Shown here: positions 1 through 64,000 of the stretch, in pieces
Layout of the letters: the number at the start of each line of letters is the position of its first letter
Position numbering within the stretch: position 1 is the first letter of the stretch
DNA from: a virus
Taxonomy: Duplodnaviria > Caudoviricetes
Length of the DNA: 64,000 bases
Reading direction: 5' to 3' (one strand)
Virus record (IMG/VR): IMGVR_UViG_3300028585_000020
Location: 1 to 64,000 of that record
Translations under genes and position numbers: made by a program
The notes under the pieces: generated by a model
Told to the model about the DNA's origin: nothing
The model's input: only the letters and a program-made list of their open reading frames with translations
Databases searched by the model: none

Positions 1-42
1 ACAACACAGCAAGGCATTGCACGGGGGATTGTAAGAAACTTG

Positions 43-70
43 TTGACATGTACTGTTGAAGGAGTAGAAT
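43..70 (+). promoter_or_regulatory. sigma70-like promoter
   Basis: TTGACA (43-48), 16 nt, TAGAAT (65-70), upstream of first ORF. Confidence 0.6.
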
Positions 71-108
71 AGAACTCATTGGAAGACAACATAGCAACGG
101 AGCCTGAA

Positions 109-447
109 ATGACCATCGCCAAACAAGATTGCAAATGCTGCCACTGCAAAGCAACCATCAAAGCTGGCGAACAGATGTCGTGGTACAAACACACTACGCA
201 ATCGAATGGTCATTTGTCTAAAGGCGCTGTACAGTGGAAGCCTACATGCAATGACAGCAAAGCATGTGGTGGGCGTATGGGCAATGCCTACCTTGCAAAA
301 GAGGCTGAGAAGGCGCAGAAAGATGCGCAAGAGATGATTGATTCGATGCGTGCTGGAGTCATGCACGGTGTTGCTATGGAGTTTCCTGCTAGTGCTATAG
401 AGGGGATGATTGCACTGTATGCGAGTAAGGGTATTGTTGTGGTGTGA
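109..447 (+). CDS. hypothetical protein with Cys-rich (Zn-finger-like) N-terminus
   Basis: ORF 79..447; ATG 109 has GGAG RBS; CxCCxC...GE...W...C..C pattern. Confidence 0.7.
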   Translation: MTIAKQDCKCCHCKATIKAGEQMSWYKHTTQSNGHLSKGAVQWKPTCNDSKACGGRMGNAYLAKEAEKAQKDAQEMIDSMRAGVMHGVAMEFPASAIEGMIALYASKGIVVV

Positions 448-506
448 TGATGCTAGGGAACGTTACATAAAAGAATAATTGTCGTAATTTAAACAGTAGT
501 TAAGCA

Positions 507-530
507 GGGAGCCTTTATAGCTCCCATTTT
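507..530 (+). terminator. intrinsic terminator
   Basis: GGGAGC-7nt-GCTCCC then ATTTT. Confidence 0.6.
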
Positions 531-553
531 GTCGTTTGTATATAGGAGAGAAT

Positions 554-1462
554 ATGATTGTACTAAGTTTGTTTGATGGTATCTCAGCAGGAATGATCGC
601 TTTGCAGCGAGCAGGTATCCAGGTTGATGCTTATTATGCTTCGGAGATTGACCAACATGCGATCAAGATTAGTAAGCATAATTGGCCTAACATTGTCCAA
701 GTGGGTGATGTCACTAAGGTTAGCTACAAAGATGGTACGCTGTACACGGAGAACGGAGAATTCAATGTTGGGAAGATTGATCTAGTGATTGGTGGAAGCC
801 CTTGTCAGTCAATCAGCAATCTAGGAGATGGTAGCGGCCTAGAAGGTAAGAGCGGCTTATTCTTCCACTGGTTGCGCATTAGGGATGAAATCAATCCTAC
901 GTGGTGGTTGCTGGAGAACGTCAAAGGGAACAAGAAAGCTATCGAGCAAATTACAGAACTCGTTGGCGGCAAACTGCATCGAATCAATAGTAATCTTATT
1001 AGTGCACAAAATAGGGACCGTCTGTACTGGACTAACATCAATGTCCGGCCCATGGCTGTGAAGAACATTTCTTTGCAAGACATCCTAGAAGATGATCCGA
1101 GTCCTGAAGAAACTGCACTGAAGGAAGGTCGGTACAAGTGGCTTACTGAAGGCAAGGGGCAAGATTGTTTGAAGGCACGCTATGCAGCCTTAGACCCTAT
1201 GAAAGCTAACTGTCTCACCGCACGTAGTGACGCCTCATGGAACTGCAACTATGTGACTGGTAAGGATGGTGTTGTTCGTAAGCTATCTTGTATCGAGTAC
1301 GAGCGATTGCAGACAGTGCCTGATAACTACACCCTTGTTCCTGGTGTCCACACTAGGGAGCGTTACAAGAGTCTTGGCAATGGCTGGACAGCGGATGTCG
1401 TGGCCCACATCTTCAAGGGTATGAAATACAACAACGCAGAAGAAGTTCTTAAGATTGCATAA
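554..1462 (+). CDS. DNA (cytosine-5)-methyltransferase
   Basis: Motif I SLFDGISAG, motif IV GGSPCQ, motif VI LLENV, motif VIII QNRDRLYW, motif X LGNGW; AGGAGAG RBS before ATG 554. Confidence 0.95.
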   Translation: MIVLSLFDGISAGMIALQRAGIQVDAYYASEIDQHAIKISKHNWPNIVQVGDVTKVSYKDGTLYTENGEFNVGKIDLVIGGSPCQSISNLGDGSGLEGKSGLFFHWLRIRDEINPTWWLLENVKGNKKAIEQITELVGGKLHRINSNLISAQNRDRLYWTNINVRPMAVKNISLQDILEDDPSPEETALKEGRYKWLTEGKGQDCLKARYAALDPMKANCLTARSDASWNCNYVTGKDGVVRKLSCIEYERLQTVPDNYTLVPGVHTRERYKSLGNGWTADVVAHIFKGMKYNNAEEVLKIA

Positions 1463-1533
1463 ATAGCTGTTGTGTTCTTACGGGAGTGTGCTATTCTAGA
1501 GTCATTGGAAAGCACTACTCACCGGAGAGCAAC

Positions 1534-1704
1534 ATGACAACCATCGAAATGCAAGTAGCTGAAGAAATCAAGATGCTTAAGGGCTTGGTAGCAGGTACTG
1601 AAGAGTTGATTGATGAAATGATTGATGCGGAAGATTACGAGGGATCGGCTTACGCTCGGGCTGAGTTGGAACAGTACAAGGCTGATCTGTCGCGGTATTA
1701 TTAA
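1534..1704 (+). CDS. hypothetical acidic helical protein
   Basis: ORF 1486..1704; GGAGAG RBS before ATG 1534. Confidence 0.7.
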   Translation: MTTIEMQVAEEIKMLKGLVAGTEELIDEMIDAEDYEGSAYARAELEQYKADLSRYY

Positions 1705-1713
1705 CACAGAATA

Positions 1714-1735
1714 GGCGTCCTTCGGGGCGCTTTTT
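1714..1735 (+). terminator. intrinsic terminator
   Basis: GCGTCC-TTCG-GGGCGC then TTTTT. Confidence 0.85.
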
Positions 1736-1759
1736 CGTATCTGCAACATTCTTATAACC

Positions 1760-1908
1760 ACACTCTTCAGTGTACTTTCTCTTTGCCCTAATAGTGCCTA
1801 TCGCCAATGCATAGGATAGCTGGTGGGTATCTGTCTAGACTCTGTGGTCTAGCAAAATAACCTTTCCTTCTTAGACCGTCGCAGAACTACACTCATCAGT
1901 GTACTTTC
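1760..1908. repeat. 20-bp direct repeat pair with internal palindrome
   Basis: ACACTCTTCAGTGTACTTTC (1760-1779) and ACACTCATCAGTGTACTTTC (1889-1908), one mismatch. Confidence 0.85.
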
Positions 1909-2211
1909 CCTCAGTGTGTGCAAGGTGTATTAGCGGAGTAATACAGTTACCTTTTGGCAACATGTCAAGTCTCCTTTACACCCTCCAGTCACAGCCAATC
2001 CCCACATTCCCGCAGCAGGACATCACACAGGGGCTATCCAGCGTGGCGAGACAGGGCTATCTTGCAGGAGGGCCAGTGGCTGGCACAGACACCCTCACAG
2101 AGGGCCGGAGAGGGGCCTAGGAGGCGATGAAATGGGGAGTGTGTGGGTGACACAGGGGCAAGAGGGCGACAGCTTGGAGCGTGGTGGAGTAAGCTACTGG
2201 CCAGATAAAAT

Positions 2212-2237
2212 AACCTGTAAGCGGTCGTCTACAGGTT
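2212..2237. repeat. inverted repeat, candidate recombinase-binding site
   Basis: AACCTGTA-10nt-TACAGGTT; the function is inference. Confidence 0.6.
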
Positions 2238-2341
2238 GCTCGATATTTTCCTAGCCAAAGAGGGGGCGTTTTGGGTGACAGCGATGGCTATTAAGCAACA
2301 CAACCGCCTCTGCCAAGTTTCCAGAAAGTACCCTTAAATGC

Positions 2342-2373
2342 AAAAAAAGGAGGTATGCCCGAAAGCACCCTCC
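2342..2373 (-). terminator. intrinsic terminator of resolvase operon
   Basis: GGAGG..TGC/GCA..CCTCC hairpin with 7-A run on + (U tract on -). Confidence 0.65.
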
Positions 2374-2463
2374 TAATCGCATGTTACCATAGATATATTT
2401 TTGATATTAAATTAGAAATTTTCTTTTAGAATCAGTCGCTTGCAAAAATTTTTAAAATAAAAT

Positions 2464-3123
2464 TTACCACCTAGCAATAATGTTTCGGACAGTCGAAGTA
2501 TGCCAGTTTTTACCCATAACTGTAAGTTTCTCTTGGGCATTCAACTCGTCAGCGATCTGCTTCAGAGTCATGCCTGATTTCTGGTAGGCTTGGATAGTCA
2601 CTTTCATACTTTGAGCGAAGGCATCAGCACGTTTCTTTTGAGATTCCTGTCCGAGCTTCTGAGCTTCCTTCAAGTTGACTCGGTTTCCCAGCACAACTCC
2701 GCGTGCTTTTGCAGCAGCTAGTCCCGCCTTGGTGCGGATACCAATCATCTTACGTTCCTTGACAGCAAGACCTGCAAAGACAGTCCCAATGAACTCGTCA
2801 GGGTTCGCACCAAGATCAATCGACATGACTAATTTCTTCTGATGCATCAGGTTGTCAATCACACTAAGGTCACGACTGCAACGGTCGGTCTTGGTGACAA
2901 CAACTTGAGCTTTCATCTGTTTTGCCATTGCCAAGGCCGCAGACATCACAGGACGATCACGGAGAGGCCAACTACCAGAGGCCACTTCATCCATAATTGT
3001 AACGATATTGTAACCGTTGAGCTCGGCCCAACGTTCAATCTCTGCTCGTTGCCCTTCAAGACCATTCTTGGACAGTCCTTGATGGCGGGTTGAGACTCGG
3101 CACACACCAATGATATTTTTCAT
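2464..3123 (-). CDS. serine recombinase (resolvase/invertase family) with C-terminal recombinase-type HTH
   Basis: N-terminal CRVST (catalytic Ser), DEVASG...DRP, VTKTDRCSRD, helix E ER.MI..RTKAGL, C-terminal IADELN...W..STV. Confidence 0.93.
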   Translation of the reverse strand: MKNIIGVCRVSTRHQGLSKNGLEGQRAEIERWAELNGYNIVTIMDEVASGSWPLRDRPVMSAALAMAKQMKAQVVVTKTDRCSRDLSVIDNLMHQKKLVMSIDLGANPDEFIGTVFAGLAVKERKMIGIRTKAGLAAAKARGVVLGNRVNLKEAQKLGQESQKKRADAFAQSMKVTIQAYQKSGMTLKQIADELNAQEKLTVMGKNWHTSTVRNIIARW

Positions 3124-3168
3124 GCTCTGCTCCTTGGAAGATATTTGATGTGCTTAGTCTCTCACAGT

Positions 3169-3624
3169 TTAGACAACCTGTAAAGGGGTATCTGAAAATT
3201 TTAGTCTTGCCAAAATCCTGCAAATCTGAGATGATGACCACTTACCACCTCGGGATGTACTTACACCTTTGACGTTAAGAATCTCAGCTGCCTTGCTGTA
3301 GCTGCCACCTTCTTCAATAGCTTTGTGCACTTCTGTCTCTACACTTTTAGCAAATTCAAGAGCACCTTCCTTAATAATCTCGGATGCCAAATGCCTGCAT
3401 TCGCCTAGTCTTGGATTACCCAGTACAACACCTCTTTCTTTAGCTCGTTGCAATCCAAGCTTCGTTAGCTCCACATGGTCGTCTCGACGTTTGTTGTATC
3501 CACCGTGAACTAGGGCATGACAACCTCCACACAGCGGGATTGTTTTTGTTCCTCCTAATGATTCAGGTATGACATGATGTTCTTCACTGGCAAGCCTGCC
3601 ACACTCAAAGCAATATTTTTCCAT
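3169..3624 (-). CDS. HNH endonuclease fused to serine-recombinase C-terminal DNA-binding domain
   Basis: CFECG...EEHHVIP..LGG....LCGGCHALVH, then TKLGLQRAKERGVVLGN...AAEILN...GKWSSSQI matching the neighbouring resolvase C-terminus; GGAG RBS before ATG 3624. Confidence 0.85.
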   Translation of the reverse strand: MEKYCFECGRLASEEHHVIPESLGGTKTIPLCGGCHALVHGGYNKRRDDHVELTKLGLQRAKERGVVLGNPRLGECRHLASEIIKEGALEFAKSVETEVHKAIEEGGSYSKAAEILNVKGVSTSRGGKWSSSQICRILARLKFSDTPLQVV

Positions 3625-3676
3625 AGATTCTCCGTTGTAAAAACAAAAGGACTCCTTTAGAGTCCTCAACGTAAGA

Positions 3677-3710
3677 ATCTTATCACCAGAGTTGCTTTAT
3701 GTCAAATCTT
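3677..3710 (-). promoter_or_regulatory. sigma70-like promoter with AAGATTTGACA -35
   Basis: On - strand: AAGATTTGACA, 17 nt, TAAGAT. Confidence 0.75.
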
Positions 3711-3714
3711 AACA

Positions 3715-3748
3715 AAATAAAAGCCCGCCAACATTCCTGTCAGCGGGC
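3715..3748 (-). terminator. intrinsic terminator
   Basis: - strand GCCCGCTGAC-loop-GTTGGCGGGC then TTTTATTTT. Confidence 0.8.
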
Positions 3749-3753
3749 CTGTG

Positions 3754-3912
3754 TCAATCATCGTACAAATCCCACAAGTCTTCTGCGGAGATTCCTAAGT
3801 TCATGTCTACGGAGTTCTGTAACAAGTTAGAGAAGAGTGCCGCCAAGGCTGCTTCTAGTGCGAGATTGCTGGCAACGTCTGCAACACCACTCTGTGGTTT
3901 ATTTTCAGTCAT
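3754..3912 (-). CDS. hypothetical protein (52 aa)
   Basis: Manually translated MTENKPQSGVADVASNLALEAALAALFSNLL...; TGATG coupling to upstream ORF. Confidence 0.6.
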   Translation of the reverse strand: MTENKPQSGVADVASNLALEAALAALFSNLLQNSVDMNLGISAEDLWDLYDD

Positions 3913-4073
3913 CAATCCACCCACTCAAACTCATAGACATACACAGGTTCAATGTCTCCATCCTCATCCTCTACCCACACAAAATTTCTATTGTGTGTGT
4001 ACTGTGTTGGGTATACCTTTCCCAGAATGAAGTTGCCTTCCGATGTTTCGGTGATAATTTTAATTTTACCCAT
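3912..4073 (-). CDS. hypothetical protein (53 aa)
   Basis: Manually translated MGKIKIITETSEGNFILGKVYP...EFEWVD; overlapping start/stop with both neighbours. Confidence 0.65.
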   Translation of the reverse strand: MGKIKIITETSEGNFILGKVYPTQYTHNRNFVWVEDEDGDIEPVYVYEFEWVD

Positions 4074-4366
4074 CAATCATCCTCCAAACTATAAGGTCGA
4101 TCTGGTCCCTCATCCCCGAAGTCCACCACAAACACACCAGAGTCATCATTCTGATCCCCTAGTGCGGCTTCATACCCTTCTTGCCATCCATCATCAAAGC
4201 CTGTCGAGTAATCGTCTTCGCAGTCATCAATCTTACTGTGAAGCTGATTGACATCCTTAGCATGCTCCCGTAACAAATCCTCCACATCCTCCCACCGACA
4301 ATACCTACCATTGCTTAGAGGAAGTTCACCATGTTCGTTGATGTCGTAGCGTGTGATGTCAGTCAT
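4073..4366 (-). CDS. hypothetical acidic protein, paralog of next ORF
   Basis: MTDITRYDI...GRYCRWED; ORF 4073..4390. Confidence 0.75.
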   Translation of the reverse strand: MTDITRYDINEHGELPLSNGRYCRWEDVEDLLREHAKDVNQLHSKIDDCEDDYSTGFDDGWQEGYEAALGDQNDDSGVFVVDFGDEGPDRPYSLEDD

Positions 4367-4547
4367 AAGCCCTGTCACTCCAGTAGTCAATGCTTTCTTC
4401 AGCCTCGGACAGAAGGTTTTCTAGAGTGGTGATACGAGCTTCCAGACCTTTAACAACATCAAGGTAATCGCCATGTGCCACGTAGCGGCCTTTAGGGTGT
4501 TCTTCAAGACCCATGTAGCCTACGTTAAATCGTTTGATGTCAGTCAT
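4359..4547 (-). CDS. hypothetical protein, paralog of previous ORF
   Basis: MTDIKRFNV...GRYVAHGDY then coiled coil; GGAG RBS. Confidence 0.75.
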   Translation of the reverse strand: MTDIKRFNVGYMGLEEHPKGRYVAHGDYLDVVKGLEARITTLENLLSEAEESIDYWSDRAYD

Positions 4548-4732
4548 TTCTTCTCCATAGTGAAAGTGGTTGTCTGCACACATCCCTCCCAAACTTCAGA
4601 CCGTACAAGAGTGTAGTCACCAATATTTGCATTTGGATTTTGAAGAATCCATTGTGCAACGTAACATTCTCTGTTTTTGTTAAGAGTCATCAAAGCTGCG
4701 TGGACAAGCTCTGTAATCCTATCTTTCATCAC
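4544..4732 (-). CDS. hypothetical protein
   Basis: 62-aa ORF with ATGA-type overlaps in a tightly packed run. Confidence 0.7.
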   Translation of the reverse strand: MMKDRITELVHAALMTLNKNRECYVAQWILQNPNANIGDYTLVRSEVWEGCVQTTTFTMEKK

Positions 4733-5076
4733 ATCCCCTCCCTAATTTCAAGCATCAACCCCACCGCCCCGTAAAGCACCCACTCAGGATTATTCTCCAT
4801 AAAATAATCCATGCTAGTGTAATGCTCTTTCCAAGTTTCATTGGAGACACCTGTACGCTTCATGTATTTCCTAAATCCTTTTGGCGTGCAAGGCTCATTG
4901 TAAGCTGGCATCCTCACTTTGTATTTGCTGCCAAGTTCTGCCCAATGATTGCTGTCCATGTATTCCAGCTTGTATTTGTACTCATTAGCCTTGTTGTACT
5001 CAGCCGTGGCGATTCGTGCTAGACGTGCTTTCTCTAGAGAGGCTTCACGTTCCTCTTGCGTCATTTGTCCGAACAT
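4729..5076 (-). CDS. hypothetical protein
   Basis: 115-aa ORF, AAGGAG RBS. Confidence 0.75.
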   Translation of the reverse strand: MFGQMTQEEREASLEKARLARIATAEYNKANEYKYKLEYMDSNHWAELGSKYKVRMPAYNEPCTPKGFRKYMKRTGVSNETWKEHYTSMDYFMENNPEWVLYGAVGLMLEIREGM

Positions 5077-5237
5077 TGACTCTCCTTGAAGAATTTGTTC
5101 ATTGCGTTTTCAAATCTGATATTTTCTTCAATACGCAGAGGATTTTTATTCATAATCTCAGACAGCCCTCGTCGTTCCATCTCGCACGGACAGTACGGCT
5201 CTCCGTACATTGCCCCCATGCACGCACACATATCCAT
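5061..5237 (-). CDS. hypothetical protein with CxC...CxC motif (58 aa)
   Basis: Manually translated MDMCACMGAMYGEPYCPCEMERRG...; AAGGAG RBS. Confidence 0.7.
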   Translation of the reverse strand: MDMCACMGAMYGEPYCPCEMERRGLSEIMNKNPLRIEENIRFENAMNKFFKESQCSDK

Positions 5238-5269
5238 ATTTTCTCCTTAATTCAGTTGTAGTTTGAAGC

Positions 5270-5449
5270 CTAATTCCGTTTATATTTGATTACCTGATAA
5301 ATCCCATGTCCTATAGAAAACAGACTCATTCCCACTCCTAAACTCAATAGTAAAGTCACTGACCAAGGATACGTAGCCATTGCCCACGATGCGGATAGCA
5401 AGGACGACACAAGGAATATTAATAACAGGTCTGTTTTAATAATGATCAT
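5270..5449 (-). CDS. small membrane protein (59 aa, two hydrophobic segments)
   Basis: Manually translated MIIIKTDLLLIFLVSSLLSASWAMATYPWSVTLLLSLGVGMSLFSIG... Confidence 0.55.
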   Translation of the reverse strand: MIIIKTDLLLIFLVSSLLSASWAMATYPWSVTLLLSLGVGMSLFSIGHGIYQVIKYKRN

Positions 5450-5456
5450 TTATTCA

Positions 5457-5612
5457 TCATCCGTAAATACTCCTATCCCAGTTAATCATCATAATTAAAC
5501 GAGTTAGCATCTTCCAGCGACTAATATTTTTAAAATTAATTTCTCTGCAATCTACTGAATCATTAACAATTCGTGCAGGAGGTGGTGGCGGTGGGATAAG
5601 ACTACGTTTCAT
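5457..5612 (-). CDS. hypothetical protein with poly-Pro (51 aa)
   Basis: Manually translated MKRSLIPPPPPPARIVND...; ATGA overlap with HD gene, GAGGAG upstream. Confidence 0.55.
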   Translation of the reverse strand: MKRSLIPPPPPPARIVNDSVDCREINFKNISRWKMLTRLIMMINWDRSIYG

Positions 5613-6130
5613 TTAGTCAACTCCTCAAACCTGCGAAGAAAGTTCAAATAACAAGTTCTGCTGTCCCAAGCCATAATCAAACTTGGCAGAGGCTTGATGT
5701 GTTTGTATTTGTCATCTAATGCCACTCCCGGTTGCAAGTCACGCCTTTCAGTCACAAAGGCTCGGTTGTCTGCTTCCTTGATGCACGGATGCATTGGATA
5801 CGGAATGTTAAACTTCTTGAAGATTGTCTTCAATGCAGCCTCTTGCAGCACTTTGTATTGAGGCACAAGAGCTTTCAATTGTGGAGGCAAGTCTTTCATA
5901 AATGCTTCATCAGCATCGTGCATGAGCGCTGCAAGAGCATGCTCAGGTGGCACAAGCTTACTGACAATGACGCTGTGCTGACCAACGAAATAGCCACGGT
6001 CTGATTGCCCAGTGAAACGGGATTCGTGCGACAAACCCAAAGCAATGTCTTTGATATTGAAATCACTCATCTCAGGGGCAGCATAGTCGAAGAAGCCACC
6101 TTTGAAGAGGTTGATGGATGTGTTGTTCAT
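5609..6130 (-). CDS. HD-domain phosphohydrolase (phage 5'-deoxynucleotidase-like)
   Basis: IALGLSHESRFTG...VGQHSV...ALMHDADEAFMKD...IKEADNRAF. Confidence 0.9.
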   Translation of the reverse strand: MNNTSINLFKGGFFDYAAPEMSDFNIKDIALGLSHESRFTGQSDRGYFVGQHSVIVSKLVPPEHALAALMHDADEAFMKDLPPQLKALVPQYKVLQEAALKTIFKKFNIPYPMHPCIKEADNRAFVTERRDLQPGVALDDKYKHIKPLPSLIMAWDSRTCYLNFLRRFEELTK

Positions 6131-6426
6131 TCTGCTTGCCCCTTGAAATCAGCATCTGAGTAAGCACCGTCCAGAACATTCTTAAATTCTTGAAGCTCTG
6201 AAATAAGAGTGCTCAACTTATGGCGATTGTTTTCTATGTCAGACTTATTACTTGCGTAGAAATCAAGCTCAATCTTCCTTCCGCAATCAGTGATACAGAA
6301 AGTTGCACAGACACTTCTATAGAAAGTTTCTTCATCAGGCTTATAACTGACATCAGCCTCAAACGCTGCCATACCTTCATTTTGATTCAGAAATCCACGT
6401 TTGTAGTATTTCACTTCGTTCGACAT
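6127..6426 (-). CDS. hypothetical protein
   Basis: 99-aa ORF, AAGGAGG RBS. Confidence 0.8.
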   Translation of the reverse strand: MSNEVKYYKRGFLNQNEGMAAFEADVSYKPDEETFYRSVCATFCITDCGRKIELDFYASNKSDIENNRHKLSTLISELQEFKNVLDGAYSDADFKGQAE

Positions 6427-6454
6427 ATTTCCTCCTTAATTAGCTAACACCCCT

Positions 6455-6483
6455 ACTGTACAACAATCCGTAAGAATGCACAA
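6455..6483 (-). promoter_or_regulatory. sigma70-like promoter carrying TTCTTACG in spacer
   Basis: TTGTGC, 17 nt, TACAGT on - strand. Confidence 0.5.
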
Positions 6484-6513
6484 GAATTATTTTGTTGTGT
6501 AAAAGTGACGGAC

Positions 6514-6537
6514 AAATAAAAGCCGCCCGAAGGCGGC
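6514..6537 (-). terminator. intrinsic terminator
   Basis: GCCGCC-TTCG-GGCGGC then TTTTATTT on - strand. Confidence 0.9.
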
Positions 6538-6541
6538 AATG

Positions 6542-7270
6542 TTAAGACTTCTTAACTCGTGGCTTGCGTGGAGCTTGCCTCGGCTTTGGCATCGCAACTG
6601 GGTTAGCTTCCATCTTAGCAATGGCAGCATTCACTTCTTCAAGAACATCAACTAGTTGTTCCTCTTCTTCCAAAGAAGCTTGGAAGGCTTGGAGCTTCAT
6701 AGCGATGTACTCGTTACGATTGTTATGGCGTTGCACCCATTCCTCAGAATCCAACCAGATGTCAACACCTTTGATAAGATTCTCAATCTCAACTTCATTG
6801 AGGAATCCTTCGTAGGCATTGCGCATCACTTTTTCCATCCACTTGGAAGTGAAAGCAGTTTCGCTGCGGTAGTCTGAGAACTTACCCATGCTTCCTGTGC
6901 TGCCATTGTGGAGCAAGCTGCTGAAGTTGTCAGACAGTTGGAAAGAGTCAGCAGCAAGAAGGATGATACTTGCAGCCGAGTGGCAACCTCCAGATGCCTT
7001 GCAGAAAATAGGAGCTTCGCATTCCTGCATTCCTTGTAGGAAAGTATCAGTGGCATCCAGTGATCCTCCGCAGCTTTGCAAGTGAATCACCACTTCATCA
7101 TTCTCGGAAGCATTACGCATCACTTCCAATGCACCGATAAACTGAGACGGGCTTTCAATCTGCCCGAACAGATAGATGTTATATGTGCCAGATTTGTGAG
7201 ATTCGTAGGAGATTGGGAATTGGTCAATCTCGTCATCACCTCCACGGGCTTGTTTGTTGTGTTTTTCCAA
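6542..7270 (-). CDS. ClpP-like (ClpP/crotonase fold) serine protease
   Basis: IYLFGQI, IHLQSCGGS, CHSAASIILLA (catalytic Ser), LLHN (catalytic His); TTG start after AAGGAGG. Confidence 0.85.
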   Translation of the reverse strand: MEKHNKQARGGDDEIDQFPISYESHKSGTYNIYLFGQIESPSQFIGALEVMRNASENDEVVIHLQSCGGSLDATDTFLQGMQECEAPIFCKASGGCHSAASIILLAADSFQLSDNFSSLLHNGSTGSMGKFSDYRSETAFTSKWMEKVMRNAYEGFLNEVEIENLIKGVDIWLDSEEWVQRHNNRNEYIAMKLQAFQASLEEEEQLVDVLEEVNAAIAKMEANPVAMPKPRQAPRKPRVKKS

Positions 7271-7280
7271 GTGTTCCTCC

Positions 7281-8060
7281 TTAATTATGATAATACATCT
7301 TCACGAACGCACGGCACAGGCCAGAACGAACAACATCCTCAGGAGTGAACGTAACAATGCCAACATTCCTGTCAATGCAATTCAAGTCATCATCGTCAAG
7401 ATATTCTGGTTCAGTTTCAAGCATTCGCTCGATAAGATTGATAGTCTTGACAAGGCCGCTGGCACCTTTCAAGTCATTCTGCTTCTGATCGCCAGTGAAA
7501 ACCCATTGAGAACCCTCCCCGATACGGGACAGCAACATTTCAAGGTCATCTGCTGTGAGGTTTTGCGATTCCTCTACAATGACGAATGCATTTTCAATGC
7601 TCATGCCACGCATGTGTTCGATACTCAGCATTTCAACATTCTTATTGTTCATGCAATAGCCAAGGAAACCTTTACCCATGAATGTTGCAAGATGTCCGAG
7701 AGTTTGCTTGAAGAATGGCAACAACTTCTCTTCAAGGGTTCCCGGCAACATTCCAAGACTTTTACCAGCAGAGACGTTAGCTCGCACAAGATAAATCTTA
7801 TCAATCTTTTTAAGGCGCATCTGCTCTGCTGCTTGGTAAGCTGCTACGTAAGATTTACCTGTGCCTGCGCTGCCAAGAGCAAATGACACTTTAGTACCAC
7901 TTCGGATTAGTTCTACAAGTTTTTTCTGCCGAGGATTGGCAGGCTCAAACTTAATTGCTTTCTGTTGTGTTGGAACAATAATTTCACCAGAGTGAGCTTG
8001 CACAATAGGTGCTTCCTCCCTCTTCTGTTTACGCGTAAATCGTTTGGCCCGTTCGGACAT
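7281..8060 (-). CDS. phoH: PhoH-family ATPase
   Basis: GSAGTGKS Walker A, LGMLPGTLEEK, MRG.S..NAFVIVEESQN, TGD..Q.DL, DVVRSGL. Confidence 0.95.
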   Translation of the reverse strand: MSERAKRFTRKQKREEAPIVQAHSGEIIVPTQQKAIKFEPANPRQKKLVELIRSGTKVSFALGSAGTGKSYVAAYQAAEQMRLKKIDKIYLVRANVSAGKSLGMLPGTLEEKLLPFFKQTLGHLATFMGKGFLGYCMNNKNVEMLSIEHMRGMSIENAFVIVEESQNLTADDLEMLLSRIGEGSQWVFTGDQKQNDLKGASGLVKTINLIERMLETEPEYLDDDDLNCIDRNVGIVTFTPEDVVRSGLCRAFVKMYYHN

Positions 8061-8139
8061 GCGTTATCCTCTGCTAAAAATGTTAATGGGAAGTGGCTAA
8101 ATACTTCCCAAGATACCACTGCTGTTTCTTTATGTCAAG

Positions 8140-8349
8140 TTAGTGAGGCTGTAACCATGTGATTTCGTCGGAGTAGAAATAGTCTTCATACCCCATGTTC
8201 TCTACATAAATTCTAGCAATAAATTTCCCATTAACCAAGTCTACCGAAGTCAAGTCATTTATGAAAGTGAACTTGTCCTCTACTGCGACAAGAGTATTAC
8301 GGGACAGTTTCCAAATTTCTACTTCACAATTCTCAAACTTTATCTTCAT
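8140..8349 (-). CDS. hypothetical protein
   Basis: 69-aa ORF in co-oriented run. Confidence 0.65.
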   Translation of the reverse strand: MKIKFENCEVEIWKLSRNTLVAVEDKFTFINDLTSVDLVNGKFIARIYVENMGYEDYFYSDEITWLQPH

Positions 8350-8815
8350 GCTCAGCGTCTTTCAGGCTAACCAGCATCTCTTGTACAGCAGGGCCACTCT
8401 TACGGTCTTCTGATTTAGTTTTCCGTGCAACGCGAGCTTTTTGAATACTCTCGCTGGCCTTTTCTTTGTTTTGTTCACTACGAGCTTCCAGCACTTCGTC
8501 AATACGAGTCTTAGTGCGTTTGATGGAATTGCGATCTTTGTACAGCCAAACTTCGTACAGAATCCAATTGTTGGAAGGAGTGTTGTCGGGATGAATGCGC
8601 CAACCGCGAGTCATGTGCTCTTCCAGTTCGTGCACGAGGGCGAAGAACGAAGTTTCTACAACGTGCTTTAGTTCGATGTCGTCAGGGGTGTCTGCTGGGA
8701 CATCAGCGCCGACAGGCTCGTCTTGAACAACTTCATTTTCTGGGACAGTATTTTCTTGCATGGTAGTTTCCTCTTGATTAGTGATGGATTGTGGCTGGGT
8801 GGTGTTAGTTTTCAT
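8333..8815 (-). CDS. hypothetical protein
   Basis: ORF 8333..8836; RBS-supported starts at 8815 or 8761. Confidence 0.75.
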   Translation of the reverse strand: MKTNTTQPQSITNQEETTMQENTVPENEVVQDEPVGADVPADTPDDIELKHVVETSFFALVHELEEHMTRGWRIHPDNTPSNNWILYEVWLYKDRNSIKRTKTRIDEVLEARSEQNKEKASESIQKARVARKTKSEDRKSGPAVQEMLVSLKDAEHEDKV

Positions 8816-8930
8816 AAGTTTGCTCCTCTTGGTCATCTAAATAAATTTCACCAAATCGAATGTCATCGAAGTCCATAAGATTCTTCTCTTGGTGCTCTAG
8901 CTCTACTACAAAATTTTCAATGTCTGTCAT
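8805..8930 (-). CDS. small very acidic protein (41 aa)
   Basis: Manually translated MTDIENFVVELEHQEKNLMDFDDIRFGEIYLDDQEEQTYEN. Confidence 0.55.
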   Translation of the reverse strand: MTDIENFVVELEHQEKNLMDFDDIRFGEIYLDDQEEQTYEN

Positions 8931-8934
8931 GTTG

Positions 8935-9099
8935 TTATTTCACCACAGCAAGCACAGTGAATTTCTTACCGTGATTTGGTGTGGCGTAATGCAGGCTGTC
9001 TTTCACAGCTTCAATTGCAGTGTTAGAGTCATCAACATTGCTAACGTCCATTAGGCACAGTTTATCACCCTGTTTCCAGTAGCATTTGTAAGAATTCAT
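8935..9099 (-). CDS. hypothetical protein
   Basis: MNSYKCYWKQ...; AGGAGG RBS before ATG 9099. Confidence 0.75.
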   Translation of the reverse strand: MNSYKCYWKQGDKLCLMDVSNVDDSNTAIEAVKDSLHYATPNHGKKFTVLAVVK

Positions 9100-9130
9100 T
9101 TTCCCTCCTAGGAATTGGTTAAGAAGCTGC

Positions 9131-9196
9131 ATGATATAACGGCTTCAAACATATGTCAAGCCAAGATTTGACAGAATACAATAAAGATGTTACAAT
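9131..9196. promoter_or_regulatory. back-to-back divergent sigma70-like promoters
   Basis: - strand TTGACA (9159-9154), 17 nt, TATCAT; + strand AAGATTTGACA (9163-9173), 17 nt, TACAAT (9191-9196). Confidence 0.8.
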
Positions 9197-9228
9197 TTCG
9201 CTCATTAAGAATGTTAAGGAGAAGCACT

Positions 9229-9609
9229 ATGGGACGACCAGCCAAGGGTCAGTCGTTGTTTAAAAGTACACATGAGCTAACTAAGATGATGAAAGCTCTC
9301 AAGCGTATCAATGATAAGGCTATTCGTGTACTAGATCAAGCTATGGACAGCGCAGACGAGAAGATTCGTGTTGCTGCTGCTGAGAAGTCTATCAAGTTCT
9401 ATGCAGACGCTGCCAAGGAAATCCGACAAGACCAAATCAACAGTACACTTATTGAGATGAAGATGGGTCTCATCGGGCAAGGCTCCACTGTACCAGAGGA
9501 TAACACCCCTGTGTTGAATTTTGATGAACTTCATCCAGACTTTGCTAACAAGGATGTTGTGGATGCAGAGAACGTGGTAGATTTGTCGGATGTGCGCAAG
9601 ATTGGGTAA
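9229..9609 (+). CDS. hypothetical helical protein, candidate terminase small subunit
   Basis: MGRPAKG... basic N-terminus, helical core, first gene of late strand; AAGGAG RBS; TerS role inferred from position only. Confidence 0.45.
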   Translation: MGRPAKGQSLFKSTHELTKMMKALKRINDKAIRVLDQAMDSADEKIRVAAAEKSIKFYADAAKEIRQDQINSTLIEMKMGLIGQGSTVPEDNTPVLNFDELHPDFANKDVVDAENVVDLSDVRKIG

Positions 9610-9618
9610 GAATTAAAT

Positions 9619-9652
9619 AAGATTTGACAAGATGGTGTCAATCGTGTACAAT
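9619..9652 (+). promoter_or_regulatory. promoter of tRNA island
   Basis: AAGATTTGACA, 17 nt, TACAAT. Confidence 0.85.
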
Positions 9653-9659
9653 TCGTTTT

Positions 9660-9845
9660 GTTGGTTCTGTTGCGAGACTCCAAGGTTAGTCCTTGTTGGG
9701 GGTGCAGAGCAATGTCAGGCTTGCCATAGCCTGCACAAGAATTGGCTGCATAGGAATTCTAACGAGTTCCCTTGTAAGGACGCTCTTCTGGCGGCGGCAA
9801 TTTCCCCTCCTATTTGTTGTGGCTGGGATAGAGCGTCCTTACAAG
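9660..9845 (+). ncRNA. candidate structured RNA upstream of tRNA-Thr
   Basis: Perfect 16-bp stem CTTGTAAGGACGCTCT/AGAGCGTCCTTACAAG plus smaller hairpins directly after a promoter; no credible ORF. Confidence 0.5.
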
Positions 9846-9850
9846 ATTTA

Positions 9851-9924
9851 GCCCCGTTAGTTAAGTGGTATAACAGTTGACTTGTAATCATCAATCGTCT
9901 GTTCAATTCAGTCACGGGGCACCA
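9851..9924 (+). tRNA. tRNA-Thr(UGU)
   Basis: GCCCCGT/ACGGGGC acceptor, D arm GTTA/TAAC, loop CT-TGT-AA, TTCAATT T-loop, encoded CCA. Confidence 0.9.
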
Positions 9925-10082
9925 GAAAGTGTAGCTAAGACCAAGGCTAATCATCTTGGCATGACTCTAGGCTGTCGCACACAACGCTGCGAATACGTAC
10001 AAGTCGTAGCTGTGGATAGTGACGGATTGATACTCCGGTCTACAGCCAAAGTCCTCGTAGCTACGGCGAGGCAAGATCAATT

Positions 10083-10157
10083 ACGGGCGAGTGTGTAGGT
10101 ACGCACGTTAGGCTCATAACCTAGAGGGTCACGTTCGATTCGTGGGCCACGCAACCA
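10083..10157 (+). tRNA. tRNA with CAU anticodon (Met or Ile2), degenerate acceptor stem
   Basis: TTAGG-CTCATAA-CCTAG anticodon arm, TTCGATT T-loop, ACCA end; acceptor pairs only ~5 bp with a bulge. Confidence 0.6.
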
Positions 10158-10162
10158 AACAT

Positions 10163-10238
10163 GCGGGATTAGCTCAGTTGGTAGAGCGTCAGTTTTCCAA
10201 ATTGAATGTCGTCGGTTCGAGGCCGTCATCCCGCTCCA
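10163..10238 (+). tRNA. tRNA-Gly(UCC)
   Basis: GCGGGAT/ATCCCGC acceptor, GCTC/GAGC D stem, loop TT-TCC-AA, U73, CCA. Confidence 0.93.
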
Positions 10239-10333
10239 GAATCTCCTACCTTAGAGATTGTTAGTCTTACGGCTGACGAGGACTCTCGCAGAGTCTAATG
10301 AGTTCGGTGAAATTCCGAGCCACACAGAATTCT
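10239..10333 (+). ncRNA. candidate multi-hairpin RNA following tRNA-Gly
   Basis: Four consecutive hairpins incl. C-TTAC-G tetraloop and GG-TGAAATT-CC T-loop-like hairpin. Confidence 0.4.
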
Positions 10334-10355
10334 AACACAATTAAATAATACTACA

Positions 10356-10628
10356 ATGGCTACAACGAGACAAGACGTAATTCTTCCAAAATCCACTTGG
10401 ACTGATCTTTTCGCCGCCTCTGGAATTCCTGTAGGTACTGCGGTTTCAATTTACAACAAAGGTAGCCAGTCTTTTTATTTGGCTATTAATGACAAGCCCC
10501 CAGAAAGCGCCACATTTGGTGTCCCTGTTTATACAGGTGCTGACGGTTTTATGATGATTCAAGCTAATGAGAATGGTTTGTGGGCGTATAGTGCTCACGG
10601 TGGAATTATTCTAGTGCAGGAGGGTTGA
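10356..10628 (+). CDS. hypothetical beta-rich protein, probable fibre partner
   Basis: 90-aa ORF immediately before collagen-like gene. Confidence 0.75.
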   Translation: MATTRQDVILPKSTWTDLFAASGIPVGTAVSIYNKGSQSFYLAINDKPPESATFGVPVYTGADGFMMIQANENGLWAYSAHGGIILVQEG

Positions 10629-10629
10629 C

Positions 10630-11457
10630 ATGCCAATCTTCCCAAGGGTGAATGTAAGCGTAACAAACACTAACACAGTTCCAGTAAGAGGTGCAACAGG
10701 AGCAACTGGGGCCACTGGCGCACAAGGGCCAGCAGGGGCAATAGGTCCATCAGGTAAAGATGGCGTTGATGGCTCTAACGGAGGTGTCGGACCTCGTGGA
10801 ATTCAAGGACCGCAAGGAAACCACGGAGTAGATGGTAAAGATGGTGTTCAAGGAATTCAAGGGGAACCCGGCAAGGATGGAGCAGACGGCGAGCACGGAA
10901 TTCAAGGTATTCCCGGTGAACGTGGTCCAAAGGGTGAAACTGGTGATATTGGCCCACAAGGTATTCAAGGTGTTAAAGGTGATACTGGGGCAGACGGTCA
11001 ACAGGGCATTCAAGGTATTCGCGGATTGACTGGAGCCAAGGGCGACACAGGAGCAACTGGAGAGACTGGTGCTACAGGTTCACAAGGACAACAAGGTATT
11101 CAGGGAAATACAGGCGCTACAGGTTCGCAAGGTTTGAAGGGGGATACTGGCGCAACAGGGCCAAAAGGTGCAGATGGCAAAACTGTTTTTGGTATCCGTG
11201 CTCAGACTGATGCAACAGGAAAGTATGTCTGGACATTCCCCACACCTTTTGCATCCGGTGTAATTCCTGTGATTGGCGTAACTGTACAAGATACAACAAC
11301 AGCGTCTTTCAATCATAAGATTTTTTCCTTGACAAACACTTCAGCCACAGTCCAGTTGACTAAAACCACAGCAGTTACTGTGCTAGGTCTTTCTGTCCTA
11401 GGAGTGGATACAAATCCGCAAGCGTTCGTGCATATCACTGCAATGGCACCTACATAA
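10630..11457 (+). CDS. collagen-like fibre protein
   Basis: About 54 uninterrupted Gly-X-Y triplets followed by a ~90-aa beta-rich C-terminal domain. Confidence 0.92.
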   Translation: MPIFPRVNVSVTNTNTVPVRGATGATGATGAQGPAGAIGPSGKDGVDGSNGGVGPRGIQGPQGNHGVDGKDGVQGIQGEPGKDGADGEHGIQGIPGERGPKGETGDIGPQGIQGVKGDTGADGQQGIQGIRGLTGAKGDTGATGETGATGSQGQQGIQGNTGATGSQGLKGDTGATGPKGADGKTVFGIRAQTDATGKYVWTFPTPFASGVIPVIGVTVQDTTTASFNHKIFSLTNTSATVQLTKTTAVTVLGLSVLGVDTNPQAFVHITAMAPT

Positions 11458-11479
11458 TTTAAAACACAAGGAGGGAAAC

Positions 11480-11686
11480 TTGAGTAAATCATATCAGGCC
11501 GAAGCTGGAAAAGGCTCAAAGCCACGAGTTAAAAGTGTAGATGGAACTACGTTCTCAAATAACTGGGACAACATTTTCAAACAAAAAGATAATAAGCCAA
11601 AACTGGAGCGCTGTAAAGTTTGTTATGGTGAAGGTGGGGCTTTTGACGCGGGGCATTGGTATGAGTGCCCTGTTTGCAGCAATTAA
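11480..11686 (+). CDS. small protein, GKGSKPR...NWD.IF motif plus CxxC...CxxC
   Basis: GGAGGG RBS, TTG start; C-terminal CKVC/CPVC zinc ribbon. Confidence 0.75.
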   Translation: MSKSYQAEAGKGSKPRVKSVDGTTFSNNWDNIFKQKDNKPKLERCKVCYGEGGAFDAGHWYECPVCSN

Positions 11687-11689
11687 GAA

Positions 11690-11880
11690 TACTGGTTGTA
11701 GCATCATCGTCGGAAGTCATGAAAGCCACCGTGGGCCGATTCTAATACACGTACTAATTTCAGGCCAAGGGACATTGCTCCACGGGTCTAGATAGCTGCT
11801 TCGGCAGTAAGAGGAGAGGGATGCAAACTGGCATCTAAAGATCGCAGGCAGGATTTAGTGTGGCGCTGCGGCACCAATTT
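11690..11880 (+). ncRNA. candidate structured RNA
   Basis: Non-coding 190 nt with CCGTGG/CCACGG stem, GCTGC-TTCG-GCAGT, GATGC/GCATC and CTAAA/TTTAG hairpins, before a terminator. Confidence 0.4.
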
Positions 11881-11885
11881 TATAG

Positions 11886-11926
11886 GCTCGGCGTGCATGG
11901 AAATGCGCGACGGGCTTTTGTGTTTT
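11886..11926 (+). terminator. intrinsic terminator
   Basis: GCTCG-GCGTGCAT-GGAA-ATGCGCG-ACGGGC then TTTTGTGTTTT. Confidence 0.7.
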
Positions 11927-12009
11927 GCGTGGTGAACGGACTAGCTATCCTCTCTCGGGCTGTACTCCTGAGATAGCCACACTTATTAACTCAGTACAGG
12001 AGAAAAGAA

Positions 12010-12999
12010 ATGGGAAGTAATAATCAACGTAAGACTAATGAACAGGCAATTTCAGAGTCCGTGTCTTTGCATGGCGATGCATACAGGTACGACAAGTTCA
12101 ATTACGTATCATCGAAGACTAAGGTTATATTGTTTTGCAACAAACATCAAGAATATTTTGAAACAATGCCATCAAGTCATCTGAGTCCTACACGCAAGGC
12201 AGGTTGCCCTAAATGCGGCAATGAGCGCAGTGCTGATGCTTGCAGAAGCAGTACAGAAGATTTTATAAGAAAAGCGAATGCTGTGCAAACAGATTCGGGC
12301 AAGGAGTTTGACTACTCCCGCGTGGAATACAAACTGGCAAGAACTAAAGTCGAAATTGGATGTAAGACGTGCGGAACATGGTTCATGCAGAGTCCAGATG
12401 TCCATTTGCGCAACAAGGGTTGTAGGACATGCATGAACAACAAGCTTGCTAAAGATCGGAGCCATACAAAAGATTATTTTGTTGAGCAAGCCCTGAAAAT
12501 AACTGGTGCTAAATACAATTACGATCTAGTTGAATATAAGAACGCACGGACTTACGTGGACATTCTATGTAATAATTGTGGTACGACATTTAAAAAGAAG
12601 CCCACCGAAATTCTTAATGGTCATGGTTGCAGGTGTCACGCCGAGCCAAGTGGTTATAGTTCCAGCGAGCCGGGGAATCTTTACATTATGCAGTGTGAAG
12701 GAATGGCCAAGATTGGCATCACTAATCTCAACCCTGAAGTCAGAGCCAAGGCCGTTAGTAAATCTTATGGTAAGAGTTTTCAAGTTATTGAATTCTTTAC
12801 CATGGATGGACAAATATGTTCCGACATAGAAACACAACTTATTGGGGAATTGCGAAATTCGTATGAAAGTCCAAAAGAAAAATTCTGCGGTTATACAGAA
12901 ACTTTCTACATGAATGATGTCACGAATCTCCGAAAACGAATTATAGAATTAAAGGAGATTTATGAGCAACGACAAGCCAATCTTTGCGCCATGCAGTGA
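12010..12999 (+). CDS. putative homing endonuclease: three Zn-ribbon repeats plus C-terminal GIY-YIG/T5orf172-like domain
   Basis: Three Y.Y..V.Y......V.I.C..C/H...F....H/I...GC repeats; LYIMQCEGMAKIGIT; overlaps terL start. Confidence 0.8.
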   Translation: MGSNNQRKTNEQAISESVSLHGDAYRYDKFNYVSSKTKVILFCNKHQEYFETMPSSHLSPTRKAGCPKCGNERSADACRSSTEDFIRKANAVQTDSGKEFDYSRVEYKLARTKVEIGCKTCGTWFMQSPDVHLRNKGCRTCMNNKLAKDRSHTKDYFVEQALKITGAKYNYDLVEYKNARTYVDILCNNCGTTFKKKPTEILNGHGCRCHAEPSGYSSSEPGNLYIMQCEGMAKIGITNLNPEVRAKAVSKSYGKSFQVIEFFTMDGQICSDIETQLIGELRNSYESPKEKFCGYTETFYMNDVTNLRKRIIELKEIYEQRQANLCAMQ

Positions 13000-14386
13000 A
13001 AAACAACGCCTCGTTCTGACAGAGAACGAGGTAGACCTGTTCCTCACGGGCGGCGGCGCTGGGTCCGGTAAGACTTTTTTATCGTTGGTCCGGGCAGCAA
13101 AGCTAGTTCAAGATAAGCACGCCAAAGTGATGGTATTACGACTAACATACCCCATGCTTAAAGACATGATTGTATCATCCAAGCAAATTTACCCTCACTT
13201 CGGTGCAATTTACAAGACACAAGCAAGGGAGTGGGTTTTTCCTAATGGAGCTACCATTGACTTTAAGGCGATGCCTAAAGATTTGTATGAAGTTCAGGGT
13301 TGGGAACGAACTCACTTTATTATTGACGAGGCAGCAGAGTGGGAGCAAGACCAAGTTCTAGCCGTACTTAGCCGATTACGTAGTGCTACGTACACAGGTA
13401 AAAAATTTATGATGCTCTCGTGCAACCCCTCTAAATCTTCATGGTTGCGTGATGTAGTTAACTACTCATTAGATTCTGAAGGTGTCCCACTCAAAGGGAC
13501 TGAGCATAAAGTAAGATATTTCGTAATTCAAAATTCACACTTTAAGTGGGCGGATTCAGAAGGTGAGCTATACGAAAAGTATGGGCAGGGACTAGAGAGG
13601 GGCAAAGAATTTGTAGCCCTTAAATTTAAGTTCTGCCCTATGACTTGCTACGACAATTTAGCGATGCTCAAGGTTGACCCCGGCTACCCCGGACGACTTC
13701 TTGCCCAGCCCCGCGTTAATCAGTTACGCCTCCTTTATGGTTCTTGGGATGCTGCCATTGAAGGCAGCGCGTTAGTATCTGAAGATATGTTCGAGATTGT
13801 AGACCACCCACCTATCAACCCAGTTAAAAAAATCAGGGCATGGGATTTAGCATCATCTATCCCCAACGAATCGAATTCTTTTAAATGCGACTGGTCTGTT
13901 GGTGTACTTATGTCAAAAGATGCTTTTGGGAATTTCTTCATTGAAGACGTAGTTAGGTTCCAACGTCAAATTGACGGAGTTTTAAAGGGAATCAAAGATA
14001 CCGGGTGGCAAGACGGCCTAGACGTCACGCAAATTTTGCCAATTGATCCCGGTCAAGCTGGAAAGGTGGCCTCAAAATTCTACGTAACTTTTCTTGCTGA
14101 AAACGGTATTGATACACGAACAGAAGGTATTAATCCTCACAGCAATAAAGTTACACGATTTAATCCTTTTGCTAGTGTCGCCACAAACAAGAGTGTCAAG
14201 ATTGTAAAAGGTGACTGGAATAGGGCATGGCTTGATGAGGTTTGTTTCTTCACCGGAGAACGCAAAAATGTCGATGACCAAGTTGACGCCACGGCTTCGG
14301 CTTTTAACGCATTGGCTAGGACTGTGACAATCCCGACTTTCACCCTCCCAACATTCTCCGGCAACTCCCCTATCCCAAAATTATAA
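12962..14386 (+). CDS. terL: terminase large subunit
   Basis: GGGAGSGKT Walker A, IIDEA Walker B, RAWDLA nuclease motif, DDQVDA. Confidence 0.96.
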   Translation: MSNDKPIFAPCSEKQRLVLTENEVDLFLTGGGAGSGKTFLSLVRAAKLVQDKHAKVMVLRLTYPMLKDMIVSSKQIYPHFGAIYKTQAREWVFPNGATIDFKAMPKDLYEVQGWERTHFIIDEAAEWEQDQVLAVLSRLRSATYTGKKFMMLSCNPSKSSWLRDVVNYSLDSEGVPLKGTEHKVRYFVIQNSHFKWADSEGELYEKYGQGLERGKEFVALKFKFCPMTCYDNLAMLKVDPGYPGRLLAQPRVNQLRLLYGSWDAAIEGSALVSEDMFEIVDHPPINPVKKIRAWDLASSIPNESNSFKCDWSVGVLMSKDAFGNFFIEDVVRFQRQIDGVLKGIKDTGWQDGLDVTQILPIDPGQAGKVASKFYVTFLAENGIDTRTEGINPHSNKVTRFNPFASVATNKSVKIVKGDWNRAWLDEVCFFTGERKNVDDQVDATASAFNALARTVTIPTFTLPTFSGNSPIPKL

Positions 14387-14408
14387 CACAAAAATCAGAA
14401 TTGTGCAC

Positions 14409-14442
14409 AAGATTTGACAAGATGCAACTCAAGTGTTACAAT
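14409..14442 (+). promoter_or_regulatory. promoter of head operon
   Basis: AAGATTTGACA, 17 nt, TACAAT. Confidence 0.85.
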
Positions 14443-14470
14443 TCTGCTTAATGAATAAAAAGGAGCACTA

Positions 14471-15967
14471 ATGGCAACTAAGAAGCCTACAAAAGACACG
14501 GCTGCTCTGGCTGCTGATGAAGGTGTTACTGTACCGCGATTGAGTTTAAGTGAAAAAGGCTTTACCGGACTACGAACAGTCAACGGGCGAATTTACGAAG
14601 AGCTAAACGTTGCATTTACTTTCCCCTGCTTCTTCCGCACTATTGATGAGATGCGCAAGACGGCAATTATTGCCTCTGCCCTAAGCGTCTACAAAGTTCT
14701 CCTGTCTCGTGCATCTTGGAGCGTTGAAGCTCCTGTAGGTGCAACTGAAGAAGATAAAGAACGTGCAAAATTCATCGAGTCTCTTAAAGACGACATGGAA
14801 AATAGCTGGACAGACTTCATTGCTGATGTCGTAGATTATCTACCATATGGTTACAGCGTGCAAGAGAAAGTTTTCCGCAGACGTCTGTACAAGAACGGCT
14901 CTCGCTACAATGATGGCCTGATTGGCCTTCGTCGCATCTCCCCTCGTGCTCAAGAAACTATTGACAAATGGGAATTCTCCGAAGACGGGCGTGAATTGCT
15001 CGGAGTGCATCAGTCTATTGCAAGGATGGAAAATTCTTATCGCTATACAAAAATTACAAATGATGAGAATCTAATCTTCATCCCGCGTGAGAAGTTTATG
15101 CTGTTCTCTGCCGATGGCACAAGGGGTAATCCTCTTGGCAATTCAGTGCTCAAGGGGGTATATCTCGCTTGGAGACAGCGTTCGATGCTCATTGACCAAG
15201 AGATGCTAGGTGCTGCAAAAGAAGCTGCCAATCTTCCTGTCATTCGTATGCCAGCCAAGTATATGTCTCCTGATGCCTCAGACGAAGAAAAAGCTGTTTA
15301 TAAAACTTCTCTGGAAATTATGAAGCAGCTTGGAAACGGCACTAGCACAGGTATTGTTTTCCCTACGTTCTATAATGCCGACTCTAAAAAAGATGAATTT
15401 GACATCTCACTCTTGGATCAAAAAGGATTCAACGGTGCAGGCATTGACAGCATCATTCGTCGTTACACAGATGACATCTTGTCGGCCCTGTCTGTTGATA
15501 TTCTGAAGTCCGGGACAAATACTGGTAGTTTCTCTCTTGCCGATAATGACACTAATGTTCTTGCTTTGGCAATGGGGCACAGGCTTAAAGAGATTGCCTC
15601 GGTTCTGAATCACGATTTGATTCCACAAATTTACAAGTTGAACTCTTGGAAACTAGAGAATCTTCCTAAGTTTGTGCAGACAGATATTAGTGATGTTAGT
15701 ATCGAAGAATTTTCTAAAGGTATGCAGCGACTGGCGAGTACGGGAATTATGGAAATTGATCGCGCTGTTCTTAACAAATCTCGTGAAGTTATGGGCATTC
15801 AAAAACGTCCTGATGATGAGCCTGTAGATAAAGAGGCGCTTTCTACGAACGTATCTAATTCTGGTAAATCATTTGAAGCCGGTCGTTCAGGCGATGGCAC
15901 ATCTGTCGTAGGAGGAGAATCTTCTGGGCAGGACAGGTCGGTCAATAATTCAGAAAATGCGGCGTAA
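14471..15967 (+). CDS. portal protein
   Basis: 498 aa directly after terL; LPYGYSVQEKVF, GNPLGNSVLKGVYLAW, GSFSLA portal-like segments. Confidence 0.9.
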   Translation: MATKKPTKDTAALAADEGVTVPRLSLSEKGFTGLRTVNGRIYEELNVAFTFPCFFRTIDEMRKTAIIASALSVYKVLLSRASWSVEAPVGATEEDKERAKFIESLKDDMENSWTDFIADVVDYLPYGYSVQEKVFRRRLYKNGSRYNDGLIGLRRISPRAQETIDKWEFSEDGRELLGVHQSIARMENSYRYTKITNDENLIFIPREKFMLFSADGTRGNPLGNSVLKGVYLAWRQRSMLIDQEMLGAAKEAANLPVIRMPAKYMSPDASDEEKAVYKTSLEIMKQLGNGTSTGIVFPTFYNADSKKDEFDISLLDQKGFNGAGIDSIIRRYTDDILSALSVDILKSGTNTGSFSLADNDTNVLALAMGHRLKEIASVLNHDLIPQIYKLNSWKLENLPKFVQTDISDVSIEEFSKGMQRLASTGIMEIDRAVLNKSREVMGIQKRPDDEPVDKEALSTNVSNSGKSFEAGRSGDGTSVVGGESSGQDRSVNNSENAA

Positions 15968-15975
15968 AGGAAACT

Positions 15976-16848
15976 ATGTCAAAGCAAAATAAAATTGTTC
16001 GCTTCACTGACGAACTTCTCTCTCGCCCGCAGCTTATTACACCAGAAGCTTATGCAGTTATCCGGGACTACCTTGAAGCTCGCAACGATGGCACGCTGAA
16101 TAAGCCTTTCATCGGCATGTATGATTCTTGGGACGAAGATGATTCTCCTAAGAAAGCTAAACCTAACTACGATGTTAAGTCTGGTGTAGGTGTCATCAAT
16201 ATTACAGGGTCTTTGAGCGCTCGTCCAGTGGTAACTATGTGTGGCGAAGTGGGGACTTCCTACCAAGCCATCCTTGAGCAAACTGATGAGATGCTTGCAG
16301 CCGGTATCAAAACTATCGTGATGCATGTTAGCTCTGGCGGAGGCGAAGCCTACTCGTGCTTTACATCCGTTAGTCAGTTCCGCTCTATGGTAGACGAAGC
16401 TGGTGCAAAAGTCTACGGCTATGCTGATGGTATTGCTGCTAGTGCCGCCTACGCTTGGTTTTGCGCATGTGACGAAGGCTACGCCCACGCGGACACTGAG
16501 ACTGGTTCAATCGGAGTGGTATGTTCCCTGATTGATGACAGCAAGTATATGGAAAAAGAAGGCTTCAAACGAATCTACGTGCATGCGGGAGAATCCAAAG
16601 TTCCTTATGCAGAAGATGGCAGCATTCGTAAAGAGTTCATTGCTGACCTTCAATACAAGATTGATGCCCTCTACGAGAACTTCGTAGGTCACGTTGCCCT
16701 CCACACTGGCTTGTCTGCCGACGCAATCAAGAGTACGGAAGCTAAAACTTTCCTCTCTAAAGATGCACTTAAGCTCGGCCTGATTGATGGTATCAAAACT
16801 GAGCAAGAATTTCAACGGTATGTTACCTCTAAAATTAAAGGAGCTTAA
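15976..16848 (+). CDS. prohead protease, S49 (SppA-like) family
   Basis: SSGGGE, IAASAAYAW, ETGSIGVV motifs; position after portal. Confidence 0.9.
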   Translation: MSKQNKIVRFTDELLSRPQLITPEAYAVIRDYLEARNDGTLNKPFIGMYDSWDEDDSPKKAKPNYDVKSGVGVINITGSLSARPVVTMCGEVGTSYQAILEQTDEMLAAGIKTIVMHVSSGGGEAYSCFTSVSQFRSMVDEAGAKVYGYADGIAASAAYAWFCACDEGYAHADTETGSIGVVCSLIDDSKYMEKEGFKRIYVHAGESKVPYAEDGSIRKEFIADLQYKIDALYENFVGHVALHTGLSADAIKSTEAKTFLSKDALKLGLIDGIKTEQEFQRYVTSKIKGA

Positions 16849-17397
16849 ATGCTTAACGGTTTATTGAAAAAGATGGGCATCGACCCTGACGCTAAAAAGG
16901 AAGAAGTTGACATGAGTGTACAAGATAAAGCTCCAGCAGTCGAGCTTGCTAATTACGAGACGGTTGTTGCAGAACTTGCTACGCTGCAAGGTCAAATGAC
17001 TGAAGCACAGGCAACCATCGAAACTATGGCTGCGCAACATGCAGACGTTCTGGCCCAACTGGAAGCTGCTAACGCTGCTCTGGCGCAATCGGAAACTGCA
17101 CAGGCTGCTCTGGCTGCAAAAGCAAAAGAAGACATGAATACCGCCCGTCTTGCAAAACTGTCGGGAATCGTCGGAGACGCAAAAGCTCAAGCTGTGATGG
17201 CTACGATGGCTGATGCAAGTGAAGAGATGTTCGAGACTGTTGTTGGTGCAATGGCAGCTTCGTACACAGCAGAAGCAGAAAGCCCGCTTTTCAAAGAGGC
17301 CGGTCTTGATGCAGCCCCTGCACCTGTTGTTGAAAAAGATGCTGTACAACGTCTGGCAGATAATCTGGCAGCACAATTTAAAACTGTTACTAAATAA
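16849..17397 (+). CDS. scaffolding protein
   Basis: Ala/Glu-rich coiled coil between protease and decoration/capsid genes. Confidence 0.75.
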   Translation: MLNGLLKKMGIDPDAKKEEVDMSVQDKAPAVELANYETVVAELATLQGQMTEAQATIETMAAQHADVLAQLEAANAALAQSETAQAALAAKAKEDMNTARLAKLSGIVGDAKAQAVMATMADASEEMFETVVGAMAASYTAEAESPLFKEAGLDAAPAPVVEKDAVQRLADNLAAQFKTVTK

Positions 17398-17410
17398 AAG
17401 GAAATTAGAT

Positions 17411-17827
17411 ATGCCAATTATCGCCATTGACGACAAGCGTTATTCGACTCTTGTTAAACACGAATTTATGCCCGAAAAAGGCTACTGCAAAACTATGGTT
17501 ACTGTCAACGGCGCTGCCGCTAAAGTCGCCATCGGAACTGTGCTGGGTAAAGTTACTGCCAGCGGCAAATATAAAGTTGTGGAAGCCACTGCAACGGATG
17601 GTTCGGAAGTCGCTGTTGCTATCGTTGTTGGTGACAGCGTTGGTCGTCCAATCACTACAGACATGAAAGCAACCACTGACACCCAGTTCTTGGTGCTGCA
17701 TCGTGGCCCTGCTGGCGTTGCTCGTGGTGCTCTGGTCGTCGGCGCAAGTGTTGACACCGCAGAAGAACTGCAAACTGTGTATCGCCAACTGTCGGCAATC
17801 GGTATTGACGCTCTCGTAACCATCTAA
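17411..17827 (+). CDS. head decoration protein
   Basis: GTVLGKVTASGKYK...DGSEVAVAI pattern; ATG 17411 after AAGGA. Confidence 0.85.
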   Translation: MPIIAIDDKRYSTLVKHEFMPEKGYCKTMVTVNGAAAKVAIGTVLGKVTASGKYKVVEATATDGSEVAVAIVVGDSVGRPITTDMKATTDTQFLVLHRGPAGVARGALVVGASVDTAEELQTVYRQLSAIGIDALVTI

Positions 17828-17849
17828 TAATATTCAAGGAACTATTTAC

Positions 17850-18884
17850 ATGCCAATGATTACCAACCCATTTGACCTGACTGGCGTAGTTGATCTTACC
17901 CCAGCAGTTCGCAATCTCCCTATTCAGTACGGCGCTTTCAATCAAATGGGCATCTTCACTGAAGAAGGCGTCACGACTGAAACCGTGATGTTCATGGAAG
18001 AAACCTATGACGGCGCTCTGATTATCGACCGCGTTCGTGGGGACAAAAATAACGTCAACGGCCCAGAAAAGCGCCGTGCACACTCGTTCATCGTTCCTCA
18101 CTTCCCACTGGACGATTACATTTCGCCAAAAGACCTGCAATCGCGCTCGGCCTACGATGATTTTAGCGCTGTGGAGCAACTGGACAAAGTGCGTCAACGC
18201 AAAATCATGCGTATTCGTCAGAACCATGATTGGACTCTGAATGCTGCGCGCGCACAAGCACTGTTCACGGGTACTGCTTATGCACCTAATGGCACTATTA
18301 GCCAAAACTGGTACACGGAGTTTAACGTCACCCGTCCATCAGTCGATCTTCTGCTCGGTGCAAATGGTACTGAAGTTCTGGCTCAAATCGAACTAATTAT
18401 CCAAGCTGTACATGATGGTATGGGCGGTAATGGCACGTTCACTGGAATTGTGATCCCGATGGATACCGCACTGTTCAATCGTATCATCACCCATCCATCG
18501 GTGAAAGCTGCATACCAATTCCACGTTGCTAACGCTGGTATGGACCCAACTCGTGGCCGTCTTGCGGCAAATGGCTCGCCAATGCCAAATGGTCGTGAAT
18601 TCTCGTGGGGTGGTGTGACCTTCCGCGAAATCCGTGATTCGTACAACGGCCAGAAGATTGTTACCGCAAACGAAGGCGTTGCTGTGCCTATGGGTTCGGA
18701 CATGTTCCGTACTTACTTTGCTCCAGCAGAACGTTTCGGCATCGTTAACACTGAAGGTGAGAAACTGTACGTCTTCGAAGAAGCTGCGTCGAATGGAACC
18801 AAGATTACCATGGAAACTGAGTCGAATCACATCTCGGCCCTGCTGCGTCCACAAGCCGTTGTTCGCGTGTATAGCTCGAACTAA
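17850..18884 (+). CDS. major capsid protein (lambda gpE-like family)
   Basis: 344 aa, PHFPLDD.I.P.DLQ segment, followed by strong terminator. Confidence 0.93.
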   Translation: MPMITNPFDLTGVVDLTPAVRNLPIQYGAFNQMGIFTEEGVTTETVMFMEETYDGALIIDRVRGDKNNVNGPEKRRAHSFIVPHFPLDDYISPKDLQSRSAYDDFSAVEQLDKVRQRKIMRIRQNHDWTLNAARAQALFTGTAYAPNGTISQNWYTEFNVTRPSVDLLLGANGTEVLAQIELIIQAVHDGMGGNGTFTGIVIPMDTALFNRIITHPSVKAAYQFHVANAGMDPTRGRLAANGSPMPNGREFSWGGVTFREIRDSYNGQKIVTANEGVAVPMGSDMFRTYFAPAERFGIVNTEGEKLYVFEEAASNGTKITMETESNHISALLRPQAVVRVYSSN

Positions 18885-18903
18885 TCAGTAAGTAACATTG
18901 CTG

Positions 18904-18930
18904 AAGCCCCTTCTCCAAGAGGGGGCTTTT
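18904..18930 (+). terminator. intrinsic terminator after MCP
   Basis: AAGCCCCTTC/GAGGGGGCTT then TT. Confidence 0.85.
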
Positions 18931-18951
18931 ACAATTCTACTAGGAGATTAT

Positions 18952-19341
18952 ATGATCCTCGACTTATCTAATCCGGTTTCTCTCATGCGACTTCGTTGCG
19001 GGGATACTCGTGACATCCCTATTCTCCCTGATGAAGTTTATTCTGGCGCACTTGCAGAGAAAAAGGGAGACATCAAATCTGCCTCTATCCTGTGTGCACA
19101 TTACATTCTAGCCACTCTTGCTTTCAAGAGCCATCAGAAAATGATGGGGCTAGAAGTTTGGGGATCGGAAGCATTCAAGAACTATCAGTCATATCTCCAG
19201 ATGGTAGTCAAAAACCCAGACTTCACCGGCATCTCCCCACTGCCTTATTCTGAATCTGGTATCTCCCCGATTACTATGTTCCAGAAAAACTGGGCTGAAA
19301 CTTATAGTTGCGGTTGCCTTGAATATGTGGTTAAAGTATGA
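18952..19341 (+). CDS. head-tail connector/adaptor
   Basis: Position after MCP; MRLRCGD...ILPDEVY; AGGAG RBS. Confidence 0.7.
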   Translation: MILDLSNPVSLMRLRCGDTRDIPILPDEVYSGALAEKKGDIKSASILCAHYILATLAFKSHQKMMGLEVWGSEAFKNYQSYLQMVVKNPDFTGISPLPYSESGISPITMFQKNWAETYSCGCLEYVVKV

Positions 19342-19736
19342 TTGCTGATTTTGATAGCATGGTCAGCGACATGATGCAGATGTACGGTACATACGCTTAC
19401 ATTGACATTGCTGTTCGAGAGTATTTTGACGAAGACAAGTCAGAGAATATTGTAGTGCGTGCTGATTACCGAGTCAAGGCTTGTTTCTTCGATTATCTGG
19501 ACAAGATGGCTGGAACACGTACAGAAGGTAATACTCTTGTGCAATCTGGCGACAAGCAAGTTCTTATTCAGCCACCACACAAAACAGAAACGGGAATCCC
19601 GCTACCTCACATAACGCCCGGACGTGATCGATTAAAGATTAATGACGAAGTGTATAAAATTGTAACTGTCAAGGAATACAATCCATCCATGTCTCGTGCA
19701 GGCTGTGTGTTATACGAGGCTTACATCAGAAAATAA
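19338..19736 (+). CDS. head closure protein
   Basis: Position; VQSGDKQVLI, LKINDEVYKIVTVKEYNP beta-barrel pattern. Confidence 0.7.
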   Translation: MIADFDSMVSDMMQMYGTYAYIDIAVREYFDEDKSENIVVRADYRVKACFFDYLDKMAGTRTEGNTLVQSGDKQVLIQPPHKTETGIPLPHITPGRDRLKINDEVYKIVTVKEYNPSMSRAGCVLYEAYIRK

Positions 19737-19756
19737 ACCTACCAGAAAGGTAGATT

Positions 19757-22549
19757 ATGGCAATTAAGATTAGTCCCAGTTTAGCATTGATTTTAGCAAC
19801 AGGCACCTCGCAATATAGTCAAATTCGTTTACTTGATAGCGCCCTTGGCTCTGCCAAACGCATCAAAGCCAAGCGCAGTAGTGACGCAACCACACGTCAA
19901 AATTTGGTGTGGGCTACAGGGACATTGTTCCGTGATGCCGCGCTTAATGGTGGATTCTCTTTCAACGGAAAGAATATTACAGACTACGGGCTTACATCTG
20001 ATGTCACCACATCCTTAGCAGCAGATTTATCTACAGGTATTTCTGTTTTGCGGATTGAAGGAAATGGACACTGGCTTGAAGGCACACTAGGTTTGCCGAA
20101 TTCTGGGGCAGACTTTATTCTTCCTGTCAATCCCACCGCTTTCAATTCTATTGCAATTACCAGTGCCGTCAACCTGCTCCCTAACCCTAATATTCCAGAA
20201 GGGGTTCCTGACACATCACCACCGGCAGTGGCCCTGACTACCAGTGTTAGCAGCGTCACAACTAATCAGCCCATTACTCTATCTGCCACACCTACAGGCG
20301 GTAATGGCGTATCAAAAGTAGAGTTTTATCGCAGCGGTGTTTTGCTAGGAGAACGTACTTCTGCCCCTTGGCAGATGACAGACAATGCAACATATTTTGA
20401 GAATGGGACTCGCCACTATTACGCCAAAGCATACGATCCCGCAGGTAATGTTGGAGAGAGTGTCAGTAAACCTGTGTCGGTTTCTTTGCCATTTCCAGCA
20501 CCGAAGTCTGTTGCTGCTGTGTCAGTTGGCTCAAACTTGGTTTCCATTACAATTGAAAACACTTCTGCGACAACACAGACAAACGTCCCTATTACTTTCG
20601 CGCAAGCATTTGCCAGAGGGGCATTTCCAAGCACGAATGCGGCAGTTGAACTTAAGGCGGGCAGCGCAACTGCAATTACTTCGCAACTAGATGTTCGTGA
20701 CACTTACGCAGACGGCAGTATTAAGCACGCCGTAATTTCTGCGATCATTCCAAGTATGGCTGCAAGCTCTTCCACATCTTACAGTATTTTGCGGAAAACA
20801 GCATCCGGTACACCTGCCCCAGCAATCCCTACAGATTTCCCCGGATTGGATTCTGTTGTTACATTCACTGAAGCAGGTGTGGCTTATAGCGTGACTCTTG
20901 TCAATCTTTTGGCAGGGACAAGAGTTAATTGGCTATCTGGTAACATCGTAAGCGAATGGGAAGTTTATGGTTCCCCCAAGACAGCAGATGGCGTTGAGCA
21001 CGCACACTTGCATGTCCGCTTCTGCGTGAGGGCTTATAAAGGGCAAAATAAAGCTGTTGTAGATATTACGGTTGAGAACACTTGGGCCAATATTGGCTTT
21101 AAAGAGATTACAGCAGATGTTTCGATGATTGTCGGGGATTCAGTCGTTAAGTCCTATACGGCTCTCATTCACAGGCAAAGTGCGCGTTATAGGAACACCT
21201 TCTGGTGGAATACTTCTGTTCCGCCTGTGCACATTAAGCATGATTTCCCATATCTTGCGGCCCAAGGAATTCTGCCTAACTACTCGCCAAGTATTGTTCC
21301 TAGCGCAGCAACAGCAACAGCGCACAAAAACAATACTATAACTAAGGGTGGACCTTACGGTAATGGGACTATTCTTGCAGGAATGCCCACCACTGGAGCA
21401 CACGGCGAGATTGGCATCATTCCGGGATACGCTGTACTGTATGTATTACTTGGGAATGAGGATTCAAAAATTGCCACTCTTAATCAAGGGAATCTTTCGG
21501 GTGGCTGGAGTATGCACCGCCGAGACAAAGCAACTGGACGAGTTATCAGTCTTACGACGCAGCCGAAGTACCCTAATGGCGTTCCTGCGCCGCTCAATGC
21601 AAACACCAATGCTCTGACTCAAGATCGGCCACACCACCCAGATCAGGCATTCTTACCTTATTTGGTGACAGGAGATGTCTACTATTTGGAAGAACTAATT
21701 TATTGGGCAATGTATTGCTCATGGGGGCAAAACCCAAATACTCGTCAAGGTGACAAGGGTTTGTTCTTAGCCGACGAAGTTCGTGCTCAAGGTTGGTGCT
21801 TCCGATCCATGATCCATGCAGCTTGGATTGCTCCGGCATCTATGGGCAAGGCGGAATTTGAGTACATCCGGAAGAGTAACGTTGATTGGTATGATGCGCG
21901 GTACGTAAACAGCGCCGAAAAAGAGGCACGGCTTGGGGCGCTGTTTAATCAGTTCTTTTACGGCAATGGCGGGGTGTCTTTTGGGTTCTTTAATACCAAC
22001 AAAACTTTCATGGATCACTTCTTCACTGCGTCGGTTGGGCGCGGAGTAGAGCTTGGATTCACGGACATGCTCCCACTATTGGCCTTCAAAGCTAAATATA
22101 CCAATGCAATGTTATATGGTGTAGAAGGTGTTCACTGGGTGCAGGCTGGGGCATGGGTGCATCGCATCCGTGAAGGCAATGCTGGTTCAAGGAATTATGA
22201 GTCCATGAAAGAAGTGTATGCAGGCACGTTCTCTCCAGCAGTTCAGCAAGCGGCCCGAAACAGTAATCTAGGGACGCAGGAAATGGCCGATGCTTGGAAG
22301 GCTAATGACGCATGGCGCATGACAGTTGGAGGATCATTCCAAGATGGTGTTAGTAACCCATTCCCCGGAGATATGGACGGGTTCTCAGACAGCCCAACAG
22401 GCTACCCATCGAATCTACAAATTGCTGTTGCATACACCGCCGAGTTCAACACTCGACACGGACGTGAAGCTTGGGATGTTTTCATTAACCGCACAGTTAA
22501 GCCTAATTACGATACCAACCCCCAATTTGCAATTGTTCCACGTCAGTAA
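19757..22549 (+). CDS. putative virion-associated carbohydrate-active enzyme: N-terminal domain, Ig-like domain, RIFT-like domain, (alpha/alpha) barrel (PcRGLX/PL26-like)
   Basis: Ig-like VSKVEFY...YYAKAYDPAGN; VPITFAQAF...QLDV..TYADGSIKHAVIS; HHPDQAFLPYLVTGDVYYLEEL..W, VRAQGW; lyase activity is inference. Confidence 0.6.
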   Translation: MAIKISPSLALILATGTSQYSQIRLLDSALGSAKRIKAKRSSDATTRQNLVWATGTLFRDAALNGGFSFNGKNITDYGLTSDVTTSLAADLSTGISVLRIEGNGHWLEGTLGLPNSGADFILPVNPTAFNSIAITSAVNLLPNPNIPEGVPDTSPPAVALTTSVSSVTTNQPITLSATPTGGNGVSKVEFYRSGVLLGERTSAPWQMTDNATYFENGTRHYYAKAYDPAGNVGESVSKPVSVSLPFPAPKSVAAVSVGSNLVSITIENTSATTQTNVPITFAQAFARGAFPSTNAAVELKAGSATAITSQLDVRDTYADGSIKHAVISAIIPSMAASSSTSYSILRKTASGTPAPAIPTDFPGLDSVVTFTEAGVAYSVTLVNLLAGTRVNWLSGNIVSEWEVYGSPKTADGVEHAHLHVRFCVRAYKGQNKAVVDITVENTWANIGFKEITADVSMIVGDSVVKSYTALIHRQSARYRNTFWWNTSVPPVHIKHDFPYLAAQGILPNYSPSIVPSAATATAHKNNTITKGGPYGNGTILAGMPTTGAHGEIGIIPGYAVLYVLLGNEDSKIATLNQGNLSGGWSMHRRDKATGRVISLTTQPKYPNGVPAPLNANTNALTQDRPHHPDQAFLPYLVTGDVYYLEELIYWAMYCSWGQNPNTRQGDKGLFLADEVRAQGWCFRSMIHAAWIAPASMGKAEFEYIRKSNVDWYDARYVNSAEKEARLGALFNQFFYGNGGVSFGFFNTNKTFMDHFFTASVGRGVELGFTDMLPLLAFKAKYTNAMLYGVEGVHWVQAGAWVHRIREGNAGSRNYESMKEVYAGTFSPAVQQAARNSNLGTQEMADAWKANDAWRMTVGGSFQDGVSNPFPGDMDGFSDSPTGYPSNLQIAVAYTAEFNTRHGREAWDVFINRTVKPNYDTNPQFAIVPRQ

Positions 22550-22616
22550 ATAAAATAAAGGAAACAAAAATGTCAAGTAATTATAACAATGTAATTGCTC
22601 TTTCGAAGGATGCCCC

Positions 22617-25511
22617 ATGAGTATTCGCCACACAGCATCTCCCGGTGATTTTTATTTGCGATTTGTTGATCCTGCTACTGGTGAAACCACCTTCCCTGCA
22701 CCTTCTGTTTCCCCGTGGACTCTGGGGTGGATTGAAAGCATGGATGGCTCTCTTGAGACTACTGAGCTACAGTATGCTTTCAATTTTGGAACTGTTGGTT
22801 CAGCTAATACAATCGTAGCCGGTCATCATGCAAATGACGCAAATAAAGGCAAGTTGCACATTTACACTCCAAGCGGAACTGGTGGATATCTTAGCACGAA
22901 TACTTTTACAACCGGGGCTTACTTGTTCTTGTTGTCAGCAGACACTATCAACGGCTTCCGTCTAAGGTCTTGTCAAGTTTTGATGACACAACCAACTGAC
23001 GGTTCTGCTGTCAAAATCGAGTTTGTTAAAACTCTTGCTGAAGCGAAAGTTGACACTGCGTTAGACATTCCCGGAATTATGACGGGGCGCAGCAATTCGG
23101 GTACTCGTAAGTATGACCAGTCGCTGGCGCGTTTATGGTTCCATACTGGGGAGATTAGCGACCACGAAATGGCTATGATGGCCTACGGTATGGAAATTAC
23201 AGAGCTTGGGAAAACCCCTAAGTGGTATTTCCGAATGAATACCCCTACAGACCTTACAGATCGTGGTGAACTCGGTCTGGTTATGTCTAAGGTTGGCAAC
23301 GGCACTCCTACCGCTGGGAACGCAATTGCTTTTGGCTATGATAGTTCTAATCCGCCATCTAATCAAGCCCCGACAATTACTGGCACTCCCACTGTCAATG
23401 AGTCACCATTAGTAGGGCAGAGCGTAACATACACTCGCGCGCCTACTAGTGGAATTCCTGCCCCTACTGTCACACAGCAGTGGCTGCTCAACGGTCAAGA
23501 TGTTTCTGGTGCAACAGGGGTGTCTTTCTTGCTCCCGGCAGATTCAGGTGGCAAAACAGTGTCAGTGCGACAAATTGCTACAAATATTGCAGGAAGCACA
23601 TCTGCAACTAGCCCTACTAAGACTGTTGCAGCACCTCCTGCAAACGCTGTGACTGCTACAGCAATGCCAGCAGAGACTATCTATCAGAGGCTCGGAACTT
23701 CTCTCGCAATTACTATGGCAGGAACTTACACGGGAGATGTGCCAGACCGCGTAGAAATTCAACTCTATGACGAAGAGGGTATTTCGATTCTGCGTGCATG
23801 GACAGCGATTCCAACACCTTCCATCGGCGGCGGCAGTTGGTCGGGCACGCCAGTTATTCCTCAAGGCGGTATGTATCGACGCCGCGTCCGTACACTGAAA
23901 AATAACGTTGTTCTTGCCACGGGCGGAATTGAGACGGAACTCTGGGCGGTTGGTGCTCGCTGCGGTATGATCGGCTCTAGCAGCGCTCAGTATGCTTTTA
24001 ATTCTAATGGAAACGGCGGCAGCGGCTTTGTCCCACGTTCTGATGTTCGCCTTCGCAGCACTGCCGGTTGGTCTAAACTTAATGACCAAGGGTGGGGTAT
24101 TTCGATTGCCAATGATTTGGCCACTCGTCTCGGTGTGCCAGTAGGTATGTTGGGCTTTGGTGTAGGTGGCGCTACATTAGGTTCTTGGTCAGCTAAAGGG
24201 TCGGGCTGGAATCCATTTGCAGCCGCAGCTGTTTTGGACGGAACAGGACTTGAGGCATGCGTTATTACGGTCGGTTCAAACGATGGTGGTAACGGCACAG
24301 TTCCTTCAAAAGAAATCCACCGTGAGCGTCTCCGAACCCTTATTTCGAACGTGCGAGCTATTCCGGGTTGCGCAGGAATTCCAATTGCCCTGAGTGGAGC
24401 TAATCGCAGGCCGGGTGTTGCTGCAAACGATATTCAATTTAACTGGATTCGGACGGCAGAGAACGAGGTTGGTGATGATGTTGGCGTTGTCCACATTCAA
24501 TCTCTTGATTACCCACTTGAAGACGGTGTCCACTTGTCTAAAGGGCCATCCGGTTATCCAGCACTTGCTACGCGCATTAACTACCAATTCGGTACAGTGA
24601 TGTCTGGAGGGGTTTACCGTCGAGGGCCAAAAATTGTCTCTATGACTGTCAATGGCTCTGTTGTTACCTGCACTATTCAACATCGGGGTTCGACCGACTT
24701 TACAGTACCGGCAGCAGGAACGTTTAAAGCTTTTGCAGCAGATGGAACAGCGATTGTTGTTTCTAGCGTAGCTAAAATTAACAACACCTCTTTTACCGTT
24801 ACTTGTGTAAGTCCTCCGGCATCGCTTCGTTATCTTGACGGTGGTGATCCCGGTACAGCAACACAGTTGTATGGTAACACAACACCTGCTTTACCTATGA
24901 CAGTTGAGACTGAAATGCAGATTCAGCAAATCGGACCTAAAGGTGTTGTGACAAGCCAGCCCGCCCCGGATGGGCAGAATCAAAGGTTTGCAGGCACAAC
25001 GTCAAATGCTACCTCTGGGTTGTACACCCTTACGGGGAGTAACGGGGGTGTTACTGTTGGGCCGCTCGCATTTGTGATTGAAAATAATACATTTGATTTT
25101 ACGCATACTGGTCTAGCTGCGGGTACATACACACCAACTCTCACTGTTAGTGATGGCTCTGCAACAGTGAATGTTACAGGTACAACACCATTTACTATTG
25201 CAGGACTTGGTGGTGGGGGCGTAGTTACTCCTGTCCAAATTAAGATTCGTCTTATAGGTCAAAATGGTCAGCCACTCCCTAATGGTACTACCCTACAAGG
25301 TGCATGGTTCGATCAAGCGCAACCAAAGGATTTTCTTGCTCCAACATGGGCAGATACTTTGGTGACACAGAATGGAACAGGGGAAATTATAATCTCCCTT
25401 CCAGATACCGATCTTGCTAGTGGACAAACAGGATGGCTAATTATCTCTGACAGTGATGGAAATCCTACCACATTGCATAAAGCTTTTAGTGGCCCCGTGA
25501 CAATTTTGTAA
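22617..25511 (+). CDS. multidomain SGNH hydrolase (O-acetylesterase-like) with LamG-like and Ig-like domains
   Basis: Block I GSSS, block III GSND, block V DGVH; PTITGTP...QWL.NG Ig-like repeat; beta-rich C-terminal domains. Confidence 0.75.
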   Translation: MSIRHTASPGDFYLRFVDPATGETTFPAPSVSPWTLGWIESMDGSLETTELQYAFNFGTVGSANTIVAGHHANDANKGKLHIYTPSGTGGYLSTNTFTTGAYLFLLSADTINGFRLRSCQVLMTQPTDGSAVKIEFVKTLAEAKVDTALDIPGIMTGRSNSGTRKYDQSLARLWFHTGEISDHEMAMMAYGMEITELGKTPKWYFRMNTPTDLTDRGELGLVMSKVGNGTPTAGNAIAFGYDSSNPPSNQAPTITGTPTVNESPLVGQSVTYTRAPTSGIPAPTVTQQWLLNGQDVSGATGVSFLLPADSGGKTVSVRQIATNIAGSTSATSPTKTVAAPPANAVTATAMPAETIYQRLGTSLAITMAGTYTGDVPDRVEIQLYDEEGISILRAWTAIPTPSIGGGSWSGTPVIPQGGMYRRRVRTLKNNVVLATGGIETELWAVGARCGMIGSSSAQYAFNSNGNGGSGFVPRSDVRLRSTAGWSKLNDQGWGISIANDLATRLGVPVGMLGFGVGGATLGSWSAKGSGWNPFAAAAVLDGTGLEACVITVGSNDGGNGTVPSKEIHRERLRTLISNVRAIPGCAGIPIALSGANRRPGVAANDIQFNWIRTAENEVGDDVGVVHIQSLDYPLEDGVHLSKGPSGYPALATRINYQFGTVMSGGVYRRGPKIVSMTVNGSVVTCTIQHRGSTDFTVPAAGTFKAFAADGTAIVVSSVAKINNTSFTVTCVSPPASLRYLDGGDPGTATQLYGNTTPALPMTVETEMQIQQIGPKGVVTSQPAPDGQNQRFAGTTSNATSGLYTLTGSNGGVTVGPLAFVIENNTFDFTHTGLAAGTYTPTLTVSDGSATVNVTGTTPFTIAGLGGGGVVTPVQIKIRLIGQNGQPLPNGTTLQGAWFDQAQPKDFLAPTWADTLVTQNGTGEIIISLPDTDLASGQTGWLIISDSDGNPTTLHKAFSGPVTIL

Positions 25512-25518
25512 AAAGAGT

Positions 25519-25543
25519 CCCCTGCTTGCCGCAGGGGCAATTT
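25519..25543 (+). terminator. possible terminator hairpin
   Basis: CCCCTGC/GCAGGGG stem, weak U tract. Confidence 0.45.
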
Positions 25544-25562
25544 AGCTCCACAAAGGAAAATT

Positions 25563-26003
25563 ATGGCTGGAATGACGAATTATCTTGAGAACAAACTGGT
25601 TGATCTTTTGTTCCGGGGGGTTACATACACGCCCCCTACAACTCTGTACTTTGCTCTTCTTACAAACATTCCAGACGATAGCACAAGCTTGGTCGAGGTG
25701 TCTGGAGGATCGTATGCAAGGGTTGCTGTGACTTCTAACACAACTAACTGGGCTGGTACACAAAGTGCAGGCTCCACTGTAGCGTCCACTGGTACAAGTG
25801 GCACCACTAGCAACAACAATACAATTACTTTCCCATCCCCTACTGCATCTTGGGGCACGATTCTCGGAGTGGCAATTATGGATGCCGCTACCGGAGGAAA
25901 CGCCTTGTTTCAAGGGGCATTGGCCGAATCAAAGATGGTTGCAACTGGCTCACCCGCTCCAAGCTTTCCTGCGGCGGCATTCGCGTGCCAGATCGATAAC
26001 TAA
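25563..26003 (+). CDS. virion structural protein (fibre-associated family)
   Basis: MTNYLENK..D.LFRG...LY.AL.T...EVSGGSYARVAV...ITFP.PTASWGTI...DAATGGN.LF motif common in phage tail/neck modules. Confidence 0.75.
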   Translation: MAGMTNYLENKLVDLLFRGVTYTPPTTLYFALLTNIPDDSTSLVEVSGGSYARVAVTSNTTNWAGTQSAGSTVASTGTSGTTSNNNTITFPSPTASWGTILGVAIMDAATGGNALFQGALAESKMVATGSPAPSFPAAAFACQIDN

Positions 26004-26031
26004 TATCCGTTTAACCTAAGAGGGGTCTTCA

Positions 26032-27000
26032 ATGGCAAACCTAATATTTTCAGAACAAAGGGACTCTTCGGGAAATGCGATATTTGCAGAGCAGGTTGAG
26101 TCGGACACCCCGAATAGCATTCGAGCATCAATAAAATCAAGCAGCTCTATTGTTGCCAGAATGTCTGTAGGCGATGGTCGAATTAGCACCACTATTAGAT
26201 CGACGTCCTCACTAATTGCAACATTGCGTGACAGTGTAACTTATATAAGTGCGTCTTTGAAGTCTACAGCAACGTTGATTGCAAATCTGAAAGCTGATGA
26301 GCCTACTTCAGAAATACCTTCAGATATTGACGGCACATTAATTTCTGCGAGTAGGAAAGTTGTATTCCCCGGAGGAACCCGAGTAGTAATGTTCGGGACT
26401 CGTCCTAACACTGCTGTCTCAAATGCTCCATATTATCGTGCAGGTAGGTGGTTTGTTGATAAACACCCAGACGATCAACGTTACTATGTAGCACACATCG
26501 GGGCAGACTTAGAAGACAGGGGAACAACGGCTTTGCAAGTGACGGCAATTGTCGCAGGAGTTACAGTGCTTGTTGATCCTGTAATTCAAGGGGTATTGAT
26601 TCTTATCAAAATTGGAGGATTCAACAGCTTAAACACAGCGAATAATTTCTGCACTTTCCGCGTGGTGTGTGCCAATGGGGAACGGTTCGACAGAACTCTT
26701 TGGTTCAATCGGCAAGACACTAGGTACATTCTTGAAAAAGACCCGGACGATAGAAACTACTATGTGGCAGACTTTAGCAATGATATGACTGACAGTGCCA
26801 CTTCTATTTCAAGAATCACTACAGATGCTGTCGGGGTTGAGGAAATCGCTGTGCCAGAAATCCAAGGTAATTTGCTGGTGTTTAAATTAGGAGGTATGGA
26901 TATAAGTGCTGACCCTCTTAACACGTACACTATTCAAGTGGATTGCAGCAACACTGAGCGATTCTATAAGGTAATTAATTTTGTGAAGGTTGATAATTGA
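26032..27000 (+). CDS. putative fibre adaptor with two KDP-type domains
   Basis: Tandem DKHPDDQRYY...DL and EKDPDDRNYY..DF..DM domains. Confidence 0.65.
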   Translation: MANLIFSEQRDSSGNAIFAEQVESDTPNSIRASIKSSSSIVARMSVGDGRISTTIRSTSSLIATLRDSVTYISASLKSTATLIANLKADEPTSEIPSDIDGTLISASRKVVFPGGTRVVMFGTRPNTAVSNAPYYRAGRWFVDKHPDDQRYYVAHIGADLEDRGTTALQVTAIVAGVTVLVDPVIQGVLILIKIGGFNSLNTANNFCTFRVVCANGERFDRTLWFNRQDTRYILEKDPDDRNYYVADFSNDMTDSATSISRITTDAVGVEEIAVPEIQGNLLVFKLGGMDISADPLNTYTIQVDCSNTERFYKVINFVKVDN

Positions 27001-27392
27001 TGATTGACGCAAGCAAATTTCTTATTAAGCCTAGCGGAGGAAGGGGAGCTTCTACAATATTAGTCCACGAGAACATAAAGGCAGTTCCTACGAGTTCTCC
27101 CACTCTCAGTATTTCTAAGTATGCCTCCGAGTATCAAACAGACAATTTCTCAGTGTTCTTTGAGAAAACAGGAATGTTTTTTGACAGTACGTATTGCAAA
27201 TTTGTTTTACGTATTGAAAATTCTCAAGACATCATATGCGAGGTGGACGGAGTAATTACTAATGCCGAACTAGGGAGGGTTTCATTTGAGACTCCACCTC
27301 TGGCGTCTGGGGTGTTTCGTTACAATGTACAGATGGTAGATTCTAGCGGCTTCGTAAGAACATTAGTATCTAGCTCTTACATTGTGAAGTGA
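27000..27392 (+). CDS. BppU-like beta-sandwich structural protein
   Basis: ITNAELGRVSF...SGVFRYNVQMVD..G..RTL..S.Y.V pattern. Confidence 0.55.
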   Translation: MIDASKFLIKPSGGRGASTILVHENIKAVPTSSPTLSISKYASEYQTDNFSVFFEKTGMFFDSTYCKFVLRIENSQDIICEVDGVITNAELGRVSFETPPLASGVFRYNVQMVDSSGFVRTLVSSSYIVK

Positions 27393-27424
27393 GATTTGAC
27401 AAGAATGCTCAGTTCTGTTATAAT
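27392..27424 (+). promoter_or_regulatory. promoter of tail operon
   Basis: AGATTTGACA, 17 nt, TATAAT. Confidence 0.85.
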
Positions 27425-27445
27425 GCGTGGATTAAAGGATACAGT

Positions 27446-27889
27446 ATGAGCTTTGCAGCAAGTCTCCGTAAAAATATCGACAGAGTGCTACGAGAAGTTA
27501 ATTACAAGATTAATCATCGGGCTTACATCTTCTTCAATTACATTGTTAAGAAATCTCCCCACGTAGGGGACGGACCTTATGTTTCAGGCCACTTTATTAA
27601 CAACTGGTTCCCTGCTGTGAACACTTTTGATGGCTCTATAACTCCCGCTACAGAAGCTGATGGTGGAGGAAGTATGGCAAGGATTGAGAGTGTTGTCAAG
27701 AACAATTCTGCTTTTCTTCGTAAGGATGGCTTTGTCAGCTTGAGTAATAATCTTTCCTACGCGGCCAGAATAGAAAGCTTGGGTTGGCCTAAAGGGTATG
27801 ATCCAAAAAGCGGGTGGAATTGGACTGGTAAGCGGATCATTTTTGCACCCGTGCAGAAAGCCACTCTTTATATGAAGACAATCAAATGA
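27446..27889 (+). CDS. tail completion/neck protein (HK97 gp10-like)
   Basis: SP...G.F.NNW...LSNNL.YA.RIE.LGW. Confidence 0.8.
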   Translation: MSFAASLRKNIDRVLREVNYKINHRAYIFFNYIVKKSPHVGDGPYVSGHFINNWFPAVNTFDGSITPATEADGGGSMARIESVVKNNSAFLRKDGFVSLSNNLSYAARIESLGWPKGYDPKSGWNWTGKRIIFAPVQKATLYMKTIK

Positions 27890-28278
27890 GCATTAGACAA
27901 GAAGTTGAAAAGACTCTTAAAGCCTTTGTGGACTCTCAAGGTATCTCACTAGCGCGTGAAGGTCAAGCTTTTAACAAGCCTAGCAGTGGAAATTATCTTG
28001 AGTACATGATGGAAGAGCCTGTTGTGCTAAATCCAACAGTGGATGTCACTAGGGTTCGTAAGTACGGCGTTATCCAAATCATCTGCTTCATCGAAGACAA
28101 CCGTGGTATGGGGCCGCTAGACACTCTTACCCAGTCTGTTGTGGATTTATTTCCTGTGTATAACAAACAGAAATTTGAAAATTTCACCGTAGAGCAGACT
28201 CCATCTGTTAGCTCTTCATTTTCTGAGGGCATTTTCAGGTGCGCCGTTGTGCGTGTGAAATACAGGCAAGAACTGTAA
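27886..28278 (+). CDS. tail terminator protein
   Basis: G..QI..F.....G......L...V..LFP pattern; position before tube gene. Confidence 0.75.
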   Translation: MSIRQEVEKTLKAFVDSQGISLAREGQAFNKPSSGNYLEYMMEEPVVLNPTVDVTRVRKYGVIQIICFIEDNRGMGPLDTLTQSVVDLFPVYNKQKFENFTVEQTPSVSSSFSEGIFRCAVVRVKYRQEL

Positions 28279-28340
28279 AAATCTCCGTAAGGAATATCGG
28301 GCAAGCTTGCTCATCTTAATTAATATGTAAAGGAAATAAA

Positions 28341-28802
28341 ATGGCTGTTAAAGATATCACCACATCGGCTACTACCACTCTGTGGGTAGCAGAAACTCTC
28401 CCAACCACTTACACTGAAGCCGGTTTTGAAGCTGTCACTGATTGGATTCAAGTTACCGAACTCAGCAACGCTGGTCAAGTCGGTGGCACCACTACTGTTA
28501 CTAATCACATCGATGTCTCCACTGGCAAGGTTGTTAAGCGCGGTGGTAGTGTTAACTACGGTCAAATGGCACTCACCATGGCGCGCCACAAAGGTGCTGA
28601 TATGGTTGCACTGCGTGAAGCTTTCGCTGACCGCCAACCACGCGCATTCCGTATCGTTTACCCAACCGCTGTTGGCGAAGTGGAATACTTCACAGGCGTG
28701 GTTGTCTCGCTCCCTACTTCGATCGGTACTGCTGACCAGATTCTGGACATGAGTATCACCATTGAGATTGATGACGAAGTTCTGACCGCAGACGCAGTGT
28801 AA
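28341..28802 (+). CDS. major tail (tube) protein, siphovirus type
   Basis: 153 aa, VVKRGGSVNYGQM.L pattern, followed by terminator. Confidence 0.88.
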   Translation: MAVKDITTSATTTLWVAETLPTTYTEAGFEAVTDWIQVTELSNAGQVGGTTTVTNHIDVSTGKVVKRGGSVNYGQMALTMARHKGADMVALREAFADRQPRAFRIVYPTAVGEVEYFTGVVVSLPTSIGTADQILDMSITIEIDDEVLTADAV

Positions 28803-28807
28803 TACAT

Positions 28808-28830
28808 GAGGGCTTCGGCCCTCTTTCTTC
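28808..28830 (+). terminator. intrinsic terminator
   Basis: GAGGGC-TTCG-GCCCTC then TTTCTT. Confidence 0.85.
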
Positions 28831-28922
28831 TAAGGATTCTTACATAAGAGTGTTTAGAAGAAATACTGATGAAGGGTGCCCAGACACTCATTATACACAA
28901 CCTACCATAAAAGGAAATACAA

Positions 28923-29372
28923 ATGACTAAAAATACTGAACTCAATTTTGACCTGAACGACCTCTTCTTGAGCGAAACCGCCGAACTTCATTTGGATCAC
29001 CCTCGTGATGATGGCAGCAAACTTTACGCACCAGTGGCAAAAGATCAGCCTGAAGATTCTCGGCCTGTCACTTTGACTGTGTATGGCTCGGCATCCGCAC
29101 AGTATCGCAAAGCCATGGAGGTAATGCATAAAAAAACTAATGCCCGTGGCAAGCGCCTAGCAAGTGCAGATGAAGTCCGAAACGAGAGTGTTGATTTCTT
29201 GGTGGCTGTCTCTGTCAAATTTGACAACATCACATTTGATGGGGAAATTGTAGAAACTCAAGCAGCTTTCCGTAAAATTTACAGCAACCCTAAGTGGGAT
29301 TGGCTGACCAAACAAGTGACGCAATTCGTGTTCACGGATAGCAATTTTTTGGGAAAGTCGAAGAGCAACTAA
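28923..29372 (+). CDS. tail assembly chaperone (gpG-like)
   Basis: Between tube and tape measure; ends ...NFLGK at slippery site. Confidence 0.85.
   Translation: MTKNTELNFDLNDLFLSETAELHLDHPRDDGSKLYAPVAKDQPEDSRPVTLTVYGSASAQYRKAMEVMHKKTNARGKRLASADEVRNESVDFLVAVSVKFDNITFDGEIVETQAAFRKIYSNPKWDWLTKQVTQFVFTDSNFLGKSKSN
29351..29357 (+). other. programmed -1 ribosomal frameshift site GGGAAAG
   Basis: Same heptamer as lambda G/T; -1 frame is open from 29357 to 29857. Confidence 0.85.
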
Positions 29373-29857
29373 TCCTCTTCGCCCGGCAGTTCGCATGGCT
29401 TGGAGCAACCCCGGACAAACAAAAGATTAGCAGGATAGAGGCTATTGAGAAAAGAAAAGCTTCTATTCTAGACAATGAAAATTCCACTGAGCCTGACGAT
29501 TCTGGCAGTGTCCCAATAGTTCCCCAAGATGTTGAACTGCCTGAACTCGGGCCTTTCGCTCATCTTCGGGAACTATTTCTGTTATCAGGGCAAGCGTTAC
29601 AGACGATGGGTGGTTTGGTGGAATTGACATGGAGTGAGATTAGGGCATTTATAGAAGTGAATGAATTAGAGTTGACATTGTGGGAACGTGGAATGATTAA
29701 AAAGATGAGCCACGCTTATTGCAGGGAAGCTTCTGCTGCCACGGATGAAAATCGACCTGCTCCGTATCAGGAACAGAGAGAGGAAGATGAAGTGGATCAT
29801 GTTGCAATTGCCCTTCAAATCGCCGCTAACATGAGGGCATTCAGAAAGAAGAGATGA
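29357..29857 (+). CDS. tail assembly chaperone frameshift extension (gpT-like)
   Basis: -1 frame VEEQLILFARQFAWL...LTWSEIRAF; includes ORF 29606..29857. Confidence 0.8.
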   Translation, partial: VEEQLILFARQFAWLGATPDKQKISRIEAIEKRKASILDNENSTEPDDSGSVPIVPQDVELPELGPFAHLRELFLLSGQALQTMGGLVELTWSEIRAFIEVNELELTLWERGMIKKMSHAYCREASAATDENRPAPYQEQREEDEVDHVAIALQIAANMRAFRKKR

Positions 29858-29858
29858 T

Positions 29859-32800
29859 ATGAGTTTAGAAGCCTCGGGACTTAAAGTAGTAGTAGAAAGC
29901 CACGGCATCACTAATGCGGCAGATGCCCTTAACAAATTGGCAGTGGCTGGCGACAAAGCAGAAAAGAGCACTAAAAAGCTGGCACAGACTGATAAAGCCA
30001 CGCAGGCTTCTGCTGATAAGAGTGCAAAAACTTGGTATGATTTAGTTGACAAAGTTAGCAAGGCTAAAGAGAAAGAATACAATCTTCTCCAACGCCATAA
30101 TAACAGGGTTTATGCTATGGCGCAAGCTGAAGCAAACAAAATGAACTCTGTCATGGATCGCATCAACCAACAGGATGCTGCCAAGTTTGCTAAACGTCGT
30201 GCTCAAGAACAGAAGCAGATTGAACAGCTTGACATGATTCGTCGCAATGCTGCTGCCAAAGAATATGCTCGTGCTCAAGCCGATGGCAATCGTCTAAACA
30301 CTCTGATGGATCGCCAACGCAAACAACAAGAGGCCGCTGCGAAAGCATCGGCTGAGCGTCAGCGTGTCATGAATTCTACTTACTCGTCCAGCAGCCTTGC
30401 TCAACAGATTGCCACTCTCCAACGGGCACAATCTTATGGCAATCTAGGAGGCAATGTTTCTCAGCGCTATGGCAGCAATGTTGCAGGCGCTGTGTCAGGT
30501 GGTGAGCTTGAGCGCCTGCAACGTCAATACCGTCAATTACAACTGGAAGCCCGCAGAGCTAACGCTACTATGGCGGATACACATGCCGCTGTACGGGGCT
30601 TGTCGGGATCGCTAGGTGCTCTGTGGCTTACGTACGGTAACTTGCTCCCTTTGATTGCAGGGGCGGCTGTAGGTATGGCTATCAAGGGTGTGGTGGCGAT
30701 TGGTGCGGACATTGAGCACACGTTAGAAAAGATTCGTGTTCTTGCCGTCACAACCACTGCTGAAGTTGACCAAATGCGTAAAGTGGTGTTCGAGCTAGGT
30801 CAAGGTGTACAAGGCCCGAAAGACGTGGCAAATGCCCTTTCTGTCCTCACTTTGGCAGGACTGGACGCACAAGAGGCAATGCAAGGTGTTGGGGCAACTC
30901 TTAATTTGGCTGTGGCAGGCGATGTTAGTATTGAAAAAGCATCTACCACTCTTGTTCAGATTAGCACATCTTTGGGCTACACAGCAAGAGATTTTGGACA
31001 CATTGCAGACGTTGTTGCTAAAACAGCAGCAGCATCTATGTCCAGTGTTGATAGTATCTCTGGAGCATTTCTTTCAGCAGCGGCTGTTGGTGAAGTTTAT
31101 GGAGCCAGCCTGCAAGACATCGGCCTTGGCTTGGCTACTGTTGCAAATTTAGGTATTCAAGCAACTGCTGCGGGTACGACTCTTAAAAACTTTTACGCTG
31201 ATTTGTCCAAAGGAACTGAAAAGTCTACAAAGACTTTGAAAGATATGGGCCTGTCCCTCCGCGACCTTAAGGATTCCAACGGCGGTTTTATTGATCTTGT
31301 AGAGTTAGTAACTAAGCTTGAGCAAGGGTTTGCTAAACTTGATCCTCAAGCGCGCGGCGAAGCGATGGATAAATTGTTTGGTGAGCGAGGTATTAAAACT
31401 GGTGCTGCCCTTATCAAGCAGGTTAACACACTATCTACAGAGTTCGACCAGTTCGGAAATGTGTACAAAAATAAGCTGCTTGAAGTAGCTGGTGAAATTG
31501 AAAAGAGCGCTGCGTTTGCTACAACAGCAGCCTTGGCGATGTCCCAAACAGCCACTAACCAAATGAAGTCGGTTGGCAACACTCTGCAAGTGACTTTGGC
31601 AAAAGCGTTTGAATCTATTGCGCCTCAAATTGGACAAGTGGCTCGTGCTTTAAAGGTGGCTTTTGCATCGCCTGAGTTTTTGAACGGAATTAAGATTATT
31701 GCCACTGCTGTTGCAAACTTGACTTTGTTTATTGTTGAGCATGCAAAGCAAATTGCTATTATGGTTGCAGCTTATGCCGGTTGGAAGATTGGTGTTTTCG
31801 CAGCAGGGTTGATTACAATGGCTAAAAGTTTTGATATTGCCAAGGTAGCTGCACGTGGATTTACTGCGTCTCTTGGCCCTCTTGGTTTAGCTATCACAGC
31901 CCTTGGTATTGCTTGGGAATTGTACGGCAATCAGAAAAATAAAGCAATCACGGATAACGATGCAAATGCAGGAAGCTTGGATGAATATGCGAAAGGTCTG
32001 AAAGACGCTGCTATCAAGGAAGCTGAAGCGCTGCGCATGCGCAAGGCCGGAACATCAGAGTTAGAGATTGCTAGGAAAGAACAACTAGCCAGTGATAAGG
32101 CTGCATCTGCTAAGCTTGTCGAAGCTTCTGCGGAAGGTGTTCGAGCAATGAAGCTGTCGCTTGACCAGCAATATTCCGCTCTGTCGGAGAATGAAAAGAA
32201 GCGCGCTCAAATGATCCGTAACGGAGAGGTTTCGTCGGGCAGTCGCAACACTGTTAATTATCTTGACACGGTTAACAAGTACATGGGCGCTTACAATAAG
32301 CATCTAGACACCGTGAAGGACATTCAAACAGCAGAGCACGCTTTGTTCCGCGACCGGCAAGAGAATGGCAGATTGGCAGATGAGGCAGCTAAAAAGGGTT
32401 GGATCAAGCCAACTGGCACAGGGGAATTAGGCGGCGGTGATATGGAAAAAGCAGCACAAAAGGCTGCTAAATTTCACCAGAATGAGTCTCTTGAACTTAA
32501 CAAACTTGCAGCCGGATATGAAGCCAAAAATGCAGCAATGCGTCAAAGCATCGAACTCGGAAAGCATGTTGCAGCGGAGGCCCAACAAGCAATTGTACTT
32601 GAAAACTTGGCAGCAGGTAAGTACGGCAGCAAATCGAAAAGCAATGTTCTGTACCAGTCTCAGTTGCGTCTTGCTGTGCTTGCTGACGAAGCTAAGGCTG
32701 AAAATGAGAAGCTGAAAAAAGTCAATGAATTTGCCACCAAAATTGCTGAACTCGAAGCCGCGCAAAAAGCCTATAACGTAGAAGCTACTGAAGGTAGCAT

Positions 32801-35510
32801 GACACACTTTGGCGCTCTCCGCAAGGAAGCTGAAGGGTTGATTCAAGTTGTATCGATGTCTGAGCAAGCTGCTGATGCACTCCGTAAACGTGCTGATGCG
32901 ATGGACACTTACAAGAAGCAGCAGGAAGCAATCGTCAAGCTAAACTCCGCAGCAGACTCGTCACGTAACCGTGCAGAGGAGGCTAAAGAAGAAGCTGAAA
33001 CAATGCTCAAGTACGGCGAGAACACTAAGCTTGGTGCGATGGCTGTCGCTGAGTTGGTTATTCAGAAATCAAAGCTCGATGATATCACTGGAAAAATTGC
33101 TAAGAGTGCTTTGCGTGAAGCAGCAGCCACAGAGCAATTGAACTCGGCATATAATGATTTGTTGAAGCAACAGATTGATATTAACAAAGCTTCGCAAGAT
33201 GCACAAGCAGAAAGCCGATTGATCTTTGCTAGTAGTGAAGCTGAAAAAGTTTCTATTGCTAACGAAACTCGCAAGAAACTTCTGGCGATTGAGTACCAGA
33301 AAGCACAGGATGCGTACATCGCTAAAGAGACATCTGGCACAGCACGCCCAGAAGATTTTGAAACTTACAGTAAAGCTTACAACGCTTACATTGAAACGTC
33401 AAATAAATCTGACCGTCTCGCATCAATGGAAACCAACAATCTGAAATTGAAAGATTGGAAGAAAACAATTGATGACATTGAGCAAATTGGGCGTGAAGGT
33501 TTCTACAATCTGACAGAGAAAGGTACGAGCCTCTGGAAAAGCATGGCAACCACTTTCAAGAGCATGTTCAAGACTACGGTTATGGACTACATCTATAAAG
33601 AGTTTGCAAAGCCTCTGATGCTGAAAGTGATTGCGTCGGTTGCTGGCTTCATTGGTGCAGACGATTTGTCGAATGCAGCTAATGCGATGGGGGGAGATAA
33701 AGCATCTTCAATCACTGGCACTGCAACGAAGCTGTACGACATCTTTAAAGGTGGTGGGAAGTTTGAATCTACAATTTCAAAAAGCGTAAGCACTGGCTTT
33801 GAGAAACTTGGGTTCTCTTCTTCTAATTCCGCTACGGCAGGTAAGTGGGCAGGGACAGCGGGAAATATTGTGGCTGGATATACAGCAGGTAGTACAGTTA
33901 ATAAAGCTATTTCGGGTGGCTACGAAACTGGCAACGGTTTCATGAAAGCCGAGAAGATTGCTACAGCAGCAGCTAGTGCAGTGTTTGGCCCGATTGGGGG
34001 GGCAGTCGCTGGGGCAGTGTCGGGATTAGTCAATCGTGCATTCGGACGCAAGCCTAAAGAGATTACCTCGGAAGGTATTCGCGGCACAATTTCCAGTGAT
34101 ACCACTTCAGGCCAATCATACTCTGATTGGATGCAAAAAGGTGGTTGGTTCCGTTCAGATAAAAAAGGTACTGACACTTCTGCGTTGAACTCGGACATCG
34201 TGAATTCGTTCACTAGTGGCCTTAACGAGATGAAAGCTTCGTCGTATGACTTTGCAAAGAATCTCGGAATCAACTCGACAGAACTGCAAGGGTACACGAA
34301 AGCATTTGACATCAAACTCACGGATGACGCCGAAGCCAATCAAAAAGCAATTTCTGATTTCTTTGTCAGCATCGGCGATGAAATGGCAACTCGGCTTATC
34401 CCAAATATTTCAGCATTTGCTAAGCAAGGAGAATCTGCTTCTCAGACAATGGAGCGCCTTTCCAGTGTGTTTGCCACAACGCAGCAAGTGGCGGATATTC
34501 TTGGGCGTTCTGTGCAGCAGATGTTTGGACAAGCAGGGCTAGGTTCAGCGGGGGCACGTTCGTTGTTGGTTGATTTGTCGGGGGGTGTTGATAGCCTTGC
34601 TCAGAAAACTACAGCGTACATGAATGCAATTTACACAGATTCTCAGAAACTTGAGCCTGTGCAGAAAGCATTGAGCGATGCAATGGCAAGTTTGGGGTAC
34701 AGCGGAATCAAGACAAAGCAGCAGTTTAAAGCTGTGGTTGATGGATTGCAATTGACTGATGAAGCAAGTATTCGCACATTTAACGCTTTGTTGGAGTTGG
34801 CCCCTGCGTTTGGGCAAGTTGCAGATGCAGCAGAAGCTGTAGCTAAAGAATCTGCAAGCAGCATGACTTCGGCAATTGATCGCCTCAAAGAGTTTGGCAA
34901 TTCTATCCGAGACTTCCGAAATGGATTAGTGCTGGGTAATCTGTCTACTCTAACTCCTGAGCAGAAACTTGCAGCAGCAGCTAGTCAGTATCAGACAACG
35001 CTCCAAAAAGCTGTGTCGGGTGATGAAAATGCACAAGGAAACTTGACGAACATCGCTCAAGCCTATCTAGAAGCTGGTCGTACATTATACGCCAGCAGTG
35101 ATGCTTACTCGACTATTTTTGATAAGGTGCAATCTGATCTGGATATGACTAGTAAGTGGGCTGATACTGAAGTGAGCGTTATGCAGAAGCAGCTAGACGC
35201 TTTGAGCAGCATTGATAACACACTGAACAACATGTTCAATTCCTCTGGCGGCTTTACATCCTCGGCAACTCCTGTGGTTAGTGTTGCTGCGACTTCGCAA
35301 GGGGGCAACAGAGAAACCTCGGAAGCTGTGGCGTTGCTGACAGCAGCAGTGGCTCAAGGGAATGAGAATGTTGTAGCAGAAATTCGCAAGTTGGCTGGTG
35401 CAACATACGACTCTAATTTTGAAGCTTCTAACAATACAGTTGCAGGAGTTAGTGAGGCAATCAAGTCTAGCTCAAATAAAACTGGGACGTATGTTGTTGC
35501 ACAACGTTAA
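29859..35510 (+). CDS. tape measure protein
   Basis: 1883 aa, Ala-rich helical, TP901-type core; position after chaperones. Confidence 0.95.
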   Translation: MSLEASGLKVVVESHGITNAADALNKLAVAGDKAEKSTKKLAQTDKATQASADKSAKTWYDLVDKVSKAKEKEYNLLQRHNNRVYAMAQAEANKMNSVMDRINQQDAAKFAKRRAQEQKQIEQLDMIRRNAAAKEYARAQADGNRLNTLMDRQRKQQEAAAKASAERQRVMNSTYSSSSLAQQIATLQRAQSYGNLGGNVSQRYGSNVAGAVSGGELERLQRQYRQLQLEARRANATMADTHAAVRGLSGSLGALWLTYGNLLPLIAGAAVGMAIKGVVAIGADIEHTLEKIRVLAVTTTAEVDQMRKVVFELGQGVQGPKDVANALSVLTLAGLDAQEAMQGVGATLNLAVAGDVSIEKASTTLVQISTSLGYTARDFGHIADVVAKTAAASMSSVDSISGAFLSAAAVGEVYGASLQDIGLGLATVANLGIQATAAGTTLKNFYADLSKGTEKSTKTLKDMGLSLRDLKDSNGGFIDLVELVTKLEQGFAKLDPQARGEAMDKLFGERGIKTGAALIKQVNTLSTEFDQFGNVYKNKLLEVAGEIEKSAAFATTAALAMSQTATNQMKSVGNTLQVTLAKAFESIAPQIGQVARALKVAFASPEFLNGIKIIATAVANLTLFIVEHAKQIAIMVAAYAGWKIGVFAAGLITMAKSFDIAKVAARGFTASLGPLGLAITALGIAWELYGNQKNKAITDNDANAGSLDEYAKGLKDAAIKEAEALRMRKAGTSELEIARKEQLASDKAASAKLVEASAEGVRAMKLSLDQQYSALSENEKKRAQMIRNGEVSSGSRNTVNYLDTVNKYMGAYNKHLDTVKDIQTAEHALFRDRQENGRLADEAAKKGWIKPTGTGELGGGDMEKAAQKAAKFHQNESLELNKLAAGYEAKNAAMRQSIELGKHVAAEAQQAIVLENLAAGKYGSKSKSNVLYQSQLRLAVLADEAKAENEKLKKVNEFATKIAELEAAQKAYNVEATEGSMTHFGALRKEAEGLIQVVSMSEQAADALRKRADAMDTYKKQQEAIVKLNSAADSSRNRAEEAKEEAETMLKYGENTKLGAMAVAELVIQKSKLDDITGKIAKSALREAAATEQLNSAYNDLLKQQIDINKASQDAQAESRLIFASSEAEKVSIANETRKKLLAIEYQKAQDAYIAKETSGTARPEDFETYSKAYNAYIETSNKSDRLASMETNNLKLKDWKKTIDDIEQIGREGFYNLTEKGTSLWKSMATTFKSMFKTTVMDYIYKEFAKPLMLKVIASVAGFIGADDLSNAANAMGGDKASSITGTATKLYDIFKGGGKFESTISKSVSTGFEKLGFSSSNSATAGKWAGTAGNIVAGYTAGSTVNKAISGGYETGNGFMKAEKIATAAASAVFGPIGGAVAGAVSGLVNRAFGRKPKEITSEGIRGTISSDTTSGQSYSDWMQKGGWFRSDKKGTDTSALNSDIVNSFTSGLNEMKASSYDFAKNLGINSTELQGYTKAFDIKLTDDAEANQKAISDFFVSIGDEMATRLIPNISAFAKQGESASQTMERLSSVFATTQQVADILGRSVQQMFGQAGLGSAGARSLLVDLSGGVDSLAQKTTAYMNAIYTDSQKLEPVQKALSDAMASLGYSGIKTKQQFKAVVDGLQLTDEASIRTFNALLELAPAFGQVADAAEAVAKESASSMTSAIDRLKEFGNSIRDFRNGLVLGNLSTLTPEQKLAAAASQYQTTLQKAVSGDENAQGNLTNIAQAYLEAGRTLYASSDAYSTIFDKVQSDLDMTSKWADTEVSVMQKQLDALSSIDNTLNNMFNSSGGFTSSATPVVSVAATSQGGNRETSEAVALLTAAVAQGNENVVAEIRKLAGATYDSNFEASNNTVAGVSEAIKSSSNKTGTYVVAQR

Positions 35511-35562
35511 AGTTTCTAGATGTGTAAGAAACTTGCAAAATGTTTGATGAAAGGTTATAATT

Positions 35563-37071
35563 ATGGTTAATTACGCGGCATGGCTTAAAAACCCTGCCGC
35601 TCCCCGTATTATTATCGTAGAGGTGAAAGTAAAGAGTGGCGGACAAGAAACAACCCGCTATCTCTCTACTGCACACTACGTAACCTCTCCTTCTGACACT
35701 CCTTCTAATCAATACTACGAGCCAGTGCTTACTGCTGGCTTTCAGTATGTTGAACAGTTGGATTTGACAGGAGAAGGTGGTTTGTCTGGCGGTGATGTTG
35801 AAATTGCCAATTACAACGGGGAGCGGGACAGTTGGTTGAATGATATTTGGGATAACCGCAGTATTGTAGCATGGATTGGTGATCCTAGTTGGAACCGTAG
35901 TGATTTCCAAATGATCTTTAATGGTGCTGTAGCATCTATTGATTGCCGTAGCAGAGACACACTTGTCTTAATGCTTCGGGACAAAATGCAAATGCTGGAT
36001 ACCCCCGCCACAGACAGTAAGATTGGTGGTACGGGAACTAACAAAGGTGATGTAGTGAGTCTCTGCTTCGGAGAAGCGCACAATGTAACTCCGGATATTA
36101 TTACTAGTACAGACGGTAGTAGTGCACGTCTCACAACTTATAAAGTTCACGACACAACGATTGAGAGATTCCTTGAGGTTAGGGATAACGGAGTTCCTAT
36201 CGCCAATGACAACATTGGTTGGTCGAAAGTTACAAGAAACCTCTCCAACGGGACATTCACATTAAATCAATCCTCGGAAGGGACGATTACAGCATCCGTT
36301 CAAGGGGATAAGAACACCACGTTCAAGCCAACTATTGCTTCCCTTGTTCGTAGGTTGGCAACATCTTATGGAACTGTTGAGTCTAGATATTCTTCGGGGG
36401 ATATTGACGAAAATAATTTTACATCTTTCGATATCCAATGTTCACAGCCTGTAGGAACATTTTTACAAGGGACTTCTAACGTTCTGCTTACTTGCCAAGA
36501 ATTGGCAGCAAGCGTAGATGCAAGATTGGTTACGTCAAGGCTTGGGAAGCTACGCCTTATTCAAGTTAGTGTGCCGGGTGTAGGTACCCCTGTTGAAATT
36601 AATTCTAATCAAATTGTATTAGATTCTCTGAGGATTTCGGCGCGCCCGTTTGTGAAGGCGTCTGTAACTCTGGGATTTAACAAGAACTACACAGTTCAAA
36701 AGGACTTGCTGACAGGTATCCCCGACGAACATAAGCAGATGTTTTCAGACGAGTGGCTTACAGTAACGTCTACTAACAACACTGTCAAGTCAGATTACAA
36801 ATTAAACACTGCGCCAGAGCAGACTAACACATTGTTGCTTCGTAGAACAGACGCAGCCTTAGAAGCAGACCGCCGTAGGTTATTGTGGAGCAAGCAACGA
36901 ACAGTGTTTCAGTTTGAGGGAACTTCAGATTTGATTGATTCTTTGGAGCTTGGTAGAGCAGTTTTGCTGAAGCATCACAGGTATGGTTTGTCGCAAGGCG
37001 TAGAGGGCACAGTTGTATCGCTATCTCCAAATTGGTTCACAGGGAGGATTGTGGTAGGTATTTTAACATAA
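35563..37071 (+). CDS. tail tip/hub protein
   Basis: 502 aa after TMP; FGEAHNVTP, VRDNGVP motifs. Confidence 0.7.
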   Translation: MVNYAAWLKNPAAPRIIIVEVKVKSGGQETTRYLSTAHYVTSPSDTPSNQYYEPVLTAGFQYVEQLDLTGEGGLSGGDVEIANYNGERDSWLNDIWDNRSIVAWIGDPSWNRSDFQMIFNGAVASIDCRSRDTLVLMLRDKMQMLDTPATDSKIGGTGTNKGDVVSLCFGEAHNVTPDIITSTDGSSARLTTYKVHDTTIERFLEVRDNGVPIANDNIGWSKVTRNLSNGTFTLNQSSEGTITASVQGDKNTTFKPTIASLVRRLATSYGTVESRYSSGDIDENNFTSFDIQCSQPVGTFLQGTSNVLLTCQELAASVDARLVTSRLGKLRLIQVSVPGVGTPVEINSNQIVLDSLRISARPFVKASVTLGFNKNYTVQKDLLTGIPDEHKQMFSDEWLTVTSTNNTVKSDYKLNTAPEQTNTLLLRRTDAALEADRRRLLWSKQRTVFQFEGTSDLIDSLELGRAVLLKHHRYGLSQGVEGTVVSLSPNWFTGRIVVGILT

Positions 37072-37081
37072 AGGAATTGAA

Positions 37082-39697
37082 ATGGCAGATGTAATTAATG
37101 ACAGGGACACACTCCTAATCGGCTCACCTCAAAGGGCCAACAATCCACTGAACGCAGATATTCTTCTCCAGCTAAGCACTCCTAGCGGTTTCAGGGTCGT
37201 CAACAATACAGGAACCCCTAGTACTATTACTATCACTGCCAACCTTATTAGCTTAGTAGGCACTGTTACTTTCACTGCTGTTGGTGCAACGATTACTGAT
37301 AACAGGGATAACACAGCTACACTGGCCTACCTTGACATGGCTGGCGATTCTGCCACTATCACTGCGCAGCTTAATTCAAATGGCGAAGTGTTCACCAGCA
37401 GCGTAGAGGTAGGTAAAATTTACAGCGGCGCAACATTTTACACTTGGGTTAAGTATGCGGATTCCGCAGCAGGGGTAGGTTTGAGTGATGACCCTACAGG
37501 AAAAGCTTACATCGGTTTTGCCTATAACAAAGCAACAGCCACTGAGTCTAATATAGCATCTGACTATGCGTTCTCTTTGATTAAAGGTACGGACGGACAA
37601 CCGGGCGGGCAAGGTGCTGATGGACAGACTTTGTACACTTGGATTAAATATTCTGATTTCTCAGATGGAACCGGGCTATACGACACACCAACTGCAAGCA
37701 CCCAGTACCTTGGAATTGCAGTCAACAAAACTACGTCCACCGAGTCCACCAATAAAGTAGATTATGTGTGGTCCAAATTTCGTGGGGATCAAGGAGTTCC
37801 GGGTAACACTGGCACGCCCGGTGCTACAGGGGATAAAACTGCAACTGTGTATCTTTACCAGTACGCACCGGCTGCGCCAGCAAAGCCAACGGGAACTTCA
37901 GGATACACTTGGGCCACTGCTGTAAATAGCACGTATAGTGCAAATGATGGTTGGAGTGTAGTGGTGCCGACCAATCCGGGCGGGCCTAATACAAGGTTGT
38001 ACGTGGCATCTGTGAATATCACAGCATCTGGCAACACAGCGTCAACAGTAGTATCTTACAGCAATTCTTCTGTTGCAGCTTGGACTCAAAATGGCGCTGA
38101 TGGTGTTAGCGGTGTACAAAGTGCTACGGCTATTGTGTATCAGTGGGCAGCATCTATTCCTACTGGCCCGATTGGATCAGGCACTTACACATGGAGTAAT
38201 GGGACATACGCTGCCCCAAGTGGTTGGTCGCTAGTTCCGCCTAACCCACCATCACAAGGTATCTCGCTGTGGGCTGCTCGTGTGAATATTGTGGATTCTG
38301 CCAAGAACGCAACAACTGAATTCAATTGGGCATCTGCTTCAATTTATGTTGCAGGTAGCTCCGGGGCGAATGGCAGCGCAGGGCCGAGTGGTGCATCATT
38401 CGTAATTGCCTACGCGGCTTCCACAAGCATCTCGTCTAACACTGCACCACCTCCTACAACAGGCAAAAACAGCGTCCCAGAGACTAATAGTGGCGGAATT
38501 GTTGGGACATATACAAAGACCGTACCTGCACTTGCAGAAGGCCAGCGGATGTTCCAAGTTGATGGCATTTATGATCCAACCACAAATCTTGTGACATGGA
38601 GTGTACCCTATTGGTCGGTGTTTAAGGTAGGCAGTCTTTCTGCTATCGTAGTAAACACTGGTAATTTGACAGTCACTGGCACTGTAAGTGATGCATCTGG
38701 AAATTGGAGTATCGACAGCAACGGCAAAATGACTGCAAAGAGTTTTGAACTGAGCACTTCCGATAATCAATTAATTTTGCAATCCGGTATCCCACTGTCT
38801 CGACAGACTGCAACAAGCCCCAATTTTGTACCATCAGTTAGGCAATGGAAAAGATGGACTGGAGGTGCTGTACCTCTGGGTGGCTCTGACAATACAGCAA
38901 ATGGGGAGTATATACATTTCCCCGCGAGTTCTGATAGTAAATTTGTCGAAACAGACATCCAGTTATTGCCCTACGCAGAAACGTATACGCTAAGTTGTTT
39001 GGCGATTAGTTATGGTCAACCGGGCGTGTTGGCTATTGATATTATAGGGTCTCCAAATTTGTTTGTCCGGGCATTTTTAGTGCAACCCCCTGTAGGGTCT
39101 TTGCAACAATATGTGGCAACATTCACTCTTCCGGGGGGCACATCAGGGGTTGTCATTAGGTGCCTAACAGGGAATGCAAATCAGGTGGAGGTGGCAGACA
39201 TTAAGTTGGAGACGGGGTACAAAGCAACAGCTTGGAGTGACAACGTAATCACTCCCGGAAATGCTGCGATGAAGGTGTTTCCTGATTCTATCACCAACAC
39301 ACAGTTTGGTGGCGACCTTTATAGCTCAAACTGGAACGGTGTTGTTGGGCCGGGAGGGGCGGGCTGGCTCTTGCAGCGCACAGGCACATTCTATGCTGGA
39401 GACGTCAGACTACGTGGGAATATTGCTGGAGGTTCTTTCAATGGCTACGCTTGGCCTGCGGCTGGTTTAACAGGGTATTACGTGGGTGCGGAAGGCGCTC
39501 TGTGGGGAAATCCAAACAACGGCTCTTATATACAAATTACAGCTACTGGCAATATCTACACACCAACCTTTCGCGTAGAAGACGGGCAAGTATCCATTAA
39601 ATCTGCTGACTCAGGCCAACGCACTGAGATTGATAAAAACGGCACTAGAGTGTATGCGCCGAACGGTCAGATGGTTGTAAGAATAGGGGTTTGGTAA
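37082..39697 (+). CDS. central tail fibre / host-specificity protein
   Basis: Two YTW.KY.D...G repeats, short Gly-X-Y linkers, CBM-like ...IKLETG..ATAWS domain, C-terminal RVY...G..VVRIGVW. Confidence 0.8.
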   Translation: MADVINDRDTLLIGSPQRANNPLNADILLQLSTPSGFRVVNNTGTPSTITITANLISLVGTVTFTAVGATITDNRDNTATLAYLDMAGDSATITAQLNSNGEVFTSSVEVGKIYSGATFYTWVKYADSAAGVGLSDDPTGKAYIGFAYNKATATESNIASDYAFSLIKGTDGQPGGQGADGQTLYTWIKYSDFSDGTGLYDTPTASTQYLGIAVNKTTSTESTNKVDYVWSKFRGDQGVPGNTGTPGATGDKTATVYLYQYAPAAPAKPTGTSGYTWATAVNSTYSANDGWSVVVPTNPGGPNTRLYVASVNITASGNTASTVVSYSNSSVAAWTQNGADGVSGVQSATAIVYQWAASIPTGPIGSGTYTWSNGTYAAPSGWSLVPPNPPSQGISLWAARVNIVDSAKNATTEFNWASASIYVAGSSGANGSAGPSGASFVIAYAASTSISSNTAPPPTTGKNSVPETNSGGIVGTYTKTVPALAEGQRMFQVDGIYDPTTNLVTWSVPYWSVFKVGSLSAIVVNTGNLTVTGTVSDASGNWSIDSNGKMTAKSFELSTSDNQLILQSGIPLSRQTATSPNFVPSVRQWKRWTGGAVPLGGSDNTANGEYIHFPASSDSKFVETDIQLLPYAETYTLSCLAISYGQPGVLAIDIIGSPNLFVRAFLVQPPVGSLQQYVATFTLPGGTSGVVIRCLTGNANQVEVADIKLETGYKATAWSDNVITPGNAAMKVFPDSITNTQFGGDLYSSNWNGVVGPGGAGWLLQRTGTFYAGDVRLRGNIAGGSFNGYAWPAAGLTGYYVGAEGALWGNPNNGSYIQITATGNIYTPTFRVEDGQVSIKSADSGQRTEIDKNGTRVYAPNGQMVVRIGVW

Positions 39698-39698
39698 A

Positions 39699-39971
39699 AT
39701 GCCTTCTGGAATGCAGTTATTTAATCTTAACGGAGTTTTAGCTTTTGATTCCAACTTCGCTACAGGAGGGGTTTGTCTGGATATTGTTTTTCTTCCGGGA
39801 GGGACTGTAACTTATTCTTTCCCCGAAGCTCCTATATCTTCCAACCCTTTCGTCATATTCGGTGCTGGATTTATTAATCTTCCTTGGTCTTATTCTCTGG
39901 TAAACAATGTCCCAACATTTACTTTTCCAGATAGTGTGGCAGGAGTTACGGTGGGGATGTATTTAAAATGA
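39699..39971 (+). CDS. minor tail tip protein
   Basis: GMQLFN.NG.LAFDSN N-terminus; after central fibre. Confidence 0.7.
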   Translation: MPSGMQLFNLNGVLAFDSNFATGGVCLDIVFLPGGTVTYSFPEAPISSNPFVIFGAGFINLPWSYSLVNNVPTFTFPDSVAGVTVGMYLK

Positions 39972-40696
39972 TAGGGTTCCAAATATTTAATCCTAGTGGA
40001 CAAATGGTAATGTCGAGTAATACAAAAAGTACCAGATGCTTAGGTAAGGCAAGTCATGTACAAACTGTACAACCTACCGGAGTTGTCGGAATGGCGTCGA
40101 GTCGAGTATCAGGATATTCTGTGTATACGTTCTCGCATAATGCACCAGTCCTGTGGGGAATTGATCTTCCTGTAGGTAGGAAAGTTGGAATCTCTACATC
40201 TTCTTACAGGAACGGTGTTCACACAATTGAAGTTTATTGCGGAGACTCTCCAGACAATGATGGGTTTGACGCACAATACCCCGTAGATGTGTGGGCATTT
40301 GGCACAGGTGTTTCCCCTTCGGGCAATTACGGTATTCAGCTATTTAGTACGAGTGGCATCCTAACTCACGACTTAGCTTTGCCTAATATCTCCTTTCCTG
40401 TGGCGGTTGGGGAAATTGGCACTTCATCTCAAGTTCCAGCTGGGGTAGGTCGCCCAATATCTGTAGGGACAAGCCCTTTTGTAAGAATTAGATATACCAA
40501 TATTGATCCGGATAACGAGAGTAATGGATATTACACCACACAAACTCGTAATTTTGTCATGAGAGACTCTGGTAATGTTGTGGCCTATTATGAAGGCACT
40601 ATTAACAAACGCACAAGTCCCGGTTTTAAGCCCGCAGACAATACAATTTCCTTCCCGTCTACGTTTTTTGTATCCGAAGGCATATTGCTGCCGTAA
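39968..40696 (+). CDS. minor tail tip protein
   Basis: GFQIFNPSG and internal YGIQLFSTSG repeats. Confidence 0.7.
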   Translation: MIGFQIFNPSGQMVMSSNTKSTRCLGKASHVQTVQPTGVVGMASSRVSGYSVYTFSHNAPVLWGIDLPVGRKVGISTSSYRNGVHTIEVYCGDSPDNDGFDAQYPVDVWAFGTGVSPSGNYGIQLFSTSGILTHDLALPNISFPVAVGEIGTSSQVPAGVGRPISVGTSPFVRIRYTNIDPDNESNGYYTTQTRNFVMRDSGNVVAYYEGTINKRTSPGFKPADNTISFPSTFFVSEGILLP

Positions 40697-40713
40697 CCAA
40701 TATAAGGAATAAT

Positions 40714-41394
40714 ATGGCAATCTTAAAAAGTATAAGGCTAGACACGGGAGTAAGTGTATCTTACCACACCGTAACAAAAATCGAAATAGATGACGTAAAT
40801 AAACTGTTACGAGTGGATTTAAAATCTCATGCTGACGAAGAGAGCGCTCTGAACGGATTGCCCGCTGCATGGTGTTGGAGCTTGTCAACTGGCTCTGTAG
40901 TCGATAATGTATATGCGCTGATTGGAGACTTGGAAACGTACGTTGTCAATACCTTCGATATTTTTAAAGACAGTATCACAACGCCTGATTTGACCAACTC
41001 ACTAACCGCCCTCAAACGACGCAAAATGGTGGAAATCAGAACAAAATGTGAAGCTCAGATTTACGAAGGATTTAAGTGTTCTGCTTTGGGGGAGGAATTC
41101 TTGTACCCTGCTAAGAGCACAGACCAGACGAATTTGATGGCGTCTGTCACAGACTCTCTGATAGAGCCTCCAGAGTCCAATTGGACTACACCGTTCTGGT
41201 GTGCAGACGAAGATGGTGTTTGGGAATTCAGGGATCACAGTGTCGCTCAGATACAAGTTGTAGGGCGGTGCGGTAAGGTGGCAATCCTTGATGCAATGCG
41301 CCGTAACGAAATCATTCAACGAATAATCCAAGCGTCCTCAGAGGCTGATCTTCAGGGGATTACATGGGATATGAATCTGGAGCCGTATGCCTAA
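40714..41394 (+). CDS. tail fibre assembly-type protein (DUF4376-like C-terminus)
   Basis: GF.CSALG....YP....DQTNL....W..P.WCAD..G.W.FR.HS.AQI..VG...L..I.W. Confidence 0.7.
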   Translation: MAILKSIRLDTGVSVSYHTVTKIEIDDVNKLLRVDLKSHADEESALNGLPAAWCWSLSTGSVVDNVYALIGDLETYVVNTFDIFKDSITTPDLTNSLTALKRRKMVEIRTKCEAQIYEGFKCSALGEEFLYPAKSTDQTNLMASVTDSLIEPPESNWTTPFWCADEDGVWEFRDHSVAQIQVVGRCGKVAILDAMRRNEIIQRIIQASSEADLQGITWDMNLEPYA

Positions 41395-42199
41395 TATCCG
41401 AATTGTGTACGACAACGCAGCCAATAGAGCAACAATCACTTCTTCGTCTGTTGTCAGTTCCCTACCTGCTGCTAATTTGCTGAGTGACATCAAGAGTATG
41501 GTTTGCAGAGGTACAGGAACAGCGCTTACATTGACACTTACGTGGACCACTCCTGAGGAAATAGATTGTACGGCATTTGCATTTACTAATGCCAGTGTTA
41601 ACGCAATAATCAGTGTGGAAGGGTACACTGAGATAGGTGATACAATCCCTGTTTACAACAAATCAAATCTTGCCTCTCTTGGATCAGTTACAGATGTGAA
41701 GGGAGTTAATAATCTTGCGTACGGCTCAGGGGTGTATGCTACTCATTGGCTTGATTCTACAATCACTGTACGTAAGCTTGTAATTACATTGTTCGATCCT
41801 TCTAACGCTCAAGGTTATATCGAGGCAGGCAGGCTTATTGTCGGTAAATACTGGCAACCATCCTTCGGTGTAGAACAAGAAGGTACATCGTTGACAATGG
41901 TAGATTCTAGCACACAGTTTAGAACAGAAGCAGGTGATATGCACATTACGGTCAAACCACGCTACAGAAAGCAAACTCTGTCTATGCCTTCGCTGAATAA
42001 GGCTGACCAGAAAAAGATGTGGACTATCCTATGGAACAACGGTATCGTAAAACCTCTGTTTCTCAGCCTACACCCTAATAATTCTGACAAAGAGCTTGAG
42101 CAATCCCATGTACTGTATGGAAGGCTCTCATCCAGCCCATCGATGCAAACACCCTATTTCTCATATCAGAGTGCCACTTTAGATATCGAAGAAATTTAA
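41387..42199 (+). CDS. minor tail protein (distal-tail-like)
   Basis: MPNIRIVYDNAA.RA...EAGRLIVG.YWQP...D.S...RT.AG pattern. Confidence 0.6.
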   Translation: MPNIRIVYDNAANRATITSSSVVSSLPAANLLSDIKSMVCRGTGTALTLTLTWTTPEEIDCTAFAFTNASVNAIISVEGYTEIGDTIPVYNKSNLASLGSVTDVKGVNNLAYGSGVYATHWLDSTITVRKLVITLFDPSNAQGYIEAGRLIVGKYWQPSFGVEQEGTSLTMVDSSTQFRTEAGDMHITVKPRYRKQTLSMPSLNKADQKKMWTILWNNGIVKPLFLSLHPNNSDKELEQSHVLYGRLSSSPSMQTPYFSYQSATLDIEEI

Positions 42200-42211
42200 A
42201 TAGGAAAAACT

Positions 42212-42544
42212 ATGAACTTTGAACAACTATTGATGTGGGCATTAAATGGCTGTCTAGCTATTGCAGCCACTGTCCTGTGGTCAATCATCCAAGATTTGAA
42301 AACCAGCATTAAGGAAATTTCCACCAAGTGTGATGTTAAGTACAACGAAAACGAAACTCATATTGACAAAGTAGAGGCAGCGCTAATGGTACACCAATTG
42401 GACGTTAGTTCCCGCTTTGTCACTCGTGAAGAACTTAAACAGTTTATTCTATCCATCACACAAACACTAGACCGTCAGACAGACAAACTTGAAACACGGC
42501 TTGAGCGTATGGAAGAACGCATCTTAGACAGAGGACGAACATGA
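42212..42544 (+). CDS. single-TM coiled-coil protein, holin candidate
   Basis: N-terminal TM, FVTREEL motif, directly before endolysin. Confidence 0.5.
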   Translation: MNFEQLLMWALNGCLAIAATVLWSIIQDLKTSIKEISTKCDVKYNENETHIDKVEAALMVHQLDVSSRFVTREELKQFILSITQTLDRQTDKLETRLERMEERILDRGRT

Positions 42545-43041
42545 ATTTAAAAAATAGACTTTTTCTTACGCTTGTCCCTGTCACTCTTATTGCCAGTATT
42601 GGTGTGTACGAGAGTGGTGGAAAGGAGGCTGTTAAGACTCCTTATAAGGACATTGTAGGTGTGCTTACAGTTTGCCACGGGTATACAGGCAAGGACATTA
42701 TTGTCGGTAAAAAGTACACTGAGAAAGAGTGTAACGAACTGACTTTGAAAGAAATCAACAAACACGGCAAGGGTGTTCTTGAATGTATTGACGTCCAGAT
42801 TAGCCAGAAGGAATACGAAGCTTATACAAGTCTTGCTTACAACATTGGCGTTTCAAATTTTTGCCGTAGCAACATTGTAAAGACGCTGAACAGTGGTAAT
42901 CACGCTTTAGCTTGCAAGGGTATCTATCAGCATCCTAATGGGAAGCCTGCTTGGAGCAACGCTGGTGGTAAGTATGTGCAAGGCTTGCAAAATCGCCGTT
43001 ACAGCGAATACAAGACCTGCATGGGAGGGCTTTCTAAATGA
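42541..43041 (+). CDS. SAR endolysin (GH24 lysozyme)
   Basis: Weakly hydrophobic N-terminal anchor after KNR; YES...PYKD..GVLTVCHG.TG; AYTSLAYNIG; GLQNRR. Confidence 0.9.
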   Translation: MNLKNRLFLTLVPVTLIASIGVYESGGKEAVKTPYKDIVGVLTVCHGYTGKDIIVGKKYTEKECNELTLKEINKHGKGVLECIDVQISQKEYEAYTSLAYNIGVSNFCRSNIVKTLNSGNHALACKGIYQHPNGKPAWSNAGGKYVQGLQNRRYSEYKTCMGGLSK

Positions 43042-43370
43042 AGACCGTCACAAGCAAGATTCTGGCATTCGTTGTCGTTGTGCTCATCACTGGCGGCATT
43101 CTCGGGTACGTGCACTACCGTGGAGTTATTAGCGAACGTGATCGCAACGAGAAAGCTGCTGCCGAGCAATATCGGGAGTTGACGGTCAAGTATAACACAG
43201 TCAATACCAAATACACAACCTTGCGCGCAAAGAAGAGTGAGAAGCGTCAAGACGACATCATTAGAGAGGATAAAATCATCAATGAAAATCGTGACTATTA
43301 TGCTGGCGATTGCTTTGACAGCATCGGGTTGCAGCACATTCAAAAATCCCAAGCCCCCGCTGCCAAGTAA
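43038..43370 (+). CDS. i-spanin (Rz-like)
   Basis: N-terminal TM, coiled coil, C-terminal Cys. Confidence 0.8.
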   Translation: MKTVTSKILAFVVVVLITGGILGYVHYRGVISERDRNEKAAAEQYRELTVKYNTVNTKYTTLRAKKSEKRQDDIIREDKIINENRDYYAGDCFDSIGLQHIQKSQAPAAK

Positions 43371-43518
43371 TCTGCTTCAGAAGTGCTCTGATGTGATTCT
43401 GCTGCAAGCTGGTGACAGGGCATCCGTGATGAAGAACATCACAGCCAATGCGTTTAATCAGCAGGAATGTGTTGACCGTCACAGCGCACTTGTGGAAGCT
43501 GTGACACAGAAGCCTTGA
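43282..43518 (+). CDS. o-spanin (Rz1-like lipoprotein)
   Basis: Lipobox LTASG-C, Pro-rich segment, overlaps i-spanin in another frame. Confidence 0.85.
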   Translation: MKIVTIMLAIALTASGCSTFKNPKPPLPSNLLQKCSDVILLQAGDRASVMKNITANAFNQQECVDRHSALVEAVTQKP

Positions 43519-43545
43519 CAGAGAATGTCGAGAAGCTTCACAATA

Positions 43546-43580
43546 GAAAAAGAGAGGCGTCCCGGCAAGGACGCCTCTCT
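43546..43580 (-). terminator. intrinsic terminator at strand convergence
   Basis: 12-bp stem AGAGAGGCGTCC/GGACGCCTCTCT; U tract on - strand. Confidence 0.8.
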
Positions 43581-43653
43581 CTCGATCATGCTTGGTAGGT
43601 GTGAACTAGCCCGCTAGTCTCTTGGTGAAAGCCTTGAGGTTAGTGGGCTTCTT

Positions 43654-43953
43654 TTATGCGGCCTTGAGTTTCTGGACGTGCTCGACAAAGCCGATAGCTT
43701 CGTAGTAGGACAAGGTGGCCTCTGCCATTCGACGTACAGGTGCAACGATTTGCGAGAACGTAATGCACTTGCTGATGGAAGTTTTTTCGTAGATAGTCTT
43801 CACGCCATCGACTGCTACGTAAATCTTTGACGTTGGCGACCCTGCACACTGCGGATTATTTTCTGCGCGCTTCACTTCCTCGGCAATCACTGGCAGCAGA
43901 CCTGCAAGGATTTCGCTGACGCTAAGTTCTGCTGCGTTGTTGATAGTGTTCAT
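43654..43953 (-). CDS. hypothetical protein
   Basis: 99 aa, AAGGA RBS, own promoter. Confidence 0.75.
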   Translation of the reverse strand: MNTINNAAELSVSEILAGLLPVIAEEVKRAENNPQCAGSPTSKIYVAVDGVKTIYEKTSISKCITFSQIVAPVRRMAEATLSYYEAIGFVEHVQKLKAA

Positions 43954-44009
43954 TACAGTGATTCCTTAATTAGTAGTTTTCGTGATGTCAGATATGTCCG
44001 ACAGAAGCT

Positions 44010-44038
44010 AGTGTAGGGCTGTTCAAATAGACAGTCAA
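44010..44038 (-). promoter_or_regulatory. sigma70-like promoter
   Basis: TTGACT, 17 nt, TACACT. Confidence 0.65.
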
Positions 44039-44107
44039 TGCGATTTTGCCGATTTGCTCAAATACAACGTTTTGTCAATTGCCACACAGCACATTTAACA
44101 ATGATGC

Positions 44108-44371
44108 TTAATTGTCCACGGCATCGCACAGAGCCGCAAGGGTAGTTGCCTCATCAATCACTTCCTTAGTCTTGGCGGCAAAACGGCTCTTGATGAACTT
44201 GGTAATGATGCGCTTTTCGAGCTTAGTGTCCCGTACCGCTTCTTCAATCAGTTCTTTAAAGTCCTCTTTGTTGCTTTCAATTTCCGAGAGTACTGCAATA
44301 CCGCGTTGCAGGAAACGGGTCAGGTCGTCCGATTGGAAGGTGGCATTATCAATAGTGTAGGTCTTGGTCAT
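44108..44371 (-). CDS. T4 DsbA-like dsDNA-binding protein
   Basis: 87 aa helical; DL..F......L..I......KEL...A...T.L....I.K pattern resembles T4 DsbA. Confidence 0.6.
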   Translation of the reverse strand: MTKTYTIDNATFQSDDLTRFLQRGIAVLSEIESNKEDFKELIEEAVRDTKLEKRIITKFIKSRFAAKTKEVIDEATTLAALCDAVDN

Positions 44372-44386
44372 TATGTTTCTCCTTAG

Positions 44387-44995
44387 TTAATCAAAAATAT
44401 CTACTTCAAAATTATTAAGCGCATCTACGGCACGTTGTTCAATTTTACCTTGCCACTTGTTTGCTAAGAATTTAGCTACATATTCGCGTCTATCTTTGTA
44501 TACCAAAAATGCTTCTTCAGAGTGGTCAAAATATCCCAAATGCCGTTTTAGCCCACAACCGCTAGGGTAACACTCTGCACGAAATCTTCCCGTCCGTTTG
44601 AATAGGTTCACTCCTCTGGGATACGCACCTACAGCAGACGTGCTTCCTATTACAAACTGATTAATTTCTTTCGGTACAAATACGCAAGTATCTTCTGAAT
44701 ACAATTTATTTCCTTTTACAAGTAAATCCTTGTCTAATTGAAATACAGTATCATGAGAATAACCTATCTGATCTTGGCACCACTCAGCAAAAGCATTAAA
44801 ATTTGCGAATTTGTTTTCTGCGCCAATATAAGTTCCGTTGCGCCGTTGGTAACCCCCTTTCACATCTCCGCGTGATTCGATTGCATACCACAGTTTTCCA
44901 GATTTTGTATAAAACCGATCCTTACTATTACCTACAAATTTTAACCAGTTACCGTCTTCATCTTTGCAGTCTACTTTGTACGTGACGTTAGCCAC
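44387..44995 (-). CDS. HNH-type homing endonuclease with AP2-like C-terminus
   Basis: F..FAEWC...QLDKDLL.KGNK.YS..TC.FVP..IN...LG.F...EEAF..YK; GTG start after GGAGG (ORF track 45094). Confidence 0.85.
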   Translation of the reverse strand: MANVTYKVDCKDEDGNWLKFVGNSKDRFYTKSGKLWYAIESRGDVKGGYQRRNGTYIGAENKFANFNAFAEWCQDQIGYSHDTVFQLDKDLLVKGNKLYSEDTCVFVPKEINQFVIGSTSAVGAYPRGVNLFKRTGRFRAECYPSGCGLKRHLGYFDHSEEAFLVYKDRREYVAKFLANKWQGKIEQRAVDALNNFEVDIFD

Positions 44996-45212
44996 GTTTT
45001 GCCTCCCGTCGTTGTTTTCGTTCTTCTTGCAGCTTGCGCTTTTCGTTATTGCGAAAGCTTCCTGCGTACCCAGCATCCCAAAACTCTTGTCCATGCTTAA
45101 GCTTCTTAGAAGCTTTATTCATTTCTTTGCGACGTTCTCGGTAATCTTCGTAAGATTCGTTCATAGCTCTCTCGGGCGAATTGTTAAGGGGTTGCTCAGT
45201 TTGTTGTGTCAC
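44988..45212 (-). CDS. small basic hypothetical protein
   Basis: GTG start after AAGGAG; ES.E.Y..RRK motif. Confidence 0.75.
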   Translation of the reverse strand: MTQQTEQPLNNSPERAMNESYEDYRERRKEMNKASKKLKHGQEFWDAGYAGSFRNNEKRKLQEERKQRREAKRG

Positions 45213-45229
45213 TTTATCTCCTTAGTGGA

Positions 45230-45284
45230 GTTGACAAGAGACATCTTACGCATTGTTCAGTCTCTTGTCAACAGGTTTCTTACG
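45230..45284 (-). promoter_or_regulatory. sigma70-like promoter embedded in 13-bp inverted repeat
   Basis: TTGACA, 17 nt, TAAGAT; GTTGACAAGAGAC (45230-42) / GTCTCTTGTCAAC (45260-72). Confidence 0.8.
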
Positions 45285-45289
45285 ATTTC

Positions 45290-46246
45290 TTAATATTCCC
45301 ACTCGCCTGTGAGAGAGTCCTTGCTGTATGCCGTGATGGTCGTCTCAAAGAAGTTACCAAGAATGCCGTCGCCAGTAATCTCCTCGATAAACGGGAGAGG
45401 GTTTTTAGTGATGCCAAACTGTGGCTTGAAGCCCATCTGCTGCATGCGGTAGTCGCACACAAGACGGATGTAATCCTTCAGGTCTTGTTTATTAAGCTTC
45501 TTAGGCTGATGCACCGAATAACACAAGTCAATGAAGTCATCTTCTAGTTTAACAACTTTACGGGCCGTATCGTAGATAGCTCGTTTGAGTTCTTCTGTAA
45601 CAACGGAAGGGTTCTCTTCTACGAAGATTCGGAACAATTCCGACAGCCCTTCTACATGATAAGATTCTTCAATAATACTCCATTGATTCACACTCACCAT
45701 ACCGGGAAGTTCATTACTTCGTGAGTGGTCCAACAGCATGGCAAACGAGCCAAAAAGGTTGACACCCTCCATAAGAATCTGTTTGGCAAGATACTCAGCC
45801 TTGCCTTTGTTAGAGCGAAGATCAACAGATTCAATCATGAAATCATGTTTATCTTTCATTTCCTTAAACAACAAAAACTCTGTCATGAATTCTTCGCTGT
45901 CGTACCCAAGCGTGTCATTCAGCCGTTTGTACCCAAGCATATGGGTAGTCTCGCGGGAAGCAAATGACAGCAACATAATACGAGCATCAGCATTCTTAAA
46001 GATGGGCAGCAGTTTCTCAACGTACCCCGCACAAACGTCTGTGTCAGCTTGTGTGAACAGGCGCAGAATCATCTTGATATACGCTTTGGCAGAATCTGAA
46101 ATCGTACCGTCTTTCCATTGTACGACATCAACCGACATGTCAGCTTCTTCAGGATACCAGTGTGCTCGTTCGTGTTTGGCATACACTTCTTGTAGCTTGT
46201 GATATCGCGGTACAAAAATCTCAGTGGCTTCAGTAATTTTACTCAT
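45290..46246 (-). CDS. nrdB: ribonucleotide reductase class I beta subunit
   Basis: W.PEE..M..D, E..H...Y radical site, EGV.LF.SF, EE..H di-metal ligands. Confidence 0.96.
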   Translation of the reverse strand: MSKITEATEIFVPRYHKLQEVYAKHERAHWYPEEADMSVDVVQWKDGTISDSAKAYIKMILRLFTQADTDVCAGYVEKLLPIFKNADARIMLLSFASRETTHMLGYKRLNDTLGYDSEEFMTEFLLFKEMKDKHDFMIESVDLRSNKGKAEYLAKQILMEGVNLFGSFAMLLDHSRSNELPGMVSVNQWSIIEESYHVEGLSELFRIFVEENPSVVTEELKRAIYDTARKVVKLEDDFIDLCYSVHQPKKLNKQDLKDYIRLVCDYRMQQMGFKPQFGITKNPLPFIEEITGDGILGNFFETTITAYSKDSLTGEWEY

Positions 46247-46808
46247 CTACTCCCCTCCCGTGGCGTTCTGTGTAACCCACATTGTTAATACGAATCATAC
46301 CTTCTCTCATCTCTTCAGCAAGCCGTCTTGCATCATTACCATACTTGTTCACTGAAAAAGATTTGCTTCTACGATTACCTTCTGAATCCTGCCACTGTGC
46401 CACCCATTTATCATAGCCATTTTGTGACTTAAAATACACGCCAGTACAACCAGATTTGTTCGACTTATATTTCTTGGCATTTCTACTGTTGACAAATTGT
46501 GTTACCAACCGAAGGTTGTCTATTTTGTTGTTTGCAGAATTTCCGTCTTCATGGTCCACAACAAAACCTTCAGGAATCTCCCCATGAAACATTTGCCAGA
46601 TTACTTTATGACACAAATATTTAACTTTGTTGTATTGGAACTTGAAATAAAAACCACCACGAGAGTTTCCTGAGTAGCTTCCAGCAGTTTGCCCCTCTCT
46701 GATTTTCCTGATTTGATAATTCAGTCCGCTAAAAATATCACAATTCCAGACAAGCCCCGAAGGGCTTTCTTCATCGTACCTCAAGATATCAAAATCTACC
46801 CACTGCAT
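46239..46808 (-). CDS. HNH-AP2 homing endonuclease between nrdA and nrdB
   Basis: HKVIW..FHGEIP...VDH.DGN..NN.I.NLRLVT...N..N; SG.TGV...W.A.W...K.FSV.KYG; GGAGG RBS. Confidence 0.9.
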   Translation of the reverse strand: MQWVDFDILRYDEESPSGLVWNCDIFSGLNYQIRKIREGQTAGSYSGNSRGGFYFKFQYNKVKYLCHKVIWQMFHGEIPEGFVVDHEDGNSANNKIDNLRLVTQFVNSRNAKKYKSNKSGCTGVYFKSQNGYDKWVAQWQDSEGNRRSKSFSVNKYGNDARRLAEEMREGMIRINNVGYTERHGRGVDE

Positions 46809-48637
46809 GATACGCACTCCTCCCCGGTCCAATCTATGAGTGCTCGCCTCTCTATAGCTTTTGCGTTATCAGGGACGCCTTCACGTTCACCGCGATAGTA
46901 ATACATCGTTGTCACATTTGAACTCTTAAGGAACTTAAGGTGTACCGAATTAACATACTTACGACTACTGCCAAACGGGAAGAACACATTCAGACTTTGG
47001 CTTTGGAAACCAGCGCCGAGTGCAGCAGCACGGGCGTCTGCTTGTTCAATAACCCAATGCATGTCCAGTTCCATTGCACAAGCAAACACATTCTTTTCAT
47101 GCCCATTCAAACAATCTAGCTCTGCGACACTCCCATCCTTAGACAGAATGAAATCCCAAGTTGCATCATCATCTCTCCCATAGCCTTGAAGAACTTTTTG
47201 AAGGTGCCTGTTCTTCACACGGAAGTTACCTGCCCTAGTGCTCTTTAAGAAGATATTGCGGAAGTACGGCTCGATGCTTGGCGAAGTGTCCAACAAATCT
47301 GCACTGTTAGCGTTCGGTGCGATTGCGGTGACACGACTATTTCGCAGTCCAGTGCCTTTCATATCTTCTGGTTCACCACGCTCGACAGCAAGTTGGCGGC
47401 TGGAAGCTTCTGCCCGCTGAGCAATCAAGCTGTTTACCTTGTGAACATGCTGCATAGCGCTGTTAAAACCGCCACTCTCAAATGCAATGCTCTTGCTTTG
47501 CAGATAGCCGTGCCAGCCCAAAGTCCCCATCCCAACAGCACGTTCACGTTTAGCAGAATAGACGGCTTTGCTCAAACTTAGTGGTGCATTGTCAATGAAA
47601 CTTTGTAGCACATTATCCAAGAATCGCACAAGGTCTTCGACAATGTTTGTGTCTTTCCATTCTTCAAACTTTTCTAAATTCAGGCTACTCAGACAGCAGA
47701 CAAAAGTTCGATCCTCGTCCGTTGGCAGAGTAATCTCAGAGCACAAATTTGAACCCTTAATCTGCAAACCTAGGGCTTTCTGAGTTTCAGGCATCAGGCG
47801 ATTAGCTAGGTCGATCTTCATCAGATAGGGTTCACCTGTCAGAGCACGAGTCTCCAGAATCTCTTCCCATACTTTACGTGCGTCAAGCGTCTCGCGCACT
47901 TCACCACTATGTGGGCACATAAGATCGTAAGTCGTACCATTCAGCACAGCCTCAATAAACTTGTCCGTAAGATTTACGGCATTGTGAAACTGCTGCCGAT
48001 TGTCACTACGGCGCTTGCTGTCGCCACCCGGCTTGCGGAAACGGATGTGCTCAATAATATCAGGATGATCCACACGTTGATAAGCTGCCACAGCGCCCTT
48101 ACGAGTCTTGCCTTGACGGTAGTAACCAATCGCACTGTCCATAACTTTCATGTACGGAATCGGACCCGGAGCTTTGCCACCGACTGCGCGAATGCTCATG
48201 TGTGCACCAGTTCCACCTCCAGCCAACGACAGGTCAGCCAGTTCCGCCATCACTTGAACTTGACCTTTAGTGGTATCAGGTACATCGAAAGCGAAGCAAC
48301 TAATAGGCTGGCCTTGAGACTTCTCTTCAGGGTAGAACAAACTATCCATCCAAGGTTCTACAAAATCAAGCTCAGGATGCTTCTTCCAAGTTCCTTTCAT
48401 TGCATTACTCAGTACAGGACTAGCGTACATGAACCAACCTTCGTACACATAGTCGTAAATACGCTGAGCAAGCTCCATGTCACCATAAGAAAAAGCTACA
48501 GCCGGTCGAGCCAGAGCTTCCGAAATACTCTCATCGTCACGCTTGTAGAACCCATCCAGTAGAGTACGAGAGAATTCTGTAATGTATTTCGGATCACTCT
48601 CGTTAATTAAGATTCCCTTGTATTCTTTTTTATTCAT
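46796..48637 (-). CDS. nrdA: ribonucleotide reductase class I alpha subunit (no ATP cone)
   Basis: ISCF, GSNLCSE, CCLSS, IAPNA, TMYYYR, C-terminal CxxC. Confidence 0.96.
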   Translation of the reverse strand: MNKKEYKGILINESDPKYITEFSRTLLDGFYKRDDESISEALARPAVAFSYGDMELAQRIYDYVYEGWFMYASPVLSNAMKGTWKKHPELDFVEPWMDSLFYPEEKSQGQPISCFAFDVPDTTKGQVQVMAELADLSLAGGGTGAHMSIRAVGGKAPGPIPYMKVMDSAIGYYRQGKTRKGAVAAYQRVDHPDIIEHIRFRKPGGDSKRRSDNRQQFHNAVNLTDKFIEAVLNGTTYDLMCPHSGEVRETLDARKVWEEILETRALTGEPYLMKIDLANRLMPETQKALGLQIKGSNLCSEITLPTDEDRTFVCCLSSLNLEKFEEWKDTNIVEDLVRFLDNVLQSFIDNAPLSLSKAVYSAKRERAVGMGTLGWHGYLQSKSIAFESGGFNSAMQHVHKVNSLIAQRAEASSRQLAVERGEPEDMKGTGLRNSRVTAIAPNANSADLLDTSPSIEPYFRNIFLKSTRAGNFRVKNRHLQKVLQGYGRDDDATWDFILSKDGSVAELDCLNGHEKNVFACAMELDMHWVIEQADARAAALGAGFQSQSLNVFFPFGSSRKYVNSVHLKFLKSSNVTTMYYYRGEREGVPDNAKAIERRALIDWTGEECVSCSG

Positions 48638-49209
48638 TATACTCCTTCTACAATTTTTCGCTGTTTCTTTCGACGTGGCTTAGGGATCACTTCCGGCACT
48701 TTATAATCATACGGTGTTTTGAATGACCCGTCAAGCTTAAATTGCGTTCCCCGTACATGCAACAACACATCTTCTAGCATCTTAATCTCAGCAAGAATTC
48801 GTTGCTCTTCCATCTTGTCTTCATCTTCGTCCCGCACAGGTACGTTGTCATCAAGACTGGAAGACAGGCCGTAGTCGTGACAACGAGAACCTAGCGAGTG
48901 CAGTTCTTCAAACAAGCTGCGGTCTTTCATGCCACTAACAATCTTACGATCTTCAAAGCTTCCGAACGGGCCAGTAAGAATCTTACGATCTTGGTTAATC
49001 TCGCCTGCAATGAGAAAGTTGATGACCACTTGCCCTTGCAGATTCCTGTGCTGGTATGCCCGGTATTCCATTGGTGCGTTGATGTCGAAGCCTAGGATTG
49101 CCAGTTGGCTATTCACCAAGTCATCATTGTTGGGGTGGATCATCTCGACATAATTCAGATGGGACAGAACGTCGATTAATTTAAGATCAGTAACACTTAC
49201 AGTCTTCAT
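48637..49209 (-). CDS. hypothetical protein
   Basis: 190-aa ORF coupled to nrdA. Confidence 0.8.
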   Translation of the reverse strand: MKTVSVTDLKLIDVLSHLNYVEMIHPNNDDLVNSQLAILGFDINAPMEYRAYQHRNLQGQVVINFLIAGEINQDRKILTGPFGSFEDRKIVSGMKDRSLFEELHSLGSRCHDYGLSSSLDDNVPVRDEDEDKMEEQRILAEIKMLEDVLLHVRGTQFKLDGSFKTPYDYKVPEVIPKPRRKKQRKIVEGV

Positions 49210-49922
49210 GTGGCCTCCACTTCAATAGTTTTCGCTTCTTCATATTCTTGTGGACGAGTGTATCCACGAAACTGCATTTCCATATCTTCCCGTTTTGCTA
49301 CAGCCTCCTCGAAAGTGTCAAATGCACCTCCGTAGTATTTCTTATACTTATACCTTATCGAAGCAACCCATTTACGTGTAGACTTTCTAAATATAACACC
49401 TGTCCTACCTGATGTGTTACTACAATGTTGTCGTCTATTGATAGCTTGATCCTGCGCGGTTGCCCATACGCAATTAGACGGGTGATATCCATCGTTCGTA
49501 TCCCTCCTCTCTAGAGACATACCTTCTGGTCTGGCCCCCATATCTTTAAAGAAAGTCGAGAAATCTTTCCACTCTTCACAGTAGTTGATCCCCCTCTCGC
49601 CATAATGCTTGTAGGATTTGTTTTCAGGATTGTTGCAACGTTCTTTCATTGCACACCAACTTCTAAATTCCGAACTCTTTGACATACCATGCGTTGTAAA
49701 CATCCCCACCACTGTTTCTGTTCGCGCACAGCCGCAAGATTTTGAAGTGCCCGATGTAAGGTTGTATTTCCACACATCTACCTCTCTACCACAATCGCAG
49801 ATGCATGTGTAATTGATTGCGGTTTTTCCTGTGGCGTTTGTTGTGTTGGCACCTCTACATTTTACAACCCACTTACCAAATCTAGTCCCAGCCTCGATAG
49901 GTGTTTTCTCTGCACTAGGCAT
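49206..49922 (-). CDS. HNH-AP2 homing endonuclease
   Basis: C.CDCG...L.SG.SKSCGC, THGMS...W..MK.RC.N...Y..YG.RGI, SL.R.D...Y.P.NC.WA; AP2 KW.A.I. Confidence 0.9.
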   Translation of the reverse strand: MPSAEKTPIEAGTRFGKWVVKCRGANTTNATGKTAINYTCICDCGREVDVWKYNLTSGTSKSCGCARTETVVGMFTTHGMSKSSEFRSWCAMKERCNNPENKSYKHYGERGINYCEEWKDFSTFFKDMGARPEGMSLERRDTNDGYHPSNCVWATAQDQAINRRQHCSNTSGRTGVIFRKSTRKWVASIRYKYKKYYGGAFDTFEEAVAKREDMEMQFRGYTRPQEYEEAKTIEVEAT

Positions 49923-50293
49923 CAGTACGCCTTCCCGCCGTCAGCTTCACGATTCTCTTTCTTGTGGTCAGGGCGGATAGCGTTGAAAGCAAGCTTCTCT
50001 TCCACTGCACCTCCCAAATCCATCCCATAAGCCCCTGCCAAATCGCAGATACGAATCAGTGCATCAGCAAGCTCAACTTCACGCATATCACGATGTGGCA
50101 GCTTGTCATCTTTAAGATTCTTGCGATCACCTTCCATCGCCTCTGCAACCTCTGAAACAATCAACATCAGCTTTTGCGAGAAGCACATCGGGTTGTCGCG
50201 AGTGTCACCATTCTTATTCGCCCACCAACCCGCATTGAAAGAGGCATCATGGCAAACTTTAACTGCGCTATTGATTTCTTTTTTAATACCCAT
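49922..50293 (-). CDS. MazG-like NTP pyrophosphohydrolase
   Basis: LIVSEVAEAMEG.RK...EVELAD.LIRI.DLAG. Confidence 0.88.
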   Translation of the reverse strand: MGIKKEINSAVKVCHDASFNAGWWANKNGDTRDNPMCFSQKLMLIVSEVAEAMEGDRKNLKDDKLPHRDMREVELADALIRICDLAGAYGMDLGGAVEEKLAFNAIRPDHKKENREADGGKAY

Positions 50294-50344
50294 ATTATTA
50301 TTCCTTCCGATTTTCTACCAATTTAACTAACAACATAATCAGGC

Positions 50345-50380
50345 AAAAGAAGCCTGCGATGTCCGTGATGTTCACAGGCT
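50345..50380 (-). terminator. intrinsic terminator
   Basis: AGCCTG...CAGGCT stem then TCTTTT on - strand. Confidence 0.65.
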
Positions 50381-51241
50381 CATAGCCTCCAAGATTGGAA
50401 CACCGTCGATAATCAAACAAGTCCCAATGATAGGCCGCTTAAGATTTGTGTTATTGTATGCGAACGCATAATTCTTATCATCAATCAAACACCCACCATT
50501 CATCGCCCAGAACAATCCATTCGGGTTAGCCCAATACTTGACCCCAAAGCTTTCATGGAAGTGTCCGCACACATGACTCATCGACATTGCTTGACTGGTC
50601 TTGATAGCGTCACTGCTCTTGCCGTGGTGGATATAAACTCGCTGACCATCTGGCAGAGTGATAGTAAGTTCGTTGTGCCACTTCCACCCTTCACCAACTC
50701 CCAACACTTCATTATAGCTGCGAATATATCGACGTGGCAGACCATGATGCTTTGCTTTGCGATAAACCATCGAGCCGTGGTTAGAATCAATAATATCCAT
50801 CTCAGGGAACAATGCCTCAAGCTCCGCAATCACTGGAAGGCTTGCTGCAAGTTCGTCCCCAGCACTCATCAAATCGGGGTCACTGTCATGGAACGACAGA
50901 GCGTGCTTGTCAAGTTCATCGCCCAGACAGATGATTCGAGTGGGTTGGTAACGCTCTTTCAAACTCTTCAAGAACGGAATAGTGTTCGGATGATGATAAG
51001 GAATGTGCATGTCCGAAATAAACAGAATCCGGCTATTATCATGCAGAGGCTTCACAACCTCCACTTCATTAAGCTCTGCGACAATCCCATCTTCGACATC
51101 TGACATTGCCTTATAATAAGCCCTCAGATAATCCAGACAAGTGCTACGAGCCACACCGAGAAATTCTGCAATCTCCCTCCGGCTCATAACGCCAGTGTTT
51201 GCAAGTTTAACCGCTTCGACGCGCCAATCTTTTACAATCAT
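50372..51241 (-). CDS. calcineurin-like metallophosphoesterase with N-terminal HTH
   Basis: SRREIAEFLGVARST HTH; SDMH, LGDELD, SNHG, HG, GHFH. Confidence 0.9.
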   Translation of the reverse strand: MIVKDWRVEAVKLANTGVMSRREIAEFLGVARSTCLDYLRAYYKAMSDVEDGIVAELNEVEVVKPLHDNSRILFISDMHIPYHHPNTIPFLKSLKERYQPTRIICLGDELDKHALSFHDSDPDLMSAGDELAASLPVIAELEALFPEMDIIDSNHGSMVYRKAKHHGLPRRYIRSYNEVLGVGEGWKWHNELTITLPDGQRVYIHHGKSSDAIKTSQAMSMSHVCGHFHESFGVKYWANPNGLFWAMNGGCLIDDKNYAFAYNNTNLKRPIIGTCLIIDGVPILEAMSL

Positions 51242-51474
51242 TTAGTCCCCTCAGTAATAATCACAGTAGTTGGCGTAACAACAGGTGCAGCCCCTTGCTC
51301 GTCCCACTTCTTGACAATAGAGAGCGCCCCGTTCAAACTCTCCTTCACAGCATTATCCTTAGCTGCCGCCTGCTGCCTTACTAGCACTAGCTCAAGCAAA
51401 TTGGCAATCTTCTCGACAGCAACCATAATGCGGTCGAAATACTCTAAATCTGTTGCAGGTTTACTGTTAGGCAT
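51238..51474 (-). CDS. hypothetical protein
   Basis: 78-aa coupled ORF. Confidence 0.7.
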   Translation of the reverse strand: MPNSKPATDLEYFDRIMVAVEKIANLLELVLVRQQAAAKDNAVKESLNGALSIVKKWDEQGAAPVVTPTTVIITEGTK

Positions 51475-52262
51475 TATTCCTCCACGAGCTTGCTTTTAAG
51501 TTGGTCGATACGTTCTTGGTAATTCTTCATCAGGATTTCTGCATGCTCAACATCTTGTTTGCGGAGTTTGATGTTGTGCAGCAACGAAGCGATCTGCTCG
51601 CGGGCTTCTGCGTTGGATCGGAGTTGTTCTGCTGTGAGAGGTTGCTTGTTGATGATTTTCCAATCCTTGTTTCTGATAAATTTCTCCACAGCTACAGCAG
51701 CGTAATCAATCCCCTCGTAACCTCCCTGAGTAAAATCCCAAGTAATGTGGAATCCACCTTCGCATTCTACAGCTTTAAATTCTTCACCTTCTTCGTCAAC
51801 AATGAAATAAAACACCGAAGGCAACTGAGGAACCTCATCCGGCAGTGTATATTCCTGCTTTGCCTCTTCTACAATACTCCTCCACAGACGTTTCGCAACA
51901 TGCCCTTCAATATCTTCCATAGTGTAAGCTTTTTTATTACATGGCACATTTGTACCAATCCGATACGCATACCAAACACTGCCGTTCTTCCGCATTGCCC
52001 ACTTAATGCTGCCAGATTCAACAGTGAAATTATCAGGGAATTTTGGTTTGGCTTTCTTGTTTTCGTCTACAACAATCCAACCTCCACTGACAACAAAATC
52101 TGCTGCTTCTTCCTCGTCGCAAATTGACCATTCAATATCTGTCACTTCGCTCCAACCTCGCGCCCACTTGACTTTGAAGCGGCCCGACTCAAGGCGCTTC
52201 ACAACGTGCGTGAAACCGGGCGCGTGATCTACACGCATCTGAAAAACATCTGGCAGCTTCAT
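51474..52262 (-). CDS. hypothetical protein with three internal repeats and C-terminal coiled coil
   Basis: KLPDVF / KFPDNF / QLPSVF repeat starts, each ending ...W..I/V. Confidence 0.75.
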   Translation of the reverse strand: MKLPDVFQMRVDHAPGFTHVVKRLESGRFKVKWARGWSEVTDIEWSICDEEEAADFVVSGGWIVVDENKKAKPKFPDNFTVESGSIKWAMRKNGSVWYAYRIGTNVPCNKKAYTMEDIEGHVAKRLWRSIVEEAKQEYTLPDEVPQLPSVFYFIVDEEGEEFKAVECEGGFHITWDFTQGGYEGIDYAAVAVEKFIRNKDWKIINKQPLTAEQLRSNAEAREQIASLLHNIKLRKQDVEHAEILMKNYQERIDQLKSKLVEE

Positions 52263-52438
52263 TGCACAACCTCCTCATACGCTTTCACAATAACCTGACG
52301 ATCAATCAGACTACGAAGCTCTCCAGCTTCAAAGAAAGTCACTTTCTCACTCCCTGCAAAGATGTCATAGCATTGCTCGTTAGGGATTGCTTGATAACGA
52401 GTGCTGAAACCTCGCAGGTAAAAGTTAAAGCTTTCCAT
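52259..52438 (-). CDS. hypothetical protein (59 aa)
   Basis: Manually translated MESFNFYLRGFSTRYQAIPNEQ...; overlaps both neighbours. Confidence 0.65.
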   Translation of the reverse strand: MESFNFYLRGFSTRYQAIPNEQCYDIFAGSEKVTFFEAGELRSLIDRQVIVKAYEEVVQ

Positions 52439-52695
52439 TATTTACCTTTCTGAATGTGGTCGTAAGCTGCTTGCAGGGCTTTTATGAGGAGAGGAATGTC
52501 TGCAACCGTCAAATAGCTCTCATCGTAGCCGCCAAGACCATCACCTAACTTGACTATTACACTAGGGCCAGCAGTGCCACACTCACCCAGCACAACCTTT
52601 TCTTCGGCACCGTCAGTGGCAATATATGAGAAACCATCAATCTCTACCTCATGCTTATCAACTCGTACAAACATTCTCTTCTCCTTAAAATTCAT
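52438..52695 (-). CDS. hypothetical protein
   Basis: 85 aa; promoter upstream. Confidence 0.7.
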   Translation of the reverse strand: MNFKEKRMFVRVDKHEVEIDGFSYIATDGAEEKVVLGECGTAGPSVIVKLGDGLGGYDESYLTVADIPLLIKALQAAYDHIQKGK

Positions 52696-52706
52696 AACAA
52701 GACATC

Positions 52707-52735
52707 ATTGTACATCAGATTGTTACGCAGTGCAA
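52707..52735 (-). promoter_or_regulatory. sigma70-like promoter
   Basis: TTGCAC, 17 nt, TACAAT. Confidence 0.7.
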
Positions 52736-52738
52736 GAG

Positions 52739-53260
52739 TTATTTTGAGCGTTCTTTAAGAATCTTCTCGACAATCTTACGTCGCTTATCGCTATTTGTTA
52801 GCTGAGCATCTGCGTACCCGTAGTCGTAGCAAAACTGCTTAACAATGCTAACAGGCTGCTTGCAGATTGCAATCACTTCTTTCTCAAATTTAGCTTGGTC
52901 AAAAGTACAGCCTGTCTTGTCCATCCGGGTTTTACAATCATGGCACTCATGACACAGCACTTGAAGCCCTGAAGGTTGGCAGAACAGCCTCTCTACGAAA
53001 TCTCCTACATCTTCCTTGCAAGTCATACTTCCAGCAGGAATCTTGTGGTCAACAGCCACCATCTTACTCTCAAAAAGCTGCTGGCACATGTTGCACTTGT
53101 AGCTCCACTGTCGGCGCTTGTTGTCGCCTTTGTATGGAACTTTAGCAGCAGCCAGAGCTTCGTAAACAGCAGGCCACTTACGGGACAGTGAGCGCAGTCC
53201 TGAGCGCAACCATACGTAGAAGTTAACAGGCTTCTTGGCAGGTTTAGACTTCTTAACCAT
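52739..53260 (-). CDS. HNH endonuclease (replication-module type)
   Basis: LR.LSRKWP...Y.C..C...F....VAVDHKIP...LQVLCHECH..KT. Confidence 0.85.
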   Translation of the reverse strand: MVKKSKPAKKPVNFYVWLRSGLRSLSRKWPAVYEALAAAKVPYKGDNKRRQWSYKCNMCQQLFESKMVAVDHKIPAGSMTCKEDVGDFVERLFCQPSGLQVLCHECHDCKTRMDKTGCTFDQAKFEKEVIAICKQPVSIVKQFCYDYGYADAQLTNSDKRRKIVEKILKERSK

Positions 53261-53435
53261 ACTTAGTGCAAAGCACCAACGCTTGATCTTCCGAGAATCC
53301 TTGCTCAACAAGCTCTTCGTAACGTGCTCGCCAGATTCGTGCATTCAACACTGCAAACTCGCAATGAGCCAAAATGTTCTCTCGCAAATTCTTAACGAGC
53401 ATTGGTAGTTCTGTTACGTTCGGTTCGTTATTCAT
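53253..53435 (-). CDS. hypothetical protein
   Basis: 60 aa; Y..LV..GFSE.QAL.L motif. Confidence 0.75.
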   Translation of the reverse strand: MNNEPNVTELPMLVKNLRENILAHCEFAVLNARIWRARYEELVEQGFSEDQALVLCTKYG

Positions 53436-54432
53436 ATGTCACTCCATATTTATCAAGTTCTTCGTCAAGATTAAATTTATAATCCTCGCTAGTCATCATC
53501 CGACTCATTACGCAGTTTTCGTTCATGACGTACTTCCAGTCCACCTCAAACTGGTTACCCCGCCAACCCGTAATAACTCGCGGCTCTGGATAGAGTTTCT
53601 TATAAACTGCAATGGCTGCACCCCAAGCCTCTTTCTCATTCTTGCAATTGACCAGCGCCTTGTAGCTACTCTTCTCTCCCCATTTCTTTTCAGGACATGC
53701 CGAGTTGGCCCAATATTCGTCACTATCGTCCCCGCTACAAACTTGGTGGAGCCACCAGAGATACCCATCACCCTTCACAGCACCCTTGTCGTTCAAGTAG
53801 AGCTTACCGAATCCCGAGATTTGTTGAGGCTCTTGCATCTGCCCGTGAATATAGTAGTTAAGATTACAACCAAAATAGTCCTTTTCAATACCTACAAGAA
53901 TTTTACTAGGGTCTTCTGTGCAATCAATTACTACTTGATCGTCTGTTTCTAACCCGCGAATTATCTTACCTTTGTGGCTAGTAATAATGTACTTTTCAAT
54001 TTCTTCCAAGTGTAAAGGCTTCAAAAGGGAAGCCCTCGAACCTTTATATTTAACAATAGTGGAAGCCTCAACTCTCCAGCTATCTCCCTTTCCAATGTAG
54101 CCATAATAAGAAGTGGCGTCAAGAGCGTCAACAACATTCTTAATGTGATTCTTGACAGACGAAAGTGCAAACTCAATAGGTTCAGCCACTTGCTTGTCCA
54201 CAATCTCGAACTCATCAAGAGAGAAGGGGGTTTTGCCTTCCTGCATACGCGACAGATTTGTTTCAGCAAGCCACCCGCCAGATTTAGCTTTCCAGTGTCC
54301 GTAGAACATCGTGCGATTATCAAAATTCTTAGCCCTGCCAGTGGGTTTGTGTATGACCTCGACAGAACGCTTTTCACATGCTGATCCAATCTGGTATTTC
54401 AAGTAATCGAAATCAAAGACTAAAACGGTCAT
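53428..54432 (-). CDS. 5'-3' exonuclease (T7 gp6/FEN-like)
   Basis: VFDFD, R....YKG.R, LETDD, EKD, GD..D.Y. Confidence 0.9.
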   Translation of the reverse strand: MTVLVFDFDYLKYQIGSACEKRSVEVIHKPTGRAKNFDNRTMFYGHWKAKSGGWLAETNLSRMQEGKTPFSLDEFEIVDKQVAEPIEFALSSVKNHIKNVVDALDATSYYGYIGKGDSWRVEASTIVKYKGSRASLLKPLHLEEIEKYIITSHKGKIIRGLETDDQVVIDCTEDPSKILVGIEKDYFGCNLNYYIHGQMQEPQQISGFGKLYLNDKGAVKGDGYLWWLHQVCSGDDSDEYWANSACPEKKWGEKSSYKALVNCKNEKEAWGAAIAVYKKLYPEPRVITGWRGNQFEVDWKYVMNENCVMSRMMTSEDYKFNLDEELDKYGVTYE

Positions 54433-55027
54433 TACCCCTCCAATCACAAATATGTTCGTACTTGTTCAGATAATCTATAACTCGCGTATCAACATCAAAG
54501 TCTTCAGTTTGAAGTCGAACTGCCCACTCTCTTGCACGAGCTTCTTTTGCAGCTTTATAAAGGTTGCGACCAATCTCAATATTCTCTCTTGTGACTTCGA
54601 GCTTAGCTAGCACGGTATCACAAATACGAACCCACAACTTACCTTTCCATTCGTAACTGCCTTGTGGGTATTCTCCTCGCTTCGCACCACAGCTCTGGAG
54701 GAATTTATTTAAAGGTGCAGGAATTAAAATACAAGTTTCTGGTGAATAGATTTTGTTGCCGCTTAGTAAAATGTCAGCATCCAGTTGGTATCCTAGTGCA
54801 TAGCCTTTTTGTGATCTGTTCCATTCCACGAATTCTTGGTATCCTTGAAACTTGTTCTCACTCCCTCGGTAAGTTGGCTCGCGCATCTGAGTTGCCCCAT
54901 TCGGATTACAGCGCTCTTTGATATTATTCCAAAGAACCCCACTCACTGTCCAAACGTATTTTTTACCTACGTACCCTCGTTGAGTCCATTCTCCGAGCTT
55001 ATTCTTCTTATCAGGCTGTGTTTTCAT
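54413..55027 (-). CDS. HNH-type homing endonuclease, paralog of 44387..44995
   Basis: W.NIKERC...TY.G..NKF..YQEF.EW...QLD.D.L..GNK.YSPETC..IP..LN. Confidence 0.85.
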   Translation of the reverse strand: MKTQPDKKNKLGEWTQRGYVGKKYVWTVSGVLWNNIKERCNPNGATQMREPTYRGSENKFQGYQEFVEWNRSQKGYALGYQLDADILLSGNKIYSPETCILIPAPLNKFLQSCGAKRGEYPQGSYEWKGKLWVRICDTVLAKLEVTRENIEIGRNLYKAAKEARAREWAVRLQTEDFDVDTRVIDYLNKYEHICDWRGNDRFSL

Positions 55028-55076
55028 AGCCATCCTTATGAAAATGCCCTGCACTCCCCGCAGGAAGAACAGGGCA
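55021..55076 (-). terminator. terminator after SSB fused to start-codon-sequestering hairpin
   Basis: TGCCCTG...CAGGGCA-TTTT then TTTTCATA-AGGATGGC-TATGAAAA. Confidence 0.75.
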
Positions 55077-55097
55077 GGTTGTCTTACTCAGCCAAAC

Positions 55098-55736
55098 TTA
55101 AAACGGAGCCGAATCAGCGTCGTATTCCTCTTGCTCTTCAGACTCTTCTTTCTTAGCCTTAGAAGCACGGGCTTGAGTGGCCTCTTTACGAGCCTCTTCT
55201 TTCTTAACAGGCTTGTCGCCAAACTCACTACCCGCAGCACCGCCTTGCGAAACATATTCTTTAAAACCTTCTTCAGTCATAAGAACATTATTCAGCTTGG
55301 CGAAAGTGCCGAAGTCATTGGTGGAAATTCGATAAGAAACTTTACCAACACTTCCATTCGCAATCAGGCGACTCTCCGTAATGTCCACACGATCACCATT
55401 GTCATAATCAACAAAGACTTTTGGACGATGCTCTGGGTAAAACGGCTCACCGTCTTTCGTAGCGTCTTTCTTCAGCTTAATCTCGTAGACATTTTTCTCA
55501 CCCTTGAGGTTATCTGGGAGAGCAACCTTGTACTTACCCTCGAAGTCACTTGCCTTAATCTTCTTAGCAGGTTGCTTCTTGAATTGCTCATCCCATGCAT
55601 CTGCTGCGTCTTCGTCAACAATAACACTGATAGTGTACTCAGTGTCTTTCGATTGATATTTCAGACTTGGCTCAGCCACTTTTGCGAACACGAACATACC
55701 TTCAACAACACCAAAGTTTTGCTTTTTATCAGCCAT
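55098..55736 (-). CDS. single-stranded DNA-binding protein (T7 gp2.5-like)
   Basis: AKV.EP...Y, I.NGS.G.V, acidic C-terminal tail ending in Phe. Confidence 0.8.
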   Translation of the reverse strand: MADKKQNFGVVEGMFVFAKVAEPSLKYQSKDTEYTISVIVDEDAADAWDEQFKKQPAKKIKASDFEGKYKVALPDNLKGEKNVYEIKLKKDATKDGEPFYPEHRPKVFVDYDNGDRVDITESRLIANGSVGKVSYRISTNDFGTFAKLNNVLMTEEGFKEYVSQGGAAGSEFGDKPVKKEEARKEATQARASKAKKEESEEQEEYDADSAPF

Positions 55737-55832
55737 TATTTATTTCCTTTTCATTTAATTACACTTGTGGAATGCCATTTGGCGGCTTCCTCCTTATTTA
55801 CACACGAGCCTGCATGTGCAACAGTAGAACAC

Positions 55833-56051
55833 TTACCTAAGCTTCCTCCGCTCCCACCAATCGTGCACCTTCCATACTGCCAGAAGCAACACAACAGAAG
55901 TGTTGGCAACAGGAGTGAGCACAATCGCAGCGTGCCAAATACATTCGGAGAACGGAGGGTGTATCTCAAGCTTGCCCACATTCTGATAAAGACCGTATAG
56001 AAGAATTACAGCAGACAGCAGGTAGATTACTATTAGTGTTGGGATCATCAC
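55833..56051 (-). CDS. small membrane protein
   Basis: Two hydrophobic segments. Confidence 0.7.
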   Translation of the reverse strand: MMIPTLIVIYLLSAVILLYGLYQNVGKLEIHPPFSECIWHAAIVLTPVANTSVVLLLAVWKVHDWWERRKLR

Positions 56052-56353
56052 ATGAACGCCTTTGCAATCCAGCCGAAGAGCAGCACGACAGCCGGAGCAA
56101 TGACATCAAATACAAGCAGCGTACTATACTCTTGTCGATTATCAGTCTCAATCTTGGATGGCATGTGCTTGAATAGCATCACCCCGTACATGATACCAAC
56201 AGCAACTGGCACAGTGATTGCAGGCATACCGAACGTTGCTACGATAAACCATGCCCACATCACACTTAGAACGTAACCACGCCACACTGTGGTGCCGACA
56301 GCAATTAGCAGTTGTCCAATCAGCTTAGTAATACTAGATTCTTCTTTCATCAA
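56048..56353 (-). CDS. membrane protein (about 3 TM)
   Basis: GYVLSVMWAWFIV..FG.P.I.V..A.GI hydrophobic pattern. Confidence 0.8.
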   Translation of the reverse strand: MMKEESSITKLIGQLLIAVGTTVWRGYVLSVMWAWFIVATFGMPAITVPVAVGIMYGVMLFKHMPSKIETDNRQEYSTLLVFDVIAPAVVLLFGWIAKAFM

Positions 56354-56607
56354 TCCTCCTTATCACGTTCATCATAAATCTTATAAAGCTCAGCTTCAAG
56401 CTCGCTCACAGCAGACGCACTCATGAGATGAATCACATCAATTTCATCTACAAGCACTTTGTCAAGCTCAATCTCATCGTAAGCTTCCGGTTCGTCTTCT
56501 GTTGCAGGGTGCCCCTTATAGAAATAGAACTCTGCAATTACTGGAGTGCCACGTAACATCACTTCACGTTGGTGTCGAAATGATTCAGAATATTCTTTGT
56601 TAGCCAA
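56350..56607 (-). CDS. hypothetical acidic protein
   Basis: 85 aa, AAGGAG RBS. Confidence 0.75.
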   Translation of the reverse strand: MANKEYSESFRHQREVMLRGTPVIAEFYFYKGHPATEDEPEAYDEIELDKVLVDEIDVIHLMSASAVSELEAELYKIYDERDKED

Positions 56608-56674
56608 TGTTCGATATCTCCTTTAAGAAGTAGAAAACCTATTCGGATGTTCATTAGAACATATTGGAAGTCAT

Positions 56675-56827
56675 TCATCCGTCCCAGCCTTCAAATAACT
56701 CGATGAAGTCCTCTTCAAGCTCTCGCATGTACTGGTTGTATTGCTTTTGAGTGATGAAGCCTTCTGACAGTTCTTGTTCAAGCTCCATCGCAGCAGCTTC
56801 GTATCGCGCCTCTTTACGCATACTCAT
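56675..56827 (-). CDS. hypothetical acidic protein (50 aa)
   Basis: Manually translated MSMRKEARYEAAAMELEQELSEGFIT... Confidence 0.6.
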   Translation of the reverse strand: MSMRKEARYEAAAMELEQELSEGFITQKQYNQYMRELEEDFIELFEGWDG

Positions 56828-56976
56828 TTAATCTCCAAGTCCGTCAGATCACCATCGAACGCTTCAGCAAGAGTTTGAAGCTCATCGCCAATGTACTCTT
56901 TGTTATCTTTGTACTGGTCGTCCTCAAAGAAATCTGGGGAAACTTCCATCGTCACGTACAGTTTAAGCTGTGCCAT
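56824..56976 (-). CDS. hypothetical acidic protein (50 aa)
   Basis: Manually translated MAQLKLYVTMEVSPDFFEDD...; GAGGAG RBS. Confidence 0.65.
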   Translation of the reverse strand: MAQLKLYVTMEVSPDFFEDDQYKDNKEYIGDELQTLAEAFDGDLTDLEIK

Positions 56977-57394
56977 CTTCTTCCTCCTTCATTTCAAGGT
57001 TGCTATTATACAGATTTTTGTCTTCTGAGTCAACAACATTCTTAAGCAATTTTGTTACAGCAGCTTCACGGTAGGCAAGCTCACGCATACTGAGCATGAT
57101 TCCTCGATGGCCCTCTGGTAAGAATCCTTTAGAATGCAACCAGTCGCACAGCTTAACAGTTTTGGCTTTGTACACATCACACAATCCATCCTTCGCCACG
57201 ATGATGCCTTTCGGGAAATCTTCAGCTAGTTTGCAGAAATATGGCAAGCGATACCAAATATCCTTCTCCCTTAGCATGCAAGCCCTCAGACACGCCTGTG
57301 CGAGCTTCTGATAAGTTTCCTCGTCGGCTTCGTGTGTTGTGGCGAGGAGTTGTTTAGAAGGTTTCCTTCTAGCCGTAGTAGGAATGTTGCTCAT
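56963..57394 (-). CDS. hypothetical protein
   Basis: ORF 56963..57418; start uncertain. Confidence 0.7.
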   Translation of the reverse strand: MSNIPTTARRKPSKQLLATTHEADEETYQKLAQACLRACMLREKDIWYRLPYFCKLAEDFPKGIIVAKDGLCDVYKAKTVKLCDWLHSKGFLPEGHRGIMLSMRELAYREAAVTKLLKNVVDSEDKNLYNSNLEMKEEEDGTA

Positions 57395-57620
57395 GAGTTC
57401 GCTCACTACATTTCCCACACACAGCGCACTCGTTCCAATACTCAGTGTAGGCAGTGTCGTTGTAACTGCCGCTGAAATAGTATTCCCGCTGGATCAAATC
57501 TAAATGTGGGCAGATTGCGTCACGCTCAGCTTTCGCTTTGGAAAACTTTTCATCTGCTTTCCGTTTAGCTTCTTGTGCTTTCAGAAAACTAGTTTGTGCC
57601 TTTTCAAAATCTTTCATCAT
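57369..57620 (-). CDS. hypothetical protein with CPH...CxxCG zinc-ribbon motif
   Basis: 83 aa; ICPH ... CAVCGK. Confidence 0.75.
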   Translation of the reverse strand: MMKDFEKAQTSFLKAQEAKRKADEKFSKAKAERDAICPHLDLIQREYYFSGSYNDTAYTEYWNECAVCGKCSERTHEQHSYYG

Positions 57621-58063
57621 TCCTCCACAACAAACAAAGTTCTAGAAATCCTAACCCAGCGCTTCTTCTTGAGCCACTGTTCACCACTCTCGATAGCCAC
57701 ACCTTCAGGATTGTTAGTGTACCACTGATAAGAAAGCTTAAACATATCGTCGTTCTTAATAGACTCAAACAAGTCAGCGCTGCAATTGACCTGTAAATCA
57801 TTCGCCACCCAAGTATTCTTGTGCATGAAAGCTTCAAAATCGTGGACACGTTGGACAATGTCGCCAACGTTCTCGTAGAGCCACTGAGGGACGATGTGGC
57901 GGGTTTTCAGGGTTCCCTTAATTCCCGGAGGATTGTAAGGTGCTTGAGTCCAAGTTGCAAGTTGCTCACTGTATTTGCTGTTGAATTTCGCAACATGCTC
58001 CTTTTCGTGCTCAAACAGTTGTCGCCCAATTGCTGGGAAAGCATCTTGTATTTTACTCATCAT
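57617..58063 (-). CDS. hypothetical protein
   Basis: 148 aa, GGAGG RBS. Confidence 0.75.
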   Translation of the reverse strand: MMSKIQDAFPAIGRQLFEHEKEHVAKFNSKYSEQLATWTQAPYNPPGIKGTLKTRHIVPQWLYENVGDIVQRVHDFEAFMHKNTWVANDLQVNCSADLFESIKNDDMFKLSYQWYTNNPEGVAIESGEQWLKKKRWVRISRTLFVVEE

Positions 58064-58136
58064 TCCTCCATTTCAAAATTCCTAGGGATACGTTGAAATC
58101 GCTCTCCCGTCCACGCATAGTCTGTTTCAGCTTTCA

Positions 58137-58319
58137 TCAAATCCTCCGATAGTTCTTTTCAATGTACTCATGGATAACACTCATCGACGCCTCGTGCTTC
58201 TTGCGGGCAGCTTCTCGTTGCTCGGGAGTGCCGCCGTTGTGGATGGTGAATAGATCGAAGTAGTCGGAGAAGTCTAGTGCGAATTTTCCGATGTGGTGTT
58301 CCAGGGTAAAGTCTTTCAT
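58137..58319 (-). CDS. hypothetical protein
   Basis: 60 aa, AAGGAG RBS. Confidence 0.7.
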   Translation of the reverse strand: MKDFTLEHHIGKFALDFSDYFDLFTIHNGGTPEQREAARKKHEASMSVIHEYIEKNYRRI

Positions 58320-58336
58320 GGTTTCTCCTTAGTGAA

Positions 58337-60460
58337 TTAGTGAACTTCTTTCCACGAGCCATTATACGCAGCTTTGCCCTCGCCATCAAGCTCAATCGGC
58401 AACTTAAGATACTTACCAGCCTCAATGATGCAACCAACAGACATAGTACGGATATCCTCCTGAATGCCATCTTCTGTAAGCCAACTGTACTCATCGTGCG
58501 TCAAATTAGAACGCCAAGTGACTTTCCCCTTGTATTTGTAGAATGGTCGTCCTAAACTATCAATATACATTTCACCTAGTTTTGCATCCATCAAACAAGC
58601 TGCAATAGACATACAAATTGCCCCGAGAGACTGACCAAGACAATTGATAATCTTGTTCTTGCTACGGATATTCAAGATTCGCCCGTCCCACGCCGGAAGG
58701 TATTTCTTCTTACCCGAACCATTATAATAGGCTTCAGCCTTGTCTTTTAACATACCCAAGCCAGCGTTCTTAGTCCAATAGTTGTTATATGCAATAGTGG
58801 CTGCTGGCATAGTAAGATTCAAGCTACTAGCAAGCTTAGGAATGCCGCCACCATAAGCCAGTAGATAAGCCCCGGTTTTCGCACGATTACGGTAAGGCTT
58901 AAACTCAGTCTTATCTTTCAGCCCTTCCTCGTTCATGTCAAATTTCTTCTCAATTTCTGGGAAGAATGCAAATGCATTAAACGTATGACTGTCGCCCTCA
59001 AGAACCAGTCGTGCGAAAGCTCCGTCATCGTGCTTAAAAGTATAGGCTGCAAGCGTCCTATTCTCCAGCGCAGCCGCGTCTGTTCCTACGTACCAATAGC
59101 CTTCAGGACACACGAACAAATCCCGCATCTCATAACCTAACAACACTTTAGGGTCAGCCTTCGGACAATTCACAACGGTCTTATGTTTAACCCTGAAAGT
59201 TGGTGTGTAACCGCTAATCTCACTACTTAGACGACCATCGAAGTCTAGTCGCCAGTTCTTAAGCCACCCACTCACCACGCCTAGACGATTTCGGTATGAC
59301 AGAAACTTGACCACCTTTGCAGGAATCTCATCATTCAATTGCATGAGGTTAGGGCACAATTGACCAGCTTCTTGAATCTTCGGAGTGGTACGAATAACTT
59401 GCCCACGGCCATCCTTAACGGGCTTGTTATCTGGACCCTTCTTTAGATTCCACAAGGTAGGCTTCCAACCTGCATCAAGAAAATACTGTTTAATCTCAGC
59501 GTTATCATCAATTTCCATTGGAAGCTTGATGTCTAGAATATCATTAGCTACAAGCTTCTGTTGCAGGCCGTAAGCATGGATAATGTTGTCGTCCCCCATC
59601 GTGGCATTGTGCTTCTCAAGCCATTTAATCAGTGCAGCAGAACGTTCGCCTGACTTGGAAAACGGCTTGCTAGGCATCTTGTAGAAAGCCTTCTCAGCAG
59701 TCTTCAATGGGCGCGGAGGCAAGGCAGGATCGACTTCCGCCTTAAGCTTCGCCATCTCAATTTCAATCTTCTCTGTCAGCGCAATTGCACGTTCTTTGTG
59801 GAAAGGACTCCCGCTGTAAGCCTGCGCCGAATACAGCCAATAGTCTTTCTGCATCTGACGGAAGCTGGCATGAATCCACCCGTTACCGTATAAGTCAACA
59901 GCCTTCGCCCACAGACGCTTAAACACGCCTGCCAGAGCCTTAACGTCATCATCGCAGTATTCATCCATCAAAGGATGGTATTGCTTGAACTCAGCCCCTT
60001 TTGGTGCGTCCTTAGTCAGTGCTCCTGCTTCAATTAACTTGGCACGGAAATCCATCTTCTCATCTTCACTACCCGTTGACAGATATTCTAGGCTATGTTG
60101 TGGGGAGTCTGGCGAAAGAAACATTGACAGCACGTAAGTATCCACGAACTGAACAGGCTTATCCTCGATCCAGTCTTTACTCTTTTTTCCAACTCGCGGC
60201 TTGACATCGTAGAGTTTCCACCACGTCCAAAAGTCAAATCCAAGCCCGTTGTGGAAAACAACAAGAGCATCGTCAGGGAAACTGTTAACCCACTCCATTA
60301 ATTCCGCTTTGACTTCTTCTGCCTTCATACGGAAAGGGTAAATCTTAGTGGTACGGGAACCGTCAATACTGGTCAGACGGAGATACCAAGTCTTCGTGCA
60401 TTGCAAATAAAGATTATCAGTTTCCACATCCCCAAGCCAACCAATTACTTGTGTTCCCAT
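58337..60460 (-). CDS. polA: DNA polymerase family A (T7 gp5-like, 3'-5' exo + pol)
   Basis: ExoI DVET, ExoII FHNG..FD, ExoIII YCDDD; motif A DAAALE, motif B RNRAKTGAYLLAYG (Tyr at 762-equivalent), motif C HDE. Confidence 0.96.
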   Translation of the reverse strand: MGTQVIGWLGDVETDNLYLQCTKTWYLRLTSIDGSRTTKIYPFRMKAEEVKAELMEWVNSFPDDALVVFHNGLGFDFWTWWKLYDVKPRVGKKSKDWIEDKPVQFVDTYVLSMFLSPDSPQHSLEYLSTGSEDEKMDFRAKLIEAGALTKDAPKGAEFKQYHPLMDEYCDDDVKALAGVFKRLWAKAVDLYGNGWIHASFRQMQKDYWLYSAQAYSGSPFHKERAIALTEKIEIEMAKLKAEVDPALPPRPLKTAEKAFYKMPSKPFSKSGERSAALIKWLEKHNATMGDDNIIHAYGLQQKLVANDILDIKLPMEIDDNAEIKQYFLDAGWKPTLWNLKKGPDNKPVKDGRGQVIRTTPKIQEAGQLCPNLMQLNDEIPAKVVKFLSYRNRLGVVSGWLKNWRLDFDGRLSSEISGYTPTFRVKHKTVVNCPKADPKVLLGYEMRDLFVCPEGYWYVGTDAAALENRTLAAYTFKHDDGAFARLVLEGDSHTFNAFAFFPEIEKKFDMNEEGLKDKTEFKPYRNRAKTGAYLLAYGGGIPKLASSLNLTMPAATIAYNNYWTKNAGLGMLKDKAEAYYNGSGKKKYLPAWDGRILNIRSKNKIINCLGQSLGAICMSIAACLMDAKLGEMYIDSLGRPFYKYKGKVTWRSNLTHDEYSWLTEDGIQEDIRTMSVGCIIEAGKYLKLPIELDGEGKAAYNGSWKEVH

Positions 60461-60479
60461 TCATTTCTCCTATATCAAT

Positions 60480-60680
60480 TCAACCACCAACCCCTGCTGC
60501 GACAAACCCAACAATCACTGGAGTAGCCAGCGCAACAGCAACCCTCACATTAGTCCAAGGCACACTCGTCAGCGCACCCCCTGTAAGGAACAACGCTACG
60601 CCATCAACAATCAGCAGCAGCCAAGGGGATGCCCACAGAAGCAACAGGAATGCAAGAAATCCCTCCTTAATGCTCATCAC
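60480..60680 (-). CDS. small membrane protein
   Basis: Two hydrophobic segments. Confidence 0.7.
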   Translation of the reverse strand: MMSIKEGFLAFLLLLWASPWLLLIVDGVALFLTGGALTSVPWTNVRVAVALATPVIVGFVAAGVGG

Positions 60681-60790
60681 AGCCTCCGCTGATGGCTATC
60701 CACCACTAGGCATAGGAAGCCTACAATAAATACCCAGAAAGGGGCATTCAAACCAATACACGCAAAGAACGCGAACAGAGCTACTGCCAT
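60677..60790 (-). CDS. small membrane peptide (37 aa)
   Basis: Manually translated MAVALFAFFACIGLNAPFWVFIVGFLCLVVDSHQRRL; GGAG RBS. Confidence 0.55.
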   Translation of the reverse strand: MAVALFAFFACIGLNAPFWVFIVGFLCLVVDSHQRRL

Positions 60791-60792
60791 AA

Positions 60793-61134
60793 TTAATCTC
60801 CAATATTAATAGAATAACTTCCCATCTCAACCACAGGCGCTTCTGCCATAAACTTTGGAGCATACTTGAACCAACGCATGCTGTGTTCGTCGTCATAGGC
60901 CTGCTGTAATTGCTGCTTAGTGAATTTCTGCAATTCAACGAGCTTATCCAGAGCCTTGTTAATCTTCCGCACAGAATTGTACAGAGCATCAACACGAGCT
61001 TTCGTGCTAGGAATTTCTGAAAGCTTCTTCAGCCAAGCAATGTCTGTCTTGCAATTGCAAATCATTTCGTGATGCTCTGTAATGAGATTGGCTTGTGTAC
61101 GTAGTTGCCGCTGAAGCATGCTAGTGCGTTTCAT
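60793..61134 (-). CDS. hypothetical coiled-coil protein
   Basis: 113 aa, AAGGAG RBS. Confidence 0.75.
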   Translation of the reverse strand: MKRTSMLQRQLRTQANLITEHHEMICNCKTDIAWLKKLSEIPSTKARVDALYNSVRKINKALDKLVELQKFTKQQLQQAYDDEHSMRWFKYAPKFMAEAPVVEMGSYSINIGD

Positions 61135-61424
61135 CGTCCCATCTCCTTATTCAAATCAACCAGTTCAGAAATCATTTCGTCGGCAATCGTCAAATTGTCT
61201 GACAGGCGTTCTTCCATAACTTTGAGCAAAGCAAACATTCGTTCCCGGCGATGTTCTTTGCGAGTTGGGAATGGTGCAGGTTCCTCTGGCAATGGCTCAT
61301 ACACTTTTTCTGTCTTTGGCTGAGTCCAATAACCCATGGTGACGAATCGTTCACCTTCTGAATCGTGGATTAGGAAGTGTTCCGGCGAATCCACCTTAAA
61401 CTTCATAGCTTTCAGTTTGCTCAT
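61131..61424 (-). CDS. hypothetical protein
   Basis: 97 aa, AAGGAGG RBS. Confidence 0.75.
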   Translation of the reverse strand: MSKLKAMKFKVDSPEHFLIHDSEGERFVTMGYWTQPKTEKVYEPLPEEPAPFPTRKEHRRERMFALLKVMEERLSDNLTIADEMISELVDLNKEMGR

Positions 61425-61472
61425 ATTCCCTCCTTAGTGACTTGACAGGCCCCTTATCGAAGCAACGGGACA

Positions 61473-61501
61473 ATCTTACGTGGATTTGTGGAGCTTGTCA
61501 A
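61473..61501 (-). promoter_or_regulatory. sigma70-like promoter
   Basis: TTGACA, 17 nt, TAAGAT. Confidence 0.75.
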
Positions 61502-61527
61502 GTGGTGTTTAAAATTGTTGTGGGTTG

Positions 61528-63174
61528 TTAGAACTCTGCAACATCACTATCTACAAGCTCAACTTCCCAAGTTGTGGGATTCAATCGGAATTCATCACAG
61601 ACTCCCAAGACTCCATAGGGACGATTCTTAAGCACCGTAAGCCGTGCGTTGCCTCTACTACGATCAGGCATCACTTGCCCCTCTAGGCCGAGAATAATCC
61701 AACTGAGCGCCTCAAGAGCCGAACTACCCCGCATATGACTCTTATCAACTTTAACCCAATACGGCTTCTCATCAGCGTCTTTAGGTGGCTTGTTATCAGC
61801 AAACCCTCCTCGGTTAATGTGTGAAATCGCTATGATTGTTACAGGGTTACTTGCACAGAATGCAGCCAACATGGTCATAGCGCGGTCAATCTCTTTGCGC
61901 TCGTCAGATTCTCCCGCTCCACCGGACGTAATCAAAGTTAGGTGGTCAATGATGATGCGATCACACTTACTGACAAGGTGCATGTGCTTAATCTTGGGCA
62001 TCAACTCATCAATATTCATGTGCCCAAAGTGCGACAAGAACACTGCCTTATCATCACTAACAATGTAATCGTAGGCAGCTTTGATTTCTTCCTCAGACGC
62101 GCAAGCGAGAGGGTCTTCCTTAAACTGATTGAAGTTGACCTTCAGATGATGTGCAACCATCCGTTGCAGGGTTTCCTTCTGAGTTTCCTCAAGAAAGATC
62201 AGTCCAACTCGTTCGCCAGCTTTAATAAAGTCTGCCGCAAAACTGGCGGTGACAGTGCTCTTACCTACACCAACCCCGGATGTCAGCAGAACAAGTTCAG
62301 ACTTGCGAAAGCCTCGAATCTTTTCCATCAGTTTTGGGAAGCTCGGACACATCAGCCCCACTTCCCGCTTTGCGATCAAATCCTCAAAAGTGACATCAGA
62401 TGCGTAGCTAATCTTCTCAGTAACGAATCGCTTAGTGCCAAACTGAAGTAGCTTTGCCAACTCGTTAGACTTCCCTGCTTGAAGGTAGTCACTGCAATCC
62501 TTCAAACCGTTGTCAAAAGGGACTGTATAAATGTTATCGCCAATAAAAGCCCCTGCAACGGCTTCAGTGGCCTCCTTGCCCTTCATAATCTTTTTGACAC
62601 GCTCAGCGGGAGTTGCCTCATCGTTGTCAAACGCTAAAGTGATACGTTCATGGCCTAGGACAAAGCCTTCATTGTGTAGCATTGCCTCGGTGGCGTTAGC
62701 AGTGCCCATCGAGATACTTACAATGAAAGGCTCCATACCTTCAAACTTAGTACCTTTGACTTGATCTTTGAGTGCTTGGAAGCCTGCCAAACAATCGTGT
62801 TCGCCCTCACTGACAATCAAGTTTGATTTCTTACGCTGGATGCCTTCAGCAACTTGCTGACCAAAGAGCTTATTACCAATCGTAAGGCTTCCCACAACCG
62901 ACCAATGGCCTTTTTCGGTTTTGTGCTTCGTAAGGTCTTGCCGCTTATATGCGGTCAGCTTCCCCTTTTGGTCATAGTAAGGGAAATAGATAGCTTCGAT
63001 AGTTTTACCATCAGATTGGGATTTGGCAACTTTTACACCGTACCGCTCGCAAGTTTCTTTACGAATACCTCGCTCTGGAATATCTGCAAAAGGATAGCCC
63101 TCAATTTCTTTCAATGTTTCCTTGGGTACGTATTCACTAATCATCTGTTTACTTTCTCCCTTCCAGTATCCCAT
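61528..63174 (-). CDS. primase-helicase (TOPRIM + SF4 helicase), no N-terminal zinc-binding domain
   Basis: RGI.KETC, LFGQ, VSEGEHDCL, FDNDEA, KDCSD; Walker A GVGVGKS, IIDH, RGS. Confidence 0.95.
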   Translation of the reverse strand: MGYWKGESKQMISEYVPKETLKEIEGYPFADIPERGIRKETCERYGVKVAKSQSDGKTIEAIYFPYYDQKGKLTAYKRQDLTKHKTEKGHWSVVGSLTIGNKLFGQQVAEGIQRKKSNLIVSEGEHDCLAGFQALKDQVKGTKFEGMEPFIVSISMGTANATEAMLHNEGFVLGHERITLAFDNDEATPAERVKKIMKGKEATEAVAGAFIGDNIYTVPFDNGLKDCSDYLQAGKSNELAKLLQFGTKRFVTEKISYASDVTFEDLIAKREVGLMCPSFPKLMEKIRGFRKSELVLLTSGVGVGKSTVTASFAADFIKAGERVGLIFLEETQKETLQRMVAHHLKVNFNQFKEDPLACASEEEIKAAYDYIVSDDKAVFLSHFGHMNIDELMPKIKHMHLVSKCDRIIIDHLTLITSGGAGESDERKEIDRAMTMLAAFCASNPVTIIAISHINRGGFADNKPPKDADEKPYWVKVDKSHMRGSSALEALSWIILGLEGQVMPDRSRGNARLTVLKNRPYGVLGVCDEFRLNPTTWEVELVDSDVAEF

Positions 63175-63183
63175 AAATTACCC

Positions 63184-63339
63184 TCAATGAATCTGCTTTT
63201 CAAAATTGACAGCATACACTGCAATCATCCCCTGCATAATCTCCTCATCAAAGTACATAGCTCCGTCTTCATCTTCGTAGAAGTAATTATCCCGGTTCTT
63301 ATATAGAAACTCCTGCAAATCCTTGAATACGCTAATCAT
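63184..63339 (-). CDS. hypothetical acidic protein
   Basis: MISVFKDLQEF...; GGAGG RBS. Confidence 0.7.
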   Translation of the reverse strand: MISVFKDLQEFLYKNRDNYFYEDEDGAMYFDEEIMQGMIAVYAVNFEKQIH

Positions 63340-63548
63340 TTCTCCCTCCAAATACACTTCAAGACTGCCCACATAATCCCAATTATTAAGCACCACAAAC
63401 CAGCAACACCTAGCATCCATACAACAGCAAAAACTATGAACAACAACCCTTCAGCAAATACGAACATGCCCAGAGCGCCACCCACGAGTAACAGAAAGCT
63501 TGTAATACAGGCTGTAGCAATAACTTTTTCAAGTTTTGTGAACATCAT
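63336..63548 (-). CDS. small membrane protein
   Basis: Two long hydrophobic segments. Confidence 0.7.
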   Translation of the reverse strand: MMFTKLEKVIATACITSFLLLVGGALGMFVFAEGLLFIVFAVVWMLGVAGLWCLIIGIMWAVLKCIWREK

Positions 63549-63558
63549 TTCAACCCCC

Positions 63559-63813
63559 TTAAAAATCCTTAAACACATCATTATACGTCCAATTGCGCAA
63601 ATCCACCATCAAACAATTGTAACTAGGAATCTTGGCATATTGTTCATTGGCCCACGCAAGAGCTTCCTTATTCTGAGAGCCGCCACGTTTAGTCATCTCC
63701 AGATAAATTCGAGATTGTCGCTTGACAGTTGTTCGATATGCGAAATCCACTCGCACAACGTACAGGAAAATCAAGCCGAGGATTGTTAGTAATGTTGCGT
63801 AGGCGGGGAACAT
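63559..63813 (-). CDS. hypothetical protein with N-terminal TM
   Basis: 84 aa, AGGAG RBS. Confidence 0.75.
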   Translation of the reverse strand: MFPAYATLLTILGLIFLYVVRVDFAYRTTVKRQSRIYLEMTKRGGSQNKEALAWANEQYAKIPSYNCLMVDLRNWTYNDVFKDF

Positions 63814-63821
63814 GTTGGCTC

Positions 63822-64000
63822 CTATTTGTAATATTCGTACTGCTGTTTAAGTTGCTCTTCCAGACGCTCAATCTTATCCTGCAAGTCCTTACCAATTGCC
63901 GCTTGGATTTCCTCTTTGTTGGCCTCGTAAATCAACTGTCGAGCTTTCTCAGAACTAAACCGGCGAGTGATGTCAAACTTTACGTGCTCATCATTCAGAG
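63822..64000 (-). CDS. partial hypothetical protein (3' end only)
   Basis: Open frame ...IYEANKEEIQAAIGKDLQDKIERLEEQLKQYEYYK-stop runs off window edge. Confidence 0.6.
   Translation of the reverse strand, partial: LNDEHVKFDITRRFSSEKARQLIYEANKEEIQAAIGKDLQDKIERLEEQLKQQYEYYK

Follow-up and report, generated by a model that had tools for sequence, protein, structure and literature searches.

The His-Me finger group of homing endonucleases carries NUMOD, AP2 or HTH modules (PMC5714182), and DNA-binding domains have been found to be shared between homing nucleases and satellites (PMC10448857). In the vibriophage ICP1, the origin-directed chimeric nuclease Odn combines a T5orf172 nuclease domain with the RepA_N domain found in the replication initiator of a satellite (PMC8263062).

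Here we analyse a phage locus, contained in a stretch of 64,000 nucleotides (hereafter, the window), in which a small protein joining an HNH domain to the DNA-contacting part of a serine recombinase is encoded next to a complete small serine recombinase. Similarly to the phage free-standing HNH homing endonucleases of the I-HmuI/T4 Mob type, the protein is small and modular, its single HNH domain being distinct from the DNA-binding module, and its gene is an intergenic, promoter-bearing ORF placed among DNA-metabolism genes and sporadic in close relatives. Unlike in these nucleases, the module is made of the end of helix E, the arm and the first part of the 'Recombinase' domain (PF07508) rather than of NUMOD, AP2 or IENR, the HNH core is nearest to the IscB/Cas9/McrA type, and homing is a predicted activity. 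As in Odn, a phage nuclease carries a DNA-binding domain homologous to that of a protein with a defined DNA site, by which it would be directed to this site, the target being here a putative one; unlike in Odn, the nuclease is of the HNH type and the role of donor-like protein falls to a serine recombinase whose gene is adjacent on the phage's own genome. With the small serine recombinases (gamma-delta/Tn3, Gin/Hin) and the N-terminal half of the large serine integrases, the nuclease shares the DNA-contacting C-terminal part of a resolvase; unlike them, it has neither the serine catalytic domain nor the dimer-forming part of helix E, and it cannot therefore recombine DNA. We consider it reasonably probable that the protein is a free-standing homing-type HNH nuclease with recombinase-type site recognition, its target, cleavage and homing being predictions. 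The kind of element is an ordinary one, i.e., a free-standing homing-type nuclease, with a targeting module that is undescribed and a relation to the neighbouring gene that is unusual.

Genome and organization of the locus

The source record was classified as complete by CheckV (88,632 bp), the window corresponding to its bases 1–64000. The phage is a virulent-type siphovirus (~89 kb), with genes for the large terminase, the portal, the major head protein, a 1883-aa tape measure, ribonucleotide reductase, DNA polymerase and a primase/helicase. Both genes of interest lie on the minus strand: the HNH nuclease gene, with its fused recombinase-type DNA-binding part (nt 3169–3624, 151 aa; ORF, family alignment and AlphaFold2 model with pLDDT 87), is transcribed first and is followed, after a spacer of 45 bp, by the gene of a small serine recombinase of the resolvase/invertase type (nt 2464–3123, 219 aa) with intact catalytic residues. 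The HNH gene start was taken as the ATG at nt 3624, which has GGAG 5' of it and is common to homologues, while the ORF list reported a TTG at nt 3669.

The interval upstream of the HNH gene contains several minus-strand elements: the intrinsic terminator that closes the upstream operon (nt 3721–3750), aligning with the terminator of the HNH-less relative L082; a strong sigma-70-like promoter, TTGACA-17-TAAGAT (nt 3677–3705), conserved in L157; and, between this promoter and the HNH start codon, a terminator-like leader hairpin with a T-run (nt 3647–3667), identical in L157, which may work as an attenuator holding nuclease expression low. An earlier note on this DNA had placed the HNH gene second, behind one promoter common to both genes. 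On the minus strand the order is reversed; the strong promoter is indeed found before the HNH gene, while relatives have a separate resolvase promoter between both genes, of which the window retains a weak one (TTTACA...).

Downstream of the resolvase, an intrinsic terminator formed by a GC hairpin and T7 (nt 2342–2373, minus strand) was read from the sequence and is conserved in relatives. A non-coding region of ~600 bp (nt 1740–2340, according to the ORF list and relatives) extends from there to the terminator of the plus-strand genes, at ~1713–1732, and is thus enclosed by convergent terminators; it contains the candidate site D, described below, together with conserved blocks. The region is C-rich on the minus strand, and its blocks are conserved in eight relatives; besides D, it may contain accessory recombination sites or an origin. 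A structured RNA was considered for nt 1740–2340 and rejected, Rfam giving no match to the region and the fold z-scores (-1.0 and +1.2) being not significant. Two 27-nt direct repeats (nt 1756–1782 and 1885–1911), 89% identical and 129 bp apart, each include the palindrome ACACT-N4-AGTGT, and a weaker third copy is present at nt 3883–3909; they could be iterons or binding sites.

The resolvase and the shared C-terminal part

The resolvase matches PF00239 with 75.5 bits (cutoff 23.3; E 5.8e-21) and PF07508 above cutoff, and residues R9, S11, D80, R81, R84, E123 and R130 do not vary among 13 relatives. As a single-sequence query the window resolvase retrieved no PDB chain at 1e-5; the profile did match, aligning to residues 2–150 of Gin and gamma-delta resolvase. 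On this sequence evidence, the neighbouring gene encodes a normal, bona fide small serine recombinase, in which a catalytic domain with the Ser nucleophile and the Arg/Asp/Glu set is followed by helix E and a C-terminal DNA-binding domain.

The adjacent, co-oriented genes with a common C-terminal part, and the peptide blocks quoted for them in the earlier note, were found as described: by BLASTP, residues 131–218 of the resolvase match the C-terminal part of the HNH protein with 33 of 88 positions identical (38%, E 2e-12). The alignment with Gin and gamma-delta resolvase locates the junction within helix E, in its C-terminal third, in agreement with the same note's view that a Zn-HNH domain replaces the serine catalytic domain and is joined within this helix, and the likeness then extends along the arm (GVVLGN) and the helical domain at the C-terminus. 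PF00239 is indeed absent from the HNH protein, whose likeness to the resolvase begins in helix E; of this helix, the nuclease keeps the DNA-contacting end, without the portion packing on the catalytic domain. The resulting module, made of the helix E end remnant, the arm and the helical DNA-binding domain (residues 50–145; nt 3190–3477, minus strand), is paralogous to the resolvase C-terminus by BLASTP and PF07508, evolves with a dN/dS of 0.19 (see below), and includes all the DNA-contacting elements of a resolvase subunit. The putative recognition helices, as read from the pairwise BLASTP, differ between nuclease and resolvase.

The HNH protein scores 22.6 bits with PF07508 (cutoff 21.1), the match being confined to profile positions 7–50 of 102. 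Foldseek search of its two-domain model against the PDB gave no match at E≤0.001, and a wider structure search retrieved only generic helical DNA-binding or helical-domain matches (Z 3.9–5.3), with a serine integrase and the Tn3 resolvase among the ties. Since structure searches were unspecific, homology of the DNA-binding part rests on sequence.

The HNH domain and its active site

The HNH (His-Me finger) domain occupies residues 1–45 (nt 3490–3624, minus strand) and has a CxxC...CxxC zinc site, as indicated by invariant residues, profile matches and the model. Eight residues, C5, C8, H16, H17, C32, C35, H36 and H40 (CxxC...HH...CxxCH...H), are invariant in 31 homologues, and the profile built from these 31 sequences matches the HNH domains of IscB (1.4e-7) and McrA (3.1e-6). 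In the AlphaFold model, a beta-beta-alpha unit (E14–17, E28–31, H33–39) is followed by a helix (residues 50–63) and then by the helical domain; model, invariant histidines (H16, H17, H36 and H40) and profile all agree with the beta-beta-alpha-metal fold that defines HNH/His-Me finger endonucleases, in which a catalytic His closes the first strand and the helix bears a metal-binding His or Asn. The Pfam HNH models remain under their curated cutoffs (HNH_5, 19.3 vs 27.5 bits; HNH, 15.3 vs 21.4 bits). According to the IscB/McrA profile alignment the Asn-bearing loop of the motif is shortened, and in the alignment of the 31 homologues the Asn of H-N-H is absent, an invariant Thr being found near its position. 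The N-terminal half is an HNH domain with a constrained active site, for which cleavage is predicted.

The sub-cutoff Pfam scores and the Asn replaced by a nearby invariant Thr would also suit a catalytically silent DNA-binding protein, in which the HNH unit would be a zinc-finger scaffold and which would act as a decoy or repressor competing with the resolvase at its candidate sites U and D; the degenerate resolvase paralogue occupying the same slot in L084 and L157 (see below) points in the same direction. We regard this explanation as highly improbable, given that none of the catalytic His-His, the helix histidines and the four zinc cysteines varies across 31 diverse members, that the nuclease half is the most constrained one (dN 0.038), and that the profile matches the active HNH domains of IscB and McrA.

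A second and unrelated HNH endonuclease gene (nt 12010–12999, PHROG 'endonuclease / HNH endonuclease'; 329 aa) overlaps the large terminase gene at the start of the latter (nt 12962), and its product could be either a terminase-associated HNH protein or another homing endonuclease.

Family size and gene neighbourhoods

The fusion is not rare, being a member of a large and unnamed family of ~145-aa proteins that is restricted to phages. A word-indexed search retrieved 37 relatives, all metagenomic, while an exhaustive search with the family profile across 1.84 billion cluster representatives gave 130 matches at E≤1e-30, nearly all of 140–155 aa and with end-to-end coverage, and 1601 at E≤1e-10. 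In the ESM Atlas at least 5 all-viral clusters, of 50–89 members each, have both PF07508 and PF01844. Literature searches retrieved no account of an HNH protein that carries a DNA-binding part of the serine-recombinase type, as the earlier note had supposed for the pairing; the architecture itself is frequent among database sequences.

When the region was compared by blastn with the GenBank phages nothing was matched, and by tblastn only the DNA-binding half was matched, in 'resolvase' genes of Phapecoctavirus. These ~150-kb coliphages (e.g., ESCO13, L001:2611-3282) have a gene for a small 'resolvase/DNA invertase', the C-terminal part of which shares 34% identity with the nuclease DNA-binding part; several records call this resolvase 'methionine ABC transporter ATP-binding protein', by its look a mis-annotation.

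For the census of gene neighbourhoods, 80 viral contigs were collected with the family profile, yielding 58 unique HNH-type nucleases, 34 of which have a detectable resolvase-type C-terminal part. A full resolvase is immediately adjacent in 16 of the 58 and missing from that position in the other 42, a count that is slightly uncertain since some of these loci have short flanks. The resolvase-adjacent nucleases fall in five lineages, namely the window clade (co-oriented or convergent genes), L028/L030/L034, L038, L048 and L075, and show three gene orders; in L038, L048 and L075 the nuclease gene is 3' of the resolvase, with stop and start codons touching or, as in L048 and L075, overlapping. 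The orphan nucleases adjoin the gene of the ribonucleotide reductase large subunit, a DNA ligase gene together with another HNH homing endonuclease gene, a homing endonuclease gene together with a methyltransferase gene, or an endonuclease gene, contexts that are classic for free-standing homing endonucleases. Co-occurrence of nuclease and resolvase is not conserved in these data, many resolvases of the clade also being without nuclease. The earlier note had proposed a two-component system, with the reservation that the fusion should not usually be met away from a resolvase; as an obligatory arrangement, this proposal is not supported by the profile search of viral contigs, in which most of the unique nucleases lack a resolvase neighbour.

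Sporadic occurrence, independent history and selection

Among genomes of the same synteny, the nuclease gene is carried by the window, L083, L085–L087 and L099, and is absent from L082, L088 and L089; the resolvase scan detected resolvases without nuclease in these three and in L092 and L094–L096. The genome with the closest resolvase (L082, 79% identical) lacks a block of ~950 bp that takes in the HNH gene as well as two small ORFs, and has its resolvase promoter directly after the upstream terminator, while in L088 and L089 the slot upstream of the resolvase is empty. In L084 the slot is filled by a degenerate resolvase paralogue, and in L157 by both a pseudo-resolvase and the nuclease. The two pseudo-resolvases (L157:2274-2909 and L084:5296-5916), located upstream of the true resolvase, are 32% identical to each other; both have lost the second Arg of DRxxR and that of L157 also the catalytic Ser. 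In L157, the pseudo-resolvase gene is located before the HNH gene and is equipped with a promoter of its own. These proteins may be regulators or decoys for the same sites.

The histories of the two genes are incongruent. In L004 and L009 the resolvases are 99% identical, compared with 66% for the HNH proteins, and in the paired-gene identity comparison the window HNH protein is closest to that of L002 (60%), while the window resolvase is closest to those of L003–L009 (59–63%) and only 43% identical to that of L002. Identity profiles and alignments show that DNA identity shifts sharply exactly at the HNH/resolvase junction, as with the homing endonucleases whose gene marks a boundary of genetic exchange (PMC10448857). 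A mosaic block of L004/L009 ending exactly at site D was considered and rejected, as similarity drops ~70 bp past the terminator, D itself forming a conserved island apart from the block.

Compared with L157, the closest relative of the window nuclease (82% identical), dN was 0.038 in the HNH half and 0.18, with a dN/dS of 0.19, in the DNA-binding half, dS being saturated elsewhere; amino-acid change is 4–5 times faster in the DNA-binding half than in the nuclease half. These comparisons indicate that both halves are under purifying selection and that the protein is functional, with a targeting half that evolves fastest and a gene whose movements are independent of the resolvase gene. Two marks of a free-standing homing endonuclease, namely an occurrence at a fixed locus that is sporadic and a history independent of the flanks, are both found here.

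Fast change of the DNA-binding half, and rapid allele turnover beside a near-identical resolvase, would fit an arms race over targets as well, and hence a nuclease of competition (exclusion) that cuts the recombinase sites of rival phages or satellites using a related serine recombinase, protecting its carrier without being primarily self-copying. The precedent is a phage nuclease that attacks the site of another element by means of a DNA-binding domain borrowed from it (Odn, PMC8263062; PMC10448857). We rate this explanation as rather doubtful: a rival element with a matching site was not identified, and homing would account just as well for a gene that is sporadically present at one fixed locus; the two readings overlap and are inseparable by sequence alone.

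Candidate resolvase sites U and D

Tn3-type resolvases are known to have a dimer-binding crossover site and an operator. The earlier note had pointed to nt 1740–2463 for the DNA recognized by the recombinase, and a candidate is indeed present there. Site D (nt 2211–2238), 226 bp past the resolvase stop codon, is a 28-bp imperfect palindrome of 13+2+13 nt, CAACCTGTAGACG-AC-CGCTTACAGGTTA, unique in the 88.6-kb genome, and is a candidate dimer-binding/crossover site with the classical serine-recombinase layout of two inverted 12–13-bp half-sites and a 2-bp centre. Sites of this layout, with a co-varying motif, occupy the same position (+226 to +271 relative to the stop codon) in L082, L083, L085 and L086, and D forms a conserved island with diverged flanks. 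The sequence also scores as a terminator-like hairpin; its co-variation with U, described hereafter, argues for a putative protein-binding site.

The half-site U (CAACCTGTAAAGG; nt 3174–3186, plus strand) matches a D arm at 11 of 13 positions, with 0 mismatches to the pattern, and none of 400 control windows was as good. Located 51 bp upstream of the start codon (ATG) of the resolvase gene, it overlaps both the -35 region of the promoter of this gene and the five final sense codons of the HNH gene, a position that recalls autoregulation at Tn3 res. Admitting at most one mismatch, the half-site has 4 copies in 88.6 kb, 3 of them at this locus. In L082, which also has a D site, U is CAAACTGTAAAGG and lies in the spacer of the resolvase promoter, while in L083, L085 and L086, again with a D site, it is ACATATCTAAACG and lies just past the -10 box; L160 has the exact reverse complement of the L082 U. 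By analogy with the Tn3-type resolvases, D is likely the crossover site and U the operator of the resolvase, both as candidates. A single full site was detected in each genome, and neither a res-like array of three subsites nor a second crossover site was identified.

The fourth half-site copy lies outside the window (G000, nt 78635–78647) and has one mismatch (CCACCTGTAAGCG). Another motif, AAATATCT, was evaluated as a repeated site and rejected, its count in the window being at chance level.

Relation between the nuclease and its neighbour

In four lineages the DNA-binding half of the nuclease resembles that of its own neighbour (31–61% identity). Out of 54 resolvases, the own neighbour ranks first in L048 (58–61% identity, E 6e-33) and in L038 (43–46%, E 3e-27, with a common insertion and tail) and eighth in the window (37–38%), while the L075 nuclease matches its neighbour in the arm region (31%, E 1e-4); the L030 nuclease has a C-terminal part with no relation to that of its neighbour. 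When the DNA-binding parts were placed on a tree, nucleases and resolvases were interleaved, with well-supported branches forcing at least 3 changes; a single origin of all nuclease DNA-binding parts was not rejected by the AU test (p 0.09). It is likely on these sequence data, if not proven, that adjacent paralogues underwent repeated exchange or gene conversion. We tentatively suggest, as a possibility in which we place limited confidence, that the HNH module repeatedly acquires, or homogenises with, the DNA-binding half of the adjacent recombinase, and would then target the recombinase's own operator/crossover site. If so, the target could not mutate away without crippling the recombinase, and would adjoin the nuclease gene; this would represent a new strategy, a selfish nuclease hijacking a protein-DNA recognition code, and phage serine-recombinase genes would be hot spots of break-induced mosaicism and inversion.

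The same resemblance to the own neighbour (38% in the window, 43% with the common indel in L038, 61% in L048 and 31% in L075) could instead reflect a functional partner of the resolvase, which would bind the same U and D and nick or cut there during the phage's own DNA transactions, alone or in a mixed complex, in roles such as concatemer or dimer processing, the start of recombination-dependent replication, or control of the direction of recombination. Adjacency to the resolvase in five lineages and three gene orders, the overlapping stop and start codons of L048 and L075, and the end of the HNH gene on the operator U agree with such a role. We nonetheless judge it unlikely, as most family members have no nearby resolvase, close relatives retain resolvase, U and D without the nuclease, and the two histories are incongruent, the nuclease keeping only the DNA-contacting end of helix E.

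A free-standing homing-type nuclease is the explanation that fits the evidence best. The earlier note had listed, among its possibilities, a homing nuclease using the recombinase's site recognition beside the recombinase cassette; of its options this one agrees best with the data, cleavage and homing being predictions. The recombinase-type module would bind a recombinase-type half-site, and the HNH domain, in place of the serine catalytic domain, would lie near the centre of the site and nick or cut there. Cutting would occur in co-infecting relatives without the gene or with a sensitive site variant, and repair from the nuclease-bearing genome would spread the gene and reshuffle its flanks, while the resolvase would act alone on the palindrome D and autoregulate at U. 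The intact active site, the size and phage restriction of the family, the orphan contexts, the sporadic locus, the incongruent history and the purifying selection all speak for homing. Circumstantially, so may the HNH gene ending on U and the co-variation of sites U and D with lineage. Against homing, the carrier genome keeps its own U and D intact, which would require immunity of the carrier to its own nuclease, and the putative recognition helix is unlike that of the resolvase, so that the nuclease may read neither U nor D. Moreover, the operon-like arrangement of L038, L048 and L075 could reflect functional coupling, and the pseudo-resolvase in the same slot of L084 and L157 hints at proteins competing for sites, i.e., at regulation.

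If the homing reading holds, the DNA-contacting part of serine recombinases would be a new targeting module of homing nucleases, and the protein a natural counterpart of the engineered recombinase/nuclease chimeras. The protein pair, with the candidate sites U and D, offers a test case for shared versus diverging recognition of DNA sites by a recombinase and a nuclease. Proteins labelled 'recombinase domain-containing' by annotation pipelines would, under the same reading, more likely be nucleases.

Rearrangements at the locus

The resolvase/nuclease locus is a rearrangement hot spot, and the nuclease reading may explain why the resolvase locus is one of mosaicism and inversion. In L091, L093 and L097 (corresponding to L010, L002 and L006), the resolvase gene alone is inverted with respect to the nuclease gene and both flanks, so that the HNH and resolvase genes converge, their 3' ends overlapping by 70–88 nt. 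The motif TTACAGGTT has exactly two copies in 64 kb (nt 3175–3183 and 2212–2220), which were considered as crossover sites inverting the resolvase gene and rejected: the end points of the inversion in L091, L093 and L097 are different, and nt 2241–2348 stays collinear. In L160, a block made of a methyltransferase gene and a 72-aa gene is located on the opposite side of the module.
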